A stretch of DNA of 64,000 bases from contig CAWBKB010000005.1 of the NCBI GenBank assembly GCA_963789265.1, positions 288,001-352,000 on the forward strand. Reading direction: 5' to 3'. The DNA is from an uncultured delta proteobacterium. GTDB lineage: Bacteria; Desulfobacterota; Desulfomonilia; Desulfomonilales; Desulfomonilaceae. Below the pieces are notes generated by a model, which did not search any database, was not told where the DNA came from, and saw nothing but the letters and a program-made list of their open reading frames with translations. This document shows positions 1 to 64,000 of this stretch, piece by piece; position 1 is the first letter of the stretch; every line of letters begins with the position of its first letter. Position numbers and translations under genes: made by a program.

Positions 1-2
1 AG

Positions 3-356
3 GAAACGCTGCGGAATGCCCGTGACAGACTTGAAGAAAGAGTAAGAGAACGAACTGTTGAACTTTCGAAAATGAACCAAGAATTAAGAGAACAAATTGC
101 TGAACGCGAAAGGGCTGAAAAGAATTTGTCCGAAATGGTCGAGGAACTGCAAGAGGCGCTGGCAAAAGTGAAGGCATTAAGCGGGCTGTTGCCCATCTGT
201 TCGTCGTGCAAAAAGATACGCGATGATAAGGGTTACTGGACTCAGGTAGAAGTATATATCCGAAATCATTCAGAAGCTGATTTCGGCCACAGTATTTGCC
301 CTGACTCCGCGGCAAAGCTTTACCCGGATTTCTATAATGGGGGGGCTTACAAATAA
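3..356 (+). CDS. Partial signal-transduction protein (5' end outside the window): coiled coil plus C-terminal GLLPICxxCKKIRDD..HxICP domain
   Basis: Frame is open from base 3 (ETLRNARDRLEERVRERTVEL...) to TAA at 356; the tail is typical of deltaproteobacterial PAS/response-regulator proteins. Confidence 0.75.
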   Translation, partial: ETLRNARDRLEERVRERTVELSKMNQELREQIAERERAEKNLSEMVEELQEALAKVKALSGLLPICSSCKKIRDDKGYWTQVEVYIRNHSEADFGHSICPDSAAKLYPDFYNGGAYK

Positions 357-886
357 TATTCCTCGACGAATGCTTTCCAAAATGCGTGCCGGCTAGCCCC
401 CAGCGGGATACAGTGAACGAACTTACCCGCGCCGGCAGAGAAAATATGGCTTGTAACATTAGCAATGCCCCTTCCTCTCGCGGCCGCACCCTAACGTGCC
501 CATGAAGTTCGGCAGCCACGGCACTACTTTCCGTAGATTTTCAGACTGTATCCATCAAATGACCTCGGTCCGGGTGCCTCTCTAATGTCGGCCTGTCATT
601 TGGTCCTGCTCTCCCTGTCAAAGTCCCTCCAGAAGCTGCGTTCACTTATCTGAAAATACTCCGGGTTGCCCGTTGGAAAATGTAGTGACGGTCACCGGTC
701 GTGACCTTCATGGATAGACAGAAGCAGGAACAGCCGATTATTTAGTCGCTCCTCTCCACGGTCCGTGATACGGTTGTCCCGTGTACGGGTCTCGGATAGA
801 CGTCTGCCTCCAGAGCCGGTTGGTCGTTATAGAGGGCGGAACGTGTAGTCGGATCTGGAAGAAAGCACGGTCTGTGAGGGCAAATA

Positions 887-3169
887 ATGCGGGAAGTAAT
901 CTATGCGGTGTTAGTATCGGCCGTTTTTGTTCAGGGAGGAGCGGCCTTCTTGTCGTTGCGCCTGATTCCGCTTACGGGAAAAAAGCTGGCATGGCTCTCT
1001 ATCTCAACAGCTCTGCTTCTCATGTCTCTTCGCAGATCGATAGCGCTCTTTTGGTTCCCTGCGCAAGGATCGTTAAACAGCTCCTACATGTCTGAAGCCT
1101 TCATCACCCTTGCCACTTCGCTTTTGGTGCTCTTGGGAATTTACACGATTCGACCCGTGTTTCAAAGCATGCGAGACTCGAGAGACGCATTGCAACAAGA
1201 AGTCCGGGATCGCAAGCGTGCGGAAGAGGCGTTGCGGAAGAGTGAAAAGATGCTCGGAACTATTTTGGCCGCGTCGCCGGCCGCCATTACCTATGTTGAA
1301 GAAGGAATCGTCAGGTGGACGAATCCGGCTATGCTGACGATGTTCGGGTACCAAAGCTTGGCAGATTGTTTGGGAAAGAAAGCGAAAGATTTTTACCTAT
1401 CGGCGGAGGAATATGAAAGGGTTCTCGCACTCTTTAAGAAAGGCCTGCCTTCACTGACCCCCTTCGAGGATCAAGCTAGATTTCGACGGAAAGACGGCTC
1501 CCTGTTCTATGGCCACTTGAGGGTGAGTCCACTTGACGGCGTGTTCGGCAAGAAAGGCCTGATTTCCAGTATTATGGATGTCTCCGGGCAAATTAAGGCC
1601 CAAGAAGCTTTGCAGGTAAGTGAACAGCAATACAGGAGCCTCTATGAAGAGTCGAAACGTCAGCATGAGCTTTACCGTTCCCTTCTCGATTCATCTCCTG
1701 ATGCCATCGTCATCTACGATATGGAGGGAGGAACCAAGTATGTGAATGACGCGTTCACAAGAGATTTTGGATGGACCGTAGAGGACGTGAAAAATCGAAG
1801 AATCCCCTATCTTCCCGATTCTGAGAGAGAAGCCAGCATCGCTCTTCTCCAAGGCGTCATCGATAAAGGCATCCCTTGCAACGGTTTCGAGACGAAACGG
1901 TATACCAAAGACGGGCGCGTCTTGGATGTTAGTTTGAGTGCGTCCCGCTATTACGACCACGAGGGAAACCCGGGGGGGATGCTCGTTATCGTGTCCGACA
2001 TTACACACCGCAAGTTGCTCGAAGAACAGCTCCGCCAATCTGCAAAGATGGAAGCCATTGGCCAGTTGGCGGGCGGTCTGGCCCACGATTTCAATAATAT
2101 CCTCACAGCCGTGATCGGGTATGCGAACTTGATGTCAAATGATCTACCCAAAGGTCAACCAAACCGAGACAGACTACATTTGATCACCCGTGCCGCAGAA
2201 CGTGCAGCCGATCTCACCCGACAACTGCTTGCCTTCAGTCGTAAGCAGGTGCTGGACATGAAGGTAATGTACCTGGACGAGATAATGGGGGACATGGAGA
2301 GGCTCTTAAAGAGGTTGATCGGAGAGGATATCGATCTCGTCACCGATTTGAACGCGCCTGGGGGGAGAGTCCAGGCCGATCCGGTGCAGATTCAACAGAT
2401 TTTGATGAATCTGGCGGTTAACGCGCGAGACGCCATGAGTGGGGGAGGGCAGTTGACGATAGAAACAGGCAGTGCCTTCCTGGACCAGGATTATGCTCGC
2501 CTGCATCCGGAAGTGCGGCCCGGTCAATACGTGATGTTGGCCGTCAGCGACAATGGCCAGGGCATGAACTCCTCAACCCTCGCAAGAATATTCGAACCCT
2601 TTTTCACCACAAAGGAAAAAGGGGTCGGTACCGGGTTGGGCCTTGCCACGGTCTACGGTATCGTTAAGCAACATCAAGGCCATATCAATGTCTATAGCGA
2701 GCTTGGCCGTGGGACTACGTTCAAAGTCTACCTTCCTTTGGCGGAAGCGTTGCCCGACTCGCCAGCGCAGACCTCGGACCCCGGCCCGAGACCGCATGGA
2801 AAGGAGACAATCCTAGTGGTCGAGGATGAGGAGATCGTGCGTACACTTGCGTGCGAGGCGCTTGGAATACTCGGGTATGTAACTCTCCCCGCTGCCAGCC
2901 CCAGAGAGGCAATAGAGATCTCCAGCACTCACGAAGGCTCTATCCACCTCGTGCTGACCGACGTCGTTCTACCCCAAATGGACGGGCGACGTCTATTCGA
3001 TAGTCTGTCCTCCAAACGACCCGATCTCAAAGTTCTCTATGTATCGGGGTACACGGAGAACTTTATCGTTCATCACGGCGTTCTCGACAACGGACTGAAC
3101 TTCATGGCTAAACCGTTCAATATTGATGACTTGGCAAGGAAAGTCCGTCAGATACTCGATGCTAGTTGA
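887..3169 (+). CDS. Membrane-bound PAS-PAS hybrid histidine kinase with receiver domain
   Basis: N-terminal TM helices, two PAS repeats, H-box AHDFNN, N-box NLAVNARDAM, G-boxes DNGQGM and GTGLGL, receiver VEDE..TDVVLP..KP. Confidence 0.95.
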   Translation: MREVIYAVLVSAVFVQGGAAFLSLRLIPLTGKKLAWLSISTALLLMSLRRSIALFWFPAQGSLNSSYMSEAFITLATSLLVLLGIYTIRPVFQSMRDSRDALQQEVRDRKRAEEALRKSEKMLGTILAASPAAITYVEEGIVRWTNPAMLTMFGYQSLADCLGKKAKDFYLSAEEYERVLALFKKGLPSLTPFEDQARFRRKDGSLFYGHLRVSPLDGVFGKKGLISSIMDVSGQIKAQEALQVSEQQYRSLYEESKRQHELYRSLLDSSPDAIVIYDMEGGTKYVNDAFTRDFGWTVEDVKNRRIPYLPDSEREASIALLQGVIDKGIPCNGFETKRYTKDGRVLDVSLSASRYYDHEGNPGGMLVIVSDITHRKLLEEQLRQSAKMEAIGQLAGGLAHDFNNILTAVIGYANLMSNDLPKGQPNRDRLHLITRAAERAADLTRQLLAFSRKQVLDMKVMYLDEIMGDMERLLKRLIGEDIDLVTDLNAPGGRVQADPVQIQQILMNLAVNARDAMSGGGQLTIETGSAFLDQDYARLHPEVRPGQYVMLAVSDNGQGMNSSTLARIFEPFFTTKEKGVGTGLGLATVYGIVKQHQGHINVYSELGRGTTFKVYLPLAEALPDSPAQTSDPGPRPHGKETILVVEDEEIVRTLACEALGILGYVTLPAASPREAIEISSTHEGSIHLVLTDVVLPQMDGRRLFDSLSSKRPDLKVLYVSGYTENFIVHHGVLDNGLNFMAKPFNIDDLARKVRQILDAS

Positions 3170-3300
3170 GGATACCGAGGCGTTTTCGGCCAATCCAGAG
3201 ATGCCAACTCCGGAAGGACTCAACCTTATACCCGGCTTGCGACCTTATACCAATGCGTTGTCGCAAAGGCCAAAACGGCTGACCTTTACGTCTCATTGCT

Positions 3301-4962
3301 TCATTTCTCATCAGCAAATTGGTTCTTGTACGTCATACGCATTTCCCTCTTCAGTATCTTGCCCGTGGGGGTCTTGGGGAGCGCGGTCAGAAAGATCACG
3401 CTTTTTGGACACTTAAATGGGGCAAGTTCTCTCCTGCAAAGGTCCATGATTTCCTGCTCCTTGATAGTCTCTCCCTGCTTAGGAACAACAACTGCCGTGA
3501 CGGCCTCGACCCACTTCGGGTGTGGTAAGCCTACGACGGCAACCTCTTGAACTCGCCTGTCGAGATAGATTGCTTCCTCTACCTCCCGTGTGGCAACGTT
3601 TTCTCCACCGGTCTTCACCATGTCTTTCTTTCTATCAACGACAGCGATGTAACGATCTTCATCCATTGCTCCGATATCCCCGGAATGGAACCAGCCACCC
3701 TTCATGGCCTCTTCGGTCTTGTCCGGATCTTTGTAGTACATAATCATCACGTGCGGTCCTCTGCCGCAGATCTCGCCCGGGACACCAGGTTGATAAATCG
3801 GCTTGCCTTGCTCGTCTTCGAGTCTGGTTTCCATGTTTAATCCGCCCATTCCGGCTGATCCTAGTTTGGTCGTGGCGTCCTTGGCCTTAAGAATAGTGTG
3901 GTACGGCGCCAGTTCAGTTTGCCCGTAGTAATTATAGATCTTAGCCCCCGGCAATCTTTCCAAGATTTCTTTCAGTATCTCGACAGGCATGATAGAGGCA
4001 CCGTAGTAGCATTTTTTGAGGCTCGACAGATCGTACTTTCCAAAATCAGGGTGTCTGAGAATCCCTATCCACACCGTCGGAGGCGCGAAGAACATCGTCG
4101 CTTTGTAATCTTCAATGTTCTTCAGGACTTGTCCAATGTCAGGCCCCATCAAGACATTGGTTCCGCCTACCAGAAAAATGGGGTTCATGAAAACATCCCG
4201 CTGAGCGCAATGGTATATGGGTAAGGCATTTATGCTGACGTCGTCGCTGTCATATTGACCGTCTATGATACATCCCATGTAATGAGCCAACAGAGCCTGA
4301 TTGCTGATAATAACACCCTTAGGTAGAGACTCGGTACCGCTTGTGTAAGTCATCTGGCACGGGTCTTCGATATGGAGGATGGCGGCGGGCTCGTCCTCGG
4401 AATACTCTTTAATCCACACGTCGAAATCTCTAAAACGGTTGCTGATGGGAGGTTTCCCGACACCCTGATTGGACCAAATCAGAGTTTCCACCGTAGGTAT
4501 CTCGTCAAGAATGTCTTTCACGAGGTCATAGAGAGCATCCTCGACTATGAAAACCTTACTTTCGGAGTGATTGATACAATAGGAAATATCCTTGCCGCGG
4601 AGAAGATAGTTGATGGCCAAATATACAGCCCCGATCTTACAACACCCGATCCATGTCAGAACATGATGAATGGTGTTGTGGGCCAATATCGCCACACGGT
4701 CGTACTTGTTCACGCCTAAATCCTTCAGGGCACTGCCTACTCGGTTCGCCTCGTCTTCCATCTCACTGTAAGTGAGGCTCTTATCTTCATAGATAAGGGC
4801 CTTCCTGTCAGGGTAATGATACCGGCTTCGGCGGATCATGTCCGCTATGACCCAGCGATTGCTCCTGTTGTACCTGTTCATGAGGAATTCCAGGTTTTCT
4901 TTGTTTAGAGCGTTGAAATGCTCCATTTCTTCAGCAGTCAACGGCCTGGAGAAGTCCGACAT
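3301..4962 (-). CDS. AMP-dependent acyl-CoA synthetase
   Basis: YTSGTESLPKG, YGQTE, HSGD and KTPTGK motifs; ATG at 4962 preceded by GGAGG. Confidence 0.92.
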   Translation of the reverse strand: MSDFSRPLTAEEMEHFNALNKENLEFLMNRYNRSNRWVIADMIRRSRYHYPDRKALIYEDKSLTYSEMEDEANRVGSALKDLGVNKYDRVAILAHNTIHHVLTWIGCCKIGAVYLAINYLLRGKDISYCINHSESKVFIVEDALYDLVKDILDEIPTVETLIWSNQGVGKPPISNRFRDFDVWIKEYSEDEPAAILHIEDPCQMTYTSGTESLPKGVIISNQALLAHYMGCIIDGQYDSDDVSINALPIYHCAQRDVFMNPIFLVGGTNVLMGPDIGQVLKNIEDYKATMFFAPPTVWIGILRHPDFGKYDLSSLKKCYYGASIMPVEILKEILERLPGAKIYNYYGQTELAPYHTILKAKDATTKLGSAGMGGLNMETRLEDEQGKPIYQPGVPGEICGRGPHVMIMYYKDPDKTEEAMKGGWFHSGDIGAMDEDRYIAVVDRKKDMVKTGGENVATREVEEAIYLDRRVQEVAVVGLPHPKWVEAVTAVVVPKQGETIKEQEIMDLCRRELAPFKCPKSVIFLTALPKTPTGKILKREMRMTYKNQFADEK

Positions 4963-5324
4963 GGTTGTGCCTCCTATACCTGTTCTCCACGATAATAGAG
5001 AAATGCCTTTTTGCGTTGGTCTTGAATTCCCGGACAATCTTTTCGGCTTTATGGCGGTGGTGAGCTGAAGTGGTCCCTGCGTGTGTCGCCGCTTCGATGA
5101 GTAGGCCGCACCCGGAAGGAGGAGATCGAGAAATCTTTGAAGGCCGGGGCTCGCTTGATCTCTGCGCCTGCATTTTCGGCCGTTTCTTTTTCTTTCTTAG
5201 TAGGAATCTACAGTTCTAATGGAAAAGTTGGTTTCCGACGAGTTGCAGTCGTTACACAAAAGTGCCGCCGCTCCGATCAACAGACGGGCATGCTTCATGA
5301 AAGAGAAATCGTGGAAGACTTTGC

Positions 5325-6479
5325 TCAGAGCGAAATCAAGATGTCGCGCCCCGCGATGAGCCTCATTATCTGATTAGTTCCGGTGTATATTTGTGTGAGT
5401 TTTGCGTCCCGCATCATTCTCTCTACGGGATAATCTTTCATATAACCATAACCTCCCAAAATTTGAACAGCATCCGTGGTAACCCGCATTGCGGTATCGG
5501 AAGCCGTGTACTTGGCCATCGCTGCAAAAGTTCCAGCCCTTTCTTCTTGTCCATCATCGAATAGCCAAGCGGCCTTGTGACTGAGCAATCGTGAGAACTC
5601 CACCGCAGCAGCCATATCGGCCACCATGAACTGAATAGGAGCTAACGCCGCTATCGGCTTACCGAACTGCACTCTTTCCCGAGCATAATTGACCGCCTCA
5701 CCCAAAGCCCCCTGAGCAATACCCACAGCCTGGGACGCACAAAAAAGCCTACTCATTGCCAACGTCTTCATGAGATTGGCAAAACCCCAGCCCTCTTGGC
5801 CGATGAGATTTTCAGCTGGAATTTCCATGTCTTCAAAGAACAGCTCCGAGTTAATGGAACCTCGCATTCCCATCTTGTTTTCATTCTTGCCGTATACAAG
5901 ACCGGGAAGGCCCTTTTCCACGACAAATGCACTGATACCACCGGTTCCCTTTGTGGAATCGGTGTAAGCATACAGCACAAAAAAATCCGCCACCGATCCG
6001 TCTGTTATGAAGCATTTTTGGCCATTTACGAGATACATATCACCTTTGCGCACGGCTTTGGTTCTCATGGAGGCGAGATCGGACCCTGCGAACGGTTCTG
6101 TTGCCGCCAGAGCAGTCAACTGAGGAGATTCACCGGCAAGACGCTGCAAGTACTTCTCTTTAAGAGCTTCGCTCCCGCCATGCAATATCGGCAGCATGCC
6201 ATCGGCCTGAGCAATCAACAGCAATGCTGATGAAGCGCACACCCGTGCGATCTCTTCGAGGATCATCGAAAATAGTATGAAACTTACCTGCACTCCGCCG
6301 TACTGCGCCGGCAAGAGAGCATTCAGAACGCCGTTCTTCGCGAAGGCATCAAGTGAGTGCTGAGGAAATCCAGCCGTCTCGTCCAGTTCCGCAGCCTTCG
6401 GTGCAATCTCCTTTGAAACTATCCTGCGTACGGTTTCGAGAATCATCCGTTGTTCATCATCAAGCTCGAACAAGCGCAA
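5325..6479 (-). CDS. Acyl-CoA dehydrogenase, cyclohex-1-ene-1-carbonyl-CoA dehydrogenase-like
   Basis: ACAD motifs ATEPxAGSD, NGQKCFIT, KMGMRG and RxQFGKPI; AQADG motif, and IYTGTNQI in place of IYEGT. Confidence 0.85.
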   Translation of the reverse strand: MRLFELDDEQRMILETVRRIVSKEIAPKAAELDETAGFPQHSLDAFAKNGVLNALLPAQYGGVQVSFILFSMILEEIARVCASSALLLIAQADGMLPILHGGSEALKEKYLQRLAGESPQLTALAATEPFAGSDLASMRTKAVRKGDMYLVNGQKCFITDGSVADFFVLYAYTDSTKGTGGISAFVVEKGLPGLVYGKNENKMGMRGSINSELFFEDMEIPAENLIGQEGWGFANLMKTLAMSRLFCASQAVGIAQGALGEAVNYARERVQFGKPIAALAPIQFMVADMAAAVEFSRLLSHKAAWLFDDGQEERAGTFAAMAKYTASDTAMRVTTDAVQILGGYGYMKDYPVERMMRDAKLTQIYTGTNQIMRLIAGRDILISL

Positions 6480-6539
6480 CCTCCGGGAGCCTTAAATGGC
6501 GCGACAGCCAACCCGTGTCGCCTGGAATATCAAGTGGTT

Positions 6540-7547
6540 TCAAATCGTGAAGCCGGCCTCCACGTCGCCGCGCTCATCCTTTTCTAAGTAGTTGGTTACA
6601 TAGTCCGTGACCGCGGCCTCAAGCGTGAAAAACTCATCTTCAAACCCGGCTTTCCGTAACTTCGTTGATTGAGCGCAAGTATAATATTGATATCGCTTTT
6701 CAAGATCATCCGGCATGTCGATATATTCGATGCAAGGTTCCACGCCCAGAGCGGCAAAAATTGCGGAAGCAAGGTCGCGAAAATTCCGCGGCGAACCCGT
6801 ACCCGCGTTGAAAATACCGTTTGTCTCGCGTTTCTCTAGAAAGTGGAGCGTGATGTTCACCGCGTCCTTCACGTATATGAAATCACGGCACTGCTCGCCG
6901 TCTCTGTATTCCGGTTTATAGGATTTGAAGAGCCTCACCTTCCCGGTTTTCTTGGCCTGGAAGTAAGCCCTGATAGCCACGCTTCGCATGTCGCCTTTAT
7001 GATACTCGTTGGGGCCGAACACGTTAAAGTATTTGAGACCCACAGCATTCTGCAGAAAACTTGTTTTGAGAGCCCAAAGGTCGAAAACATGCTTCGAATA
7101 CCCGTACATGTTCAGCGGGCGCAACGATGTAAGTGACTCGTGGGCATCGGAATACCCTTGCTCACCATTTCCGTACGTGGCCGCACTGGACGCGTAAATA
7201 AAACGCAGCCCCTTTTTCCCTGCGTAACGTGACGCCAACTTGCGGGAAAACCAATAGTTGTTCTCCATGAGGTAGTCCGCGTCTTTTTCTGTAGTCGAAC
7301 TACAAGCCCCCATGTGAAATACGGCCCATACGCCTTGGTCAAACATTCCTCGCTCGAGCTTTACGAGGAAATCCTCTTTGTGCTCGTAATCGAGAAATCT
7401 TAAATCAAGCATATTTTTCCACTTGTCGGCTTTTCCAAGACGATCCACGATAAGAATGTTCTCTTCGCCGGATTCATTAAGGGCCCTAACAATGTTGCTG
7501 CCGATGAATCCTGCTCCGCCGGTGACTATGACCAAACCTTTGTTCAC
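6540..7547 (-). CDS. hldD: ADP-L-glycero-D-manno-heptose 6-epimerase
   Basis: VTGGAGFIGSN, GACSSTTE, YASSAATYG, YGYSK, YFNVFGPNEYHKG; GTG start at 7547 is inferred. Confidence 0.93.
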   Translation of the reverse strand: MNKGLVIVTGGAGFIGSNIVRALNESGEENILIVDRLGKADKWKNMLDLRFLDYEHKEDFLVKLERGMFDQGVWAVFHMGACSSTTEKDADYLMENNYWFSRKLASRYAGKKGLRFIYASSAATYGNGEQGYSDAHESLTSLRPLNMYGYSKHVFDLWALKTSFLQNAVGLKYFNVFGPNEYHKGDMRSVAIRAYFQAKKTGKVRLFKSYKPEYRDGEQCRDFIYVKDAVNITLHFLEKRETNGIFNAGTGSPRNFRDLASAIFAALGVEPCIEYIDMPDDLEKRYQYYTCAQSTKLRKAGFEDEFFTLEAAVTDYVTNYLEKDERGDVEAGFTI

Positions 7548-7797
7548 TTTCCAACTCGCCTTGTCTTCCGGAATTGAGTCTCTGGGTTTCGCTTGAAACG
7601 ATACCTTTCTATAACACATATTTCAGCTATTCTTATGCTAAGACGGGTAAAAAACGATCATGCACGCTGCTTTAATAGAGCCCACACAAAAGGTTCCCTA
7701 ACTGCTATTGTAGAACCGGATTCGAAAATTCTCTCTGTCGTCCGAATTATAGGCCACAAAAAGATATGAAAACTAGCAGAAACGGTGGAATCCTCTC

Positions 7798-8761
7798 ATG
7801 AAAGCTCTTGTCTTTGAAGGAAAGCCGGCCCTCCAGGATGTTCCGGTACCCAATCCGCTACCGGGCGAAGCCCTCGTGAAAGTCCGAATGGCAGGAATCT
7901 GCAAAACAGACATCGAGATTGTTCGAGGCTACATGAATTTTCACGGGATTCCGGGACATGAATTCGTCGGGACTGTCAAACGATCTCCCGATCCGCAGCA
8001 GGTGGGTCGCCGCGTGGTTGGGGAAATAAATGCCGGTTGCGGAGATTGCTCCTACTGCCGGAAAGGTTTGCAACGCCACTGCCCTCACAGGACCGTGCTC
8101 GGCATCCTCGGACGTGACGGCGCGATGGCCGAATATCTTACCCTTCCGACATCTAACCTGGTACCTGTGCCCCCAACGCTTTCGGATGAAAAAGCGGTCT
8201 TCACGGAACCCCTGGCTGCTGCGCTTGAAATCCTCGAACAGGTAAAGATACGGCCTGAGGACAGCGTTGCGGTGATCGGGGACGGCAGGCTGGGGCTGCT
8301 CGTCTGCATGGTGCTTCGCCTCACCGGGTGCAACTTGCTCTTGGTCGGGAAGCATCCTGAAAAACTGGAATTCTTTACGCGTATGCACGGATCGTCAATA
8401 ACTTTGGACTCGTTCAGAAGTCGCGAGGGCCGATTCGACGTGGTAGTGGAAGCTTCCGGTCACCCCTCAGGTTGGGAACTCGCGGTACGCCGGGTGAAGC
8501 CCCGGGGAATCATTGTTCTCAAGAGCACCTATCATGGAGGCTTCGATTTCAATCCGGCTCCATTGGTCATTGATGAAATCACCGTTGTGGGTTCGCGATG
8601 CGGGCAGTTCGCCGCAGCCCTGAGGCTGATGGAATCGGGTTCTGGTTGATCCCACTCTCCTGATTTCAGCTACTTTTCTCATGGATCAAGCCGAAGAAGC
8701 TTTCCGGGAGTCTCAGCGGCCCGATAATCTTAAGATTTTGCTAAAGATGGAAGAAATATGA
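7798..8761 (+). CDS. Zn-dependent alcohol/threonine dehydrogenase family protein (one +1 indel near 8641)
   Basis: GICKTD, GHEFVG, CGDCSYC..HC; removing one T at 8640-8641 continues as LVDPTLLISATF...KILLKMEEI to TGA at 8761. Confidence 0.85.
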
Positions 8762-8845
8762 TCCACAGGAATGCTCTTCAAGAAGGTGCTGATATTTTGC
8801 AGCAATTCGTTACATTGCGGGCACCAGAAAATCATGAGCCCGCAA

Positions 8846-9316
8846 TCAGGGTTGAGCGCTGCTTTGGTTGCGGTCTCTTTCATCGGGGATCAACGTTGGC
8901 ACTATGTCACATATATTGGTCGGATTCGTCGTGTCCTTTCGTTTCCACACCCTAGCCAGGCTATGGAGGCCGGCAAGTTTGCGGGAACCGTGAGCTCGGT
9001 CATCGCGAGAAGGTATGGGCTTACCGGTTACCTCGCCATAAATGGCATTTAGGATCTCCTCAAGGCTGTTAAAGACAGTTTGAACGATCACGGGGTCAAG
9101 CTTAAAATCACCTATCGGCGTGCGCCCCTTTTCCAGAGTATCCTCGGCAATATTGTAGGCTGCAACGACGCTGCGTATTATGTTATTTTTTCGGTGAATC
9201 TCGCGCCAGGCTATCCAGGAAGCGAAAAGCGAGGTCATACCGAAAAGGACGCACATGACGAAAACAATCATATTGAAATACTTAATAGTTATATCGAGCA
9301 AATTCATGTCTTCCAT
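8846..9316 (-). CDS. Hypothetical single-TM protein
   Basis: ATG at 9316 with GGAGG upstream; hydrophobic segment IVFVMCVLFGMTSLFASWIAW. Confidence 0.6.
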   Translation of the reverse strand: MEDMNLLDITIKYFNMIVFVMCVLFGMTSLFASWIAWREIHRKNNIIRSVVAAYNIAEDTLEKGRTPIGDFKLDPVIVQTVFNSLEEILNAIYGEVTGKPIPSRDDRAHGSRKLAGLHSLARVWKRKDTTNPTNICDIVPTLIPDERDRNQSSAQP

Positions 9317-9586
9317 GAAAAAGTTCCTCCGCTGGTCAAACGACGGATTCCTACGCCTCCGGTCACAGGTGATGCACACCTATCAGGAATAAAGCGCAAC
9401 GTCAAGAAAAGGCAAAGAAAAATGTGGCTTTTTTATTTTTATGATTGAATTATCGAATCTTTTTGCAGATTGGTAGGGATAGGGATTCCCGAATGTAATC
9501 GCCGATTGTTTTCCGGCTCTCCCCAAAACGACGGACCGCAACCTGGCTGTTACGGCCGCGAGCGGGCCCGTCTAATCTTGCTGCGG

Positions 9587-10727
9587 TCAGAAGATCCGGG
9601 ACGCTAGTGGCAGATTTCGGACCAGAAACGCGACAGCGAAACAAAGCGGAACGCCGATGATCGCCGCCAGGCTGAATTTGAGCAGGTGTTCCAGCTCGAT
9701 GTTGCGCAGCGCCAGGCCGAGAAACACGATGACCGGAATGTGGATGACGTAAACCGTATAGGCCTGTCGAGTCAGGAACCGTCCGAACCGTCCCTGATGG
9801 TTGAGGAAGCGACGGAAGAAGGCAATCAGTCCTGAACAAATGCCGAACGAGAAGATGGAATCCCAGAGCGCGTAGATCCCGGACTCCCAGTGTCCTCGGC
9901 CCAAGAAGTTGGCTTTGCCGCTGAGCGCAAGCGGGAGCAGTACCAGTGTTGAGCCGATCGCAAGCACACACCCCACCTTGCCCATCGAGCTCGGCATGTT
10001 GCGAAACCAGTCGCGATGGTAGGCGACGGCACCAATGATAAAGAAGCTCAGGTACTGCGGAAAATAGGCAAGGCTCGGGAAGCCGAGCACCGAATGAGCC
10101 AGTGGCAGCACAGTGCGGACAAGGTAGCTTGCTAATGCCAGTACCTAGGACCGCGGCACCTATCAGTCGATAAGGTGGCAGGGTGGAGTCGCACTTGGGC
10201 CGGAGCGGCCGGTTCTTTGTTGCCAACCGCCACGCGACGTATCCGACATCGATGATAAGCAGCATTGCCACAAACCACATCGGCCCCATGGCGATCAACT
10301 TGGGATATTGCTGCCAGGTGAACGGTGTGGTGATGTGGGTCAACTCGCGTGGCATCCGATAGACCCCGACCCACGCAATCGGGTTGAGCACAAGAGCGTA
10401 AACGACCAACGGAATGCCCAGGCGACGAAACCTTTCCACCAGAAATCGAGTCGGTCCCTTACGGTGGAACGAGCCCGGCGTGAGGTAACCTGAGAGCAGG
10501 AAGAAGAAGCCCATGAAGTGGGCCTGGTTTAGGAGCTGAAACACCACGAGCACCATTGCCGCCCGCGCATCCCGGTACGCGGGCTCCTCGTAGTAAAAGG
10601 GCATGTTAGCCGCGTACATGATGGCCAGATGGTGCAATACCACTAGTGTCGTCAAGGCCACCCTGAGGTGGTCGACGAAGAACAGACGGGTTCCTGCTTC
10701 AAGTGGCGGCGGTGGACTGGTGGCCAT
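9587..10727 (-). CDS. Acyltransferase family 3 (OpgC/MdoC-like) membrane protein (one +1 indel at 10144-10145)
   Basis: DHLR..LVVLHH, MGFFFLLSG, RRLGIP, WF and AYTVYVIH motifs spread over two ORFs that join when one base is removed. Confidence 0.85.
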
Positions 10728-10855
10728 ACGCCGTTTCCCTTACGAGTGGGATACAGGTCCGGAGCAGTACGGCCCCCTGGTAAGAGCTGACTTGAACCCC
10801 ATGTTTTGAGTCCGTAATTGAACCAGGGAAGAGGGGATCTCAATTCAGATGGTGG

Positions 10856-11287
10856 TCATTTTTGCTGTTCTGCGATCTTGTCGATCTCTTCGTCGATGAA
10901 TTTTTTGAATGCGTCACCCGGGGACATTAGTGCCCCCTTTTCCGCTTCAAGGTTGGATGGGCGAATCTTGCAAATCCAGGCAGCGCCGTATGGATCTTCG
11001 TTCATTTTTTCGGGTTCGTCCTCCAAGTCCGTGTTCACCTCCGCGACCTCGCCTGAAACCGGTGCATAAATCCTACCAACCCACTTGCCGGACTCGATAG
11101 AACCATAAGGCTTACCTTGGGTCACTTCGCCCCCCTCTTCAGGCAGATCCACGAATGTGATTTCCCCTGCCTGTTTGGAGATAAACTCAGTGGCACCCGT
11201 GACTACCAGACCGCCTTCCTCTTTCGCCCAGAAGTGATTCTTTTCGTATTGTAGGTCATCAGGGAACACATACCCCTTATGCTCCAT
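10856..11287 (-). CDS. gcvH: Glycine-cleavage H-like lipoyl-carrier protein (LbpA-like ESGKWVG motif)
   Basis: PDDLQYEKNHFW, GSIESGKWVGRIYAPVSG (lipoyl-Lys), NEDPYGAAW; GAGGAG RBS. Confidence 0.88.
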   Translation of the reverse strand: MEHKGYVFPDDLQYEKNHFWAKEEGGLVVTGATEFISKQAGEITFVDLPEEGGEVTQGKPYGSIESGKWVGRIYAPVSGEVAEVNTDLEDEPEKMNEDPYGAAWICKIRPSNLEAEKGALMSPGDAFKKFIDEEIDKIAEQQK

Positions 11288-11406
11288 AGCATCCTCCTCT
11301 AAAGCGAAATCGAAATTAAGAAATCGGCCGCAGCACCTTTACAGGAATCACGCGCCTTTGGCATTCCGTCCAGGCTTGTCCGGTTTATCCCGCGGCAATA
11401 TCGGCA

Positions 11407-12282
11407 TCAACCTTCCACGATTTTCAGCAGCTCGGAAGGCTTCACACGGTTCAGCTTGAACCCCAGTTGCTCGGAGGGCAGGCCAAAGGCCAAGCCCAAG
11501 ATTTGCGGATAGTAAACCACCGGCACTTTGAGGTCAAGACCTGCCGCTTTTACGATCTTTTTTTGTTGGCCTTCATACATCACATTGCAAAAGGGGCAAA
11601 CAAGAACGAGCGCGTGAGCTTGGGCGTCGGCCACATCGATCAATTTTGTAACAGCCATCGCATTGGCGACTTCTTCTGATATTCCAAGCAGTCCTCCGCC
11701 GCAGCAGTCCTTAAGCGAGGGATAATTAATTACCTGCGCGCCGGTTGCAGAAATTAGTTCTGTCAGTGTCTTGGGGTCCGAGGCCGAATCAAAGCCGGCT
11801 GTCAACTCAGACGGCTTCAGGTAGTGGCAGCCGTAGTGAGGCGCAAGAATCACACCGGTGAGGGGCCGCGTGACAGCGTCCTTGATCGCTTCCGCGCCTA
11901 CCTCTTCCCACAGCAGCCTCATATAATGGCGAACCCTCACTGGACCTTCATATCGTAGACCAACCTCCTTGAGACTCTTGTTCACTTGTTCTTTTAGCTC
12001 CGGATTGTTATCCAGCGCGTGGGCTGTTTCCGCCAGGGTTCCCGCACAGGCGTTGCATAGAGCGCAGATTTCGACCCCTTCTCTTTCTGCCAGTGCCAGG
12101 TTACGTGCAGCGATCAGCGTCGTTTGATGTACATCCAATGATTTTAGCGGAAATCCACAGCATCCGAAGGCTTCGAGATCCCTGAAGTTAATGCCCAGCG
12201 CGCGTGCAGTCAATCTCGCGGACAATTCATAGTTAAGGTTCCTGACGGGCACGGTGCAACCAAGGTATAAGAGTGCTTCCAT
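11407..12282 (-). CDS. hdrB: Heterodisulfide reductase subunit B-like protein
   Basis: Two CCG domains: YLGC..GCCG..CNAC and HYGCH..DCCGG..CPFC. Confidence 0.93.
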   Translation of the reverse strand: MEALLYLGCTVPVRNLNYELSARLTARALGINFRDLEAFGCCGFPLKSLDVHQTTLIAARNLALAEREGVEICALCNACAGTLAETAHALDNNPELKEQVNKSLKEVGLRYEGPVRVRHYMRLLWEEVGAEAIKDAVTRPLTGVILAPHYGCHYLKPSELTAGFDSASDPKTLTELISATGAQVINYPSLKDCCGGGLLGISEEVANAMAVTKLIDVADAQAHALVLVCPFCNVMYEGQQKKIVKAAGLDLKVPVVYYPQILGLAFGLPSEQLGFKLNRVKPSELLKIVEG

Positions 12283-12365
12283 GAGAACTGTCTTTCATTC
12301 CGCTGCAATTTTTAGCCGCTGGAATCTTATTAAATCGCTTCGGGGGCGAAATAGCCTGCTATCGG

Positions 12366-12830
12366 TTACAGTAGGCGGTTGTAGTCTTCAGGGTGTTCAA
12401 CAAGGGAAGGCAGGCCAAGCTTATTGCGCTTTTCGTTCTCAAACTCACCGACCTCGTAGAGACGGCCATGCTGTTTAAGCAGCGATTTTTGACCCGTCAA
12501 CCCCGGTGGTACACAAGCCTCGGCAGCCGCGAGATTCTTGATCGCGAATATCACCTCGGTGAAGCGCACATTCTGGGGGCACACTTCGTGACACCCGTAG
12601 CAACTGGAGCAAAGCCAAATGAAATCACTCTCCAGCACCTCCTTTTTCATGCCCAGCAACACCATGCGTATGATCTTTCGTGGATCGTACCGTTTGTCTA
12701 CCACATTGATCGGGCACGCCGCGCTGCAAGCTTTGCAGGCAAAACATGCCCTGATGGCCTCACCTCCCGGTTGTTGCGCCACACGATGCTTAAAAGAAGG
12801 GTCGAGCGTATTCAGTTTGATGCGGCTCAT
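12366..12830 (-). CDS. hdrC: Heterodisulfide reductase subunit C-like protein
   Basis: CFACKACSAACP, DPRKIIRM, IWLCSSCYGCHEVCPQ. Confidence 0.93.
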   Translation of the reverse strand: MSRIKLNTLDPSFKHRVAQQPGGEAIRACFACKACSAACPINVVDKRYDPRKIIRMVLLGMKKEVLESDFIWLCSSCYGCHEVCPQNVRFTEVIFAIKNLAAAEACVPPGLTGQKSLLKQHGRLYEVGEFENEKRNKLGLPSLVEHPEDYNRLL

Positions 12831-14413
12831 AGTATCGCTCCCCCCATATTGCGGACCGCTTCTACGAGGACGTTGGGGGTATTGCTCGCAATGGGAACGA
12901 ATTTCACTCTGTCCGGGTCCATCCCGATTTCTGTAAGAAACTCTCCCACTTGACCGATTCTGCTCTCGGCAAGCAGGTTACCGTATACCGACGCGCAGTT
13001 CCCTTTGAAGCAGCCGGCGACAATCACCCCTTTAGCACCTGATTCCAATGACTCCCAAATATGGTTCAGGCCGACTGTCCCTGCGCAGGGAACTGTAATG
13101 GATACGAGGTTCTCGCCTAAGCAGTGGCCGACTGACTCCATCGCGGGAGCAGCCGAGCGGGAGCAGAGGAAAACCGCTATTTTGCCACCGGCTCCGGCAT
13201 GGGTCAGGTCCGCTCTGATTCGCTCTAATATCGCGCTTTGAGGTTGTACGGGAGTTAACTTTATTGCTTCCATGGGGCATTCTGCCGCACAAATGCCGCA
13301 ACGAGTGCATGTGGCAATATCCGCTGCTGCTTGTTTACTGAAACTTATCGCCCCATGTGGGCATACGCGCACGCAGGTGAGGCACATCGTACATTTGCCG
13401 GGATCGACCTCCGGAGGGCCTGGAAGTTCCGCGAGCGGCGGTTCGGGGATGGGCCTCTTCAGCGCTCCTACCACTGCCTCGATGTCGCCGCGTATAAGCT
13501 CGGGATCAAAAACTCCACGTGAACCGCCCACAGCGAAGATTCCTGCCTTAGGTGTGTCCACTCCTGCAAACCGTATTGATTCTGGCTTCAGAAATGGAGC
13601 TGCGAACCGCCAAGAAGGAATGGCATTAGAAACCGGCTCCAGAATCGGGGGAGGAAACAACTCTTCGTCCACCACCAGCAGATCCGGCACGAGTTCCATT
13701 TCCGAACCCAACAGTGGATCCAAGAAGCTAATTACCGGTCCATCCGCGCAGCTCTCGAAACATGGCCCTTCGAGGTCGAACTTGAAAAACAACGCACCCT
13801 TCTCTCGGCATTCTCTGTAACGCCTTTCCAGTCCGAAAGCGGCCACCTTGAGGTGGCGCGTGAATACGTATGTCTGCACTTGTCCAAGGCTCTGAAGTTT
13901 TTCTATGGCATCGAGAACTCTTGAAAAAACAGCCGGGTGTGACCCCCCTTCAAGTCCAAGCAGAAAAGCTGCATGGAACCAGTCGCCTGATCGACGCTCA
14001 AGTGTGTTTTCGGTTTGAAGGTCCGCTTCCAGGTCTGACAGGCTGAGAATCTTTCTAGATCGGGCCAGTCCGTATGATTCGTACTTTGGAACGACCGTTG
14101 CCGGCTTCGCCGCGACAATAAAGCCCACCTGTTCTGTCAAACGCCCGCTGCCGGTTCGCAGAGTTACTTCGAATCCGCCTACGAAGCCTTGAACCTCATC
14201 GAGGTCCGCATCCGCTAACAAACGAACCTTTTCGTACAACCCGTCCGAGGAAGCTTTTCCGGCCAGGAGCACATCAAAACCTTCCTCGGCCAATCGCAAA
14301 GCGAGATCTTTGCCTGTTGCATCGCCGCCAAGCACAAGTACGCGCCTGTAAGCTCCGTTCCCCGCCTTGAACTCCCTCGTCAGGAATACCGATCCGGTTA
14401 CCGATGCTTTCAC
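12827..14413 (-). CDS. Degenerate HdrA-like domain + 2[4Fe-4S] ferredoxin + MvhD/FlpD fusion
   Basis: HdrA-like remnants (GFVGGFEV, GIFAVG), CTMCLTCVRVCP and CTRCGICAAECP, MvhD motifs FLC..VPCAG..GCFKGNC; overlaps both neighbours by 4 nt. Confidence 0.85.
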   Translation of the reverse strand: MKASVTGSVFLTREFKAGNGAYRRVLVLGGDATGKDLALRLAEEGFDVLLAGKASSDGLYEKVRLLADADLDEVQGFVGGFEVTLRTGSGRLTEQVGFIVAAKPATVVPKYESYGLARSRKILSLSDLEADLQTENTLERRSGDWFHAAFLLGLEGGSHPAVFSRVLDAIEKLQSLGQVQTYVFTRHLKVAAFGLERRYRECREKGALFFKFDLEGPCFESCADGPVISFLDPLLGSEMELVPDLLVVDEELFPPPILEPVSNAIPSWRFAAPFLKPESIRFAGVDTPKAGIFAVGGSRGVFDPELIRGDIEAVVGALKRPIPEPPLAELPGPPEVDPGKCTMCLTCVRVCPHGAISFSKQAAADIATCTRCGICAAECPMEAIKLTPVQPQSAILERIRADLTHAGAGGKIAVFLCSRSAAPAMESVGHCLGENLVSITVPCAGTVGLNHIWESLESGAKGVIVAGCFKGNCASVYGNLLAESRIGQVGEFLTEIGMDPDRVKFVPIASNTPNVLVEAVRNMGGAIL

Positions 14414-15639
14414 TGGTCCTCCCCACGAGAGATCTTGGCAATATATGAGGTAACTTGACCGGCAGTTCGGATCGCATGGGAAACTGTTTCCTCGATGGAT
14501 TTGGGTCCCTGGACAGTTCCGGCAACGAATACTCCGGCGCGACTGGTTGTGACCGCCTCTCCGTTTCCCCCAACGAAGCCGTCCATATTCAAACCCACAC
14601 CAAGCAGATTCCCGAGTGCGGCACTTGAGTGGCTCGGGGAGATGCCCCCACTTAAAACTACAAGATCAAACGATTCTAAGGCCCTCTTGTCATCCGACCC
14701 GTGATAGACCAACTCCGGCTTGCCGTCCAGCGCGGTGCGGATTTCTGACGGAATCGATCGGATCAGCTTCACCTCTTGCTCGGCCTCCTTCAGGCGCTCC
14801 TCGAAGTCACGTTCAAAGGACTGGATATCCATGTAAAACATTGACAGGTCCACCTGAGGAAAGCGAGTTCGCAAAAGACGCGCGAGTCTTAAAGCATAAG
14901 CGCAACAAACGCGTGAACAGTAATTCCGCCCGATTTTGGCGTCTCGACTCCCTACGCACTGAATAAAAGCAATTTTTGCGTTGCCACCTGGATCCCAGCA
15001 GTTCTGTCTAAGTAGCGACTCAAGTTCAAGACCTGTGACAACTCCCGGCACCCGGCCGTACCCGAATCGAGGAGTTTCGGTAGGGTCAGTGGGCTTGAAA
15101 CCGGAGGCCAACACAACTGTTGATGCATGAACGTCAAGGATGTCATGACTCCGATCAAGCTTAACGGCCTCTCGACGGCAAGCATCCCGGCAGGCATGGC
15201 ACGAGGCATCCTGAAACCAAAGGCATCTCTGCTCGTTTATGGCAATAGCGCGATTCCAAGGAGAGCGCAGGAGCGCTCCCGGAACAGGGCAGACAGCCTC
15301 GCACGCTCCGCAATTGTTGCATCTTTCGGGCATTATTAGGAGAGGTCTTCGGGAAATGGTTAGTTGAAAATCTCCAGGCTTGCCTTCGACCTGAAGCAGG
15401 TCCGACTGAAGGAGCACAGTAATCCGGTTCGACAATTGCACTTTATGCAGAATATCTTCCAGGAGACAGGCGCCGCATCGCTCGCATTGATCAGTAGCCT
15501 TGCAGCATAATTGTGCGACATGTCCGCCCGGAAATGCAGCGGTTTCGACGATCACAGACTCCAATCCCAGCCGGGCCAGTTCCCACGCGCACCATAGTCC
15601 GGCTATGCCGCCGCCAAGGATCACTGCGTCTTTCTTCAT
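14410..15639 (-). CDS. hdrA: HdrA-like FAD/Fe-S protein
   Basis: ILGGGIAG FAD motif, inserted ferredoxin (CNNCGACEAVCP), FIQCVGSRD..YCSRVCC, GVFVAG..GPKSI. Confidence 0.9.
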   Translation of the reverse strand: MKKDAVILGGGIAGLWCAWELARLGLESVIVETAAFPGGHVAQLCCKATDQCERCGACLLEDILHKVQLSNRITVLLQSDLLQVEGKPGDFQLTISRRPLLIMPERCNNCGACEAVCPVPGALLRSPWNRAIAINEQRCLWFQDASCHACRDACRREAVKLDRSHDILDVHASTVVLASGFKPTDPTETPRFGYGRVPGVVTGLELESLLRQNCWDPGGNAKIAFIQCVGSRDAKIGRNYCSRVCCAYALRLARLLRTRFPQVDLSMFYMDIQSFERDFEERLKEAEQEVKLIRSIPSEIRTALDGKPELVYHGSDDKRALESFDLVVLSGGISPSHSSAALGNLLGVGLNMDGFVGGNGEAVTTSRAGVFVAGTVQGPKSIEETVSHAIRTAGQVTSYIAKISRGEDQ

Positions 15640-15801
15640 CGCGTAAGTGCCTTACCACAGCCGAGTCAACCCTGCAGGGAAGCATGGCCGGCTCAGCAGC
15701 TTCACTGTTGCCACAGACGAAATGCCGGCCACGAACCGCCGGAAACGGGAAAGTCCGCCGCCTGGAGCGGTTTGCATGGAGAACACTTACGGAACGGATT
15801 T

Positions 15802-16497
15802 TCATCCTTTCCGAGCGGTGTGATCGCCGGCCGATAAAAGTTGATATTCTCTCCGAACTATTTTAGCGGGGTGTGTGCTCCGATCGTTGCATTTGGGCGG
15901 CACGATCTCTTTCAAGAAGTCAAGACGCGATTGGCGTTCTAGCCGAGAAATGATCTGTACCCACGCGCAATCCCTTTGCGGGTCTGTTTCGCACTTGCCG
16001 TTCTTTGGGCCCCCACACGGTCCGTTCAGAAGTCCTTTCGCGCACATCGTTACGGGACAGATGCCGCCGGTGATCCCAAGATAGCACTGATTGCAAGATC
16101 GACAACGCTCGGACCACACGCCGGCCCCTTCGGACACTCCTATGAAGCTGGTGTCCACGCCGGGAAAGACCGGGATGTCGGGATACATCTCGGCGAGGAA
16201 CTGGATGCCGGCCCCGCAAGCCAGGGACACGATCGCGTCAACTTGCGCTACATGATCGCGAAACAACTGTATGAATTCGCGGTCGCATTGGCGTTCCACT
16301 GTAGCCGCTACGGCCTGGAAATTTTTGTTGTCATGCCCTGCGGCAAGTTTAAGACGTGTTGCGAGAATTCCCGCTTCTTTCTCTCCACCTGTTAGGCAAA
16401 CCGCGACGCACGTTCCGCACCCTGCCACGAGAATGCGTGAATAGCCGCGTATCATTTTCTGGATTTCGACAAAGGGTTTGGCTTGAGCAACAATCAC
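15802..16497 (-). CDS. metV: Methylene-THF reductase small subunit (MetV / MTHFR C-terminal domain)
   Basis: GCGTCVAVC, ERQCD, LACGAG, ERCRSCNQCYL..GGICPVTMCAKGLLNGPCGG..CE..CAW. Confidence 0.88.
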   Translation of the reverse strand: MIVAQAKPFVEIQKMIRGYSRILVAGCGTCVAVCLTGGEKEAGILATRLKLAAGHDNKNFQAVAATVERQCDREFIQLFRDHVAQVDAIVSLACGAGIQFLAEMYPDIPVFPGVDTSFIGVSEGAGVWSERCRSCNQCYLGITGGICPVTMCAKGLLNGPCGGPKNGKCETDPQRDCAWVQIISRLERQSRLDFLKEIVPPKCNDRSTHPAKIVRREYQLLSAGDHTARKG

Positions 16498-16544
16498 GGG
16501 ATCCTCAAGAGGCGGAATCTGGCGAGTTTAAAGGTCTATTAATA

Positions 16545-16573
16545 GGAATAGCGGAGGCAGCCCAGGGTGTCAA
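16545..16573 (-). promoter_or_regulatory. Putative sigma70 promoter of the metV-hdr-gcvH operon
   Basis: TTGACA-17 nt-TATTCC on the minus strand, about 50 nt upstream of the metV GTG. Confidence 0.55.
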
Positions 16574-16830
16574 GTACGGAACCGGTCCGGTCCAGGCAAT
16601 CGGTCGCAGGCGAGCACTGTGCCTTGCTCCTGCGTTGCCTGAAATGAAATGTTGCGCTGCTGGTACTCATTCACTCCTCGCAATGACAATCTCTTCCCGC
16701 ACGCAATTGAATGCTTACCGCTGCTGAGCAGGTTTCATTTTTCCGCGCTGAAAATTACTGCGTACAGCGTTCTGCGGGACTCGAGTCGACAACCTGTGCG
16801 ATCGCGAAAATTGGGCGAATACGGATTAAC

Positions 16831-18123
16831 TCAGGAAGCCTTGGCGTGCGGTACCGCGGCCATTTCTGCCCTTCGCTCAAGAGACCGCGGCTTGCGATTG
16901 GTTGGTTCATCGTGGTGCTTTCCGGAATTCGACGCACCCTGATCGGTAGGAATCCAGTCTCTGGCATAGAAGAGAAACGCGAACGCCGGCAACGAAAGGA
17001 AGAAAGTGAAGAAGAAATATTGCGCGTAGCCTACGCGAGTTGCTGCCCATCCGCTAACCGATCCCATAATAATACCCGGTATCTTGAAAAGGGCGGTGAG
17101 TAACGCGTACTGAGTGGCGGAGTACTCTTTCTTGCATACGCTCATTAAGAAGGCCAAAAATGCGGCGGTTCCCAGTCCCGCGCAAAAGGACTCGGCCACT
17201 GATGCGAAGTAGATACCCCAATTACCCGTTTCGGGATAAGCCGCGACCCACGCATAGCTGAGATTAGCACCAGCTTGCCATATTCCAAGGAACCAGAGGC
17301 CGTGAAATATACCGAAGCGAACCATGAAGAGCCCTCCGGCCAATCCCCCTACAATCGTCGCAAGGATTCCCAACGAGCCGGTGATTAGCCCTATTTCAGT
17401 GGTGGACAGGCCCCTATCCAGCCAGAATGGGCGCACCATTGGCCCTAATGCCATGTCTCCGAGCTTGTACAAAAGGATGAAAAGTGCCACCTGCACCAAA
17501 CCCGGTCTACTCAAAAAATCCTTCACCGGGGCCGCCAGGGAGGAAAGCGAAAACTTTGGCCGTTTCACTTCCACCGCGGGGAGTCTAAACGAAACTACGC
17601 TGCATACTGCCAAAATCGTGGCTGCCGTCAGGAAAGTGCTCTTCCATCCGATCCAACCTCCCAGTGCTATAAACAAACCGCCTGCAACCACCATCGCAAC
17701 GCGGTAAGCCGCGATCCTGAAACCATTGGCGATTCCCATTTCAGATGGCTGGAGCAACTCTATAGTGTAAGCATCTACGGCTATGTCCTGCGTGGCTGAC
17801 ATTACTGCAAACGAAAAAATGCAGGTCCAGAGCAAAAATGCGGGATGAGTGGGGTCCAGGGGAATAGTCAGCACCATTAACGCAGCCATGCAGAACTGCG
17901 CGGCCGATATCCAATGGCGCCGTTTTCCCAAAAAATCCACCGCCGGAGCCCAGATGAACTTCAGCGCGTACGGAAGGCTCAACAGGCTCAGCAGACCCAC
18001 GTGCACCAGAGAGATCTTATGGATGCGGAAATATACTGGAAGTGTTTGCTCAATGATTCCGAAGGGAAAACCTTCTGCAAAATACAGCAGCGAAACGAGC
18101 AAGAGTTTTCTATTGAGTTTCAC
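16831..18123 (-). CDS. ampG: AmpG-like MFS permease
   Basis: LYFAEGFP, LPYALKFIWAP.VD, SATQDIAVDAY, LYKLGD, ATQYALL. Confidence 0.85.
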   Translation of the reverse strand: MKLNRKLLLVSLLYFAEGFPFGIIEQTLPVYFRIHKISLVHVGLLSLLSLPYALKFIWAPAVDFLGKRRHWISAAQFCMAALMVLTIPLDPTHPAFLLWTCIFSFAVMSATQDIAVDAYTIELLQPSEMGIANGFRIAAYRVAMVVAGGLFIALGGWIGWKSTFLTAATILAVCSVVSFRLPAVEVKRPKFSLSSLAAPVKDFLSRPGLVQVALFILLYKLGDMALGPMVRPFWLDRGLSTTEIGLITGSLGILATIVGGLAGGLFMVRFGIFHGLWFLGIWQAGANLSYAWVAAYPETGNWGIYFASVAESFCAGLGTAAFLAFLMSVCKKEYSATQYALLTALFKIPGIIMGSVSGWAATRVGYAQYFFFTFFLSLPAFAFLFYARDWIPTDQGASNSGKHHDEPTNRKPRSLERRAEMAAVPHAKAS

Positions 18124-18421
18124 AGTGGCTCCTCTGCTCCATTGTGGGGTAGCCCACCAATTTTGCAGGGGGATAATACAGGAATTTTCACAAAATAAAA
18201 AAGATTTATCATCTTTCAGCTTGAAGGCGTAGCAAATGCCCGGTAATAACTAGGTAAATCATCACAACCATGCTAATGGCACGAAGGATTTCGATGCCCG
18301 ACAACTCTATGAAAGCAAAGCCGGGTGCTCTCCTTTTGCTTCAAACACCTTTCACCTTCCGTACAGGATGCGCTATAATGCTCACCAAGACACCAAGCCA
18401 TGACTGCCAACATCACGGACC

Positions 18422-18862
18422 ATGACTACTAAAGCCACAAGCAGAGTTCTGAGTGCCAAGGAAGCTGTAGAGTCAATTCGTGGATCTTTGTCCAATGCGG
18501 AGTTGATGGAGAGGTTCAAGATCAGTCCTCAAGGTCTTGCGGACCTTATCAAGCAGCTTTTCGAGAAGAAACTCATCTCCGAAGACGACTTGCGCCGACG
18601 AGGAATACGTTTCAAGATAGTGAAGAAACAGTCCCATCCTCAGATCATTCCGCCTCCTCCACCGGAACCTACCGAAGATACAGAAGAATTTCTTGATACA
18701 ATAACCTTAACGGAACTGCTCAGCTTTGTCCCCCCCGGCAAAAAGCCAATTGAGGGGGAAGATGAGCCCACCGAAATCCCGCCACCTGAAGAAACCGCTG
18801 AAGAATTGAATGAAAAGAAAAGTAGATTCAGCATCACCGGTTTTTTCAAGAGAGGCAAGTAA
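18422..18862 (+). CDS. Hypothetical protein with an N-terminal winged-helix-like domain and Pro/Glu-rich tail
   Basis: 146-aa ORF, SAKEAVESIR..ELMERFKISPQGL..LFEKKLIS. Confidence 0.7.
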   Translation: MTTKATSRVLSAKEAVESIRGSLSNAELMERFKISPQGLADLIKQLFEKKLISEDDLRRRGIRFKIVKKQSHPQIIPPPPPEPTEDTEEFLDTITLTELLSFVPPGKKPIEGEDEPTEIPPPEETAEELNEKKSRFSITGFFKRGK

Positions 18863-19004
18863 GATCTTTGCTATCGCAATGTCATAGGATACGCCGTGCT
18901 TGTCAGCTCTCTCTGGGGGAGAATGGCATATCTTAAACCGATTCGCTTCCCAACAAGTGAGAATGGGCAGATAGCAAACGGCACTGACCTGGCGCCATGA
19001 TGGT

Positions 19005-19027
19005 GCCTCCCGCGGGACGCGGGAGGC
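19005..19027. repeat. Perfect 10-bp hairpin containing the recurrent TCCCGCG-N3-CGCGGGA motif
   Basis: GCCTCCCGCG GGA CGCGGGAGGC between convergent genes. Confidence 0.75.
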
Positions 19028-19083
19028 TTTGTCAGATCTGTGCTGTATTTCCTTGATTGTTCACCGTTTGATCGCGCATTCCT

Positions 19084-19151
19084 ATGAAAACGTCCTGTTA
19101 CCGACCGGCAATCCCACGTTCCGCGCGGGACGGTCCTACTAACGTTTTCAT
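19084..19151. repeat. REP-like inverted repeat with an embedded TCCC(A/G)CG..CGCGGGA hairpin
   Basis: ATGAAAACG...CGTTTTCAT ends; GACCG..CGGTC encloses the hairpin at 19112-19130. Confidence 0.55.
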
Positions 19152-19221
19152 GTTTCGTTGTAGCTTTCTAGCTATGGGAGTTGGTATTAATTTGCGCTCA
19201 GCTTATCCGGCCTAAGGGAAG

Positions 19222-19644
19222 TCAAGAAAATTCTATTAGCTTGCCGGTTCTGTAGGCAAGAGCCTGGGCCGTTGCGATGAGGTTCCCCTCGGCTTTTTCT
19301 CTCACCTCGCAAAAATATGAGGCAGTACGATTTGTCTTGTGAACTTCTGTTGCCCGTGCCTCGAGCATAGTTCCCGCTTTGGCCGGCGCCGCGTAGGTGA
19401 TACTCACATTGAGCGCCACGGAAAGCACGCCATGGGTGTTGCAGGCTATTTGGAATGCTTCGTCGATCAAAGAAAAAAGGGCTCCACCGTGCGTTGATCC
19501 GAAGATGTTCTCCAAGTCCGGCCTGATAGGCATCCTTACCAGGGAACTGCCCGGCCCGATCTCCACAACTTCCATCCCCAGGAGCCGCCCGTACGGTTCC
19601 AAGCGCGAACGCCTTGTCAGCTCGTCATACAACTTTCCGCTCAT
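19222..19644 (-). CDS. PaaI-family hot-dog thioesterase
   Basis: N.FG.THGGALFSLIDEAF. Confidence 0.9.
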   Translation of the reverse strand: MSGKLYDELTRRSRLEPYGRLLGMEVVEIGPGSSLVRMPIRPDLENIFGSTHGGALFSLIDEAFQIACNTHGVLSVALNVSITYAAPAKAGTMLEARATEVHKTNRTASYFCEVREKAEGNLIATAQALAYRTGKLIEFS

Positions 19645-20302
19645 CCGCTATCTTTCCTATTTCCGCTGGCGTAGGAGGGCTGATGATGATCTGGGAGCCC
19701 AAGAGTCCTAGTGACATCAGCAACTTTGCAAGATCTTCAACAGTCATGTCAAGACGCACAAAATCTTCTACCGGGACAAGCGCGTTGAACCCCGTAGCCG
19801 GAATTGGAGAGTTAGGAACAAACACGAGCAGATATTCCTTTCCATCCTGGAGGCAGTAGCGTCGAGATGATGTCAGAAGCCCCAACATCTTCACATTCCC
19901 TATGCTAATGTGGCCTACGGCACCAAACCTGCCCGCTTGTCCTTTCTTTTCGAATATGTCAACTACCTGCCCCACCCCCGTGTAAATTTTGCCAATGAGG
20001 GGGATTTTGGCAAAGATGGAATTGACAGCTCGATGAATCCTGGCCACCGTAGCGCGGTTCACCAAAAATCCCAGGAGAATGATAAGGAGCACTACGACAA
20101 GGTAGCCCACGATGTAGCCTGGGTACTTGTGGCTGTTCCCAACAATCGTCAGCAAGAACAACCCGAAAGAACTGCTGGGGCCAATAAAGGCGTCGGCAAA
20201 CCTCACGATCCAGCTCACCACGAATACGGTCACTACGAAAGGGCTAAGTGTGGCCACTCCGGTGAGGAAGAATCTTACTACTGTGCTTGCAAATGTCCGC
20301 AA
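19625..20302 (-). CDS. DUF502 membrane protein
   Basis: RFFLTG..P..VT, KIPLIGKIY, VFVPNSPIPATGF, MSLG; TTG start at 20302 after GGAG is inferred. Confidence 0.8.
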   Translation of the reverse strand: MRTFASTVVRFFLTGVATLSPFVVTVFVVSWIVRFADAFIGPSSSFGLFLLTIVGNSHKYPGYIVGYLVVVLLIILLGFLVNRATVARIHRAVNSIFAKIPLIGKIYTGVGQVVDIFEKKGQAGRFGAVGHISIGNVKMLGLLTSSRRYCLQDGKEYLLVFVPNSPIPATGFNALVPVEDFVRLDMTVEDLAKLLMSLGLLGSQIIISPPTPAEIGKIADERKVV

Positions 20303-20594
20303 CGCGATTTCTCCGTATTCATTCCCTTTGAGGCTTTGCCCAGAGGAAAGAACCCCTGTTCGTCCGGCACATTTTAACATCAGTGAGGGTCAGGAAACGA
20401 AATGACCGGTAGCTCGCCAATGTTCCCCTCATAATCTATCACTCGGCAAGGAACCGCGCTATAATAGATTATCATATTCCTACACCCCGACAGGTAACGG
20501 CATGGCTTTGCCCTGTAAGCCCGTCTGAGGGGTTTTTTGTTCTGCTCAGGGGGAACTTTCAGACAAAGTGCGCCTGGGTTGAGCCGCAGCGCGA

Positions 20595-20756
20595 CTACGC
20601 CGATTCGTGGGGTTGAACGATACGATAGGCGCCCACATGTGCGGGATCTTTGACAGGACCTCGGAGCCTCGGGCGGTTGCTCGTTTCCGTCCGGACACAG
20701 CTCAGATAGCCTATCAAAAGAAAGAAGATCACCAGTCCTATTCCCAGGACAATCAT
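20595..20756 (-). CDS. Possible small membrane protein
   Basis: MIVLGIGLVIFFLLIGYLSC hydrophobic N-terminus; start uncertain. Confidence 0.35.
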   Translation of the reverse strand: MIVLGIGLVIFFLLIGYLSCVRTETSNRPRLRGPVKDPAHVGAYRIVQPHESA

Positions 20757-21448
20757 GACCCAATCTCGCTCGGTCCTGGTGTCACTGAGTCTTGGTGTTC
20801 TTTTGCCTTTAGCTGTCGCGCTCACTCCTGACCCCGTTTCTGAAGGTTGCTTGATTATACAGTATGTCACTGTGCCTGTCATTCGTTGAAGATCAAATGG
20901 ACGCGTGCATCAGTCTCTAGAAACACAGGCTCTTTGTGCCGGAGTCCTCATGAAATTCGCGACGCCCTGTACTTACAGGCTAGGGGGCCGATTTGCAATT
21001 ACCAGAATCCCTGCGTACAATAACAAATGTACTTAGCAATGATACCGACTCGTTTGCACGAATGATAATTCATCACATCGGCTCGTTCATTACGGAAGGA
21101 TGTGTACGACGTGGTCAGGTTGAATGGTTTGCTACGGAGGAGATTCGTCCGAAGCGCCGGCCAGCCCCGCTCGTGGCAGGGTTACACATTTGACAGCGTA
21201 TTAATATGGGGATATTTCTTGTCACACGGAATTTAGAAGGCACGAGGAGATTTGCATGACCGGGTATACGGCCGTTTAGTTGCGTAGCCCTGCGCAACCC
21301 CGGTAAATCGATTGCAGCAAAGTCCGGGCACGGAATCGAGTATTTGCGAAGAATGCTTCATTTCAATTCATGAACAAAGGGAACTCCCCGGCCATCCCAA
21401 CTCATTCCGGATCCTTTTTGCGGTCCACGAACAAATAAGGAGGACGAC

Positions 21449-23622
<2,174 letters not shown>

Positions 23623-23647
23623 CTGAACGAAGAATCAACTTACCCCG

Positions 23648-23706
23648 AAAAAAAGAAAGCCCAACCGTAGGGGTCGAGCTGGGAGACGCCGTTAGACGGC
23701 CGGGCT
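23648..23706 (-). terminator. Intrinsic terminator of the 23856-24947 gene
   Basis: AGCCCGGCCGU/ACGGUUGGGCU 11-bp stem (its G-U pairs form only on the minus strand) followed by UUCUUUUUUU. Confidence 0.7.
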
Positions 23707-23720
23707 CATGGAAACATAAT

Positions 23721-23840
23721 GGCCGGTGAACTCGCGAGGGAACTTTGGCTTCGTCTCAAAAAGGCTCCGGAGATTCTAGGTTTGTCATTTGCGCGCAACT
23801 CCGGACTTGACGATGGTTGTTCTCTGCTAATTCACCGGCC
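23721..23840 (-). ncRNA. Candidate 120-nt rod-like structured RNA in a 3' UTR
   Basis: Nested pairings GGCCGGTGAA/TTCACCGGCC, TCGTC/GACGA, TCCGGAG/CTCCGGA. Confidence 0.45.
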
Positions 23841-23855
23841 GACAAGATACTGCAA

Positions 23856-24947
23856 TCAGAAGATGAAGCCGAATTCGAAGAATCCTCCATCTAGAGTGTT
23901 TTCGAAGACGAAGTTTGACTCCGACCTGTTCAGATTTACGTAGCGGTACCCGCCCTTCACGTAGCCCCAGCGACCCACGTTTAGGGGTATTGTGTACCGT
24001 CCGCCTAGCTCAACATCCCAACCCGCAGCGTCGTCGAGAAAAATGGCGGCCCCTTTGCAGTCGGAAGAGAAGGACCCGCAATTCCATGTACTCATGAGAC
24101 ATTTCTGGAACTCCAACCCAACCATGGCCGAATTGGTACCCTCGCTGAATGTACTCGCTCCGTAGCCGCAGGAGGCGCATAGTGCGTTGATTTTGTCGTC
24201 CACGTGCACCCAGCCCGCTGATATGCTTACCCTGGATACACAGGTTTGTATGGGAGTGTATACAAGTGCCAGCGTATTATAGTCGTGTATCCACTCTGTC
24301 TGAATCTGTTGCCCAAAGGTGAAGATCTGGTTGCCAAAGACGAAATATCCTAGGGAATTATTGGGCACCGTCACTTGTCCGCCTCCGTGCATGTCAAAAC
24401 CAAGCACGGTGTACTGAATTCCCCAGTTGGGCCGGAACTGGTACAGGGCGCTGAACTCGCCTATAGTCTGATTGGTCGGCAGTGCCAGTTGATCGGTCAG
24501 GGTGGGCCAGGTTGCGCTGTCATCAGTGGCAAAGTTAGCGTAGTACTGCGAGTATCGCGGCCACGCGATCCTACCCCGCACGTGTGCGAAAAGCGCACCT
24601 ACGCCTATTTCCCACTGCCCCGGTCTTGGGGTTGCGAGATGACAAGGAGGCCTGCCGCAGGCAAATGGGACACATGGAGGACAAGCAGGGGGTTTCACTT
24701 TGGTGATCATCCCCATAGGACGTCGCGGTAGGCGAGGGATAGCGGCAGGAGCGGCCATCGGCCTGGACATGTAAGCGGCGGATTTGGCTTTACGAGCGAC
24801 TACGGTCGGAGCGCTGCTAACCTGGTTGGGCTTGAGCAGCATATCCAGAGATTCATTAGGTCCCGCGGCCCATGAAGCGTTCAGGGAAATGATTGAAATG
24901 AGAACAACTAGACATACCAACGGCGTAGAAGGTATTCTTCTCAACAT
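23856..24947 (-). CDS. Hypothetical Cys-rich outer-membrane beta-barrel-type protein (paralog A)
   Basis: Signal peptide (ASWA), Pro-rich linker, amphipathic strands, terminal FEFGFIF. Confidence 0.75.
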   Translation of the reverse strand: MLRRIPSTPLVCLVVLISIISLNASWAAGPNESLDMLLKPNQVSSAPTVVARKAKSAAYMSRPMAAPAAIPRLPRRPMGMITKVKPPACPPCVPFACGRPPCHLATPRPGQWEIGVGALFAHVRGRIAWPRYSQYYANFATDDSATWPTLTDQLALPTNQTIGEFSALYQFRPNWGIQYTVLGFDMHGGGQVTVPNNSLGYFVFGNQIFTFGQQIQTEWIHDYNTLALVYTPIQTCVSRVSISAGWVHVDDKINALCASCGYGASTFSEGTNSAMVGLEFQKCLMSTWNCGSFSSDCKGAAIFLDDAAGWDVELGGRYTIPLNVGRWGYVKGGYRYVNLNRSESNFVFENTLDGGFFEFGFIF

Positions 24948-25365
24948 ACCCTTCCTCCCAGCTCAAAATGTTGGATATTGCTTTAATATCAAACTAAAAT
25001 GCATGTCAAGAAAAAAGTGAACGATTTTTCAATAATTTGACTTGATTTGCGAGAAAGAGGTAGATGCGATGTCTTATGTTACTTTAATTACACGATATTT
25101 TCCAGACACGCTGTACTTCGCTCCTCTCAGGAAATCTGGGCCAATCTCCCATGAACTTGGGCCTTCCCTTGACAGGCTCCCGCGAATCATATATCGCTAT
25201 CCCGGCAATAAACCTGGGCAAAATGATGGTCCCCCTTTTCGGGAAGCCCGCTTCGACTTCCGGCCCAGTTCGGAGCTTTACAAAGAAAAATGTCTAAGGA
25301 TATTAGTGGAGAAATGCTATATGCTGAGGCTTAATCTCGAACTCTTCGGCTTTGCGCGCACCATT

Positions 25366-26854
25366 ATGAACTACTTACTTGGCCGGGATTCTTCTCTTCA
25401 GCGAGACCATTTTCACCACTGCAGGCTCTGGAGCCTGGTTTTCACGCTTGGCATTCTTTTCGCGGCGACGGCCTGGGCGGCACCGGAGGCTCCCCCTCTA
25501 AATGCGCAACTCGAACCGATAATCAAACGCGACCTTCCGCTCAACTGCGCGCTGACCTTACAGATGGTCGATCTTGAATCCGGTCGCGTACTTATGGAGA
25601 AGAACCCTGACCTCGCCCTTGTTCCAGCCTCCACTATGAAGGTGATTACAAGCGCGGCAGCTTTGAAAACACTCAAGCCCAATTTCACCTTCGTGACGGA
25701 GGTCCTGGCCGATGGTGTTCGCGGCGGGTCGGTAGGCAATCTCTTTGTCAAGGGTTCGGGAGACCCCTACCTAGTAAGTGAGCAACTTTTTGCACTGACT
25801 CGGGGGTTGAAGGATAAGGGGCTTCAGGAAATTCGAGGAAACATAGTTTTAGATGACTCGTATTTTCGGCCCGAGCCCCCCCTGGACGAAAATGAAAAAC
25901 TCGGAACTAGATCCTACCATGCGCCTTATGGCGCATTATCTTTGAATTTCAATTCAATTAAGTTGCTGGTCCAGCCTGGTGCCCACCCAGGGCAAGATGC
26001 GCAGATATCTCTGGATCCGGTATCGGAGTATTCGATCGTCAAGGCAAAGGTCAAAACGATCAAAGGGAGCAAATCGGCCCAGGTAGAGATAACCAGGCGA
26101 GCCACCCGAGACGGACATGAAATTATTCGGCTTGATGGAGTGATTGGCGTGCAGGCCCCAGTATGGAGACGTTATGTCAACGTTGCACAGCCCAGTTTGT
26201 ACTTCGGCGAGGTATTTAAAGAATTTTTGCTTCGAGAAGGAATCAGGGTAATCGGCAAGGTAGAGCGCGGTAGAGTTCCGCAGTCAGCCGGTTTGTACTA
26301 TGAATTCAATTCTCTCCCGCTGGGACAGATCGTATATTGGCTGGACAAGTTCAGCAATAATTTCATGGCCGAACAGATCGCCATGGCAATGGGCGCGAAA
26401 GAGCATAGCGCGCCTGGGACACGAGAAAAGGGCCTTGCGGTGATTCGAAAGTATCTCCTCTCATGTGCCGTGCCCGAAGCAAACTTCTCCCTGAGTGAGG
26501 CCAGCGGGCTTTCCCGAAGCAATCGCGTGAGTGCATCCACGCTCGTTCATGTACTGATCGCAGCTTCCCGAGATTTTTCTTACAACGCCGAGTACACGGC
26601 TTCGTTCGGGGTGGCGGGAGTTGACGGTACGCTCAAAACGAAATTTACCGATCCGGAAATGAAAAGACGAATTCGGGCAAAAACCGGGACTCTTAGAGGA
26701 GTCAATGCTCTCGCGGGGTACGGGCTTTCCGCTTCAGGCAGAAACCTTCGCCTTCGCCGTCATAGTGAACAGCCTTGAAAAAGGAACCGGTCTCATCGAT
26801 TACGGTGATAGAATAGTTGGTGCAATCATGAAGTTGCCCGCTTTCCGCAAATGA
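25366..26854 (+). CDS. dacB: D-Ala-D-Ala carboxypeptidase/endopeptidase PBP4 (+1 indel at about 26743)
   Basis: PASTMK, GSGDP, SNN, ASGLSR, AKTGTL; the corrected tail TFAFAVIVN...RK ends at TGA 26854; start uncertain. Confidence 0.9.
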
Positions 26855-26931
26855 ACGAGCTTGAACGGCTTAATCTGGAGGAACTACAAAAGGGAAAGCT
26901 TTCATGACAAGGGGACGTGCCGAAACAGACT

Positions 26932-28269
26932 TCACTCGACCTTCTTTCCCACGAGCGAATGCTTCAAACCTCGACTTATCTTCACTTCCACGAGATCTCC
27001 TTCTCGGAGATCGTTCGTCGGCTCCAAATTCACTACCTTGTTCGTACGCGTGCGGCCAAAGGGTTGAGCTGTTTTAGGTTTGAACCCTTCGATGAGAACC
27101 TCTTCCATCGTGCCTTCCGCCACCAAGTGATAATCCTCGGTTATCCGGTCCTGAAGCGCGTGAACTCTTGACAAGCGCTCAGCCTTCACTTCTTCGGGAA
27201 CTTGGCCCGGCAGGTTACGGGCCGCTGTCTCTGGTCTGACGGAATACTTGAACGAAAAGATCTGATCGAACCGTATCTGCTCCAAGGCTGCGAGGGTCCC
27301 GGAAAAATCCTCTTCAGTCTCACCGGGGAAGCCGACGATCATGTCCGCAGTAACAGCAACCGATGGGATTGCTTCCCGCAACAGGCTAATCTTATTCAGG
27401 TAGTCGGCAAGGGTGTAACCCCTTTTCATTGCGCGCAGGATCCTGTCGGAACCGCTTTGTAGAGGAAGATGGATGTGTTCGCATACCGATTTCAGACGGG
27501 CCATGACGGATACCAAATCAGCATTGAAGTCACGAGGGTGGGATGTGGTGAACCGAATCCTCTGAAGGCCCTGGATGCCGTCCAACTCTGTCAGGAGACG
27601 AGCAAATGAGTTGCCTCCTCGTCGTAGATCATTGCCGTACACGTTCACGTTTTGTCCGAGCAGGGTGACCTCCCGGACGCCCTTTGCAACCAGAGCATTG
27701 ATTTCCTCTATGACCTCATCCGCCGGACGGCTCTGTTCGGGCCCGCGAGTGAAGGGCACGACGCAGTACGAACAGAAGTTCGAACAACCCTGCATTATCG
27801 TCACGTACGAACAAACATGGCTGGAGCCTTTGCAGGGCGCGGGAAAATGCAGAGAATCCATATTCGAGTGGAATTCGGTGAGCGCGAAGCGTTCGCGGGC
27901 GTTGTTCACGCGGTCTAACACTGAGGGCAAATCCGCAATGCAATGGGTTCCGAGAACTGCATCGAGGTGGCTTACCTTTTTGAGCAGCTTATCCTTTTCC
28001 TGTTGGGCCACACATCCGGTGACCACGGTCACCATTCCGGGATTCTTCAACTTCAGGGGCTTCAATTTTCCGAGAGCGCTATATAGCTTGTGTTCTGCTT
28101 TTTCCCTTATGGAACAGGTGTTGACGACTACCACTTCGGCGCCTTCCGGGGACGATGCCTCCGTCAGGCCGAGCTTTTCCAGCATCGCGGCCATCTTTTC
28201 AGAGTCGTGCTCGTTCATCTGACAACCATAGGTTTCGATGTAAAAAGTCCCTTTAGACACTCTATTCAC
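26932..28269 (-). CDS. miaB: tRNA-i6A37 methylthiotransferase
   Basis: TYGCQMNEHDSE, NTCSIREKAE, GCSNFCSYCVVP, RIRFTTSHP, TRAM domain. Confidence 0.96.
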   Translation of the reverse strand: MNRVSKGTFYIETYGCQMNEHDSEKMAAMLEKLGLTEASSPEGAEVVVVNTCSIREKAEHKLYSALGKLKPLKLKNPGMVTVVTGCVAQQEKDKLLKKVSHLDAVLGTHCIADLPSVLDRVNNARERFALTEFHSNMDSLHFPAPCKGSSHVCSYVTIMQGCSNFCSYCVVPFTRGPEQSRPADEVIEEINALVAKGVREVTLLGQNVNVYGNDLRRGGNSFARLLTELDGIQGLQRIRFTTSHPRDFNADLVSVMARLKSVCEHIHLPLQSGSDRILRAMKRGYTLADYLNKISLLREAIPSVAVTADMIVGFPGETEEDFSGTLAALEQIRFDQIFSFKYSVRPETAARNLPGQVPEEVKAERLSRVHALQDRITEDYHLVAEGTMEEVLIEGFKPKTAQPFGRTRTNKVVNLEPTNDLREGDLVEVKISRGLKHSLVGKKVE

Positions 28270-28521
28270 CGATGTCTACAGATTTCTCTCGGGCGTTTGC
28301 CCGTGCATATCAACAAACTTCAGACCTCAACCTTTAGCACAGGGTCCCCAATATGAATAGACTTGACTTAATTCTTGAGTACGAGGAAGAGCGGCTGAAT
28401 GCTCGTCAAACGCCGCGTGCGAAAATTTTGCACTCCAAGTGTGTCGACATGTGCCGTGATCGCGGTGCCGCTAGCGTCGGTCGCACTCGGCCGAATAATG
28501 CAAGCTGCCTGAAATCCAGGC

Positions 28522-28552
28522 AAAAAAATAGCCCTCCTTTTGCGGGAGAGCT
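28522..28552 (-). terminator. Intrinsic terminator
   Basis: AGCUCUCC-CGCAAAA-GGAGGGCU then AUUUUUUU. Confidence 0.75.
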
Positions 28553-28582
28553 GAGGGTATGGTTAAAGGAGTCGTTATTCAC
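28522..28582 (-). ncRNA. Candidate ~60-nt sRNA or terminated leader
   Basis: Bounded by a sigma54-type promoter and an intrinsic terminator; contains ACUCCUUU. Confidence 0.55.
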
Positions 28583-28592
28583 TCTTATCTTA

Positions 28593-28609
28593 AGCAAGTC
28601 TTGTGCCAA
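28593..28609 (-). promoter_or_regulatory. sigma54 (-24/-12) promoter
   Basis: TTGGCAC-AAGAC-TTGCT fits TGGCAC-N5-TTGCW; it also forms the 17-nt spacer of TTGACT..TAAGAT. Confidence 0.7.
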
Positions 28610-28670
28610 AGTCAAGAGACCTGCGGCCGGCTTTATGACCGCTCACTTGCTCGGGACATCTTCGAGTTTA

Positions 28671-28812
28671 TGTCATTGCGAGGAGTCAATGGTGGGATAG
28701 GCTTCCAGCCTGTCCATTATGGATGACGGGCAGGATGCCCGTCCCACCGGCAATCTACGTCGTTGAAGGAAAAGATTGCTTCGTCCCGCGGGACGCAGGA
28801 CTCGCAATGACA
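28671..28812. repeat. Composite nested REP-like element
   Basis: Outer TGTCATTGCGAG/CTCGCAATGACA; inner GGTGGGATAGGCTTCCAGCCTGTC...GACGGGCAGGATGCCCGTCCCACC; TCCCGCG hairpin at 28784-28800. Confidence 0.85.
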
Positions 28813-28912
28813 ACTCTTGCCGCCAGTAACTAAAGGATTACCCGGCTTATGAATTTCTATTCGCAGCGGTCGTTCACAAGCGTGTCCTTTCCGATCCCGT
28901 AACTTCGAAAAG

Positions 28913-29848
28913 CTACAAAAGTTGGTCCACTTCTTTCACCAAGTTCTTGACTGCTTGGACGGATTGTTCGAAAGCTGACCGCTCCTGCGCGTTTAGTTCC
29001 AATTCCACGACTCTTTCCACGCCGGCCGATCCGAGGATGGCCGGCGCCCCGACAAATATCCCCTTTTCGCCGAACTCGCCGTCCAGATATGCTGCAACAG
29101 GTAAGAGTCTCTTCTTGTCCAGCAGAATCGACCGGGCCATCTCTACTGCCGATGCGCCGGGAGCATAGGACGCGCTTCCCGTTTTCAGTAGATTGACGAT
29201 TTCCGCGCCACCTTGCCGAGTTCTCTGAACGATCTCCTCGAGCCTCTCCGCGGTGACAAAGTTGGTTACCGGGATCCCGCCGACGAAGCAATAGCGCGTG
29301 AGAGGCACCATAGAGTCTCCGTGTCCCCCCAGGACCAGCGTGTGGACATCTTCAACCGACACCCCGATTTCCGCTGCCAGGAAGCTCCTAAATCGGGCCG
29401 TGTCCAAAACTCCCGCCATGCCGGCTATTCGTCTGGGATGGAAATGTGATTTTTTCCACGCGGTGTATACCATTGCATCCAGCGGGTTGGAGACTATGAT
29501 CAATATGGCGTTCGGGGAATACGTGGCAACCTTCTCTGCAACATCGCCCACTATCTTGACATTCGTTTTGAGAAGATCATCTCGGCTCATACCGGGCTTT
29601 CTGGCAATCCCTGCGGTAATTATTGCCAGATCGCTCCCTTGGGTCGCTTCGTAATCATTTGTGCCGGTTACAGTAGTATCGCGTCCCAGCACCGGCGTGG
29701 CCTCGAATATATCGAGCCCCTTGCCCTGCGGAATTCCTTCGAGGATATCCACCAGCACTACATCGCCCAACTCCTGGGCCGACACATAGGCGGCAACCGA
29801 TGCTCCGACGTTGCCGGCACCCACGACGGTAATCTTCTTTTTAGGCAT
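28913..29848 (-). CDS. mdh: Malate dehydrogenase (LDH-like)
   Basis: [38 protein letters not shown]. Confidence 0.96.
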
Positions 29849-29883
29849 CAACCTAACCTCCCATGAAAGTTTTGAATTCAGTT

Positions 29884-30429
29884 TTAGAACTTGTCATACA
29901 TAGACCTATGAATCCGAGGGACAAGATCCCTGATCATTCGAGAGATCGCCAGACGTCTGTTTGTCAGAGTGCCGCTGATGGAATCGGTGACGTTGTACGA
30001 ATAAGAAGCCGACAGATCCTTTTTCCAGAGAATTTTCTTGGGCTCGACTCTTTCCAGAACGCAATTCACCCTTAGAGTACCTATTCTGGTCAGTTCCTTT
30101 CCATCTGCCCTGTACATGGATGCCATGTCCTCATACGAGGCAATTACCGTCTTGAGAGTTACGTCGCCTCCACTTCTTACCGGCTTGAGCCGAGTACCCA
30201 ATGCGAATTCATCCCGAAGGTCATTGGTGAGCTCCGTTTCTATTCCCGTTATGGTTGTCTTATTCAGTGCGCTTTCCACCACAATGGTCTTCAAGTTTGG
30301 AGAGAAGGGAGTTTCTCCCTGTATCCCGCTGAAATGATACCCGCAGCCTGCTGCGAGCAAGAAGACCGACAACGACAACCCGAGCCGAATGGTGCGAAAT
30401 CTTTTCCTATTGCAGGCAGATCCCGTCAT
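29884..30429 (-). CDS. lptE: LPS-assembly lipoprotein LptE family
   Basis: Lipobox LAAGC followed by GYHF; lies downstream of leuS. Confidence 0.8.
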
Positions 30430-30707
30430 AAGGTTAATTGCTTCAATGGATTTTGTTAGCTTGGTTATCCATCGCGGTTCTCCCTGAGGCGTAAAAGACG
30501 CCTTCCAATGAGAGACAGATCAGACTCATCCCGGATCAGCGGTTGACAATGCCGTTGACGGGTTCGGCGCTCTTATACCAAATCCCCGCAGTCACATTTT
30601 GAAGGATTGGCTACCGCCGAATTAGCTCACGATTCGTTTAAGTTAGGCTGCGTACGTTTAATCCGCAGCCACAGATCTCTTACCAGGGTCCGTTCGGGAA
30701 AGAACGG

Positions 30708-33182
30708 TTACACCACCAAGTTCAAGAGTTTTCCAGGAACTAGAACTGTCTTGCGGACCTGTTTTCCGGCAATAAACTTGCCGACGTTGCCTTCTGCCAT
30801 GGCCGCCTCATTGATTTCATCTTCGGAAGCGTCTGCGGAAACCGTGATCTCGCCGCGCTTCTTGCCGTTAACTTGCACGACGATAACCATCTGGTCCTGC
30901 TCGAGAAGCGTGGGATCGAACGATGGCCACGATACACGAACCAGCCCCGGTTCCTCCCCGAGGACTTCCCATAGTTCTTCTGCTATGTGGGGCACAAAAG
31001 GCGAAAGAAGCATCACTACCGCTCGAACAGCCTCATGCATAGCTGCGGCTACGTCCGGAAGCCTATCCACCTCTTCAGAGGTGACTCTACCTAGCTCGTT
31101 GGTCATTTCCATGACCGCCGCAACCGCAGTATTGAAATGGAAGCGGCTCTGTATGTCCTCGGTCACCTTTTTAATGGTTTTGTGCGTGAGTCTCCGAATA
31201 GATTTGGCCCGGTCGCCCTCTTTTAGAGGACTCTGAGTAAGTCTCAGATGCTTGTACTCGTGTACCAAGCTCCATACTCTTCCCAGAAAGCGATAAGCGC
31301 CTTCCACGCCTTCGGAAGTCCATTCCAGATCTCGTTCCGGTGGGGCGGCAAACAGGCAGAAAAGCCGTACGGTGTCTGCTCCGTAATGGTTTATCAGGTC
31401 CTCGGGATCAACCACGTTGCCTTTGGACTTCGACATCTTCGCGCCGTCTTTAATGACCATCCCCTGGGTGAGAAGATTCGTGAAGGGCTCGTCGCTCCTC
31501 TTGATCTTCATGTCTCTAAGGACTTTGGTAAAGAAGCGTGAATAGAGCAAATGGAGAATCGCGTGCTCTATCCCGCCTATGTATTGGTCCACTGGAAGCC
31601 AATATTGATCTGCTTTGGGATCGATTATTCCTTTGTCGTAACGAGGACACGCGTAGCGATCAAAGTACCACGAGGATTCCACAAAGGTGTCCATTGTGTC
31701 CGTATCCCGCCGCGCAGGTTTCCCGCATTTGGGACACTTGACTTCCACCCACCACTTGAGATCCGGCAACGGGGATCTCCCGCTCTCGGGAAAATCAATA
31801 TCAATTGGCAGCACAACCGGAAGGTCCTCGTCCGGTACCGGAACAACACCGCAGGCTGGGCAGTGAATGATCGGAATCGGCGCCCCCCAGTATCGCTGCC
31901 GGGAGATTCCCCAATCGCGAATACGATAATTAATCGTCAACCCGCCTTTGCCCATAGCGTGGAGCTTGTCAGCGATCGCCTTCTTGGCTTTCTCATTGTC
32001 CATGCCGTCAAACTCCGCGGAATTTACCAGCTTCCCTTGATCTACATAGGCCTCAGTCAGCGTCGCGGCATTCAGTTTTTCTCCATCAGGTTGGATCACT
32101 ACTATGATATCCAACCCGTAATTTTTCGCGAACTCGAAATCTCTTTGGTCATGCGCAGGCACCGCCATCACCGCGCCTGTTCCGTACTCGTAGAGCACAA
32201 AGTTTGCCACGTAGACGGGCATTCTGCGGCCTGTAAGTGGATTGACACAAAAAGCCCCCGTAAATACACCTTTCTTTTCGGCCTCCTCGCCGACTCGGCT
32301 CTGCCAGTCCTGTGTGAGAATTTTGTTGATGAAATCCTTAACGTGTTGCTCCTGAGCACTCCCTTTGGAGAGTTTCAGACAGAGAGGATGCTCAGGCGCC
32401 AAACTCATGAACGTAGCCCCATAAAGGGTGTCAGGCCGAGTGGTAAAGACCTCGATAGGTTCTAGCCCGTTTTCGAGGTCAAAGAGAATGCTGGCGCCTT
32501 CACTACGGCCGATCCAGTTGCGTTGCATGGTCAAGACTCTATCCGGCCAGCCGGTGAGTTTGTCGCACCATTCCAGCAGTTCCCCGGCGTACTGCGTAAT
32601 CTTGAAAAACCATCCCTCTTGCTCTCTCTGAACCACGGGAGTTCCGCATCTCCAGCAGGCACCAGCCACAACCTGCTCATTGGCCAGGACGGTCCGACAC
32701 GGTTCACAGTAGTTGACGATAGACTTTTTCCTGTAGACCAGCCCCTGCTCCAACATTCTTATGAAGAGCCACTGTTCCCATCGGTAATACTCCGGATGGC
32801 TAGTTGCAATTTCTCTGTCCCAATCGTAGGAAAACCCCATTCTCTTCAATTGCTTACGCATATCGTCAATATTGTTCATAGTCCAGGTCGCAGGATGCGA
32901 CCCGTGCCGTATGGCAGCATTTTCCGCAGGCATTCCAAAAGCATCCCAGCCCATGGGATGCAGCACATTGTAGCCTTGCATCATTTTGAATCGGGCCATT
33001 ACGTCGCCGATGGAGTAGTTTCGAGCGTGCCCCATGTGTATACGGCCCGAAGGATAGGGAAACATTTCGAGCAAGTAATATTTGGGCAGCGACGAATCGA
33101 TCTCGACTTTAAATAACTTCTCTTTTGCCCAGAATTGCTGCCATTTTCTTTCGATCACGTCCGGGTTGTATTTTCTGTCCAT
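30708..33182 (-). CDS. leuS: Leucine--tRNA ligase
   Basis: [51 protein letters not shown]. Confidence 0.97.
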
Positions 33183-33410
33183 AGTTCCTCGGTTCCTCCG
33201 CTGCAGCCACACTGGTGGTCTGATCGAAATCTCATAACATACGGCCCTGGCATCTTCAACGGCTTTCGATCTTGACGCGCGGACAAGGCCGTTTTATTCT
33301 CAGCCGTTACGCTGGTCCGAGAAATGACTCGCCCAACATCGCGGCGGTGCATTACTCACTATGCCATCCTCAAGAAGGGGTCAAAAGCAGTAATCAATAG
33401 GGGAATACGC

Positions 33411-35042
33411 ATGAGTCAAGAATATTCGACAAGTCCTGATGGGGAGAGGTTCCTTCTTCCTTCTGAAGCGGACTATGAAATAGAATTACAACGACTGGAA
33501 AAAGTTGTCGAAATTAACAGGGCCAGGGGCCGGGAGATCGTGGTAGTCCTGGGAATGGGATTCGTGGGTGCGGTGATGGCGGCAGTGATAGCCGATTCGA
33601 CTGATGAGACCGGCAATTCGGGCAAGTTCGTTATCGGAGTCCAGAGGCCGAGTACTCGGAGCTACTGGAAGATTCTCCTCCTGAATCGTGGATTGGCCCC
33701 CATGAAATCCGAGGACCCGGAAGTTCCAGAAATTATCCACCGATGCGTCGTAGATAAGGAGACGCTGACAGCCTCTTACACGTACAAGGCACTGTCTCTT
33801 GCCGACGTCGTGGTCGTCGATGTCCAGTGCGACTACGTAAAGAAATCTTTAAAAGACGTAAGCACCGGCTACGTTCAGATGGAGGATCTAGAAAAAGCTC
33901 TCGAGATCACAGGAGAGCTAATTCAGCCCGAGGCGCTGGTGCTGATTGAAACAACCGTTCCGCCGGGCACCACTGAACAGGTGGCTTACCCCCTTATAAA
34001 GAAAGCCTTCCACAAACGCGGCATCGAATCGGAACCCTTAATTGCGCATAGCTACGAACGCGTCATGCCGGGGGCCAATTACGTGGCTTCTATCAGAAAT
34101 TTCTGGAGAGTGTGCAGCGGAATCAATCCGGCATCAAAGGAACGAGTAGTAAAATTTCTCAACGAGGTCATCGACACAAAGAACCACCCGCTTACCGTCC
34201 TGGATCGACCCATTGAATCCGAGACTGCGAAGATCGTGGAGAATAGCTACAGGGCCACAATTCTAGGTTTTCTCAACGAATGGAGCCTGTTCGCCGAGCG
34301 CAACGGGATAGATCTGATAAAGGTAATTGACGCCATCAAGGTCAGGCCCACCCACTCTAACATCATATTCCCCGGGCCTGGGATCGGCGGATACTGCCTC
34401 CCCAAGGATGGCGGACTGGCGGTATGGGCATACAAGCACCTGATGGGCTTCGAGGACGAATTATTCAAAATGACGCCGCTAGCGATAAATATTAATGATA
34501 CCAGATCGCTGCACGTGCCGGAACTTTGTAGGGACGCGCTGCGTAATATGGGTCGTTACATTGCAGCTTCCCGCGTGACTTTACTCGGGGCCTCCTACAG
34601 AGAGGATGTGGGCGACACCAGATATAGCGGGTCCGAAATCATCGTGCGCCGACTAGTGGAGATGGGAGCAGATGTGTGCGTTCACGATCCGTACGTCGAT
34701 CACTGGTGGGAGTTTGAGGTCCAGGACACCTATCCAGCCCCGGGAACAAGCAGGGCCCAGTTTTTCAGGGGACAGAAAAAGCTGACCTCGCTGTGCGTTG
34801 AGCCTGATCTGTGGCAAGCCCTTAAAGGTGCAGATGTGATGATACTGGCTGTGCGCCACAAACAATTCAAGGATCTCGACCCGGAGCAGGTTGTTCAAGC
34901 TGTTGGAGAGCCGCTGGCCGTCATAGATTGCTTCGGACTTCTCGACGATGTGAAGATAAAGCGTTACTTTGAGTTAGGGTGTGAAGTCAAAGGCCTTGGC
35001 CGCGGCCACATTAATCGGCTAAAAAAGTTGTACAAGAAATGA
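33411..35042 (+). CDS. Nucleotide-sugar (UDP-glucose/GDP-mannose family) dehydrogenase
   Basis: GMGFVG, ETTVPPGTT, ERVMPG, AKIVENSYR, GIGGYCLPKD. Confidence 0.9.
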   Translation: MSQEYSTSPDGERFLLPSEADYEIELQRLEKVVEINRARGREIVVVLGMGFVGAVMAAVIADSTDETGNSGKFVIGVQRPSTRSYWKILLLNRGLAPMKSEDPEVPEIIHRCVVDKETLTASYTYKALSLADVVVVDVQCDYVKKSLKDVSTGYVQMEDLEKALEITGELIQPEALVLIETTVPPGTTEQVAYPLIKKAFHKRGIESEPLIAHSYERVMPGANYVASIRNFWRVCSGINPASKERVVKFLNEVIDTKNHPLTVLDRPIESETAKIVENSYRATILGFLNEWSLFAERNGIDLIKVIDAIKVRPTHSNIIFPGPGIGGYCLPKDGGLAVWAYKHLMGFEDELFKMTPLAININDTRSLHVPELCRDALRNMGRYIAASRVTLLGASYREDVGDTRYSGSEIIVRRLVEMGADVCVHDPYVDHWWEFEVQDTYPAPGTSRAQFFRGQKKLTSLCVEPDLWQALKGADVMILAVRHKQFKDLDPEQVVQAVGEPLAVIDCFGLLDDVKIKRYFELGCEVKGLGRGHINRLKKLYKK

Positions 35043-35098
35043 CGGGTGGCCCCCAGCGGCACGCGGGCGCCCTCACCAAATCGTTTCTTCCGCCACCA

Positions 35099-35906
35099 CT
35101 ATTGGGAATTGCAATATCGCTCTGCCGTTTCAGCTCTCAGCCTCAGCACCGGTTCCTGGAAAAGGGCGAACTTTAGCCATTGAAACGCGAATTCCAGAAG
35201 TTTGAAATCATTCTGACGCAGACTCTCCACGAGTTTCTTGATCAATGTCGAACTTCTGAAGAAAAGGGCTCTTGAAGATGAAATCACGAAATTTCTCGGT
35301 ATTGTAACATGCCATCGTGAACATCTGAATATGCTGAGGCCCGAAAGCAATTCCACGACGGCCGGCCCTGAGAACATGAAGCTCCATCAAGAGATCATTC
35401 AGCCTGTTGTATTCTTCCATCCCTTGGTCTGCAAGCCATCCCCCCACTGTCCACTGCCGGTTCTGCTCAAAACCTCGGCAGTGGTCTTCCCGAACAGAGA
35501 AGTAGAATTCTCTTGGTGCCCCGTCCATCGGATGCTTGGTTGCGGCCCGGCCTAGAGGATAAATCCTGCACGCGCCGGGACGATCTTCGTAAACAGAGCA
35601 ACCCTTCGGGGTAACGAACGGGCACCGGTTGCCATGCTCAGAGTCCATCTGCATCATAATCTCGGGGAACCCTTGGCCTGGGGCCCATCGCATAACTGAA
35701 TACGAATCCAAAAATTCCGAAGAGGGAATCTCGAGCCTTTTTCTGAGCCGCAGAACATCGTAGGGCGTAAGTAACAGGTCCAATCTTTGACAGCATTCGG
35801 TGAAGCAAGGAACTTCCGGACCGCAAGCGAATTCAAACCTATCATCAAGGGATAACTTGGTGTCCACGTCCACAATCGGTCCGACTCCTCGCGCAAGGTT
35901 TCCCAT
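35099..35906 (-). CDS. YkgJ-family cysteine-cluster protein (+1 indel at about 35235)
   Basis: C..CFTECC, LTPYD, CPF..GCSVYEDRPGACRIYP, HCRG; tail continues LVESLRQND..WLKF in the next frame. Confidence 0.85.
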
Positions 35907-36008
35907 TAATTACGCTCCTATTTCGTTCATAGAAAATGCTGAAAGCTGCGACCTACTTCGTGTTCCACGGCCTTGCAACCTTGGAAACTGAAAGGAGGCA
36001 TAGTGCTG

Positions 36009-36563
36009 TTAATCGCGGGATCGGCTGCCGAGAAAACGCGCGAAGTCCAACAAGCCGGGGAAAAACATATCTGCGTCTTCATGTTCTTCCGGACCTACAC
36101 AGACGGTTTGTACTCCGGCTCCGCGTCCCGCGCAAACATCCGATGGGGAATCTCCCACCATATACGAGGCCGCGAGATCAATGTTCAGATCTCGACTTGC
36201 TGCCAGGATCATACCCGGTTCGGGCTTTCGACAAGCGCAATATTCGAATTCCTCGTGGGGGCAATGGTAAATCGCATCCAGGGCTGTACACTGTTTTCGC
36301 AACTCGTCCTGCATGTATTCATGCACCTCCTCGAGGTCCCGGTCGGTCATGAATCCTCGTGCTATACCTCTCTGATTGGTTATCAAGACCAGTAGAAATC
36401 CTAGCTGCTTGAGTGTGGACAAGGCTTCCAGGACCCCCGGAAGGAAGTGAAATTCCGAGATTTTCGTTATGTAAGGCTTTTCCGGTAACTTGCGGTTGAT
36501 GACACCATCACGGTCAAGGAACACCGCTTTCTGAGGCTTTGGCAAATCAGCAATCTGTTTCAT
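36009..36563 (-). CDS. gmhB: D-glycero-D-manno-heptose 1,7-bisphosphate phosphatase
   Basis: FLDRDGVIN, TNQRG, CPH..CACRKPEPGM, VGDSPSD. Confidence 0.88.
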   Translation of the reverse strand: MKQIADLPKPQKAVFLDRDGVINRKLPEKPYITKISEFHFLPGVLEALSTLKQLGFLLVLITNQRGIARGFMTDRDLEEVHEYMQDELRKQCTALDAIYHCPHEEFEYCACRKPEPGMILAASRDLNIDLAASYMVGDSPSDVCAGRGAGVQTVCVGPEEHEDADMFFPGLLDFARFLGSRSRD

Positions 36564-37062
36564 GGGATTTCCGTTCGGGTGCCCCGATTTGCCGCGGGCA
36601 GTCGTACTGTTTCCGGTTTTCACGACAGGATCATAGAGGTCGCCGACGCTCAGGTCAAGCGCTGCATGCGAGTTTCCGCACCCGGCGAAGTTCTTCAGAC
36701 GCCACATGAACTGCGTTGAGAACCGCGCTGGGCACCCGGGCACGGAATTCTGAGCCAGTTACAAAAAGGCCGCAGAGACCTAATTTCGATGGAATTCATA
36801 ATGGGATTGACTGCCGTTTCTCCCTGGCGCATTTCGCTGAACCCTTTGCAAACCCGCGTGGCAACAGACGAAAGCCGAATCCAAGATTCCGCTCAACCCT
36901 TGTGCCAGCTATTAGAGATACTCATAAGAAATTAGATCAGGTTTATTAACAACTTAAAACTATCTCAGGACGCATCTTCAATGTTTTTGAAGAATTTACT
37001 TGACATAATGTCGATATTGAATAATTACGTCGTCCCAGGACATTCGATCAAGGAGGGAGGGT

Positions 37063-38206
37063 ATGGTGATAATAAAGCCCTTTAAGGTATTGGTTTGTCT
37101 TGCGATTATCTTAACGTTCACCAGCAACCCAAGAGGATGGGGGTATAGCAGCCCTGACCTTTCAGGCGGCGTCCAAGGCGATGCTTTGTCTGCTGAACCT
37201 GCTCCGCCGCCCAGTCGGCAATACCGTTCTCCATCCACGCCAGTGGTTCATTCACATAGCACTCACCGCGCAGTGAGGCGGACGACGCGTCATCGAGTGA
37301 TCGAGTCCGCCCCGGTTTATAGATCTCAACAAGTGGTCTCTACTGCTCCGCCGAGCTACCCACTGCCGCGGCCAACTTCTACTCCCCCGATGTACCAGGG
37401 ATATGGCTTGTTTCAACAGGGTGTACCCCTTGGACCAACTGCCTGTCGCCCCCGCGGACCTACTATGTTCCTGCCAAGGATCGGCTGTAAGCAGTTCCAG
37501 CTCGATGCGGCACTCTGGTATGCGCACCTTGACGGGAGCAGCATCATCTACGGCACAGACTTTCTGGGCCTGCCGGGAACGGAGCTTGATCTTCACAACA
37601 ACCTCGGTCTAAGCGCTCATCAGTACATACCTGAATATTCAGCAAGATGTCAGCTTCGGCCCAACTGGGGCATTGAATTCTCGTTCATGCCGATTCGGTT
37701 CAGGGACAATTCTACCCCGGTTAACCCATTCTTCTTCGGTTACGCCTTATATCCTGCATTTGATCCGATTCTGACCCAATGGGATAGGTACATATACCGC
37801 TGGGACGTGATTTATAACTGGTTCCAGGCTTGCCATGCGGTTTCCGGCATATTCGCCGGGTACAGCCTATACGATGACAAGCTGACGGTGAGTGACGACT
37901 TTCAGAGCCGTAGTCGATCAACGGGCTTCGGATTGGCGTACACGGGCATGAGCATCGAGAGAGTCATACGCAATTTCTGTGGAGGGACTGCATCTTGCAA
38001 TTGCAGGTGGTCTGTGCAGTTTCTCGAGGGATACTTCGGTTGGGACGGCTATTGTGCCGGACGGCTGGCCGTACCAATGCAGAAAGGGCGCTTCGGTTAC
38101 ATCGAGGCAGGTTGGAGATGGATCGTCCTTCGAGCGCGACTATCCGTCCAACGAGGACAAGACCAGTCTGGACGGACTCATCGGAAGGGTAGGACTTGTC
38201 TTCTGA
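37063..38206 (+). CDS. Hypothetical Cys-rich outer-membrane beta-barrel-type protein (paralog B; +1 indel at about 38130)
   Basis: Signal-like N-terminus, Pro/Arg linker, QLRPNWGI, GRFGYIEAGWR, corrected end LDGLIGRVGLVF. Confidence 0.75.
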
Positions 38207-38276
38207 GCATCTGAGCTCTAATGGATGCCGAGGAGACCGGAGGTTGGGGAATACTACGAGAATGAAGGGAAGGGGC

Positions 38277-38395
38277 CGGCTGTCGCTTCAGGTTTCCGGT
38301 GGATTCCGGCGGACGCACTCCTTCTAACGGTTGAATGTCCAGCAACCCGCGGCAACAGGTAATCCCTGGAATCCGCACCGAAACCGGCGACACCG
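38277..38395 (+). ncRNA. Candidate ~120-nt rod-like structured RNA in a 3' UTR
   Basis: TGTCGC/GCGACA, GGTTTC/GAAACC, GGTG/CACC, GATTCC/GGAATC, GGTTG/CAACC. Confidence 0.45.
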
Positions 38396-38400
38396 TGAAA

Positions 38401-38427
38401 GAGCCCGGCCAAGAGGCCGGGCTTCTT
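38401..38427 (+). terminator. Terminator-like hairpin
   Basis: GAGCCCGGCC-AAGA-GGCCGGGCTT then CTT; short U tract. Confidence 0.6.
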
Positions 38428-38486
38428 AATTCGAGGCTACAATGTCAAATGGAAACGTGTGGTACAACATCTTCGCGGCATTTCAC

Positions 38487-38515
38487 TTGACACTTGCCAG
38501 ACTGAATGGTAGAAA
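38487..38515 (+). promoter_or_regulatory. sigma70 promoter of rplM-rpsI
   Basis: TTGACA-17 nt-TAGAAA with an extended -10 TGn. Confidence 0.7.
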
Positions 38516-38545
38516 AAATAGTTTACATGCGTGGAGAGGTGTTCC

Positions 38546-38974
38546 ATGAAAACCTGGACCCCTAAAAAAGGGGAAGTCGAACGAAAATGGTTCGTCATAG
38601 ACGCCAAGGATAAAGTCCTGGGGCGGGTTGCCGCTGAAATCGCTCGAATCCTGAGGGGGAAGCACAAGCCTCAATTCGCCCCCCATATGGACACCGGCGA
38701 TTTTGTAATCATTGTAAATGCATCCAAAGTGCGTCTCACAGGCAAGAAGCTCCAGCAGAAGACCTACTACCGCCACAGTGGATATCCAGGGGGACTTAGG
38801 TCCACCAGTGCTGAAAAACTGCTCAAGGAAAAACCTGAAAGAGTCTTTCGCCTGGCAGTGAGGGGCATGCTGCCGAAGAATACTCTCGGGCGGGCTCAAT
38901 TGACCAAATTGAAGGTTTATCCGGATGAATCACATCCGCATTCCGCTCAAAAGCCCGCGCCTTATCAGCTTTAG
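38546..38974 (+). CDS. rplM: 50S ribosomal protein L13
   Basis: [39 protein letters not shown]. Confidence 0.98.
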
Positions 38975-38989
38975 TTCCGGAGAAGCAAC

Positions 38990-39382
38990 ATGAGTGACGA
39001 TCGCCACTATGCGACAGGGAAAAGAAAAAACGCGATAGCCAGGGTATGGCTGACGGCCGGCTCGGGTAAAATCGTAGTAAACCAGCGTCCCTTGGATGAT
39101 TATTTCGGCCGTCAAACCTCCAGAATGGTCCTTTTGCAGCCGTTCGAACTGACCCAGACACTCGGGCACTTCGATATTATAGCCACTGTTCGTGGCGGCG
39201 GCCTCTCAGGTCAAGCGGGGGCAATTAAGCACGGCATCAGCAAAGCCCTGCTCGATGTGGATCCCGCTTTCCGTTCAATCCTGAAAAGCGCCGGGTTTCT
39301 CACCCGAGATTCCCGTATCAAGGAACGCAAGAAATATGGGAGACGCGGTGCACGGGCAAGCTTCCAGTTTTCAAAGCGCTGA
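38990..39382 (+). CDS. rpsI: 30S ribosomal protein S9
   Basis: [35 protein letters not shown]. Confidence 0.98.
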
Positions 39383-39420
39383 TACCCTCCGAAATCCGTC
39401 CTGTTCATCATGCATATATC

Positions 39421-39447
39421 GGGGCCCCGGTTTCGCCGGGGTCTCTT
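39421..39447 (+). terminator. Hairpin after rpsI
   Basis: GGGGCCCCGG-TTTCG-CCGGGGTCTC-TT. Confidence 0.5.
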
Positions 39448-39534
39448 CCGCTGACACAGCAGTCGAATTTATTATGCCGTTAGCGCCGGAAATCCTTTTT
39501 CCCCATTCGCCGTAACCCTTGACCGCATGACCGA

Positions 39535-40323
39535 TTACTGACGCGCGTCGAGCGAGATGCCACGGAACTCGGTTATGATTGCTTCCATAACCGGTCCCGC
39601 TTTTCCTCTGATTATGACATTCATGAGCCGATCGTAAGGGGTCTCGGACAGATTTATCAGGATTAGGTCCGCCCCACCTCGTTTCGCTTCAACGGGCAAC
39701 GAAGCTGCCGGCTGGACCACCAGAGAAGATCCTATAGTGAAGAAGAGGTCGCAGTTGCGAGCTAAAATAAACGATCTCTCCAGAATATCCGCAGGCAGCG
39801 ATTGTCCGAAAGCGATGGTCGCGCACTTTAGCGGCCCGCCGCAGTGCTTGCAATAAGCGACTTCAATCCCTTCCCGATCCATCTCTTCGGTGATTTCCTC
39901 CCGCGGCCATCGAGCATGGCAGTCCAGGCAAGTGATCTCCCGCACCGTGCCGTGAAGCTCGTAAACCTTCTCCGCCGAACTACCCGCTTTCTGATGGAGG
40001 CTGTCAATGTTCTGTGTGACGATGGCTGAAAGACGGCCGCTTTTTTCAATTTCCACTACAGCTTTGTGCGCGGAATTTGGAATCGCATCTCTCATGGCGG
40101 GATATCTGGCACGGTCATAATCCCAGTAAATTTTACGATACTTTTCGTTCGAGCGGAATTTTTGGTAGGTCAAATCGTCAGCATTGTATTGAGACCAGAT
40201 CCCCCCAGGTGATCTGAAATCCGGAACCCCCGACTCCGTGGACATCCCTGCTCCTGTGAAGACAACAATCTTCTTTGCTCCGTATATCAGTCGTGCGGCG
40301 GTCTTTATGCCTTCGTCGGCCAT
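39535..40323 (-). CDS. cobB: Sir2-family NAD-dependent deacylase
   Basis: TGAGMSTESGVPDFRS, TQNID, ELHG, CxxC..CxxC, GSSLVVQPAA; start uncertain (40323 or 40332). Confidence 0.92.
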   Translation of the reverse strand: MADEGIKTAARLIYGAKKIVVFTGAGMSTESGVPDFRSPGGIWSQYNADDLTYQKFRSNEKYRKIYWDYDRARYPAMRDAIPNSAHKAVVEIEKSGRLSAIVTQNIDSLHQKAGSSAEKVYELHGTVREITCLDCHARWPREEITEEMDREGIEVAYCKHCGGPLKCATIAFGQSLPADILERSFILARNCDLFFTIGSSLVVQPAASLPVEAKRGGADLILINLSETPYDRLMNVIIRGKAGPVMEAIITEFRGISLDARQ

Positions 40324-40411
40324 CGTAATCATATCCAAATGTCCGCTGGGCTTGGCGCCTCTCAAAGTAACCCGACCCTATTGCTCGCAAAATGGTTTAC
40401 CTATTCAAACC

Positions 40412-40696
40412 CTAGTGGAGTGGGAACATGTATCGCCTTCCCTCCTGCTTCTTCCGAGGAGGAACCCTACAGTTAGCTCTTCTCATCTCTATTTGAAGCG
40501 CCACAATCTTGTCCAATATTTCCACGAGCCCGTCAAAGGTTATACCACCCGACTTGTCAGAAGCGCTGTTTGCATAGGTTTTATATTCGAGCCTGAGTTC
40601 GGCCAATTCCTTATTGAACTGAATGCAACTCTTCGCGTCCGCGGCAGGGGAAAAGAAAAGAATAATCGGTACCAACGCCGCTGCAATCTTTATCAT
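40412..40696 (-). CDS. Small secreted helical protein with two Cys
   Basis: Signal peptide ending ADA; GAGGA RBS; 94 aa. Confidence 0.65.
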   Translation of the reverse strand: MIKIAAALVPIILFFSPAADAKSCIQFNKELAELRLEYKTYANSASDKSGGITFDGLVEILDKIVALQIEMRRANCRVPPRKKQEGRRYMFPLH

Positions 40697-40843
40697 CGTT
40701 TCCTCAAATCAGCACAGGTTCAGAAACCGACTCTCAGAAGCATGTTAGATTTTCAGCCTGCACAGCACAATACCCCTGGAAGCAATTGGCGACGTTTTGC
40801 CCGGCTCAAGAAGAATATGCTTTTCGCAGTTTTCGTATTGTAA

Positions 40844-43800
40844 TTAAAAATGTAGCAGTTTCTTCCACGCGGACGGAGTCTTGATGCCCGGGTCGTCTGT
40901 GTCACTTTTGCCGGCATTAAGATCTGTACCTTACTTTCCAATTTCCCATGAGGATGAAAGGCCCCCAATAAAAGGGATGGCTCGTGCTCGGATCCTTCAG
41001 AAGGGTAAGCTTGGCTTGGCGCAACGCTTCAGCCTTGGAGCCTTTCTTGAGATTGCGGTACATTTCTATAAACAGCCGTGCCGTGCTTTCGTCGTTCACC
41101 TGCCATGTGCTCAGGATTACCGCATCGGTTCCTGCGAAGAGAAACGCTCGGGAAAGGCTGAGTAGGCCGTTGGCCTCACCGGGGTTCCACTTTCCCGGAG
41201 ACAGGCAAGAGGAAACCACCACAAGATCGGAATTGAGCTTGAGGCCAAAGACTTCTCCAAGTTGGAGGAAACCGTCATTTTCTCTGTCACCGAAAAGCGA
41301 AAAAACTATCGCCGGCTGCTGCTGCAATCTACCTACTCCGCTGAGAAGCAAACCGTGGGTGGCGAGATGAATGTATTTGTAGCGACTCAGGTCGGCCTTC
41401 TTGAAGAGCGTTTCAGTGGCTTGGGCCCCGAGGTACGTCTGCGTAGGCCCCCCGATTATCTTCACAATTTCGGAGATCTCCCGGCGAGCCCCTGGCAACG
41501 GCTTTAGTTCCGATCCTCTTGATCCGGAAGAATCACCGGCCAGCGAACTTATTAGCTTCTCGGCACCGGGGTTGAGCTTCCGCTTCTTTTCTTCATCCCG
41601 ATAAATCGCATCTCCAAAAGCTACCAGATTCCAGCCGGGAACACGGTCACTCTTTCTTGCTCGAAGGCTGGAGAGCACGGAGACGGAAGGGGCATAAGCG
41701 AATGCATACTTCTCCAACAAATACGACGGGGGGTCCTTTGCGGACCAGAATCGTTTGTCCGCATGTTCCTTCGAGTCAACGAGGATTTCAAAGGGGAGTG
41801 CGGCAAGCGGTCCGTGCGGAATCACCACTACGGTTTTCTTTCCGGCAAGGAAATATTCTAGCGGTTTGATCAAGTAGAAGTAGAGACGATACGCGATCGA
41901 AGGGTCCCAGTTGCTTTGCGTATCAGCGTGGCGCAAGGGTCTCGTTAGAAGGTCGATATCCCTTTCCAAGTCCTTGCTGGAATATTCCACGGAATAGGTG
42001 TGGAACCGGTGCTTATCCAGGGCAAATATGTACGTTTCTGCTTCTGGTTACCATGAACTCCAAGATTGCTTCGTCGGGATCAATCACGTCCTTCTGGAGC
42101 TGGTGAACGGAGAGTGGCCTTGGATACCGCATCTCCGCATACGCGGGATATTCTTTGATTAGACGCTCTTTCAGGCTCGCGAATGCTCTTTCTTTGGCCC
42201 GACGCTCGTCGAGCAGCTTCTGGATTTGTGACTGCTCGGGCTTTCCGTTGGATAGTACCTCTGCGAAGCGCGCGTTGAGTTTTCGCAAACTAAGCCTCAG
42301 GCTTTTCTCTTTCACGAGCAAATCTTGGGGTAAGTCTGAAAAACGGTCCACATTGATGCGCGATAAGGTGTTCTCGAATTCCGCGGCCTTCAACTTTTCT
42401 ACGATTCTCAGCGCCTGATTGTCATACGCGCCTTCTGGATCTTTTTTCGCGAGAATCATCAGTACGCGCAAGGTGGTCTCAAAAAGAGCTGTTTTGCCCC
42501 CAAAGATAAAGTTGTCCTCGTCGGACTCTTCGATTATGTCAGCCTCCATGGCTTCAAGAATGGTGATGGCCTTCTTGTATGCCTCAAGCGCTTCGCCGTA
42601 GCTCCGCTTGCCTTCAAGAGCCCTACCCATGATAAAGTACGCTTTCCACAGCATGCTGCGATCTTCGGATGCATGGGCTATCTCGAAAGCCTTTTTAAGG
42701 TCCCCGACAGCTTCTTCAAAATTCCCGAGAATGGAAGTTACCAGAGCGATCTGGAGCAGATTTTCATCAACCCCTCGTTGATCGCCGAGTTTCGTTCGCA
42801 ATTCTTGAGCGCTGCTGTAGTGATCGAGTGCAATGCGCGGTCGTCCAAGAATTTGGTAGGAGGTTCCCATACGAGTCAGTACCGCGTGCTTCGGCGCGCT
42901 CATCCTTGGTTTCCCGCGCGAGGTTCAACGCTTTCGTCTGATATTTGAGTGCGCCTTCGACGTCCCCCAATTTGGTTAGGATGTCGCCCAAGCGGACCAA
43001 TTCACGCTTTTGCATTTTGAGATTGTTCGCGTCAGAGTCAACCCTCAGAGCGTCTTCAATGAACTCCTTAGCTTTGGCGTATTCGTCCATTTGGCAATAA
43101 ACATTGCCGATACGCGCATAAATGCGCCCAAGGGCAGCGTCGTTTCCGGGTACTTGAGCCATGGCCAGGGACTTGTAATAATACTCCAGCGCGCGCTCTA
43201 GGTCCCGGAAGCCCTCGTAAATTTCGCCGAGGTAGAACTCGAGGTCTCGGGATTGGGAAGGGGGGACGCCAAGTTCCGATCTTAGGTCCAGGGCTTCGTG
43301 GAGGCTGTGAAGGGCATTTTCATAATCTTCGGTCTTGACCTGGATCACTCCGATGCCGCCCAGCGCCCATAGTTCCCCCTTTCGATCGCCTTGCTCCTTC
43401 ATGGCGGCCAACGTCTCTCGAAGCAGAGAAAGGGCCTTGCTGTACTGCCCGGAATCCTCAAGGACAGACGCCATTTTCAAATGAATGGAAGAAACTAATT
43501 TGGCGTCTTCAATTTGGCGGCCCATATCCAGCGCTTGCTTTAGCAGTGACAAGGCCTTGGGAGAGTTCCCTTTTGCCCGCTGAAGCATCGCGAGTTCTGC
43601 CAGAATCGCCACATCACCACGTGGGTTTCGGATCCGTTTGTTCGCCTTTTCAGCTTCTCCAAGGGTCTCTGTGGCATTCTGCAGATCGCCCCTGGCCAGG
43701 TACAGTCTTCCCATGCTCACCAGATCGGTAGCCGTACCGCGGCTGTCCTGGATTTCACGGTGCAATTTGAGCGCATTGGTTAATTTCTCCAGGGCCGCGC

Positions 43801-45956
43801 TTTGAGATCCCCGCGCGGCGTCCACATTTCCCAGATTCGTCAAGACATCTGCTTCGCCCCTTTTGTCGGACAAGTCCCGATATACCGTAAGAGCCTGTTC
43901 CAGGTCTTTCTGAGCCTCGGCCAGTCGATTGCGGTGCCTGAGAAGGTTCCCTATGTTGGCAAGAGTAGCCGCGTAACCTCTGCGGTCGCCTATCCCCTTA
44001 CGCATTTCCTGAGCTCTTCGGAAGTTCCGCATAGCTTTTTCTTGATCACCCAAGCTCTTGAAGTGGACCCCAAGGGCTGTAAGATCGCTCCCCTCCCCAA
44101 AACGGTCCCCCATAGTTCGGTGTTCGGTCAGGGCCTGCCCTAGCAGGTTGAAGGCCTTCTCCCGCTCTCCTCTCAATTCGTAAATCAAGCCCATGAGATT
44201 GTCGCAGTCCGCGGCGCCTCTACGATCATTTGTCTGCGTGAAATCCTTGCGGGCTTGGGCCGCGTCCTGCAAAGCCTTTTGGTAGGTCTCTCTATCAAAA
44301 CGGTACCTAGCCACCGCCAGGCCCAACAGGCTCTTAGAACGGCGGTTTATGCCGGCCTTGGCATCTTCCACTGCCTCTTTGAGAACCCTCGAAGCAGATT
44401 GCGCGTCTCCTGTACTTGTGTAGATTTCTGCCAGAAGCATCCTGGAGAGAACGCTCTGATTTCTGTCATTGATCTTCTTCGCCGCTGCAAGGGCCCGCTG
44501 GCCGTATTCCAAGGCTTTCTGGACAAAGCCTTGCCGATAATAGGCCTCACCTATCAAATTCATGGCAGCGGCTTCGCCGCCACCGGAAGATAATTGCCGA
44601 AATTGCTGCAGGGCTTTTCCTCCCAGTTCCAGGGCTGATTCAAATCGGGATCGGTCCAGTTCCAGCTTCCCTAGCAAGAGACGCACGCGCTCTGCCATAA
44701 TGCGTTCCCCTGCTTCTTCGTAACGGTTGAGGGCATCCCTGAGATTCTTTACTGCTTGGATGAGCTTTCCCTGGTTATAGGCATCCATCCCTTTGACCAC
44801 TAAAGGGAGCGCAGTGGCTGCCGCGTCGTTTTCTCCGTCCATCATGGATCGGCCTTCTTCCACAGCCTTTCGGGCGGCTGCAAAGTCTCCCTTGGTCTGA
44901 TCCAGATAAGCTATCCTAAACAGGGTGTTTCCCAACTTCTTTGGACGTTTAAGGTTTCGGTAGATGCTTTCCGCTTTTTTGAAATTGGCACTGGCGGCCT
45001 TATAATCGGACCGTGAAACTTGGATCTCTCCGATAAAGACGCTTACTCTTGCAACGGATTCATTGTCCCCCGCTTTCGCGTACATATTAAGGAGTCGGGT
45101 GTATGTGCTGATAGCCTCGGGGTCATGGTGGAGTCTCAGGTAAGAGGCTGCCATGTCCTCAAGCAGCTTTGGCATTTCACCAGCTTCAGAATTGGGGATG
45201 ATCTTGAGTGCCGATTCAAATGATTTCAAAGCCTGGGCATAGTCGGATTGGGCCATTAGTATTCGGCCGGCAAGAAGATAGTCGAGACTTCGGGCCTGAG
45301 CGTTTCTTGGTTGCAAGATTTATTTTAATGGCACGGTTAATATATCCTAGGGCCTTACGGTCGCGGCCGAGTTGGTGAGCCATGCGGGCTGCGCCCCCGA
45401 GGGCCGCAGCCATGAGTTTTTGATCCGAGACGGCAGAGGCCCTTTTTAAGGCAAGCTCGTAAATTTCCAGAGACTTTTCGTCCTCCGCTGTCTTTGCCAG
45501 TTTGCCTGCCTTTGTCAGCAGGCCGGCGATACCCTCGGCCTTACTCGATTCGGCCGGTTTTGAAGTATTTGTGGTATCAGGCTTCTTCGCCTCTCCCTTT
45601 TCTTGGCTCACACTACCGGGCTCTTTGCCCCCGGCGGATTCACTGGCATTCACCTTCTGTTTAGGCGGAGAGATCATTCCCGCCGGCGGGATGGGTTGCG
45701 AAGACTTCCCCTGAGTGGTCTGCTTTGCAGCCTTCGACGGCTGGTCGACCGAGTGATGGGGCGTATCCCTGGGCGTATCGAACTTGCTTTCGCGGGCCAT
45801 CAGCGCTTCAATAGGAGTTTCTTTGAAAGCGGAGACCCCATTCGCCTGGGCAAACAGTAGAGACGATCCGGAAGCGTAGGAGGCGTACGAAACTGCGACG
45901 AGCATAATAGCAATCGCTCCGGAAATCAGAAGGCGAGTCTTGAATGGTTCGATCAT
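40844..45956 (-). CDS. Large secreted TPR-repeat + CHAT (caspase-like) protein, split by 3-4 +1 indels
   Basis: Signal-like N-terminus, long TPR array, CHAT motifs IPHGPL..LPFE, LPGA..E, IHLATHG, LVVVSSC, FLFAG, WQVND, HPFYWGPF; indels at about 45304, 42882, 42036 and possibly 40919 (otherwise the gene ends at 40917). Confidence 0.88.
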
Positions 45957-45993
45957 CTTCCCTTCACTTTTGGATCTAAGAGCAGCCCGCTTC

Positions 45994-46809
45994 TCACGAC
46001 GCGTCGGGCGATTTGGGATGGGTCCCAGGGCTTACGCGGTGACTATATACGAAAAGCCCGATTGCGGCCGAGATCATGAACAGGCAAAGAATCTGCCCCA
46101 TAGTTAACCCGTCAACAATAAATCCAAGTTGAGGGTCAGGTTCACGGAAGAATTCCACGCAAAACCGGAAAACTCCATAGGCCAGAAGGAAGGTGGCCAA
46201 GACCTCGCCCGGGCGCTTGGTCCTCAGCCTGAGCCACCACAGAAGGCCAAAAAGAACGGGACCTTCAAGGCATGCCTCGTATAGCTGGGAAGGATGGCGA
46301 GGAAGGTTGCCGCCCCCGGGAAAAACGATCCCCCATGGCACAGTAGTAACTCTGCCGTAAAGCTCACCGTTGATAAAGTTTCCGATTCTGCCCAGCATCA
46401 AGCCGACTGGAGCCGCTAGGGCTCCGATATCCGCAAGTTCCATGAAAGGAACCTTACGGCGCCGTGTATAGATGAGACCGGAAATCACCATTCCTGTGAG
46501 CCCGCCGTGAAAGCTCATGCCGCCGTGCCATATAAAGAAAATTTCCCACGGCGCTGCTAAATAACTTTTCAGATTGTAAAAGAGCACATATCCAAGTCGA
46601 GCGCCGATCAATAGACCCACGATGAGGTAAAACAATAGGTCGTCCGCGGCTTCAACCGGTATCGGTCCTTTTTTCCGTTTCAATTCGTATTTAATGATGA
46701 AATAGGCGCATGCAAATCCCAGCAAATACATAAGCCCGTACCATCGTACTTCCAGCGGGCCTATATGTATAAGGACCGGATTAATAAAAGGATAAGCAAA
46801 GAAGTTCAT
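45994..46809 (-). CDS. lgt: Prolipoprotein diacylglyceryl transferase
   Basis: RWYGLMY, GGMSFHGG, GRIGNFINGELYGR, HPSQLYE, EFFREPD. Confidence 0.96.
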   Translation of the reverse strand: MNFFAYPFINPVLIHIGPLEVRWYGLMYLLGFACAYFIIKYELKRKKGPIPVEAADDLLFYLIVGLLIGARLGYVLFYNLKSYLAAPWEIFFIWHGGMSFHGGLTGMVISGLIYTRRRKVPFMELADIGALAAPVGLMLGRIGNFINGELYGRVTTVPWGIVFPGGGNLPRHPSQLYEACLEGPVLFGLLWWLRLRTKRPGEVLATFLLAYGVFRFCVEFFREPDPQLGFIVDGLTMGQILCLFMISAAIGLFVYSHRVSPGTHPKSPDAS

Positions 46810-46888
46810 GAGAAATCCCGCACCCTGATTTTGATCGGCCAATATGCGCAAGTGGTAAGCGTCATGGATCACACACCATTCGAGCAAG

Positions 46889-47710
46889 TCATGACTTGGC
46901 CTGGGGGCATTCCGCCTGATGGGCCTTTCCCTGGGCCATATGAATTGCATTGCTGATCTTTCGAAAAATTCCGCGGATGATCTTGGCGTCGCGCTCCTCC
47001 ATGTCAGCGCTGTTAAGAATGCGCCGGATGTCACGCATCATTCGTAGCGGATTGGACCGATCCAAGAACCCGACTTGAAGAAGAACACTCTCGATATGTT
47101 CGTACATATTTTCGCGGACCTTTACCGACGCGGGGCGAAGTCTCATCGCCTGAAATCCGACAGGACTGCACGCAATTCTGAATATTTCAGACGCGGTGAC
47201 GGCAGCGGCATGGGCCACGTTCATTGAAGCAAATTCTGCATTTGTGGGTACGATCATGTGATCGGTGCACAGCTTCAGTTCGTCGTTAGTGAGCCCTCTC
47301 GATTCACGGCCGAAAACACAGGCAACCGGCCCGGTCCGGGCGCATTCCATAAGACGCGGAATCACTTGATCCGGTGTCTGTGCCGTGATGCGCTTCCCTC
47401 CGAGTCGGCCCGAAGTGCCGACGGCCATAAGAGTATCTGCCAGGGCTTCGCGCAAATTAGCTGAGAACCGAGCCTCTTCCACAATGTCGTATGCTCCGGA
47501 AGCCATTGGATGAGCTTCCGTTTCCGGACCGCACGGAGTTGAAGAAACCAATGTGAGATTCCTCAATCCCATATTTTTCATAACACGGGCAACTGCACCG
47601 ATATTACCGGCATGGGTGGTTCCGACTAGGACAATCTGCACGTTTCTTAAGGGATTCGCCCAATCGGGATGTACTCTGAATCCCCTCTGCACGCTTCTCG
47701 ACGGCTTCAT
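46889..47710 (-). CDS. trmJ: TrmJ/LasT-family SPOUT RNA methyltransferase
   Basis: GNIGAVARVMKNMG, VFGRESRGLTNDEL, SMNVAHA. Confidence 0.88.
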   Translation of the reverse strand: MKPSRSVQRGFRVHPDWANPLRNVQIVLVGTTHAGNIGAVARVMKNMGLRNLTLVSSTPCGPETEAHPMASGAYDIVEEARFSANLREALADTLMAVGTSGRLGGKRITAQTPDQVIPRLMECARTGPVACVFGRESRGLTNDELKLCTDHMIVPTNAEFASMNVAHAAAVTASEIFRIACSPVGFQAMRLRPASVKVRENMYEHIESVLLQVGFLDRSNPLRMMRDIRRILNSADMEERDAKIIRGIFRKISNAIHMAQGKAHQAECPQAKS

Positions 47711-47997
47711 AACTAAAGCGGCGCCCCAGACTGCAATCCGGCCGGTCCCTGCTCGAAGGGAACGGCTCCTGACACACCCTGCGATCCGAGGACTTCGACC
47801 CGGCCCAATGAACTCGACGTTTTCACTTCTTTTTCCGAATCAGCCGTGAAGGTGTAATCTGAGACATACAGGGCCGGACTTTTCCCGGCCGCAATGAAAC
47901 ATATAACCGCATAAGAGCATTGTCAATAGATATCAAATTACAAGAAATATTTGCTAATGCTCATGATTATGCAATCCATTCAGTATTCTTCAATTCA

Positions 47998-48975
47998 TCA
48001 GGAATGGTAGGCCGAGTCGGATGAGAAATCATTCCGATTGTACACGTCTGTAAGCTCCTGTAAAGTAACTGATTCCGCTGCAATCTCAGTACGAAGCCAG
48101 GAGAAAAAGCTGTCCAGTTTGTCCAGAAAATGTTCTACATCACCATTGGTCGGATGCTGCGGGCAGCCGCCAGGCATAAGTTCCGACGAGTGAAAAAAAA
48201 TCGTCAGTACTCGACCGCCTCGTTTGCGGTGCATCAACACAGCAGCCTTCAGTCTTCGCAGCCCCATCCACATGGGCTGAGCCGGCAGCGCTGCAAGATC
48301 CAGAGGTATCCTGGAGATCCACTTCTCGGGGACCGCGGTGTTCTTTCCCAGCCGGTCCAGGAACAAGCTCAAGCGGGGTATCAAGGGGACAATGGTTACC
48401 GGAGCCTCCAATATGTGGGAGATGCCGGATCGTGCAGGATCTTCCGGGTCGGGGAAATACGGATCCGAGGGAGCATAGCGATGATCGGGTCCCCCGTAAT
48501 ATCTGTGGGTGGGAGCTATACTGCTGTCCACACGGACCCCGGTTCTTTGCAGTAAACCGAACATCTTGGGTCCCATGTTGAAGCGTCCCATGCGGAAAGA
48601 TGCCGGATTGATACCCATTGGCTTGAAAGCTGCCAGGAGATTCTCCAACTTGGCCTCGAGGAGCCGTTCGGGCATCAATTCTGAGGGGACAGGATCCGGG
48701 AATTGCAGTGACATCAGTGGAGGAGTATTCCAATGATGCAGATGAGCTCCGATTTCAGCCGACCACTTTTCTTTGAGTTGGAGCAGCAAATCTTGGTGAA
48801 ATTGATGACGGATAATCTGATAGGTAACCAGCAAAGTGGGCCGTATGCCCCATTGACGGAAAGTGGAGTCCAGCCTGCTAAGCGCCGGCACGTTGCGTAC
48901 CGGCGCATCCCCGGATGGGTATTCGCCTTGAAACAGGCCTTCTTCTTCAACATCAATCGTGACTGCGAGCTTCAT
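47998..48975 (-). CDS. Polysaccharide deacetylase family protein (WalW-like)
   Basis: VTIDVEEE, EIGAHLHHW, FRMGRF, VDSS, FFHSSEL. Confidence 0.8.
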   Translation of the reverse strand: MKLAVTIDVEEEGLFQGEYPSGDAPVRNVPALSRLDSTFRQWGIRPTLLVTYQIIRHQFHQDLLLQLKEKWSAEIGAHLHHWNTPPLMSLQFPDPVPSELMPERLLEAKLENLLAAFKPMGINPASFRMGRFNMGPKMFGLLQRTGVRVDSSIAPTHRYYGGPDHRYAPSDPYFPDPEDPARSGISHILEAPVTIVPLIPRLSLFLDRLGKNTAVPEKWISRIPLDLAALPAQPMWMGLRRLKAAVLMHRKRGGRVLTIFFHSSELMPGGCPQHPTNGDVEHFLDKLDSFFSWLRTEIAAESVTLQELTDVYNRNDFSSDSAYHS

Positions 48976-49182
48976 GAGAAATTTTTCGAACCTGTGCCAT
49001 TCATCCTAAAATTTGCAATGATATCATTTACCCAACGAGTTGGGAAGAATCGAATCATCAGGCGCGGCCAAATGCCTTGGCTTTACGTGCCGAGGTCATC
49101 GCTCAAAGTTGCCGGGAGAGGGATCTTGACGCGCGCCCGCAGGCATAGGTACTAAACTGGGGGTACATGACCCATATCAAGC

Positions 49183-50451
49183 TTGCGAAAATTTTCCGAT
49201 AAGGGGTGCGTATTGGGCCTTCCTAGAACGGCGTACATACTCTTGTGGTTTCCTAAGCCTTCTGAAACTTTCATCTTCAGAGAAGTTTTAAATCTTTGGA
49301 AAATGGGACTGCCTCTTAAGGTTTACACACTTTACGGTGAATTGAAGAAACAGCTTTCTCCGGAAATGTGGAGCGTATCCCAGAAAGTGGAACGGCTGGG
49401 TATTCCTTACCTGAAGCGGGCTCCCGGCGATTTGTTCTATTGGTGGAAACGTAAGCCCCAAACCGTGAACCGGCTCTTGCGAACTGTTCCGGTGAGGAAA
49501 TGGAGATCTTTAGAGGTAGGCGGCGAAAATATATGGGCTTTTTTTTGCGGGTTCACTCTTGCTCGACGCTTTGAGGAAGAAGGCATCGAGCACATTCATG
49601 CTCCTTGGGCCAACGGCCCTGCGACCGCTGCGTGGGTGGCGTCCAGACTTACGAATATCCCTTTCAGTTTTACCGGCAGAGCGGTAGATATATATCCGCC
49701 TGACGGGGCCCTCAAGGAAAAGATTCGGGACAGCCTTTTCGTGACCACGGAAAACATGATCAATGTCGGATACTTGCAGAGTTTCACTAATGGCGACAGC
49801 AACAAGATTTACGGCATATATAACGGACTTCCACTGGAACGCCACGAAGATGCACCAGTACCCATGAAACCGCCGTACCGTCTCTTGGCTCTGGGACGAT
49901 TTAGTAGGATCAAAGCCTTTGACGTGCTCCTATATTCCTGCAAAATACTAAAGGATAGCGGGCTGAGCTTTCATCTCACCCTGGCCGGAGATGGTCCTCG
50001 CAGGATACTCTTTAAGCATCTCGTAAAGAAATTGGGACTCGTGGATCTGGTGTCTTTCCCCGGATTCGTCCCCTACAATCGAGTGTCCGAGTTGTTCTGT
50101 TCGACCGATGTCTTTGTTATGTCCAGCGCTGTGCATTCGACCGGTGAACGGGATGGCCTGCCTACAGTCATTTTGGAAGCCTTGATGCATCGCGTGCCCG
50201 TGGTATCAACCGATGTTTGCGGTATTCCCGAGGTAATTCAAAATGGTATTACAGGTTTTCTGGTGCCGCAGAAAAACGCTACCGCGCTTGCCAATGCTAT
50301 AACTAAGATGGTCGGCAACAGAGAAGCGGCCCTGGAAATGGCCGAGAGAGGTCGATCTCTGGTTGTCAGGGAATTCGACCCGGAACGGAACCACGGCAAA
50401 ATGCTGGATCTTTACCGTAACCTTGCACAGCTTCCTCGCAGGACAAGTTAG
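49183..50451 (+). CDS. GT4 glycosyltransferase (WcaL-like)
   Basis: FPKPSETFIFRE, HIHA, RDGLPTVILEA; start uncertain. Confidence 0.88.
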   Translation: MRKFSDKGCVLGLPRTAYILLWFPKPSETFIFREVLNLWKMGLPLKVYTLYGELKKQLSPEMWSVSQKVERLGIPYLKRAPGDLFYWWKRKPQTVNRLLRTVPVRKWRSLEVGGENIWAFFCGFTLARRFEEEGIEHIHAPWANGPATAAWVASRLTNIPFSFTGRAVDIYPPDGALKEKIRDSLFVTTENMINVGYLQSFTNGDSNKIYGIYNGLPLERHEDAPVPMKPPYRLLALGRFSRIKAFDVLLYSCKILKDSGLSFHLTLAGDGPRRILFKHLVKKLGLVDLVSFPGFVPYNRVSELFCSTDVFVMSSAVHSTGERDGLPTVILEALMHRVPVVSTDVCGIPEVIQNGITGFLVPQKNATALANAITKMVGNREAALEMAERGRSLVVREFDPERNHGKMLDLYRNLAQLPRRTS

Positions 50452-50645
50452 TTTCAGCCCGGCGCGGTGCAAAATGGCGCCCGCATTGTCAAAGCATTTT
50501 GGCGCAGTACAATGCACCGACGTGCGTGCCGTGAAAGTCGGGCCGACACTCAGATCGTCCCTCACTTATCTGCGGCTATGTCATCTCCATGAAAACGCAT
50601 CGGTGTGATACGATCAAACCGGACTGCTTAGAATTTGGATAACGT

Positions 50646-51749
50646 ATGGAACGAAAACTCAGACCTCCTTTCCGCACGGTGCTATTGCTTCAGGATCTGG
50701 AATTCGGAGGCACTCAGCGCTATGCGGTCCAATTGCTCAAGAACCTGGATCGCAACTTATTTGCTCCCGAATTGTGGGTCTTGAGAGGGGGAAAGGACAT
50801 GCTCCCAATGGCGGAGGAAGCGAACGCGAAGGTCGTTTTCCTTTCGCTATCCCGGTGGGTGGGACCGCATGCTCTCGCACACCTTTTCTGGCGGCTCATG
50901 CGTAACAGACCGGACATTCTTTACACTCTCACGGGGGTTCCCAGTATATGGGGGCGACCTTTGGGAAGGATCGCACAAGTACCCGTCATTATTGCCAGTT
51001 GGCGGAGCCTTGTGGAAAAGCAGTTGGAGTCGATATTGTGGCCTTTAAGCACTCGAATCGTATGCAATGCCGATGCGCTGAAGGGGATCGTTGTGCGGTT
51101 GCACTCCGTGGACCCTAGTCGAATTGTGGTGGTGCCAAATGCTGTTCCGGCGGATTTCTTCACCCCGGATAATGGCCCCAAAACCGAAGAGCCTACCGTG
51201 TTGTATGTGGGCAGACTCGAACCGGAAAAAGACCTTCTGACCTTGCTTGAGGGGTTCAGGCTGGCCAGGCAACGAATTCCAAACGCTCGACTGAATATTG
51301 TCGGAAACGGGAAACTGAAGTCGCAGATCGAACGCTTTATCCGTCGCGCCTCACTTGACACCTCGGTGCGCTTGTTGCCCGGACGCCCGGACATAAGGCC
51401 CTTTTTGAGACAGGCCTGGGTGTTCGCTATGACGTCAATTCGAGAAGCATCACCCAATGTAATGCTGGAAGCGATGGCAACTGAGCTCCCGGTCGTGGGA
51501 ACACGAGTAGGGGGCATTCCCGAACTGATTCAGGATGAAGAGACGGGCTTAGTCGTCGAGCCGCAGAATACAGCGGAACTTGCGGATGCACTGACGCGCC
51601 TTCTCAATGATGAACAGTTGAGGCAGTCCATGGGTAGAAAGGGCAGAGAGCGAGTTCTCGCCTTTCATACAATGGGAAGAATGATTGGCGAAACTCAGCA
51701 AGTTTTCATGGAAGCGGTGAAAGAAGTAGCCCAAAACGGCAGGCGTTAA
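50646..51749 (+). CDS. GT4 glycosyltransferase
   Basis: GGTQR, VGRLEPEK, EASPNVMLEAMA, VGGIPE. Confidence 0.9.
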   Translation: MERKLRPPFRTVLLLQDLEFGGTQRYAVQLLKNLDRNLFAPELWVLRGGKDMLPMAEEANAKVVFLSLSRWVGPHALAHLFWRLMRNRPDILYTLTGVPSIWGRPLGRIAQVPVIIASWRSLVEKQLESILWPLSTRIVCNADALKGIVVRLHSVDPSRIVVVPNAVPADFFTPDNGPKTEEPTVLYVGRLEPEKDLLTLLEGFRLARQRIPNARLNIVGNGKLKSQIERFIRRASLDTSVRLLPGRPDIRPFLRQAWVFAMTSIREASPNVMLEAMATELPVVGTRVGGIPELIQDEETGLVVEPQNTAELADALTRLLNDEQLRQSMGRKGRERVLAFHTMGRMIGETQQVFMEAVKEVAQNGRR

Positions 51750-51928
51750 CCAAAAGGATAGCAGTTCCACGATTGAGGATTCTGTCTCCGCAGCCGCTTC
51801 GAAGAGAGCAACGGCGGCAAATTATAAGAGTTTTTGCATGCATGCTCTTTTTGTAAAATGGTCCGGCCGGCTCGCCCTTCAATAAGAATTCATATTTCTC
51901 GCAATCATCTATAATTTAAGGATTTCGA

Positions 51929-53674
51929 ATGCACGGGAATTTCAGCCGCACCATTCACCTACTTTATGTGTTGCTCGCGGCCTCAGCCGTGTATGCCTGC
52001 GCTCACTGGCCCGCGCTGACAAACCCCTATGTCGTTGACGATGATGTGCGCCAGCAAATCTTCTGGATGCAGCAATGGCGTGACCCTGAGCTTTACCGCA
52101 ACGATCTGTTGACGGAATACGCGAAAAGCTACGTTCCGTGGGGTGTCCAGGCGATTTATAGAGCAGCCGCCCCTTTCATGAATCCTGTCCAGTTTACGAA
52201 GGTCCTCACCGGTCTTTTGTTCGTTATTACTGCGGGATTACTATATGGGATAGGTCTTCAGTTTCACGACGATCTGACAGCGGTATTCATCGGCTGCACC
52301 TTTTGCATCATGGGACATTTTATGAGCAAAATTTCCGGAGGTCTGTCCCAGAGCTTCGCTTTTCCCCTGCTGGCTGCATTCCTTTTTTTCCTGGGCCGAA
52401 ACAACCTGATCGGAGTGGGGATACTGGTACTCCTCCAGTCGATTCTTAACCCTTATATCTTCCTTCTTTGTTTCGTCACGTACGGGGTATTTCTTGTTTA
52501 CAACATTGGAAAGATCGTTCTGCATTGGCTCCGGAGCAAAGGGTACTTCATTTCCTCTCCCCAGTGGGCCGTGGCTTCGAGTCGGAAAGAGACGCCGGGT
52601 GACCCGGGGCCCGGGTTCTTCTCAAACCTTACGTGCGAACTTCGAACGTCATACATTCCGCTTCTATCCGTGGTCTTGGGCGGCCTTCTGGTGATGACGG
52701 GTTGTATACTGATCTTATTGAAATATACCGTTTACGCCCCGCAAGAATTTGGGCCGCTTGTCACATGGGCAGATATGGTCGGCAAGCTCGAATATTCGGC
52801 AGCGGGGCGCTACGAGCTTGTGCCGATTCCCTCACTGTTCCATGAGTTGATTCGTCCGTGGATTTTCAATTTGCCATTTTTAACCTGGGGACCGCTTGTA
52901 GCATGGATTTTGGCAATTCCGGGAATCGCTCTTATCATTTTTGGCCTGGTTCGGGGCAAGTGGGTTATTGATCTCGCGGGTTTCAGGGTCTTCGGTTATC
53001 TCTTTGTCGCCTCCTTGATTTGTTATGTGGCAGCTTGCGCTCTCATCTTTAAGTTGTTTGTGCCGCGACGGTATGTGGAGTTTTCTCTCAATATATTCTA
53101 TTGCGTGGCCATAGGCGCGTGCATAAGGGCAGCGCTGGGAGCGCTTGTGCCTGATCGATTAACGTTCCCCCTCGCAAGTACGCTCTTGATCGTCTTGGCG
53201 GCTTTTTCGCTCTATCGCACAGGGATATACGACTACTCCAGGGACGCTGCCTTGTACAAGTTCGTGCGATCAACGCCTAAATCGAGTCTCATGGCAGGTA
53301 ATCCCTCGTTGATGGATAATGTGCTCACTTTTGGTCGACGGAAAGCTTTCGTCACGTACAAGCTGTCACACACGTGGTACAAAACCTACTGGAAAATAGT
53401 AAAGAAGAGGACTTTCGATCTCTTCCAGGCATATTATGCTCAGGATCCGGAAGTGGTTCGCCAATTCTGCCGGAATAACGGGATTGATTACCTGATTGTC
53501 AGGGACGCGGATTTTAAACCGGACTATCTGAGAAAAGGTCAAATCGATTTTGAACCGTTTGATAGCTACATTCGGCGCCTCGTCAAATTCCGGTCGCATT
53601 TTGCAGTCCTGGACGGGAGAACTTTTCCTCCCGTCTATGATAAGGATGGCATCCGGGTAATTAAGATGCGCTGA
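51929..53674 (+). CDS. Polytopic membrane protein, possibly a GT-C-type glycosyltransferase
   Basis: About 11-12 hydrophobic segments, acidic DDD in the first external loop, soluble C-terminal domain. Confidence 0.65.
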   Translation: MHGNFSRTIHLLYVLLAASAVYACAHWPALTNPYVVDDDVRQQIFWMQQWRDPELYRNDLLTEYAKSYVPWGVQAIYRAAAPFMNPVQFTKVLTGLLFVITAGLLYGIGLQFHDDLTAVFIGCTFCIMGHFMSKISGGLSQSFAFPLLAAFLFFLGRNNLIGVGILVLLQSILNPYIFLLCFVTYGVFLVYNIGKIVLHWLRSKGYFISSPQWAVASSRKETPGDPGPGFFSNLTCELRTSYIPLLSVVLGGLLVMTGCILILLKYTVYAPQEFGPLVTWADMVGKLEYSAAGRYELVPIPSLFHELIRPWIFNLPFLTWGPLVAWILAIPGIALIIFGLVRGKWVIDLAGFRVFGYLFVASLICYVAACALIFKLFVPRRYVEFSLNIFYCVAIGACIRAALGALVPDRLTFPLASTLLIVLAAFSLYRTGIYDYSRDAALYKFVRSTPKSSLMAGNPSLMDNVLTFGRRKAFVTYKLSHTWYKTYWKIVKKRTFDLFQAYYAQDPEVVRQFCRNNGIDYLIVRDADFKPDYLRKGQIDFEPFDSYIRRLVKFRSHFAVLDGRTFPPVYDKDGIRVIKMR

Positions 53675-53685
53675 ATGCCAAACTA

Positions 53686-53817
53686 CTATTTTTTGAGCCC
53701 CCGTTTTATTTTCCAGTTCTGATACGAACTGAACAGCGACGGCCCCAAAAGAATGAACGCAAATATGAGGATCCCGGCCAAAACCACAAAAATGATAAGC
53801 GCATCAGCATGTTCCAT
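53686..53817 (-). CDS. 43-aa single-TM small protein (not in the ORF track)
   Basis: MEHADALIIFVVLAGILIFAFILLGPSLFSSYQNWKIKRGLKK*; AAGGG upstream. Confidence 0.6.
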   Translation of the reverse strand: MEHADALIIFVVLAGILIFAFILLGPSLFSSYQNWKIKRGLKK

Positions 53818-53901
53818 GTTACATTAATATCCCTTCTGCCGACCGGCCCGCATTACAATGTATCGGCACAATACTACTAACCAACGGGATAGACGAGACT
53901 C

Positions 53902-54915
53902 ATGAGTAACATAAACCGAATCCAAGTTCCAATTCCTTATCCTGTCAAATGCGTAAACTGCTATTACATCCCGGGTGCTCTCCCGACTTTGATCGATACC
54001 GGCGTAAGCACAGACGAAGGCCTGGAGACGATCCGGTCCGCAATAAGAGCTCTAGGCGGAAGACTCCGCGACGTTCGCAGGGTAATCGTGACTCACAGCC
54101 ACATGGATCATGTCGGGCTCGCCGGAAGAATTGCTCAAATCAGCGGGGCAGAGGTATTCCTACATCAATGGGACACTCTTCAATGGGCTGACGGCCATGA
54201 GGGTCAATTCAGCAGCAAGCAGGAAGATTTTCGGTCATTTTTTGTGGAAGCTGGGATTCCTCACGAGCTCATTGATGAATTGATCGAATTGATCCTCTCA
54301 CGTTATCGGAGGCGGTGCAGCCCGATTGCCGCCGAGACGATGATGCCAAACGGCATGGTTTTCGAGTTTGACGACTTCGAGCTTGAGGTTATCCACACGC
54401 CCGGCCACAGCCCCGGTTCGGTATGTCTTTTCAACGGGGCTGACGGTTCCCTGTTTTCCGGCGACACTCTTTTGCCGGAGATAATCTCCAATCCCACGAT
54501 AGAAAAGAGCGGGGCCGGCAATCATAAGAGCCTGGTCAGCCATCAATCGACGCTTCAACTGATAGAGGGTCTCGCCGTCAAGACTGTATTTCCCGGGCAT
54601 GGGACGCCTTTCGAGAATCTCAAGGCTCGCATCGAGAGAATACGGGGCCACCACCGCAGGCGCAGCAATCAGTTGTTGCAAATTCTTGAGCAGAACGAGG
54701 CTTACCCGGAGAATTACACCGAAATGACTCAGTTTATGGCGGCAACGAAACTTCTTGGCTCCCTATCCGGACTAGACATCTTCTTTGGGGTTTCTTCCGT
54801 CAGAGGATACCTCGATGCCCTGGAAGAGCAGGGGCTTGTCACGCGGTTCAAAGAAGGCTCCGAGCATGTCTACCGGCCGGCCGGTAGAGGACGGCTCATG
54901 GATAGCAAGTGTTAG
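53902..54915 (+). CDS. Metallo-beta-lactamase-fold hydrolase
   Basis: LIDTG, THSHMDH, HTPGHSPG, FSGD, PGHG. Confidence 0.9.
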   Translation: MSNINRIQVPIPYPVKCVNCYYIPGALPTLIDTGVSTDEGLETIRSAIRALGGRLRDVRRVIVTHSHMDHVGLAGRIAQISGAEVFLHQWDTLQWADGHEGQFSSKQEDFRSFFVEAGIPHELIDELIELILSRYRRRCSPIAAETMMPNGMVFEFDDFELEVIHTPGHSPGSVCLFNGADGSLFSGDTLLPEIISNPTIEKSGAGNHKSLVSHQSTLQLIEGLAVKTVFPGHGTPFENLKARIERIRGHHRRRSNQLLQILEQNEAYPENYTEMTQFMAATKLLGSLSGLDIFFGVSSVRGYLDALEEQGLVTRFKEGSEHVYRPAGRGRLMDSKC

Positions 54916-55167
54916 ACCTGCTGACACAAGCGTTTCGTCTTCCGAGGATGGACGGGCAAGTTGAAGCTCTCTCGGAAATGGATTTGCAACTGAAAATCGT
55001 GACATCGTTCTTGCCTTCCCGGCAGCCCGCGTTCCGCGCGGGACCGGGCCGGCATCGAACGTCCCGCCTAGCCTCCCGCATTTTGAGCCCCATTGGGAAG
55101 AACGTAGAATGGTGCTTCAGAAAATGTCCCAAAACCTTTGAACTGGACGAGATCGTGCAACGAAATC

Positions 55168-55260
55168 CCCTCACCCCTTCCCTGTCCCAAATGGCGAGGG
55201 GACTATAAGAGCCGCTTTAGTTCAGCTCCCTCTCCCTCCGGGAGAGGGTTGGGGTGAGGG
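55168..55260. repeat. REP-like inverted doublet
   Basis: CCCTCACCCC...GGGAGAGGGTTGGGGTGAGGG. Confidence 0.75.
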
Positions 55261-55442
55261 CAATGAAATGCGCACCAAGCTTAGTAGTGCCACGATTCTG
55301 GGCATCAAATTAGTTTTGAGACAGTTTCTTCAGTCCCGGCTATCGTTTTGTCTAAACCCAATGTCCTGTCCCGCAAATAACTTGCATAACCGGTCCCCTG
55401 ATCCTTTGCACAAGTGTCCGACTAAGCTCAGACGGTCGGGGT

Positions 55443-55529
55443 TGTCATTGCGAGCGCAGAGAAGCAGTCCTACAGGGTTGCAGAATTAGTCCCGGAGATT
55501 GCTTCGTCACTTCGCTCCTCGCAATGACA
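55443..55529. repeat. TGTCATTGCGAG-family palindromic repeat
   Basis: TGTCATTGCGAG...GAGATTGCTTCGTCACTTCGCTCCTCGCAATGACA; same ends as 28671-28812. Confidence 0.85.
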
Positions 55530-55682
55530 TTGACTCCAGTATTGGCTAACAGCAGGACACCACACTAACTTTCGTTTTTGAACTCCCACCTTTCGTCCGG
55601 AGCGGTCCCCAGACTGACAATAGAGTGGCCGACCAGCCTCTATCCCATTAGCCGTTGATTCCAAGAGGCCAGGAAAAATCCC

Positions 55683-55739
55683 TTGACACGTTTCGGTAAT
55701 ACCTTGTAATATACGGCCGTGGGTAATACATAATAATAC
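55683..55739 (+). promoter_or_regulatory. sigma70-like promoter overlapped by four GTAATAC-type boxes
   Basis: TTGACA-18 nt-TAATAT; GTAATAC-ctt-GTAATAT and GTAATAC-ata-ATAATAC. Confidence 0.6.
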
Positions 55740-55937
55740 CTGAAGCTAAAGAACGATGAACGCAATTGGAATAAGTTCGCGGCCCGCATGGGTCAAACGG
55801 CTGCGATTTCGTTCGGTGAAGTCGCACCCTGCTTTGATGTTTTCGAGTTGGTTTGTGCGTGCGACTGGAGTCCGGCTTTGTGCCAGTACCTGTCAATGCT
55901 GTCGTGAATATTCGGTGTAATTAAAGGAGGATGGGTT

Positions 55938-56030
55938 ATGGGAAGGTTTTGCCTCTGGGCATTGGCCATCGGTTTGTGCCTATGCTTTGCGCTTGACAGA
56001 GGAGACAAGAGAAAAGCAGAATTGGGATAA
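55938..56030 (+). CDS. 30-aa signal-peptide-like ORF (small protein or gene remnant)
   Basis: AAAGGAGG 7 nt before ATG; MGRFCLWALAIGLCLCFALDRGDKRKAELG*. Confidence 0.45.
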   Translation: MGRFCLWALAIGLCLCFALDRGDKRKAELG

Positions 56031-56266
56031 CCCAGGGTATTTATTTCAAAAATGTAACATATGGCGCGATGCGGGCTTAGGTTTTCTGCGTAAGGTTTTG
56101 CAGAACGTGGATGTTCCGGATCTTCTTCAGAGGATGATGCTGGACGAGGAACGGATCTCAGTTTGCATTTTATATGGGGTTTGAGCTAGCGGGCCTCCGT
56201 GTTTTGATCGCGCTGTGACGTTGCCTCAGGCGGATGGGTTGAGAGTTCTGGCTTGGGGTTACTTTA

Positions 56267-56289
56267 TTGATATTTCAATGCAATTGCAT
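56267..56289. promoter_or_regulatory. Fur/Zur-family-like AT-rich palindrome
   Basis: TTTCAAT-GCA-ATTGCAT, including the perfect palindrome ATGCAATTGCAT, immediately before the GAGGAGG RBS. Confidence 0.4.
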
Positions 56290-56310
56290 GAATGAGGAGG
56301 AACAGGGTAC

Positions 56311-58110
56311 ATGAAGAAACTAGCCTTGGCGCTTCTTTGCCTAGCGTGTGTCCCCATCTCGGTGATTCCCGCCCTGGGGTGGGAATTTCAAATGACCGGA
56401 TCCATGAGCTGGAACTTTGGGTTTTACAATCAACAGGGGGGTAAGGGCTTTTTCGGCCCATGTAACATTGACGTAGATGACAACGGACAGGCCTCCAACC
56501 TCAACTTCTGGTGGAACGGGCCGAACTTTTCCCAAAATCTGGTCACCGGTGAGACCGCCGGCTTGTCCTATCTTTCCATTGTCTTGGATCCGACCATAAC
56601 GATCAACCCCGCGATCAAACTCAATAGCGAAATCCATTTGGGCCAGTGGGAGAACCCACAGGCCAGCTACTATTTTACCCAGGACTCTCCCGGCACCGCG
56701 AATGCCATGAGTGAAGCCCAGTTCACCCAATTCTGGGCCACAGCACAATTGCCCTGGGGGACGTTTGGTGTCGGAAAGAGACCGTGGAAATTCGGCACGG
56801 GGCTACAGTATGATGGGTCCGACGCGCTCACGAGCGAATCTCTTCTTCTGAACAGCGGATACGGACCTTTCGACATCGGCTTGGGCGTATATGTGCACCT
56901 GCCAGTGAGACCAGGTCATACCATCACCTTAGACCCCTATGACCTGGCCATTTTCGGAGTGCAACCTTACTTCAATTTCACGGACAATAGCGGAGCGTTA
57001 ATATATGATACGCTGGCTTATACGATGTACAACAGTGGCCCCGTCCAGATGGGAATCCTCGGGGCGTTCGGGAGCTATCACATCGGACCGGAAGGAGTTC
57101 TGCGCACGTTGATAGCCGGCGCCCTGCCGCCAGCTACTGCGGATAGGGCCTTGGATTCGAGTTTCTTCCACGGTACCGGGTTCATGAAGTATAACAACGG
57201 CAGATTCTTCTTCAACGCAGAGGCTGCCTGGTTGTACTGGACAGACCGTGTGACGGGTCCGGGGGTGTTCGCCTCTCCTCTCACCGACGACGCAATCAGC
57301 GCCTTTGTTACTGCCTCGAACTATGCGTCTCCGTTGTTCTCCCCCCCAACTTTCCTTCCGAGTGCCCGGTACACCGAGCAGTGGCGATACATGGCGGAGG
57401 CCGGGGTTTATTGCGGTCCGTCCAAACTCAGTTTTCTATACGCCTGGAGCCCCGGGCCGGATCGGAGGAATGGTCAGCTTATCGACAGACAGTCGGCCGC
57501 GTTCGTATGGCATCCCACTTTTGATACGTTTCTAGGAAATTATGACGTGTTCCGGCCGTACAGCTATATTTTTATGTACAGCTACGGCTGCGGCTTCGAC
57601 GCTTTCAGCCTTTCTGCGGACGGATACTTGAGAGACGCACAGGTGCTTGCTACTAGACTCGACTACGCGGTCGCGTCTAACCTGAACGTGTACGGGGCCT
57701 TCATGTACGCCAACCGCACCTCAAACGGATACGGCTGGGGCTGCATAAGCCCACTCGTTCATACCACTGCCGGAATTGGCTCCTTCGACAATGTCGACGG
57801 CAATGTGCACTACAATCTCAATGGCAACACGGGCAATACGAAGCCTCTTGCTACACCTCCCAATATTCCCGATACGGCTCTGGGCTACGAGGTGGACGGC
57901 GGTGTGGACTGGCAGCTCCTGTCGAGCTTTACCACCAGTGTGCTGGTGGGATATTGGCAGCCGGGCAAATGGCTCAACTTTGCGTGCATCGATAGATCCG
58001 TACCGGGTTGGAGGACTGCTCCAAATGCCGAAAACAATTGGGGAACTCGTCCGGACAAGGCCATCAATCCCATTGTAGCGGGACAGGTCACGATGACATT
58101 CTCTTTCTAA
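56311..58110 (+). CDS. Putative outer-membrane porin-like beta-barrel protein
   Basis: Signal peptide (ALG/WEF), aromatic- and Gly-rich strands, terminal VTMTFSF; strong RBS. Confidence 0.8.
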   Translation: MKKLALALLCLACVPISVIPALGWEFQMTGSMSWNFGFYNQQGGKGFFGPCNIDVDDNGQASNLNFWWNGPNFSQNLVTGETAGLSYLSIVLDPTITINPAIKLNSEIHLGQWENPQASYYFTQDSPGTANAMSEAQFTQFWATAQLPWGTFGVGKRPWKFGTGLQYDGSDALTSESLLLNSGYGPFDIGLGVYVHLPVRPGHTITLDPYDLAIFGVQPYFNFTDNSGALIYDTLAYTMYNSGPVQMGILGAFGSYHIGPEGVLRTLIAGALPPATADRALDSSFFHGTGFMKYNNGRFFFNAEAAWLYWTDRVTGPGVFASPLTDDAISAFVTASNYASPLFSPPTFLPSARYTEQWRYMAEAGVYCGPSKLSFLYAWSPGPDRRNGQLIDRQSAAFVWHPTFDTFLGNYDVFRPYSYIFMYSYGCGFDAFSLSADGYLRDAQVLATRLDYAVASNLNVYGAFMYANRTSNGYGWGCISPLVHTTAGIGSFDNVDGNVHYNLNGNTGNTKPLATPPNIPDTALGYEVDGGVDWQLLSSFTTSVLVGYWQPGKWLNFACIDRSVPGWRTAPNAENNWGTRPDKAINPIVAGQVTMTFSF

Positions 58111-58179
58111 GAGTCTCGCAACCACCTGACTCACCTACTCCGTTGTGGGGGATCATTTCTGTTGAGAGGGGTTTAGCAA

Positions 58180-58509
58180 ATGAAAAGGATTCTATTGGCA
58201 TTGCTTGTCACGGGTCTTGTCGCAACCATCGGGTATGGAATAAGCCCCTTTGGGGCCGCCGAAGGTGCTGGTCCTGGGATATGCTCTGCCGCGACGAGTA
58301 CGGCGCCCCATGGCCGACATTTCAGCGGCCTGTCAAAAGCCGAAGGATGGCCGGGCGGAATCACCAGTCACCTTTTCCAGGTGCTCCACGAGTCTCATAC
58401 TTACATCGCCGCGGGTGATGACGAAGGAAAGGCCGGGGACGAAGACAAGTAGGAAGAGGAGGAGCCGGCAGGTATAGACCGCATCTGGGGTGTGGTGCAA
58501 TACGGCTAG
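58180..58509 (+). CDS. Small secreted His/acidic protein with an internal TAG at 58450-58452
   Basis: Signal-like N-terminus; GDDEGKAGDEDK*EEEEPAGIDRIWGVVQYG*. Confidence 0.55.
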
Positions 58510-58668
58510 GGGACCGTATGGTAGCCTATTGGAAATCATCCTGAATATAGGCAAGAAGCCATTTTGCGGAGGCAATTATCTTGTTGATGATATCGGTGGG
58601 TCTTGCCACGTCTGTTAAGTTTGGTCTTTTGGACGGCATTCTTCGTCAACGGGGTGGGCCCAAGCGTC

Positions 58669-58697
58669 TTGACACAGCGGTGTTACGAAGTAATAAT
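58669..58697 (+). promoter_or_regulatory. sigma70-like promoter with a GTGTTAC-gaa-GTAATAA box pair
   Basis: TTGACA-17 nt-AATAAT, about 45 nt before the RHH gene. Confidence 0.6.
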
Positions 58698-58739
58698 GGC
58701 CACGGCTTGAAGACCACCCATGTCTTGAGGGAACTGCCC

Positions 58740-59030
58740 ATGAGCAAAGAAAAATTGGACATCATCACATTCAAGGTCCCTGAGTCCCTGAGAGAGGCTA
58801 TGAAAGGGATTCCCAACAGATCGGAATTCATACGCGCGGCTGTGGTCGCGGCTCTAGATAGTGTATGTCCTCTGTGCAAGGGCACAGGGGTCATGATGCC
58901 TAACCAGCGGCCGCACTGGAATAAGTTCGTCAACGATCATCACTTCGAGGAATGTGAAACCTGCAGCGCAGTTCACGTTGTGTGCGACCACAGCCCTGAT
59001 GAACCTGTGCACGTTCATGAAACCGGTTAA
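58740..59030 (+). CDS. Ribbon-helix-helix (CopG-like) regulator with a C-terminal Cys/His metal-binding domain
   Basis: IITFKVPESL..NRSEFIRAAV, then CPLC..HW..HH..CETC..H..C.H; GAGGGA RBS. Confidence 0.82.
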   Translation: MSKEKLDIITFKVPESLREAMKGIPNRSEFIRAAVVAALDSVCPLCKGTGVMMPNQRPHWNKFVNDHHFEECETCSAVHVVCDHSPDEPVHVHETG

Positions 59031-59077
59031 TACAGCCCCAATTCCGGGGACATATAAGATTATGGAGGTAACGTTCG

Positions 59078-60022
59078 ATGCGAAAATGTTTGGCCACGGT
59101 GATTTTCACATTACTAGTTGCCCTGTGCGTTGGTTTGCCTGCCAGTGCCCGGGTTAAACATCCCGGCAAGGTGAAAGTATTCGTGAGCATATTACCAGCC
59201 GCCTATTTTGTGGAACGTGTAGGGGGGCCTAATGTGGAAGTGAGTGTGTTGGTAGGTCCGGGGCAAGAACCGCATACATTCGAGCCTACGCCCAAACTGG
59301 TAGCCAAGCTGGCCGACGCACAAGTCCTTTTTGGAATGGGTTTTCCCTTCGAGGAAACAGTGACCAAGAAGGCAGGATCAACGTTCAAGAAGCTGGAACT
59401 GGTGAATCTCCAGCAAGGAATAAAACTGAGGTCCATGACCAAGGAAGAGGCTGCGGCCGAGGAGGCGGAACACGAGCACGAACACGGCCATGCAGAGGCG
59501 GAAGAGCATGAACACGGACAGGGTGAGATGGACCCTCACACATGGCTTAATCCTAAGCTTGCGAAGATTCAGGCTGGAACGATAGCGGACACGTTGATGC
59601 GAATCGACCCCAGCCATAAGGCTCAGTACGAAAAGAATCTGAAGAAATTCCAGACCGATCTGGACGCGGTGGACGCCCGGTTGAGAAAGGCCCTCGCTCC
59701 AGTGAAAGGCAAGAGCTTCTTCGTATTTCATCCCGCTTTCGGTTATTTCGGAGACGAGTACGGCCTGAAACAGGTTCCTGTGGAAGTAGAAGGGAAAGAG
59801 CCAACGGGGAAACAGGTTGCGCGATTGATAGATTTGGCCAAAAAGGATGGGATCAAGGTTGTTTTCGTAGAGCCGCAGTTCTCAAAAAAAAGTGCCACTG
59901 TCTTGGCGAAGAGTATTGGCGGGGCAGTGGTCCCACTTGACCCTCTGGCTGCGGACTATCTTAAGAATCTCAAGGAAATAGCAGCCAAGCTGGATTCGGC
60001 CCTCCGTGCCCAGAAGAAATAG
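59078..60022 (+). CDS. znuA: Zn ABC transporter substrate-binding protein
   Basis: EPHTFEPTP, His/Glu-rich loop, DPHTWL, FHPAFGYF, VFVEPQF. Confidence 0.92.
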   Translation: MRKCLATVIFTLLVALCVGLPASARVKHPGKVKVFVSILPAAYFVERVGGPNVEVSVLVGPGQEPHTFEPTPKLVAKLADAQVLFGMGFPFEETVTKKAGSTFKKLELVNLQQGIKLRSMTKEEAAAEEAEHEHEHGHAEAEEHEHGQGEMDPHTWLNPKLAKIQAGTIADTLMRIDPSHKAQYEKNLKKFQTDLDAVDARLRKALAPVKGKSFFVFHPAFGYFGDEYGLKQVPVEVEGKEPTGKQVARLIDLAKKDGIKVVFVEPQFSKKSATVLAKSIGGAVVPLDPLAADYLKNLKEIAAKLDSALRAQKK

Positions 60023-60078
60023 ACGGTTAGGCCGGGCGTACACCATGAGCGAGTTAGGCATTCAATCGTCTGGGGCAA

Positions 60079-60177
60079 TGTCATTGCTAGCAGCAACGCG
60101 AGCATGCAATCCGACCCTTGAGAGTTCTCGACCAAATAGATTGTCTCGTCCCGCGGGACGCGGAACCGGCAATGAAA
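60079..60177. repeat. Degenerate TGTCATTGC-family repeat with an embedded TCCCGCG hairpin
   Basis: TGTCATTGC...GATTG..TCCCGCGGGACGCGGAA..GCAATGAAA. Confidence 0.65.
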
Positions 60178-60218
60178 CCGGTGTGACCACGTCCTTGCCC
60201 TTATGACTGAATAGGAAC

Positions 60219-60983
60219 ATGAACGAAAAGGATTCCCTTGCAATTTCTATAGAGGGTTTGTGGTTTTCCTATGACGGCCATCCCGTGCTGGAAGACGTGA
60301 ATCTTGCCATTACAATAAGTGATTTTGTCTCCGTCGTGGGTCCTAACGGCGGAGGCAAAACGACCTTGTTGAAGCTCATCCTAGGCTTGCTACGACCTTC
60401 GCGTGGTGAGATCCGCATATTTGGATTGACGCCGGAGAAGGCAAGGCCGCGTATAGGATACATGCCCCAGCATTCCCAATTGGATCCGCAGTTTCCGGCG
60501 ACAGTTACGGACGTAGCTCTGATGGGACGCCTCGGTCACGGGAGTCCGTTTGGACGCTATTCGCGGAAAGACAAAGAGATCGTGGCTGCGGCTTTGGACC
60601 AGGTGGGGTTGTACGATCTGCGTAAGAAGGCCTTTTCATCAATTTCCGGTGGCCAGCGTCAAAGACTGTTCGTAGCTAGGGCTTTGGCTTGCGAACCCGA
60701 GATGCTGCTCCTGGACGAACCCACTGCCAATCTGGACATGGTAATGGAAGGGGATCTGTACGAGTTGCTCCAGACCCTGAACCTGCGGCTCACCGTGGTA
60801 ATGGTTTCCCATGACCTCGGATTTGTCTCGGAAGTCGTAAAAAGCGTGGTCTGCGTCAAACGTAAGGTAATGATGCACCCGACCAGTGAAATTACCGGCG
60901 AAATAATCAATGAGATTTATGGCTCACCTATGCGAATCGTGAGGCATAACGGACAGGAGAAGTGCGATTGCTGCAATTTTTGA
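60219..60983 (+). CDS. znuC: Zn ABC transporter ATPase
   Basis: GPNGGGKTT, IGYMPQ, SGGQRQR, LLDEP, SHD. Confidence 0.92.
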   Translation: MNEKDSLAISIEGLWFSYDGHPVLEDVNLAITISDFVSVVGPNGGGKTTLLKLILGLLRPSRGEIRIFGLTPEKARPRIGYMPQHSQLDPQFPATVTDVALMGRLGHGSPFGRYSRKDKEIVAAALDQVGLYDLRKKAFSSISGGQRQRLFVARALACEPEMLLLDEPTANLDMVMEGDLYELLQTLNLRLTVVMVSHDLGFVSEVVKSVVCVKRKVMMHPTSEITGEIINEIYGSPMRIVRHNGQEKCDCCNF

Positions 60984-61816
60984 CAGATGTGCAACACTAC
61001 TCCTTTCTCCAAAATGCGCTTTTGACCGGGCTTCTTTCCAGTGTGGCCTGTGGAATTATCGGGACATATATCGTTGTTCGGCGAATTTCGTATATTGCCG
61101 ATGGTATTGCCCATACCGTACTCGGAGGAATGGGAGCTGCTCTGTACCTTCACCGCGTCTACCATTTGCATGCATTGGTACCCATCCACGGCGCTCTGGT
61201 CGCAGCCGTAATCGCTGCCGTCATCATTGGTCTGGTCAGCCTTTGGGCCAAACAGAGGGAAGACACCGTAATCAGTGCTCTCTGGGCGGTGGGAATGGCA
61301 GTCGGGATAGTCTTCATTTCCCGAACGCCCGGCTATAGCGAAGATCTGATGGGATACTTATTTGGCAACATTCTCATGGTGTCCAGTACTGACCTATGGA
61401 TGCTTGCCGGACTGGACGTCATAATAGTGGCCGTCGGGCTCCTATTCTATAACCAGTTCCTGGCAGTCTGCTTTGATCAGGAGTTCGCACGCCTGCGCGG
61501 TCTCAAGGTTGAGCTTTTCTATCTGCTATTACTTGGGCTGGCCGCCTTGACCGTGGTAGTCCTTGCCACAGTGGTCGGTATTGTAATGGTAATAGCCTTG
61601 TTGACCCTGCCCATAGGCATTGCAGCGCTATTGTCCAACACCATGTGGCGCATGATGGCCATCTCAGCGATTTTGTGCGCAATCTTCACCACATCCGGAC
61701 TGGTGGCCAGCTATGGGCCTGACTATCCGGCGGGCGCCACCACCATCATCATTGCCGGCGCAGCCTACCTGGGAGCTGCAACGATTAGATGGGCTCTGAG
61801 CCGAGGCAGGGTCTAG
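60962..61816 (+). CDS. znuB: Zn ABC transporter permease
   Basis: GIAH..LGG, YLFGNIL, VVGIVMVIALL, GATTI. Confidence 0.92.
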   Translation: MRLLQFLTDVQHYSFLQNALLTGLLSSVACGIIGTYIVVRRISYIADGIAHTVLGGMGAALYLHRVYHLHALVPIHGALVAAVIAAVIIGLVSLWAKQREDTVISALWAVGMAVGIVFISRTPGYSEDLMGYLFGNILMVSSTDLWMLAGLDVIIVAVGLLFYNQFLAVCFDQEFARLRGLKVELFYLLLLGLAALTVVVLATVVGIVMVIALLTLPIGIAALLSNTMWRMMAISAILCAIFTTSGLVASYGPDYPAGATTIIIAGAAYLGAATIRWALSRGRV

Positions 61817-61856
61817 AATATGGCTGAGTTCAAGTGGCCGTTTAATCGAGGCACAG

Positions 61857-63206
61857 TTACGCGTGGGGATTATTGTTTGTTGCAGCCTGCCTCAGAAAAC
61901 GAGTCTGGGCATTCATCACGTCGTTGAATCGGTTTTTGAGTGGAGCCGGAACGGCTTGGGGATATTTGAACATCTTTATTTTCGTCGGATCGATCCGCTT
62001 CCCGTTAGCTATAATTTCAAAAAAAAGATGGTGCCCGGTAGATCGACCGGTAGATCCTACAAGGCCAATTGTTTGACGTTGTTTGACACTTTGGCCCTTC
62101 TTCACCAGTATAGAACTGAGATGGCTGTACCGGCTTTCGTAGCCATTTTTATGGCGTATGCACACGTAGAGGCCGTATGCTTTCCCACGGCCTTGAAAAG
62201 TGACAGTTCCGTCAGCGACAGCGTATACCGGTGTCCCGGTGGGAGCGCCATAATCCACACCGGTATGAAATTTCCACACCTGAAGTATGGGATGGATACG
62301 CCAGCCGTAACCTGAGGTGATACGAAGCGTGTTCAGAGGTGCTCTTAGGTAGTCCTTCTTGAGTTCAACTCCGTTTTCATTGTAATACTCACCGTTGAAG
62401 AGACACGCGGTCTTCCTGCCGGTTTGCTTGCCTTCGTAAATTGCCATAAGGATTCTTCCATACCCGGCAGGCCTATCGTCAGCGTAACGTCTCTCAAAGA
62501 CAATCTTGCATTTGTCTCCGCTTCTTATATCTGATTGAAAATCAATATCCCATCGGAAAACATGGGTGAGCTTGAGAGCCAATTCTCTTCCCTCGTGGGC
62601 AGCCGTTATGGAGCGGACAAAATCGTGTTGGACTTTGAAACAAAGCATTTCCTTCTTGTAGTCCAGGACCACATCTTCCTTCCACGATTTGATGACGTTG
62701 TTCTCTTTTTTACAATGAAAAACACGTGCCGGATCCAGCTCGATTGTAGCTTGCTGGAAGTCGCCCTTCCGATCAACGCGTATAACAAACCTCTTCCCGG
62801 GGGGAATCTCGTCCGTCGGCAGAAAACGCTTTCCAAGGTCAGCTTGGATTACTGAGGCCAAGCTCTTGGCGACTTGTCGGACTTCCTTGGTGTCGCAGAA
62901 GCTGAGCGAAAACAGGGAAAGCAGAGTATCCCCGTTACTAGTCATGTCCGAGATTTCAACTGGATTCCCATTTGGAAGAATATTACACGCTGACGGACCG
63001 CGATCAGTACGAGACGAATCAGCCTCAACTTCGGCAGAATTGGACTGGGGGATATAAGAGCAGGCCGGGGAATTATCTTTGTACCCAAGAAGGAAATCGG
63101 CAAATCCGGCAACCAGAAAAATCGCGGCGATAATGACTGAAACAGTCAGTATCTTCGCGTAGGAGATGCGCTTTGCAGGTCTTCTCAACCCTGGATAGTA
63201 CTTCAT
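61857..63206 (-). CDS. M23 (LytM/Csd3-like) peptidase family protein
   Basis: N-terminal TM, WDIDF, ITSGYGWRIHP, HTGVDY, YSHL, VGSTGRSTG. Confidence 0.9.
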   Translation of the reverse strand: MKYYPGLRRPAKRISYAKILTVSVIIAAIFLVAGFADFLLGYKDNSPACSYIPQSNSAEVEADSSRTDRGPSACNILPNGNPVEISDMTSNGDTLLSLFSLSFCDTKEVRQVAKSLASVIQADLGKRFLPTDEIPPGKRFVIRVDRKGDFQQATIELDPARVFHCKKENNVIKSWKEDVVLDYKKEMLCFKVQHDFVRSITAAHEGRELALKLTHVFRWDIDFQSDIRSGDKCKIVFERRYADDRPAGYGRILMAIYEGKQTGRKTACLFNGEYYNENGVELKKDYLRAPLNTLRITSGYGWRIHPILQVWKFHTGVDYGAPTGTPVYAVADGTVTFQGRGKAYGLYVCIRHKNGYESRYSHLSSILVKKGQSVKQRQTIGLVGSTGRSTGHHLFFEIIANGKRIDPTKIKMFKYPQAVPAPLKNRFNDVMNAQTRFLRQAATNNNPHA

Positions 63207-63378
63207 CGGAGGGCAGCCCAAAGGTACTTTAAACAGTTGGAAATAAGAAAATAGAGTCCACGGGTAATTCGCTTACCCGACTTCGCTATTTACTTATCAT
63301 GGTCCATCCATAAACGCAATCCAAAAAGACCTTCGGCCGTAATCCCTCAGTTACCAGCGGGAAAGTGTCATTAAACCT

Positions 63379-63457
63379 GTGGGGCAGTCCCGCGAGGCGC
63401 GGGACAGCCTGCCGTCAGCCAAGTTAAGAAAAAGACAGGCTGGAAAGCCTGCCCCAC
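63379..63457. repeat. REP doublet with a TCCCGCG-AGG-CGCGGGA hairpin in the left arm
   Basis: GTGGGGCAG[TCCCGCGAGGCGCGGGA]CAGCCTG...GACAGGCTGGAAAGCCTGCCCCAC. Confidence 0.8.
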
Positions 63458-64000
63458 GTACGTGAATGCTTACCTTCGGCCATAGCCTAATTCATCGAAT
63501 AATTGGATCGGAAAGCCGGCGCCCCTTTGTTCATCCGATGCATAGATTTTAAGGGTCGAGCCCAGCTTTTCTTCCGCGTTCATTCCCCGCGCGGAGTCCT
63601 AAGAGACCCGGGACACACTGGACCGGGGATCGGAGTCTGGAGTGACCTCGACAAATATGGGGCGAATCGGGCAAGAATTTTGGCAATTTTTATCCGTTGG
63701 GAGCCAAAGCGTGCCTCCTCATCTTCCTCTCTCATTTCCTTTTGCGATTATGTGCACAATTCCACCAAATCGATATCCGGTTCAAAGTCGATCACGCATT
63801 GGGATGAAGTCGAGAATTCATGCGCCCGGTTGGTTCAGAGCCACTCGCCGTTCCTTCCAGAAAAACCATGTTCAAACAGAACAATAATTTCTTTCTAATC
63901 TCATTTTAACCTGTATCGACAAAAATTTAGTCACTGGAATTAACAGAGATCGTGATTAAGGACCACTGTTTCTAGAAAGGGAAGACTCATGTGTAAACGG

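Follow-up and report, generated by a model that had tools for sequence, protein, structure and literature searches.

The minus strand of the window, by which the whole 64,000-nucleotide stretch of DNA analysed is meant (C5:288001-352000), carries six co-oriented open reading frames (ORFs) at positions 16497..10856, in the order MetV-like, HdrA1, HdrA2-MvhD, HdrC, HdrB, and GcvHx. Their identities have been assigned by Pfam and NCBIfam profile matches, and the arrangement agrees with the sequence-only reading of this DNA, which had described six co-oriented genes with a GcvH-like one in last place. The features are, in the order of the minus strand:

16568..16573, minus strand: possible -35 box TTGACA 5' of the MetV-like gene, from direct reading of the sequence; candidate only
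15802..16497, minus strand: MetV-like protein, Fe-S/zinc-ribbon subunit, 231 aa; PF12225 2e-34
14410..15639, minus strand: HdrA1, 409 aa; FAD (thioredoxin-reductase-like) domain with an inserted ferredoxin domain; NCBIfam HdrA2 model 9e-75
12827..14413, minus strand: HdrA2-MvhD fusion, 528 aa; C-terminal part of HdrA, 2x[4Fe-4S] ferredoxin domain, and MvhD domain; PF02662 1.3e-24, residues 412-524
12366..12830, minus strand: HdrC, 154 aa; TIGR03290 9.4e-27; qmoC model 1.9e-18
11407..12282, minus strand: HdrB, 291 aa; two complete CCG motifs; TIGR03288 8.4e-73
11288..11406, minus strand: hdrB-gcvHx spacer, 119 nt; GGAGG ahead of the gcvHx ATG
10856..11287, minus strand: GcvHx, 143 aa; KW-type H-protein-like; PF01597 6e-38; predicted lipoyl-lysine K68 in IESGKWVG

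The HdrA1 and HdrA2-MvhD frames overlap by four nucleotides (GTGA, 14413..14410), as do those of HdrA2-MvhD and HdrC (ATGA, 12830..12827); both overlaps had been noted earlier. The remaining gaps are 162 nt (MetV-HdrA1), 83 nt (HdrC-HdrB), and 119 nt (HdrB-GcvHx). Profile scanning of 49 window ORFs (11 plus 38 of at least 110 aa) detected no GcvP, GcvT, Lpd, or MetF, in line with the earlier reading, and no DsrE, TusA, or rhodanese genes. Apart from GcvHx itself, all genome-wide matches to GCV_H, MTHFR, and Lpd are located outside the window.

The single promoter previously proposed ahead of the operon amounts to a candidate -35 box. TTGACA (16573..16568) is a perfect -35 match, but the paired -10 is poor, which is why the site is missing from the output of the consensus promoter scan. 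The scan found three promoter-like sites versus 4.0 expected from shuffles. No terminator-like or promoter-like site was found in the hdrB-gcvHx spacer, the folding of which is no better than that of shuffles (z +0.84). Given the 119-nt gap, it is possible that gcvHx is transcribed separately. The gaps of 36 same-strand HdrB-GcvHx pairs range from 7 to 276 nt, with a median of 90.5 nt, and 12 of them are 50 nt or shorter.

HdrB matches methanogen HdrB over its full length (5e-59; 9sfi_C, 8rvu_b, and 5odc_B in a PDB search), and ten of its cysteines (C9, C41, C42, C76, C79, C152, C193, C194, C229, and C232) are invariant in 16 orthologues. HdrA is split over two genes. HdrA1, which retains the FAD domain, aligns with methanogen HdrA residues ~145-565 (8rvv_A 2.7e-62, 5odc_A 2e-59), and HdrA2-MvhD matches HdrA residues ~420-640 together with MvhD chains. 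HdrA1 also matches 6tjr_A (4.3e-36), which we take to be sHdrA of Hyphomicrobium. The operon thus resembles the methanogen HdrABC-MvhAGD complex (PDB 5ODC, 8RVU, 9SFI) in its HdrB with both CCG motifs and in its recognisable HdrA FAD and MvhD domains; however, it includes no hydrogenase, and the divided HdrA lacks the N-terminal domain. CoM and CoB are not known to be made by bacteria of this kind. Therefore, the disulfide used by HdrB must be other than CoM-S-S-CoB. No PDB relative of the MetV-like protein was found. The protein is 57% identical to the MetF-adjacent MetV of loci from family f33, whereas its own gene has no MetF neighbor.

Moorella thermoacetica and Sporomusa ovata likewise encode MetV, HdrA, MvhD, HdrC, and HdrB together, as their Hdr-type methylene-THF reductase MetFV-HdrCBA-MvhD (Kremp et al. 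2022, PMC9430772; Mock et al. 2014 as cited there). According to Kremp et al., the second acceptor of that enzyme is unknown and HdrBCA lacks an activity assay. By contrast, the operon described here is without MetF, divides HdrA between two genes, of which the second also encodes MvhD, and is closed by a lipoyl carrier gene. MetV-MetF and the carrier share one cluster in relatives from f33 and in metagenome-assembled genomes (MAGs) of Bacillota. Moorella and Sporomusa are not named among the best 120 matches listed in a search for KW-type carriers; later matches could include both.

GcvHx passes the gcvH equivalog model TIGR00527 (122.9 vs a cut-off of 115.85) and shares with canonical GcvH the fold and the position of the lipoyl-lysine in the hairpin, K68 being aligned with the lysine of ESVK in pea H-protein. 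It differs in having ESGKW in place of ESVK[A/T/S]. The ESGKWVG motif pointed out earlier is read as IESGKWVG, and [IL]ESGKWVG is invariant in 30 of 30 GcvHx orthologues. A single branch (SH-aLRT 99) divides KW-type from canonical proteins in a tree of 98 KW-type rows and 26 canonical ones (three paralogues from the host genome among them), from which the seven motif columns had been dropped. Comparative evidence thus sets the carrier apart from an ordinary GcvH: its clade is separate, and a canonical gcvH is present elsewhere in the genome. The same kind of evidence makes it a conserved partner of HdrCB and other CCG proteins. On the features compared, GcvHx does not fit the lipoate-binding protein LbpA, for which published descriptions give two conserved cysteines and a less acidic surface as hallmarks: GcvHx orthologues have one semi-conserved cysteine (26/30), no N-terminal cysteine, and a GcvH-like pI of 4.05-4.98.

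The association of metV, hdr, and gcvH-like genes put forward in the sequence-only reading is conserved in its HdrCB-carrier part. Of 29 related loci in other genomes of the phylum, 25 have HdrC-HdrB beside gcvHx, with HdrB at most 1.5 kb away, upstream on the same strand in 23 and divergent in two. The whole order HdrA1, HdrA2-MvhD, HdrC, HdrB, GcvHx is repeated in families f1, f19, f33, and f106. MetV was not found at the locus of genome G295 or in the five f19 loci retrieved, and gcvHx and the hdr genes are on separate contigs in two of seven same-family genomes (G267, G148). When GTDB species genomes were scanned, 43 of 59 KW-type (E[ST]GKW) loci had an ORF with a CCG domain within 3 kb, versus 0 of 21 canonical GcvH loci, where the CCG profile derives from 8 seeds drawn out of the same loci, the canonical controls are mostly from related aerobic Bacillales, and the counts include related, non-independent genomes. 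The other 16 KW-type loci have no CCG protein within this distance; extending the search to anywhere in the locus raises the count to 50 of 59. The partner is HdrB, an HdrD-like protein, or a GlcD-FeS-CCG fusion; Anaerolineae, Bacillota, Actinomycetota, and archaea are among the taxa represented. Another type of paralogue, with ESGKWLG, is flanked by two CCG proteins. KW-type carriers also adjoin CCG proteins with no C1 genes nearby, either GlcD fusions or HdrD-like proteins with a membrane cytochrome-b-like protein, and neither gcvT nor gcvP is beside a KW-type carrier in the loci examined. Lipoate ligase genes adjoin the carrier in some relatives (L071, L127, L168, L169).

The host, a sulfate-reducer-type bacterium of the family Desulfomonilaceae with DsrMKJOP-like genes and an acetyl-CoA synthase gene, has the enzymes missing from the window elsewhere in its genome: a canonical gcvT-H-PA-PB operon on contig C8, three Lpd genes above the cut-off, and three MetV-MetF pairs. 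Five genomes were chosen in which the single H-like match belongs to the KW family and a canonical GcvH match is lacking; GcvP matched in none of the five, which include G034 as well as G081 and G295 (99% complete) from the family of the host, both of which retain the operon. G295 and G034 (97% complete) have one GCV_H match each, of KW type and beside Hdr/CCG genes, together with a lipoate-protein ligase. They yielded no E2 match and no Lpd above the cut-off (best 369 and 146 bits vs 408.8). The carrier therefore persists in genomes where the classical lipoate enzymes were not found.

The reading that we favor, at a probability of about 0.55, is that GcvHx is a dedicated lipoyl carrier, the dithiol/disulfide of which would be the substrate of HdrB in a soluble complex. 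GcvHx, with the H-protein fold and lipoate on K68, would present its protein-bound dithiol/disulfide to the CCG site of HdrB, with its two noncubane [4Fe-4S] clusters. HdrA1, HdrA2-MvhD, HdrC, and HdrB would form the complex, and MetV would be an accessory electron-transfer subunit. The lipoyl group at HdrB and the HdrA flavin would exchange electrons, which would leave the flavin by way of the ferredoxin and MvhD domains. Their acceptor would be ferredoxin or a partner bound to MetV, for which MetF from another locus is a possible candidate. Lipoyl-GcvHx would have a role similar to that of CoM-S-S-CoB for methanogen Hdr or of DsrC for DsrK, and in relatives the GlcD-FeS-CCG fusions, or the HdrD-like protein with a DsrM/NarI-like membrane protein, may recycle the lipoyl group. 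Parts of this reading are inferred: that GcvHx is lipoylated and binds HdrB, which way electrons flow, and whether the complex bifurcates or is coupled to methylene-THF reduction. The substrate assignment draws throughout on gene neighborhood and phylogeny. The earlier proposal that HdrBC acts on the lipoyl group in place of Lpd fits the CCG linkage and the persistence of the carrier without Lpd above the cut-off; however, Lpd could serve GcvHx in the host because three such genes are present. The proposed outlet through MetV to methylene-THF is weak: f33 and Bacillota relatives have MetV-MetF beside the carrier, but the operon has no MetF, and MetV was not found at the G295 and f19 loci mentioned above.

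It is unlikely that the lipoyl arm instead holds sulfane sulfur as a persulfide for the Hdr-like complex, as part of how a sulfate reducer metabolises sulfur. The sHdr gene order is hdrC1B1A-hyp-hdrC2B2, unlike the HdrA-MvhD-HdrCB set found here. In the sHdr-LbpA system of sulfur-oxidising Hyphomicrobium denitrificans, Thioalkalivibrio, and Aquifex, an Hdr-like complex with a CCG-type HdrB is coupled genetically to a single-domain GcvH-like lipoyl protein outside glycine cleavage, with dedicated lipoate ligases close by in some members; Cao et al. (2018, PMC6067878) describe the linkage as invariable and LbpA as essential in Hyphomicrobium. The match of HdrA1 to 6tjr_A and the DsrMKJOP-like genes would also suit a sulfur carrier. 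However, GcvHx is acidic and lacks both LbpA cysteines, as LbpA is described in print, no sulfur-transferase gene is adjacent to it, the Hdr part is of the bifurcating type (HdrA, MvhD, and one HdrCB) with a MetV-like subunit, and the KW type occurs in strict anaerobes, among them sulfate reducers, Anaerolineae, Bacillota, and archaea.

The version given in the sequence-only reading, in which GcvHx works with the T and P proteins of glycine cleavage/synthase while Hdr replaces Lpd and glycine C1 units reach methylene-THF reduction via MetV, is improbable. Activity with T and P proteins may exist, since GcvHx passes the gcvH equivalog cut-off, and the leading MetV-like gene, the MetV-MetF neighbors in f33 and Bacillota, and gcvTP with acetyl-CoA synthase in the host would fit this version. 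A link between the carrier and the cleavage or synthesis of glycine is nevertheless not supported: the gcvT-H-PA-PB operon already contains its own canonical GcvH, the five KW-only genomes yielded no GcvP, KW-type carriers accompany CCG proteins away from C1 genes, and their clade is distinct. We also regard as improbable an auxiliary or structural GcvHx that relays or donates lipoyl groups to other proteins, protects the Fe-S/CCG site through its thiols, or has a regulatory role. GcvH of B. subtilis is a lipoyl relay (Cao et al. 2018, PMC6067878) and ligase genes adjoin some carriers, but no other lipoyl acceptor (E2 or second GCV_H) for a relay was found in G295 and G034, and linkage to CCG proteins of many architectures points at the CCG site itself. 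Chance placement of a separately transcribed extra H-protein gene behind hdrB, which the 119-nt gap and the two genomes with separate contigs would allow, is very improbable in view of same-strand and divergent linkage across several families and phyla, gaps down to 7 nt, and the lack of CCG linkage in the 21 canonical loci.

The idea has a precedent: a role of GcvH as a disulfide carrier for HdrB has already been suggested for archaea. The Ehe cluster of Culexarchaeia includes a GcvH gene with HdrB and HdrA2B2C2, and Kohtz et al. (2022, PMC9723716) propose that GcvH may carry the disulfide-bearing moiety for HdrB. Their suggestion is one paragraph on archaeal MAGs with a membrane hydrogenase; that part of the paper contains neither the definition of a carrier subfamily nor a survey, and it leaves bacterial Hdr-MetV operons aside.

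Two further points count against GcvHx as the substrate of HdrB. Lipoamide, at ~-290 mV, is far more negative than CoM-S-S-CoB and therefore cannot simply replace it as the high-potential acceptor that methanogen Hdr uses. When S. ovata membranes reduced methylene-THF with H2, free lipoate or dihydrolipoate made no difference (Kremp et al. 2022, PMC9430772); the test concerned the free cofactor in a different organism. Since the pairing of carrier and CCG protein is kept by many anaerobes, lipoate bound to a protein is a candidate, open to testing, for the disulfide on which these Hdr enzymes act.

The operon comprises six co-oriented open reading frames (ORFs), the last of which encodes a GcvH-like lipoyl carrier, GcvHx. 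This arrangement had been proposed from the sequence alone and is borne out by comparisons with Pfam and NCBIfam.

Window 16497 to 10856, minus strand: operon of six co-oriented ORFs (Pfam and NCBIfam).
Minus strand, 231 residues: MetV-like protein with PF12225 as its sole family match.
Minus strand, 409 residues: HdrA1, corresponding in solved structures to HdrA residues ~145–565, the FAD domain with an inserted ferredoxin domain.
Minus strand, 528 residues: fusion of the HdrA C-terminal part, a ferredoxin, and MvhD (HdrA2-MvhD), with PF02662 at residues 412–524; it covers HdrA residues ~420–640 and MvhD.
Minus strand, 154 residues: HdrC (Pfam and NCBIfam).
Minus strand, 291 residues: HdrB with two CCG stretches.
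Minus strand, 143 residues: GcvHx, PF01597 (6e-38) and TIGR00527 (122.9 against a cut-off of 115.85).

MetV, HdrA, MvhD, HdrC, and HdrB are therefore all encoded in the operon, with HdrA split and MvhD fused. The 4-nt overlaps at two junctions are real (GTGA and ATGA). Comparison with the PDB matches HdrB over its full length to HdrB of methanogens (9sfi_C at 5e-59, and likewise 8rvu_b and 5odc_B); no solved relative of the operon MetV was found in the same comparison. HdrB contains two CX31-40CCX33-35CXXC motifs, which bind noncubane clusters, and its ten CCG cysteines are invariant across 16 orthologues. GcvHx has the fold of an H-protein (PF01597); its hairpin lipoyl-lysine, K68, aligns with the ESVK lysine of pea H-protein 1dxm, and the ESGKWVG motif named in the sequence-only reading is present as IESGKWVG. 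The carrier clears the NCBIfam equivalog cut-off of TIGR00527 by only 7 bits, and its Pfam score of 129.8 bits is below the 149.3 bits of the canonical GcvH encoded on contig C8 of the same genome.

The single promoter proposed for the operon comes down to a TTGACA box whose −10 element is poor. A consensus scan of the window from 9300 to 17000 found no promoter or terminator in the gap between hdrB and gcvHx, with overall counts like those of shuffled sequences; shuffled versions of the gap fold just as well as the gap itself. A gene for an AmpG-type transporter is located upstream of the operon. Just downstream of gcvHx, an acyltransferase_3 gene is split between ORFs at 9450-10727 (minus) and 9587-10111 (minus), which separately contain profile positions 3–151 and 187–323; it is either a frameshifted pseudogene or the result of an assembly indel. 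A glutamyl/glutaminyl-tRNA synthetase gene is apparently split between overlapping ORFs at 22337-23140 (plus) and 23131-23622 (plus), with the catalytic domain (from profile position 74) apart from the anticodon-binding domain. This split, together with split HSPs in the related loci L073 and L074 from metagenome-assembled genomes (MAGs), suggests that such assemblies contain indel errors.

Among 400 sampled genomes of the phylum, several families have orthologues of GcvHx at 50% identity or more, and the window's own family has them in all seven of its genomes. The motif [IL]ESGKWVG is shared by the window's sequence and the 29 others (30/30), compared with VESVKAVS in the canonical copy and IETIKATF in a third paralogue. 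When 29 loci of other genomes in the phylum are compared (1.5-kb flanks), HdrB adjoins the carrier in 25, upstream on the same strand in 23 and divergent in two, and is missing from four. The gap from hdrB to gcvHx ranges from 7 to 276 nt in 36 same-strand pairs (median 90.5, and at most 50 nt in 12); in two genomes of the window's family, G267 and G148, the two genes are on separate contigs. Within 9-kb flanks, the order HdrA1, HdrA2-MvhD, HdrC, HdrB, GcvHx recurs in the window's family (f1) and in families f19, f33, and f106. MetV precedes this order in most f1 loci; it was not found in the locus of the f1 genome G295 or in five fetched f19 loci. The f33 cluster encodes HdrA, MvhD, MetV, MetF, HdrA1, HdrA2-MvhD, HdrC, HdrB, and GcvHx. 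A GlcD-FeS-CCG fusion of ~860 residues directly follows the carrier in the f19, f33, and f106 loci scanned with Pfam, and its orthologue in the window's own genome (C3:851595-854183) is unlinked to the operon.

The linkage to CCG proteins extends beyond the phylum. A GTDB scan with one genome per species and the carrier alignment as query gave more than 600 pattern-matching stretches. The 80 loci kept include 59 with an E[ST]GKW motif (KW-type) and 21 of the canonical ESVK type, which were brought in by a second pattern. An ORF with a CCG domain, called by a profile made from eight seeds at E ≤ 1e-5, lies within 3 kb of the carrier in 43 of the 59 KW-type loci but in none of the 21 canonical ones, and anywhere in the locus in 50 of the 59. 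Taxa with KW-type loci include Anaerolineae, Bacillota (among them Candidatus Formimonas warabiya), Actinomycetota, and Asgard, Thermoproteota, and Nitrososphaerota archaea. The neighbours of the carrier vary: they include HdrCB(A), lipoate ligase, molybdopterin oxidoreductase with NrfD, GlcD-like flavoproteins, separate or fused, and HdrD-like Fer4_8+CCG proteins, often accompanied by a NarI/DsrM-like membrane protein of ~280 residues. Three MAGs of Bacillota encode HdrA, HdrA/MvhD, MetV, MetF, GcvHx, HdrC, and HdrB. Among 20 further H-like loci from genomes of the phylum sample, mostly second copies, most are of the ESGKWLG type, situated between two CCG proteins. The true gcvH-gcvP loci L160, L163, and L012, the last from the window's own genome, contain no CCG protein.

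The membrane protein of ~280 residues lies beside the carrier in L068:6685-8901, L091:10551-11399, and L109:10534-12568, and is followed in L068 and L109 by an HdrD/DsrK-like Fer4_8+CCG protein; the pair looks like a membrane quinol:disulfide module. In L102 (Ca. Formimonas warabiya) and L085 (an Actinomycetota MAG), a GlcD-like flavoprotein and an HdrD-like CCG protein precede the carrier. The surroundings are corrinoid and C1 genes, with pterin-binding and URO-D-like methyltransferases in L102 and a RACo activase in L085.

The KW-type carriers form a clade of their own. When 126 H-like proteins encoded in the retrieved loci were placed in a tree, 93 of 95 E[ST]GKW rows grouped together (SH-aLRT 93), and 26 canonical rows formed a separate group (SH-aLRT 98). 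In a second tree, from which seven motif columns and two lysine-less fusions were left out, a single branch (SH-aLRT 99) parts 98 KW-type rows from 26 canonical rows, and GcvHx does not branch with bona fide GcvH proteins. Similarity or a pattern decided which rows were taken; related Bacillales contribute 17 of the canonical ones, and the alignment is short, at 133 columns. A second KW-type subfamily, [VI]ESGKWLG, occurs in Desulfobacterota (L152-L156, L158, L161, L162, L165, and L170), where a CCG-domain protein of ~370–510 residues stands on either side of the carrier, and HdrA is missing. One member of the clade, in L159 (G258:C14:32100-50500), has an aspartate in place of the lipoyl-lysine (VQPGDWLG) and a locus that lacks a CCG protein; from its sequence, this carrier could not be lipoylated.

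One of the closest known systems is the Hdr-type methylene-THF reductase, MetFV-HdrCBA-MvhD. The present operon differs from it in lacking MetF, which is adjacent in the f33 and Bacillota relatives. No PF02219 match was found in the window, and the four MTHFR matches of the genome are all elsewhere, three of them adjoining a MetV gene; acetyl-CoA synthase is also present. The operon MetV may serve only as an Fe-S subunit, or a MetF from another locus may dock on it. In the account of Kremp et al. (2022, PMC9430772), the second acceptor of the Hdr-type enzyme is not known, no activity assay exists for its Hdr part, and free lipoate and dihydrolipoate were without effect in S. ovata membranes. 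Neither Moorella nor Sporomusa is among the best 120 named homologues of a Bacillota carrier.

An ESGKW-type motif around the lipoyl-lysine may be a trait of LbpA, as proposed in the sequence-only reading; the PDB sequence matches, even at E 10, include no LbpA chain with which to compare it. GcvHx resembles LbpA in being encoded with hdr-like genes. The established case is sHdr-LbpA, in which an Hdr-like complex depends on a lipoyl protein resembling GcvH (Cao et al. 2018, PMC6067878). The hallmarks that the sources give for LbpA are two conserved cysteines, near the N-terminus and near the C-terminus (Cao 2018, PMC6067878; Kumpel 2026 preprint), and a surface less acidic, with a higher pI, than that of GcvH. 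By contrast, GcvHx has one cysteine, C106, which 26 of 30 orthologues share, and lacks the conserved N-terminal one. Its pI is 4.46 (4.05–4.98 in the 30 orthologues), compared with 4.23 for the canonical GcvH of the same genome, and values below 4.5 are coloured as GcvH-like in the Kumpel 2026 preprint. The scanned window ORFs include no sulfur transferase (DsrE, TusA, or rhodanese), a trait of LbpA systems. Judged by its sequence, GcvHx fails the LbpA hallmarks of cysteine pair and pI.

A role in glycine cleavage is not supported. As had been claimed, none of gcvP, gcvT, lpd, and metF is among the scanned window ORFs. The organism belongs to Desulfomonilaceae, judging by the names borne by near-identical proteins. 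In its 6.06-Mb assembly, another contig carries a canonical gcvT-gcvH-gcvPA-gcvPB operon, and there are a third GcvH (IETIKATF), at L014 (G000:C1:2363000-2382000), and a fourth. The L014 cluster lies beside DsrMKJOP-like genes and encodes an ArsR-type regulator, a small ORF, GcvH, two DGC-domain proteins, and then Lpd, a radical-SAM protein, and LplA; it looks like a separate lipoyl module. Two longer proteins of the genome, of 298 and 358 residues (L015:8481-9377 and L016:8964-10040), contain a GCV_H domain that lacks the lipoyl-lysine and form a very long branch in the H-like tree. Three Lpd genes score above the cut-off, and a 2-oxoacid dehydrogenase cluster includes Lpd. Because of the gcvTHP operon, the other GcvH copies, and the MetV-MTHFR pairs elsewhere in the genome, GcvHx is an extra paralogue and the operon MetV an orphan.

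For INDEPENDENCE from glycine cleavage and Lpd, five genomes were chosen for a single H-like match in the phylum sample. GcvP was found in none of the five (completeness 95–99%), with a control positive in 10 of 14 model genomes. The one GCV_H match in each of G295 and G034 is KW-type and lies beside Hdr/CCG genes. Neither genome has an E2 match or an Lpd above the cut-off (best scores of 369 and 146 bits compared with 408.8), and both have a lipoate-protein ligase. The sole ligase found in G295 has 527 residues and joins the LplA catalytic domain to DUF116 (L175:571-2154). G081 has E2 and Lpd and, like G295 and G034, carries the KW-type protein but has no GcvP match. The matches in G288 and G314 (IQSRKWIG) lie beside LplA, with no CCG ORF within their ~3.6-kb loci, and support only the wider KW family. 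A QmoABC-like classification was rejected: the paired HdrA-like genes, with MvhD fused to the second, and a match of HdrC to the qmoC model are kept as a resemblance only, because HdrC here has no membrane part and HdrB is present.

The Hdr-lipoyl partnership proposed from the sequence alone is supported by the conserved linkage to CCG proteins, but its tie to glycine cleavage is not, since the canonical operon is elsewhere and the carrier is kept where no GcvP was found; as a whole, the HdrB-lipoyl carrier interpretation is partly supported by these gene and sequence comparisons. An uncontrolled co-folding run of HdrB (alignment A2) and GcvHx (alignment A1) gave 0.01 against a mark of 0.32, a score that speaks neither for nor against the pairing. 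For Culexarchaeia, a single paragraph raises the possibility that the GcvH whose gene accompanies that of HdrB carries a disulfide for this subunit (Kohtz et al. 2022, PMC9723716). Outside subscription journals, this was the sole explicit GcvH-HdrB suggestion found, and neither a characterization of the carrier nor a description of the KW subfamily was found.

The constant core consists of HdrA(-MvhD), HdrC, HdrB, and the carrier, whereas the MetV(F), GlcD-CCG, and HdrD/DsrM-like modules are variable. In the simplest reading, a lipoyl dithiol/disulfide on K68 would be reduced or oxidized at the CCG site of HdrB, and the carrier would connect the soluble flavin-based complex with other CCG enzymes. 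By analogy, its role may resemble that of CoM-S-S-CoB between HdrDE and HdrABC, or of DsrC for DsrK. We infer lipoylation and binding, and likewise direction, bifurcation, and any methylene-THF coupling. The potential of lipoamide is low, and the energetics therefore cannot simply copy those of methanogen Hdr. More generally, lipoate on KW-type carriers may be the 'heterodisulfide' of non-methanogen Hdr/CCG enzymes, a reading to which we assign a probability of roughly one in three. The carrier would be a small diffusible dithiol/disulfide protein shuttle, loaded or unloaded by CCG dehydrogenases (GlcD-FeS-CCG fusions, or HdrD-like proteins with a DsrM-like membrane partner) and used by bifurcating HdrABC-MvhD complexes, including the Hdr-type methylene-THF reductase.

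HdrABC-type complexes of bacteria and non-methanogen archaea are widely distributed among anaerobes, with acetogens, sulfate reducers, syntrophs, and Asgard archaea as examples, and none has a known thiol/disulfide substrate. To our knowledge, no second substrate of the Hdr-type methylene-THF reductase has been established since 2014. An expressible carrier of 143 residues with a diagnostic ESGKW motif is a concrete candidate substrate for this long-standing question. KW-type genes carry the database label 'glycine cleavage system protein GcvH', a systematic annotation error that the defined carrier would correct; misled by this label, metabolic models built from genomes can wrongly credit an organism with glycine cleavage or with the reductive glycine pathway. 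If confirmed, the finding would give lipoate a part in anaerobic energy metabolism generally, beyond its role in sulfur oxidation by sHdr-LbpA.

Follow-up and report, generated by a model that had tools for sequence, protein, structure and literature searches.

Introduction

Several groups of small bacterial RNAs (sRNAs) invite comparison with the locus described here. In Vibrio, Qrr1-5 depend on sigma-54 and LuxO; they are short, multi-copy paralogs, each with its own sigma-54 promoter and with enhancer sites for one activator, and they have in common a near-invariant single-stranded region and a Rho-independent terminator. In Enterobacteria, MicA, RybB and MicL are sigma-E-dependent envelope sRNAs: an alternative sigma factor drives short Hfq-type RNAs whose conserved 5' seed represses several outer-membrane or secreted-protein mRNAs near the start codon. 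The homologous paralogs GlmY and GlmZ of Enterobacteriaceae have sigma-54 promoters, which in some species, according to the accessible part of the source, overlap sigma-70 promoters (Göpel et al. 2011, PMC3045617). In the accessible part of a second source, ncRNAs of Desulfovibrio vulgaris Hildenborough are driven by dedicated sigma-54 enhancer-binding proteins (EBPs), with one of them listed under an envelope-stress regulon (DVU1419), and by its relative number of EBPs Desulfomonile tiedjei takes the top place (Kazakov et al. 2015, PMC4641369).

The stretch of DNA analysed here, 64,000 nt in all and called the window below, holds an element that resembles each of these in part. With the Qrr RNAs it has in common the short paralogs under their own sigma-54 promoters, the putative enhancer sites for one activator, the near-invariant single-stranded region, the terminator, a genome with hfq and a predicted pairing in the ribosome-binding region. 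It shows no relationship to them in sequence or structure (no Rfam match at E<=10, searched over 27500-29500), so that the layout is Qrr-like and the RNA is not a Qrr member. The two also differ in lineage; the RNA here has one hairpin, whereas Qrr RNAs have several stem-loops; envelope proteins instead of quorum-sensing regulators are the predicted targets; no activator gene adjoins the RNA, and the putative enhancer of one locus is found on the downstream side of the RNA gene. The same Rfam result separates the element from MicA, RybB and MicL, which it resembles in its alternative sigma factor and in a predicted action of the 5' seed near start codons. Sigma-54 takes the place of sigma-E here, which would call for an enhancer and an ATP-dependent activator, and most predicted targets are Pro/Cys-rich proteins that are small, secreted and functionally uncharacterised. 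GlmY and GlmZ are much longer and work as activator and decoy in a cascade on glmS; the promoter overlap recurs here as TTGACT-17-TAAGAT, but is not conserved (5/32 type-1 copies). D. vulgaris is likewise a sulfate-reducer type of 'Deltaproteobacteria' with very many EBPs. By contrast, its ncRNAs adjoin their EBP genes, are assigned no targets and are confined to Desulfovibrionales in the accessible part of PMC4641369, a separation drawn from description and not from sequence, while the family described here was found only in Desulfomonilaceae-labelled genomes.

Searches of the literature outside subscription journals returned no description of this sRNA family and no match for Desulfomonile sRNAs; for sigma-54- or RpoN-dependent sRNAs they returned enterobacterial GlnZ only, and for deltaproteobacterial small RNAs and enhancer-binding proteins only myxobacterial reviews.

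Results

A predicted stand-alone sRNA gene between mdh and miaB

Comparative evidence indicates that the element at 28582-28522 on the minus strand is a real, previously undescribed, stand-alone sRNA gene with a predicted transcript of ~61 nt (Table 1). On that strand, TGGCAC-N5-TTGCT (28608-28593) is followed by 29 unstructured nucleotides, an 8-bp hairpin (28552-28530) and U7 (28528-28522). We placed +1 at G28582 because the C of the -12 GC was taken as position -12; the predicted transcript then reads GUGAAUAACGACUCCUUUAACCAUACCCUC-AGCUCUCC-CGCAAAA-GGAGGGCU-A-U7, with its 3' end at 28522. The covariance model R1 of the family matched 28581-28522 with 50.5 bits (E 2.6e-10). An earlier note on this DNA had placed the promoter, +1 near 28582, the hairpin and the U-tract in the same way, and re-reading them from the sequence left all of these positions unchanged. 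The gene miaB (UPF0004, Radical_SAM and TRAM) starts at GTG 28269, 253 nt beyond the U-tract, in agreement with the ~250 nt given earlier, and mdh ends at 28913. Between mdh and the promoter lies a dispersed inverted-repeat element, which is outside the sRNA unit; its 12-nt arms are 100% complementary and 118 nt apart, and the arm occurs 322 times in the genome, 121 of them in adjacent opposite pairs. The earlier statement that there is no open reading frame (ORF) holds for conserved frames only: the ORF listing contains a 69-aa TTG frame (28406..28615, minus) without a Shine-Dalgarno sequence (SD) that passes through the element, and it is broken in the family because copies vary by 0-2 nt in length within the conserved core.

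Table 1. Positions of the sRNA features and of candidate target sites in the window
Feature	Position	Strand	Basis or remark
Predicted sRNA transcript, type-1 paralog	28522..28582	-	~61 nt; +1 inferred from the -12 element
Putative sigma-54 promoter, -24 TGGCAC and -12 TTGCT, 5-nt gap	28593..28608	-	Exact match; family conservation
Sigma-70-like promoter TTGACT-17-TAAGAT, overlapping	28587..28615	-	Consensus scan, 9 of 12; uncertain, possibly basal
Conserved single-stranded seed AACGACUCCUUUAACCAUACCCUC; patch 1 ACGACUCCU, patch 2 AACCAUACCCUC	28553..28576	-	Alignment columns
Intrinsic terminator hairpin AGCUCUCC-CGCAAAA-GGAGGGCU	28530..28552	-	Terminator scan
U7 tail, also the expected Hfq-binding 3' end	28522..28528	-	Direct sequence reading
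Enhancer (UAS)-like box GTGCGAAAATTTTGCACTC	28417..28435	+	16.5 bits; downstream of the sRNA, upstream of miaB
Dispersed inverted-repeat element, arms TGTCATTGCGAG / CTCGCAATGACA	28671..28812	.	Between mdh and the sRNA promoter
Candidate target site GGAGG-GAGGGU-AUG-GUG	37052..37068	+	11-nt exact seed complement over the start codon
Target proposed in the earlier note, UUAAAGGAG-GAUGGGUU-AUG	55921..55940	+	30-aa ORF behind

The terminator scan gave the hairpin eight pairs, five of them G-C, a loop of 7 and a T-rich tail, and the predicted fold of the whole transcript consists of 29 unpaired nucleotides, this single hairpin and the U-tail (-12.2 kcal/mol). A single terminator-like site was found in 1.5 kb here and shuffles gave a mean of 1.4; the non-chance status of the element comes from conservation and not from motif counts. 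Across the family, 95.5% of the hairpin cells were paired and 5/8 pairs had changed on both sides, values that 0/500 shuffles reached, and T runs of 6-10 followed the hairpin in all copies.

Distribution of the family

The earlier note had suggested conservation in relatives as a check, and it was found: the covariance model matched 66/69 Desulfomonilaceae-labelled genomes, with 1-6 copies per genome, and 0/52 genomes of the sister family. A DNA search gave a similar split, 22/24 family genomes and 0/16 sister-family genomes. Among 185,579 species genomes, the exact core pattern occurred in 84 stretches, all from records whose titles name Desulfomonile, Desulfomonilaceae or Desulfomonilales or use a broader or older label; MAGs labelled D. 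tiedjei are among the carriers. By these searches, the sRNA family seems confined to a single bacterial family, to which public records give the label Desulfomonilaceae. The genome studied holds four paralogs (C5, the copy in the window; C3:702962; C1:1227312; C1:1544575), whose contexts are unrelated to one another. Type 1 was located upstream of miaB in 15/27 scanned loci and type 2 after rsmB in 28/34.

Promoter and enhancer boxes

The putative promoter reads TGGCACAAGACTTGCT (28608-28593, minus). Its exact motif, TGGCAC-N5-TTGCW, was the single occurrence in the 64 kb on both strands, with 0.05 expected, and 5/100 shuffles contained one. The -24 GG and the -12 GC were present in 94/94 distinct family copies, while the spacer and flanks varied. 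The GG stood 29 nt from the conserved core in 69 copies, 28 in 19, 30 in 4, 27 in 1 and 31 in 1. The genome has a single rpoN (PF04552, one match, 204.9 bits) and about 40 EBPs, with 43 Sigma54_activat (PF00158) matches; it also has hfq, so both genes that the earlier note had proposed looking for are there. The exact GG/GC spacing, the presence of rpoN and EBPs, and enhancer-like sites within a few hundred bp together point to a sigma-54 promoter. With promoter elements in every distinct copy, the idea of an independently transcribed, sigma-54-type, non-coding RNA of ~60 nt is supported.

The consensus scan also found one sigma-70-like site, with 0.8 expected, which overlaps the sigma-54 promoter and had gone unmentioned in the earlier note. 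It recurred in the same register in 5/32 type-1 copies and in none of type 2 or type 3.

Upstream of the type-2 and type-3 copies we found a shared enhancer-like box, GTGCGAAAAAAwTT..C.C, which the type-2 copies carry twice, at about -149 and -107. A weight matrix was built from 73 boxes upstream of type-2 copies. Matches of at least 15 bits were present at +90..+330 downstream in 20/32 type-1 copies, with 0.04 expected. Overall, matches that reached 15 bits numbered 33 in the genome (0.0027 per kb per strand), only 5 of which reached 19 bits, and 28 kb of control flanks had 3 box matches. In the genus relatives, 5/6 type-1 copies lacked a box of at least 15 bits in the scanned stretches. None of the 43 Sigma54_activat matches adjoins any of the four sRNA genes. 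A site for IHF between enhancer and promoter had looked plausible and was rejected, since the strict consensus WATCAANNNNTTR was limited to 5/56 type-2 copies and was missing from types 1 and 3.

Seed and predicted targets

The seed columns were invariant or nearly so in 79 distinct transcripts. Patch 2, AACCAUACCCUC, is complementary to GAGGGU-AUG-GUU, that is, over start codons. Of the four paralog types, three retain ACUCCU, and the fourth has lost it and keeps only the start-codon patch. The anti-SD seed proposed earlier holds only in part: the complementarity that is both best and most conserved is that of AACCAUACCCUC, over the start codon and not over the SD; the anti-SD motif is secondary.

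Outside the sRNA genes, the longest exact complements of the seed were 16, 16, 15, 12 and 11 nt, and all five coincide with a gene start of the form GGAGG-(0-3 nt)-GAGGGU-AUG-GU; the chance expectation for any one 15-mer complement is about 0.01. The genes with GAGGGU-AUG-GUU encode four small secreted Pro/Cys-rich proteins, arranged as two tandem pairs, an omptin-like outer-membrane protein (PF01278, 4e-11) and the product of the window gene at 37063. The target-leader pattern was found in 23/24 family genomes and 0/16 sister-family genomes, and a reversed-pattern control gave 0. One family genome (82% complete) had the sRNAs and no target motif, and another (73% complete) had the target motif and no sRNA match. 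The 40 distinct leaders fell into four otherwise unrelated groups, with only GAAAGGAGGAU(U)GAGGGUAUGGUYAAR in common. At the start of the omptin-like gene, GGUAUGGUU was present in 13/22 orthologs and AGGAGUCGU also in 7/7 genus members. The leaders were chosen by pattern and also keep the SD and other parts, so some of this conservation may reflect orthology or translation efficiency instead of pairing. Two further 12-nt complements were treated as chance: C5:113115 lies inside a 915-aa ORF, and C1:658364 lies at a stop/start junction with no ORF of at least 100 aa listed behind it.

In cofolding with the window sRNA, ddG ranged from -17.8 to -26.8 kcal/mol among the four small genes and was -22.5 with the omptin-like gene, against a background of 600 SD+ATG sites that may include the targets themselves (mean -6.7, sd 3.4, 1st percentile -15.5). 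The leader of the gene at 37063-38214 gave -13.8 kcal/mol, within the background range. This gene encodes 383 aa with a signal-peptide-like N-terminus, and in genus relatives the same target motif lies about 9 kb from a type-1 sRNA. Neither the 383-aa protein nor any of the four Pro/Cys-rich proteins matched a family in Pfam or NCBIfam. Protein Atlas gave weak leads only: at most 0.88, for a 165-aa protein, and for the 383-aa protein 2/30 matches to DUF481/OMP_b-brl clusters.

A genome-wide RNAduplex ranking of 11,625 sites that have a 7-mer in common with the seed placed the best proposed target twelfth; ahead of it stood antisense sequences of the sRNA genes and a number of loop-rich duplexes. 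No enrichment of GGGTATGG was seen across the genome (181 found vs 185 expected).

The target proposed in the earlier note, a complement at 55921-55929, fared in a mixed way. The sequence TTAAAGGAG is there, and its predicted pairing is good, with a ddG of -18.2 kcal/mol against the background 1st percentile of -15.5. On the other hand, one such 9-mer per 128 kb is about chance, the ORF behind it is short, and the exact leader was found in only 2/69 other family genomes. We regard this site as a possible target on its predicted pairing.

Overall, the RNA combines its own putative promoter, a U-tailed terminator, no conserved ORF and an unstructured seed with conserved complementarity, features expected of a trans-acting sRNA. 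Trans-acting base pairing, as suggested earlier, emerges as the most likely reading of these comparisons, with paralogs in unrelated contexts and both rpoN and hfq present in the genome.

Discussion

A probable sigma-54-controlled translational repressor

We consider it probable that the element encodes a trans-acting translational repressor under sigma-54 control, one of four paralogs with predicted envelope-protein targets. The direct basis is conservation, promoter architecture, hairpin covariation, and complementarity together with its conservation. In the proposed mechanism, RNA polymerase with sigma-54 would bind the -24/-12 promoter, and one enhancer-binding protein would recognise the GTGCGAAAAAAwTT..C.C boxes and activate transcription, from upstream at type-2 and type-3 loci and from downstream of the RNA at the window locus. 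The hairpin and U-tract would end transcription, leaving the 29-nt unstructured 5' part as the likely regulatory surface. Its invariant AACCAUACCCUC would pair with (U)GAGGGU-AUG-GUU(AAA) on the mRNAs, in some targets together with the neighbouring ACGACUCCU. The resulting duplex over the start codon, in the ribosome-binding window, would block translation initiation, probably with the help of Hfq. Predicted targets are the two tandem Pro/Cys-rich pairs and the omptin-like outer-membrane barrel, to which the 383-aa protein encoded at 37063 may be added. In physiological terms, the RNA would switch off a group of envelope proteins in the presence of the sigma-54 signal.

Other explanations

One could take the hairpin as the mere end of mdh transcripts and the promoter motif as chance, with no separate RNA. 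Indeed, no other terminator comes between mdh and the hairpin, chance alone should give one terminator-like site per 1.5 kb, and shuffles of the window alone give the sigma-54 motif in 5/100. However, the motif stands at a fixed distance in 94/94 copies, including ones not downstream of mdh; the sequence from promoter to hairpin is conserved far more than the mdh 3' flank; and the 142-nt repeat element separates mdh from the promoter with the sRNA unit undisturbed. This explanation is already contradicted by the comparative data and is extremely improbable. It is also very unlikely that the element is a cis-acting leader, in which the sigma-54 promoter would drive miaB and the hairpin would act as an attenuator with controlled read-through, for instance by pairing of CUCCUUU with the 3' arm. 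After rsmB and elsewhere, the same body recurs together with a sigma-54 promoter and a terminator of its own, and the genes downstream are unrelated or on the opposite strand, so the attenuator suggested in the earlier note is not supported, even though miaB follows the type-1 copy on the same strand in the window and in 15/27 scanned loci, with an enhancer-like box between the two. The alternative pairing itself can form in the window, where the loop and 3' arm offer AAAGGAG as a partner for CUCCUUU, but it is limited to the few copies with AAAGGAGGG, most type-1 copies reading GGCGGGCU or GGUGGGCU. An attenuator should always lie upstream of the gene it regulates and have a conserved anti-terminator structure, and we found neither. 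Moreover, the terminator is strong (8 bp and U7-U10), about 250 nt remain to miaB, and the 5' region, which matches distant gene starts, is far more conserved than an anti-terminator would require.

Two further explanations accept the RNA and change its control or its action. Transcription might come mainly from TTGACT-17-TAAGAT with sigma-54 secondary, as for a constitutive sRNA or the dual-promoter glmY and glmZ. This site matches 9 of 12 consensus positions, and the end of its -10 element is 8 nt away from the conserved core that follows; other genus members also have TTGAC immediately before TGGCAC, and a strong enhancer box is missing in 5/6 genus relatives. Nevertheless, shuffled sequence yields about as many such sites, and their narrow distribution among type-1 copies contrasts with sigma-54 elements that are universal; we judge this quite unlikely. 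To the other idea we give somewhat more weight, while still holding it unlikely: a real, sigma-54-driven sRNA could mainly titrate a protein (Hfq, or one that is CsrA-like or Crc-like) or an RNA (as a sponge), or act on ribosomes through its 16S-like CUCCU. The entire 29-nt 5' region is nearly invariant, beyond the typical 7-12-nt seed, it opens with AAC-AAC repeats and has three C/U-rich patches, and the energy-based ranking did not single out the proposed targets. By contrast, perfect complements of 15-16 nt lie exactly over the start codons of several unrelated leaders and are found together with the sRNA across the family, the start-codon patch is the only one that the fourth paralog retains, and the loops have no GGA motifs, unlike a CsrA sponge.

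Biological meaning

Returning to the trans-acting repressor, we tentatively extend it to a lineage-specific module that may have co-evolved as a unit, although we hold this wider picture to be possible and not yet probable. It would comprise up to six sRNA paralogs driven by sigma-54 and enhancers, and a 'leader cassette', GAAAGGAGGAU-GAGGGU-AUG-GUYAAR, before several unrelated lineage-specific secreted proteins (the tandem Pro/Cys-rich proteins and the omptin-like barrel). One signal, through one EBP, could then silence an envelope set, and at the mdh-miaB locus the enhancer would have moved downstream.

The Desulfomonilaceae are organohalide-respiring and sulfate-reducing anaerobes, and to our knowledge sRNA regulation in this family is almost unexplored. 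Their density of sigma-54 activators is among the highest known, according to the accessible part of the comparative source (PMC4641369). The proposed mechanism is the standard one of bacterial sRNAs and brings no new principle. The layout of several sigma-54 sRNA paralogs with one seed, known from Vibrio Qrr, would have an independent instance in a distant phylum, and the window locus, if the proposal is true, may offer a natural case of a bacterial enhancer downstream of the gene it serves. For the Desulfomonilaceae, the finding would supply a concrete, testable post-transcriptional circuit with a promoter, a seed, a short conserved target list and an enhancer motif that could be used for finding the activator.

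Anatomy and distribution of the sRNA gene

Judged from its sequence and conservation, the minus-strand element (TTGACTTTGGCACAAGACTTGCTTAAGATAAGA-GTGAATAACGACTCCTTTAACCATACCCTC-AGCTCTCC-CGCAAAA-GGAGGGCT-ATTTTTTTG) is a genuine sRNA gene, conserved and of the sigma-54 type. The sigma-54 motif, hairpin and T-run described in the earlier note were re-verified at their coordinates (see the table). TGGCACN5TTGCW had a single exact match in the 64 kb, where 0.05 was expected and 5 of 100 shuffles yielded one. The terminator and sigma-70-like matches, each alone, were no more than shuffled sequence gives, and the sigma-70-like promoter recurred in the window's register in only 5/32 copies of the window's paralog type (type 1). 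Further upstream lie lptE and leuS. A dispersed inverted-repeat element, which looks MITE-like or REP-like, occupies 28671-28812, with further arms at 16677, 55443 and 55518. Its 12-nt arms (TGTCATTGCGAG / CTCGCAATGACA) stand ~60-120 nt apart, and the genome contains 322 occurrences of the arm, 121 of them in adjacent opposite pairs; one copy between mdh and the sRNA promoter was found only in this genome and its closest relative.

Rfam gave no match to the element at E<=10. A 151-nt DNA search found matches in 22/24 genomes of the family labelled Desulfomonilaceae (f1), two in many of them, and in 0/16 genomes of a sister family in the same class (f2). The exact core pattern ACAACGACTCCT-N0-2-AACCATACCC, scanned over 185,579 species with one genome per species, yielded 84 stretches, all from records titled Desulfomonile, Desulfomonilaceae or Desulfomonilales, or with broader or older labels (delta proteobacterium, Syntrophaceae, Syntrophales, Thermodesulfobacteriota, three 'Pseudomonadota' MAGs). 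We trained a covariance model, R1, on 48 type-2 and type-3 sequences; it recovered 79/79 distinct transcripts and scored the window copy at 50.5 bits (E 2.6e-10). Across the class, R1 matched 66/69 f1 genomes, with 1-6 copies each, versus 0/52 f2 genomes, so the candidate raised in the earlier note is indeed conserved in relatives. The three f1 genomes with no match are 73-85% complete. The sRNA family is new, and we found no description of it in the open-access literature.

The 94 distinct copies gathered from all loci aligned in three sharply distinct zones: promoter, 5' region and hairpin. In the promoter, the -24 GG and -12 GC were present in 94/94 copies, and all else upstream, spacer and flanks included, varied freely; the forms were TGGCAC, TGGCAT or TGGTAC, then N5, then TTGC or GTGC. 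The GG-to-core distance was 29 nt in 69 copies, 28 in 19 and 30 in 4, with a single copy each at 27 and at 31 nt. The 5' zone of ~30 transcribed nt, (G)AACAACGACUCCU(0-2 nt)AACCAUACCCUC, was nearly invariant; its 0-2 nt length variation within the core argues against a coding function, in keeping with the lack of an ORF seen earlier. The hairpin varied in sequence with its pairing kept (AGCUCUCC/GGAGGGCU, AGCCCUCC/GGYGGGCU, AGCAAUCC/GGAUUGCU). The model-guided alignment had 95.5% of its cells paired, with both-side changes in 5/8 pairs; 0/500 shuffles matched these values, and slid controls were only 32-56% paired. For each of the genome's four paralogs, ViennaRNA predicted 29-30 unpaired nt ahead of a single hairpin with a U-tail. 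The suggested pairing of CUCCUUU with the terminator's own 3' arm is possible in the window and impossible in most type-1 copies.

Coordinates of the features (C1, C3, C5 and C7, contigs of GCA_963789265.1; the window lies in C5)
Feature	Position	Strand	Basis or remark
Sigma-54 promoter TGGCAC-N5-TTGCT	window 28608-28593	minus	exact motif match
Sigma-70-like TTGACT-17-TAAGAT	window 28615-28587	minus	consensus scan; overlaps sigma-54 motif
Terminator hairpin + T-run	window 28552-28530 (hairpin)	minus	terminator scan
Enhancer-like box GTGCGAAAATTTTGCACTC	window 28417-28435		matrix match; between sRNA and miaB
mdh end	window 28913		ORF + domain annotation
miaB start	window 28269		ORF + domain annotation
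Type-1 paralog	C5 (window copy)	minus in window	
Type-2 paralog	C3:702962-703023		
Type-3 paralog	C1:1227312-1227372		
Type-4 paralog	C1:1544575-1544635	+	divergent
16-nt complement	C7:65900-65915		exact, over gene start
16-nt complement	C7:66477-66492		exact, over gene start
15-nt complement	C3:882255-882269		exact, over gene start
12-nt complement	C3:882972-882983		exact, over gene start
11-nt complement	C5:325057-325067 (window 37057-37067)		exact, over gene start
Omptin-family outer-membrane protein	C5:41509-42507		candidate target; PF01278, 4.1e-11, above its cut-off
TTAAAGGAG	window 55921-55929		noted RBS complement; ATG at 55938

Paralogs and enhancer-like boxes

The type-4 paralog (CAACAACGUAUAUAAUCCAUACCCUUCUUAGC...) comes with a TGGCAC-N5-TTGC promoter of its own, and boxes lie upstream of it. 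It has lost ACUCCU and kept CCAUACCCU, which makes the start-codon patch the common denominator of the family; the anti-Shine-Dalgarno seed proposed earlier is present in the window copy and missing from type 4. Among the 34 type-2 loci scanned (of 55), rsmB directly precedes the sRNA in 28; of the 27 type-1 loci scanned, miaB follows the sRNA in 15 and mdh precedes it in 13, and the window has both neighbours as well. Other genes flank a few type-1-like copies. That the same RNA body recurs in settings with nothing else in common speaks for a trans-acting RNA, one of the two readings the earlier note offered. RNA-modification genes adjoin both main paralogs, miaB (tRNA methylthiolation) after type 1 and rsmB (16S rRNA methylation) before type 2; this could be due to chance, as each is a stable housekeeping neighbour. 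On a relative's contig (L023 / L101), two tandem type-2 copies ~210 nt apart, each with a -24/-12 promoter and terminator, suggest that the sRNA gene was duplicated locally.

The genome encodes both rpoN and hfq, the genes the earlier note had singled out, and has 43 Sigma54_activat matches, 0/43 of them next to sRNA genes. Type-2 copies carry two recurring upstream boxes (consensus aaGTGCGAAAAAAwTT(c)nC(r)c) whose positions relative to the -24 element are fixed at about -149 and -107, and similar boxes occur at type-3 and type-4 copies. Type-1 copies mostly have no upstream boxes; there, the matrix matches oppositely oriented sites at +118..+155 and/or +285..+300, downstream of the RNA. A box of at least 15 bits was found within +90..+330 in 20/32 type-1 copies, where ~0.04 would be expected over the 7.4 kb examined at the genome's rate of 0.0027 per kb per strand; control flanks totalling 28 kb contained 3. 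At 15 bits, boxes lie upstream in three type-1 copies and are absent from nine, including 5/6 genus relatives; in most genus relatives, then, the type-1 box is weak or absent. We infer a single activator for all the paralogs.

Only five sites in the genome reach at least 19 bits. One belongs to the type-2 sRNA, and another, at C3:656023, is in a box pair 42 bp apart upstream of another TGGCAC-N5-TTGCT promoter. Beyond the box pair at this locus (L155, C3:655660-656045) come TGGCACGACCATTGCT (C3:655914, minus strand), a ~240-nt leader that includes ACCCUCUUGGCAC, and an ORF of ~95 aa (MTSVRKIDNL...); R1 gave no match there. L155 probably belongs to the regulon of the same activator.

Predicted targets

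We searched the genome, sRNA genes set aside, for exact complements of the 33-nt sRNA 5' region. The five longest share one site type, GGAGG-(0-3 nt)-GAGGGU-AUG-GU, that is, a Shine-Dalgarno sequence, a fixed spacer and a start codon; chance predicts about 0.01 matches to any given 15-mer in 12 Mb. Of the five candidate genes, the first four form two tandem pairs encoding Pro- and Cys-rich proteins of 124, 165, 130 and 156 aa with signal-peptide-like N-termini, and the fifth (window 37063) encodes a 383-aa protein. Pfam and NCBIfam gave no family for any of the five. GGAGG-N0-3-GAGGGTATGGT occurs in 23/24 f1 genomes, 2-7 times each, and in 0/16 f2 genomes; the reversed pattern had 0 occurrences in the same genomes. 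Twelve among the pattern matches listed read GGAGGGCTGAGGGTATGGT; being antisense to type-1 sRNA genes, they have to be discounted, and other matches remain in all 23 genomes. Forty distinct leaders from 30 loci form four groups unrelated outside GAAAGGAGGAU(U)GAGGGUAUGGUYAAR. These leaders were gathered with the pattern itself, and their Shine-Dalgarno sequence is likewise conserved. One 82%-complete genome has sRNAs and no target motif, and one 73%-complete genome has the motif and no sRNA match.

The omptin-like gene, a further candidate, begins GGU-AUG-GUU-GUCCG-AGGAGUCGU, complementary to both seed halves. Its orthologs occur in 22/24 f1 and 0/16 f2 genomes; GGTATGGTT stands at the start of 13/22, and AGGAGTCGT is present in 7/7 of the genus and 0/15 of the others. 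In one relative (G021:C152), a covariance-model match at 42560-42615 lies ~1 kb from the omptin-like gene (43536-44501). Sites of GGGTATGG, which showed no overall enrichment in the genome, include several additional gene starts of the (G)GGU-AUG-GU form, with N-termini that resemble signal peptides (e.g. C7:389987, C3:482523, C1:1318128), one with a leader conserved in the genus, AAAGGAGGAUUGGGU-AUG-GUC. More genes than the six reported candidates may belong to the regulon.

On cofolding with the full-length window sRNA, ddG ranged from -17.8 to -26.8 kcal/mol across the four small genes and reached -22.5 kcal/mol with the omptin-like gene; 600 sampled SD+ATG sites had a mean of -6.7 (sd 3.4, 1st percentile -15.5, minimum -21.0). 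Window gene 37063, at -13.8 kcal/mol, was energetically unremarkable against this background, and RNAduplex ranking did not single out the proposed targets. The site at 55921-55929, suspected earlier as a target, has a leader (AAAGGAGGAUGGGUU-AUG) similar to the shared target cassette and good predicted pairing (ddG -18.2). Against it, the ORF is 30 aa and the leader is rarely conserved: the exact 19-mer recurred in only 2/69 other family genomes, and matches at <=2 mismatches were mostly the related cassettes AAAGGAGGATGAGGTATGG and AAAGGAGGATTGGGTATGG.

Relation to known systems

The Vibrio Qrr sRNAs are a set of paralogs with one invariant seed in common; every one is served by a sigma-54 promoter and an enhancer, and the genome encodes Hfq. 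The present family mirrors this layout but, given the Rfam result, lacks homology to Qrr. MicA and RybB are sigma-E sRNAs, which the predicted envelope targets recall functionally. PMC4641369 records sigma-54/EBP-driven ncRNAs in Desulfovibrio vulgaris, one within an envelope-stress regulon, and ranks D. tiedjei first for relative EBP number.

The mechanism is most likely ordinary translational repression: by pairing over the start codon, the sRNA would occlude it and repress translation of the target mRNA. Several results count against the overall reading: the RNAduplex ranking, the lack of general GGGTATGG enrichment, the pattern-based gathering of the leaders and their conserved Shine-Dalgarno sequences, the ddG at 37063, the type-1 boxes of most genus relatives, and the two genomes with only sRNAs or only the motif. 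The family brings a target set and an enhancer motif that are both well defined and testable.
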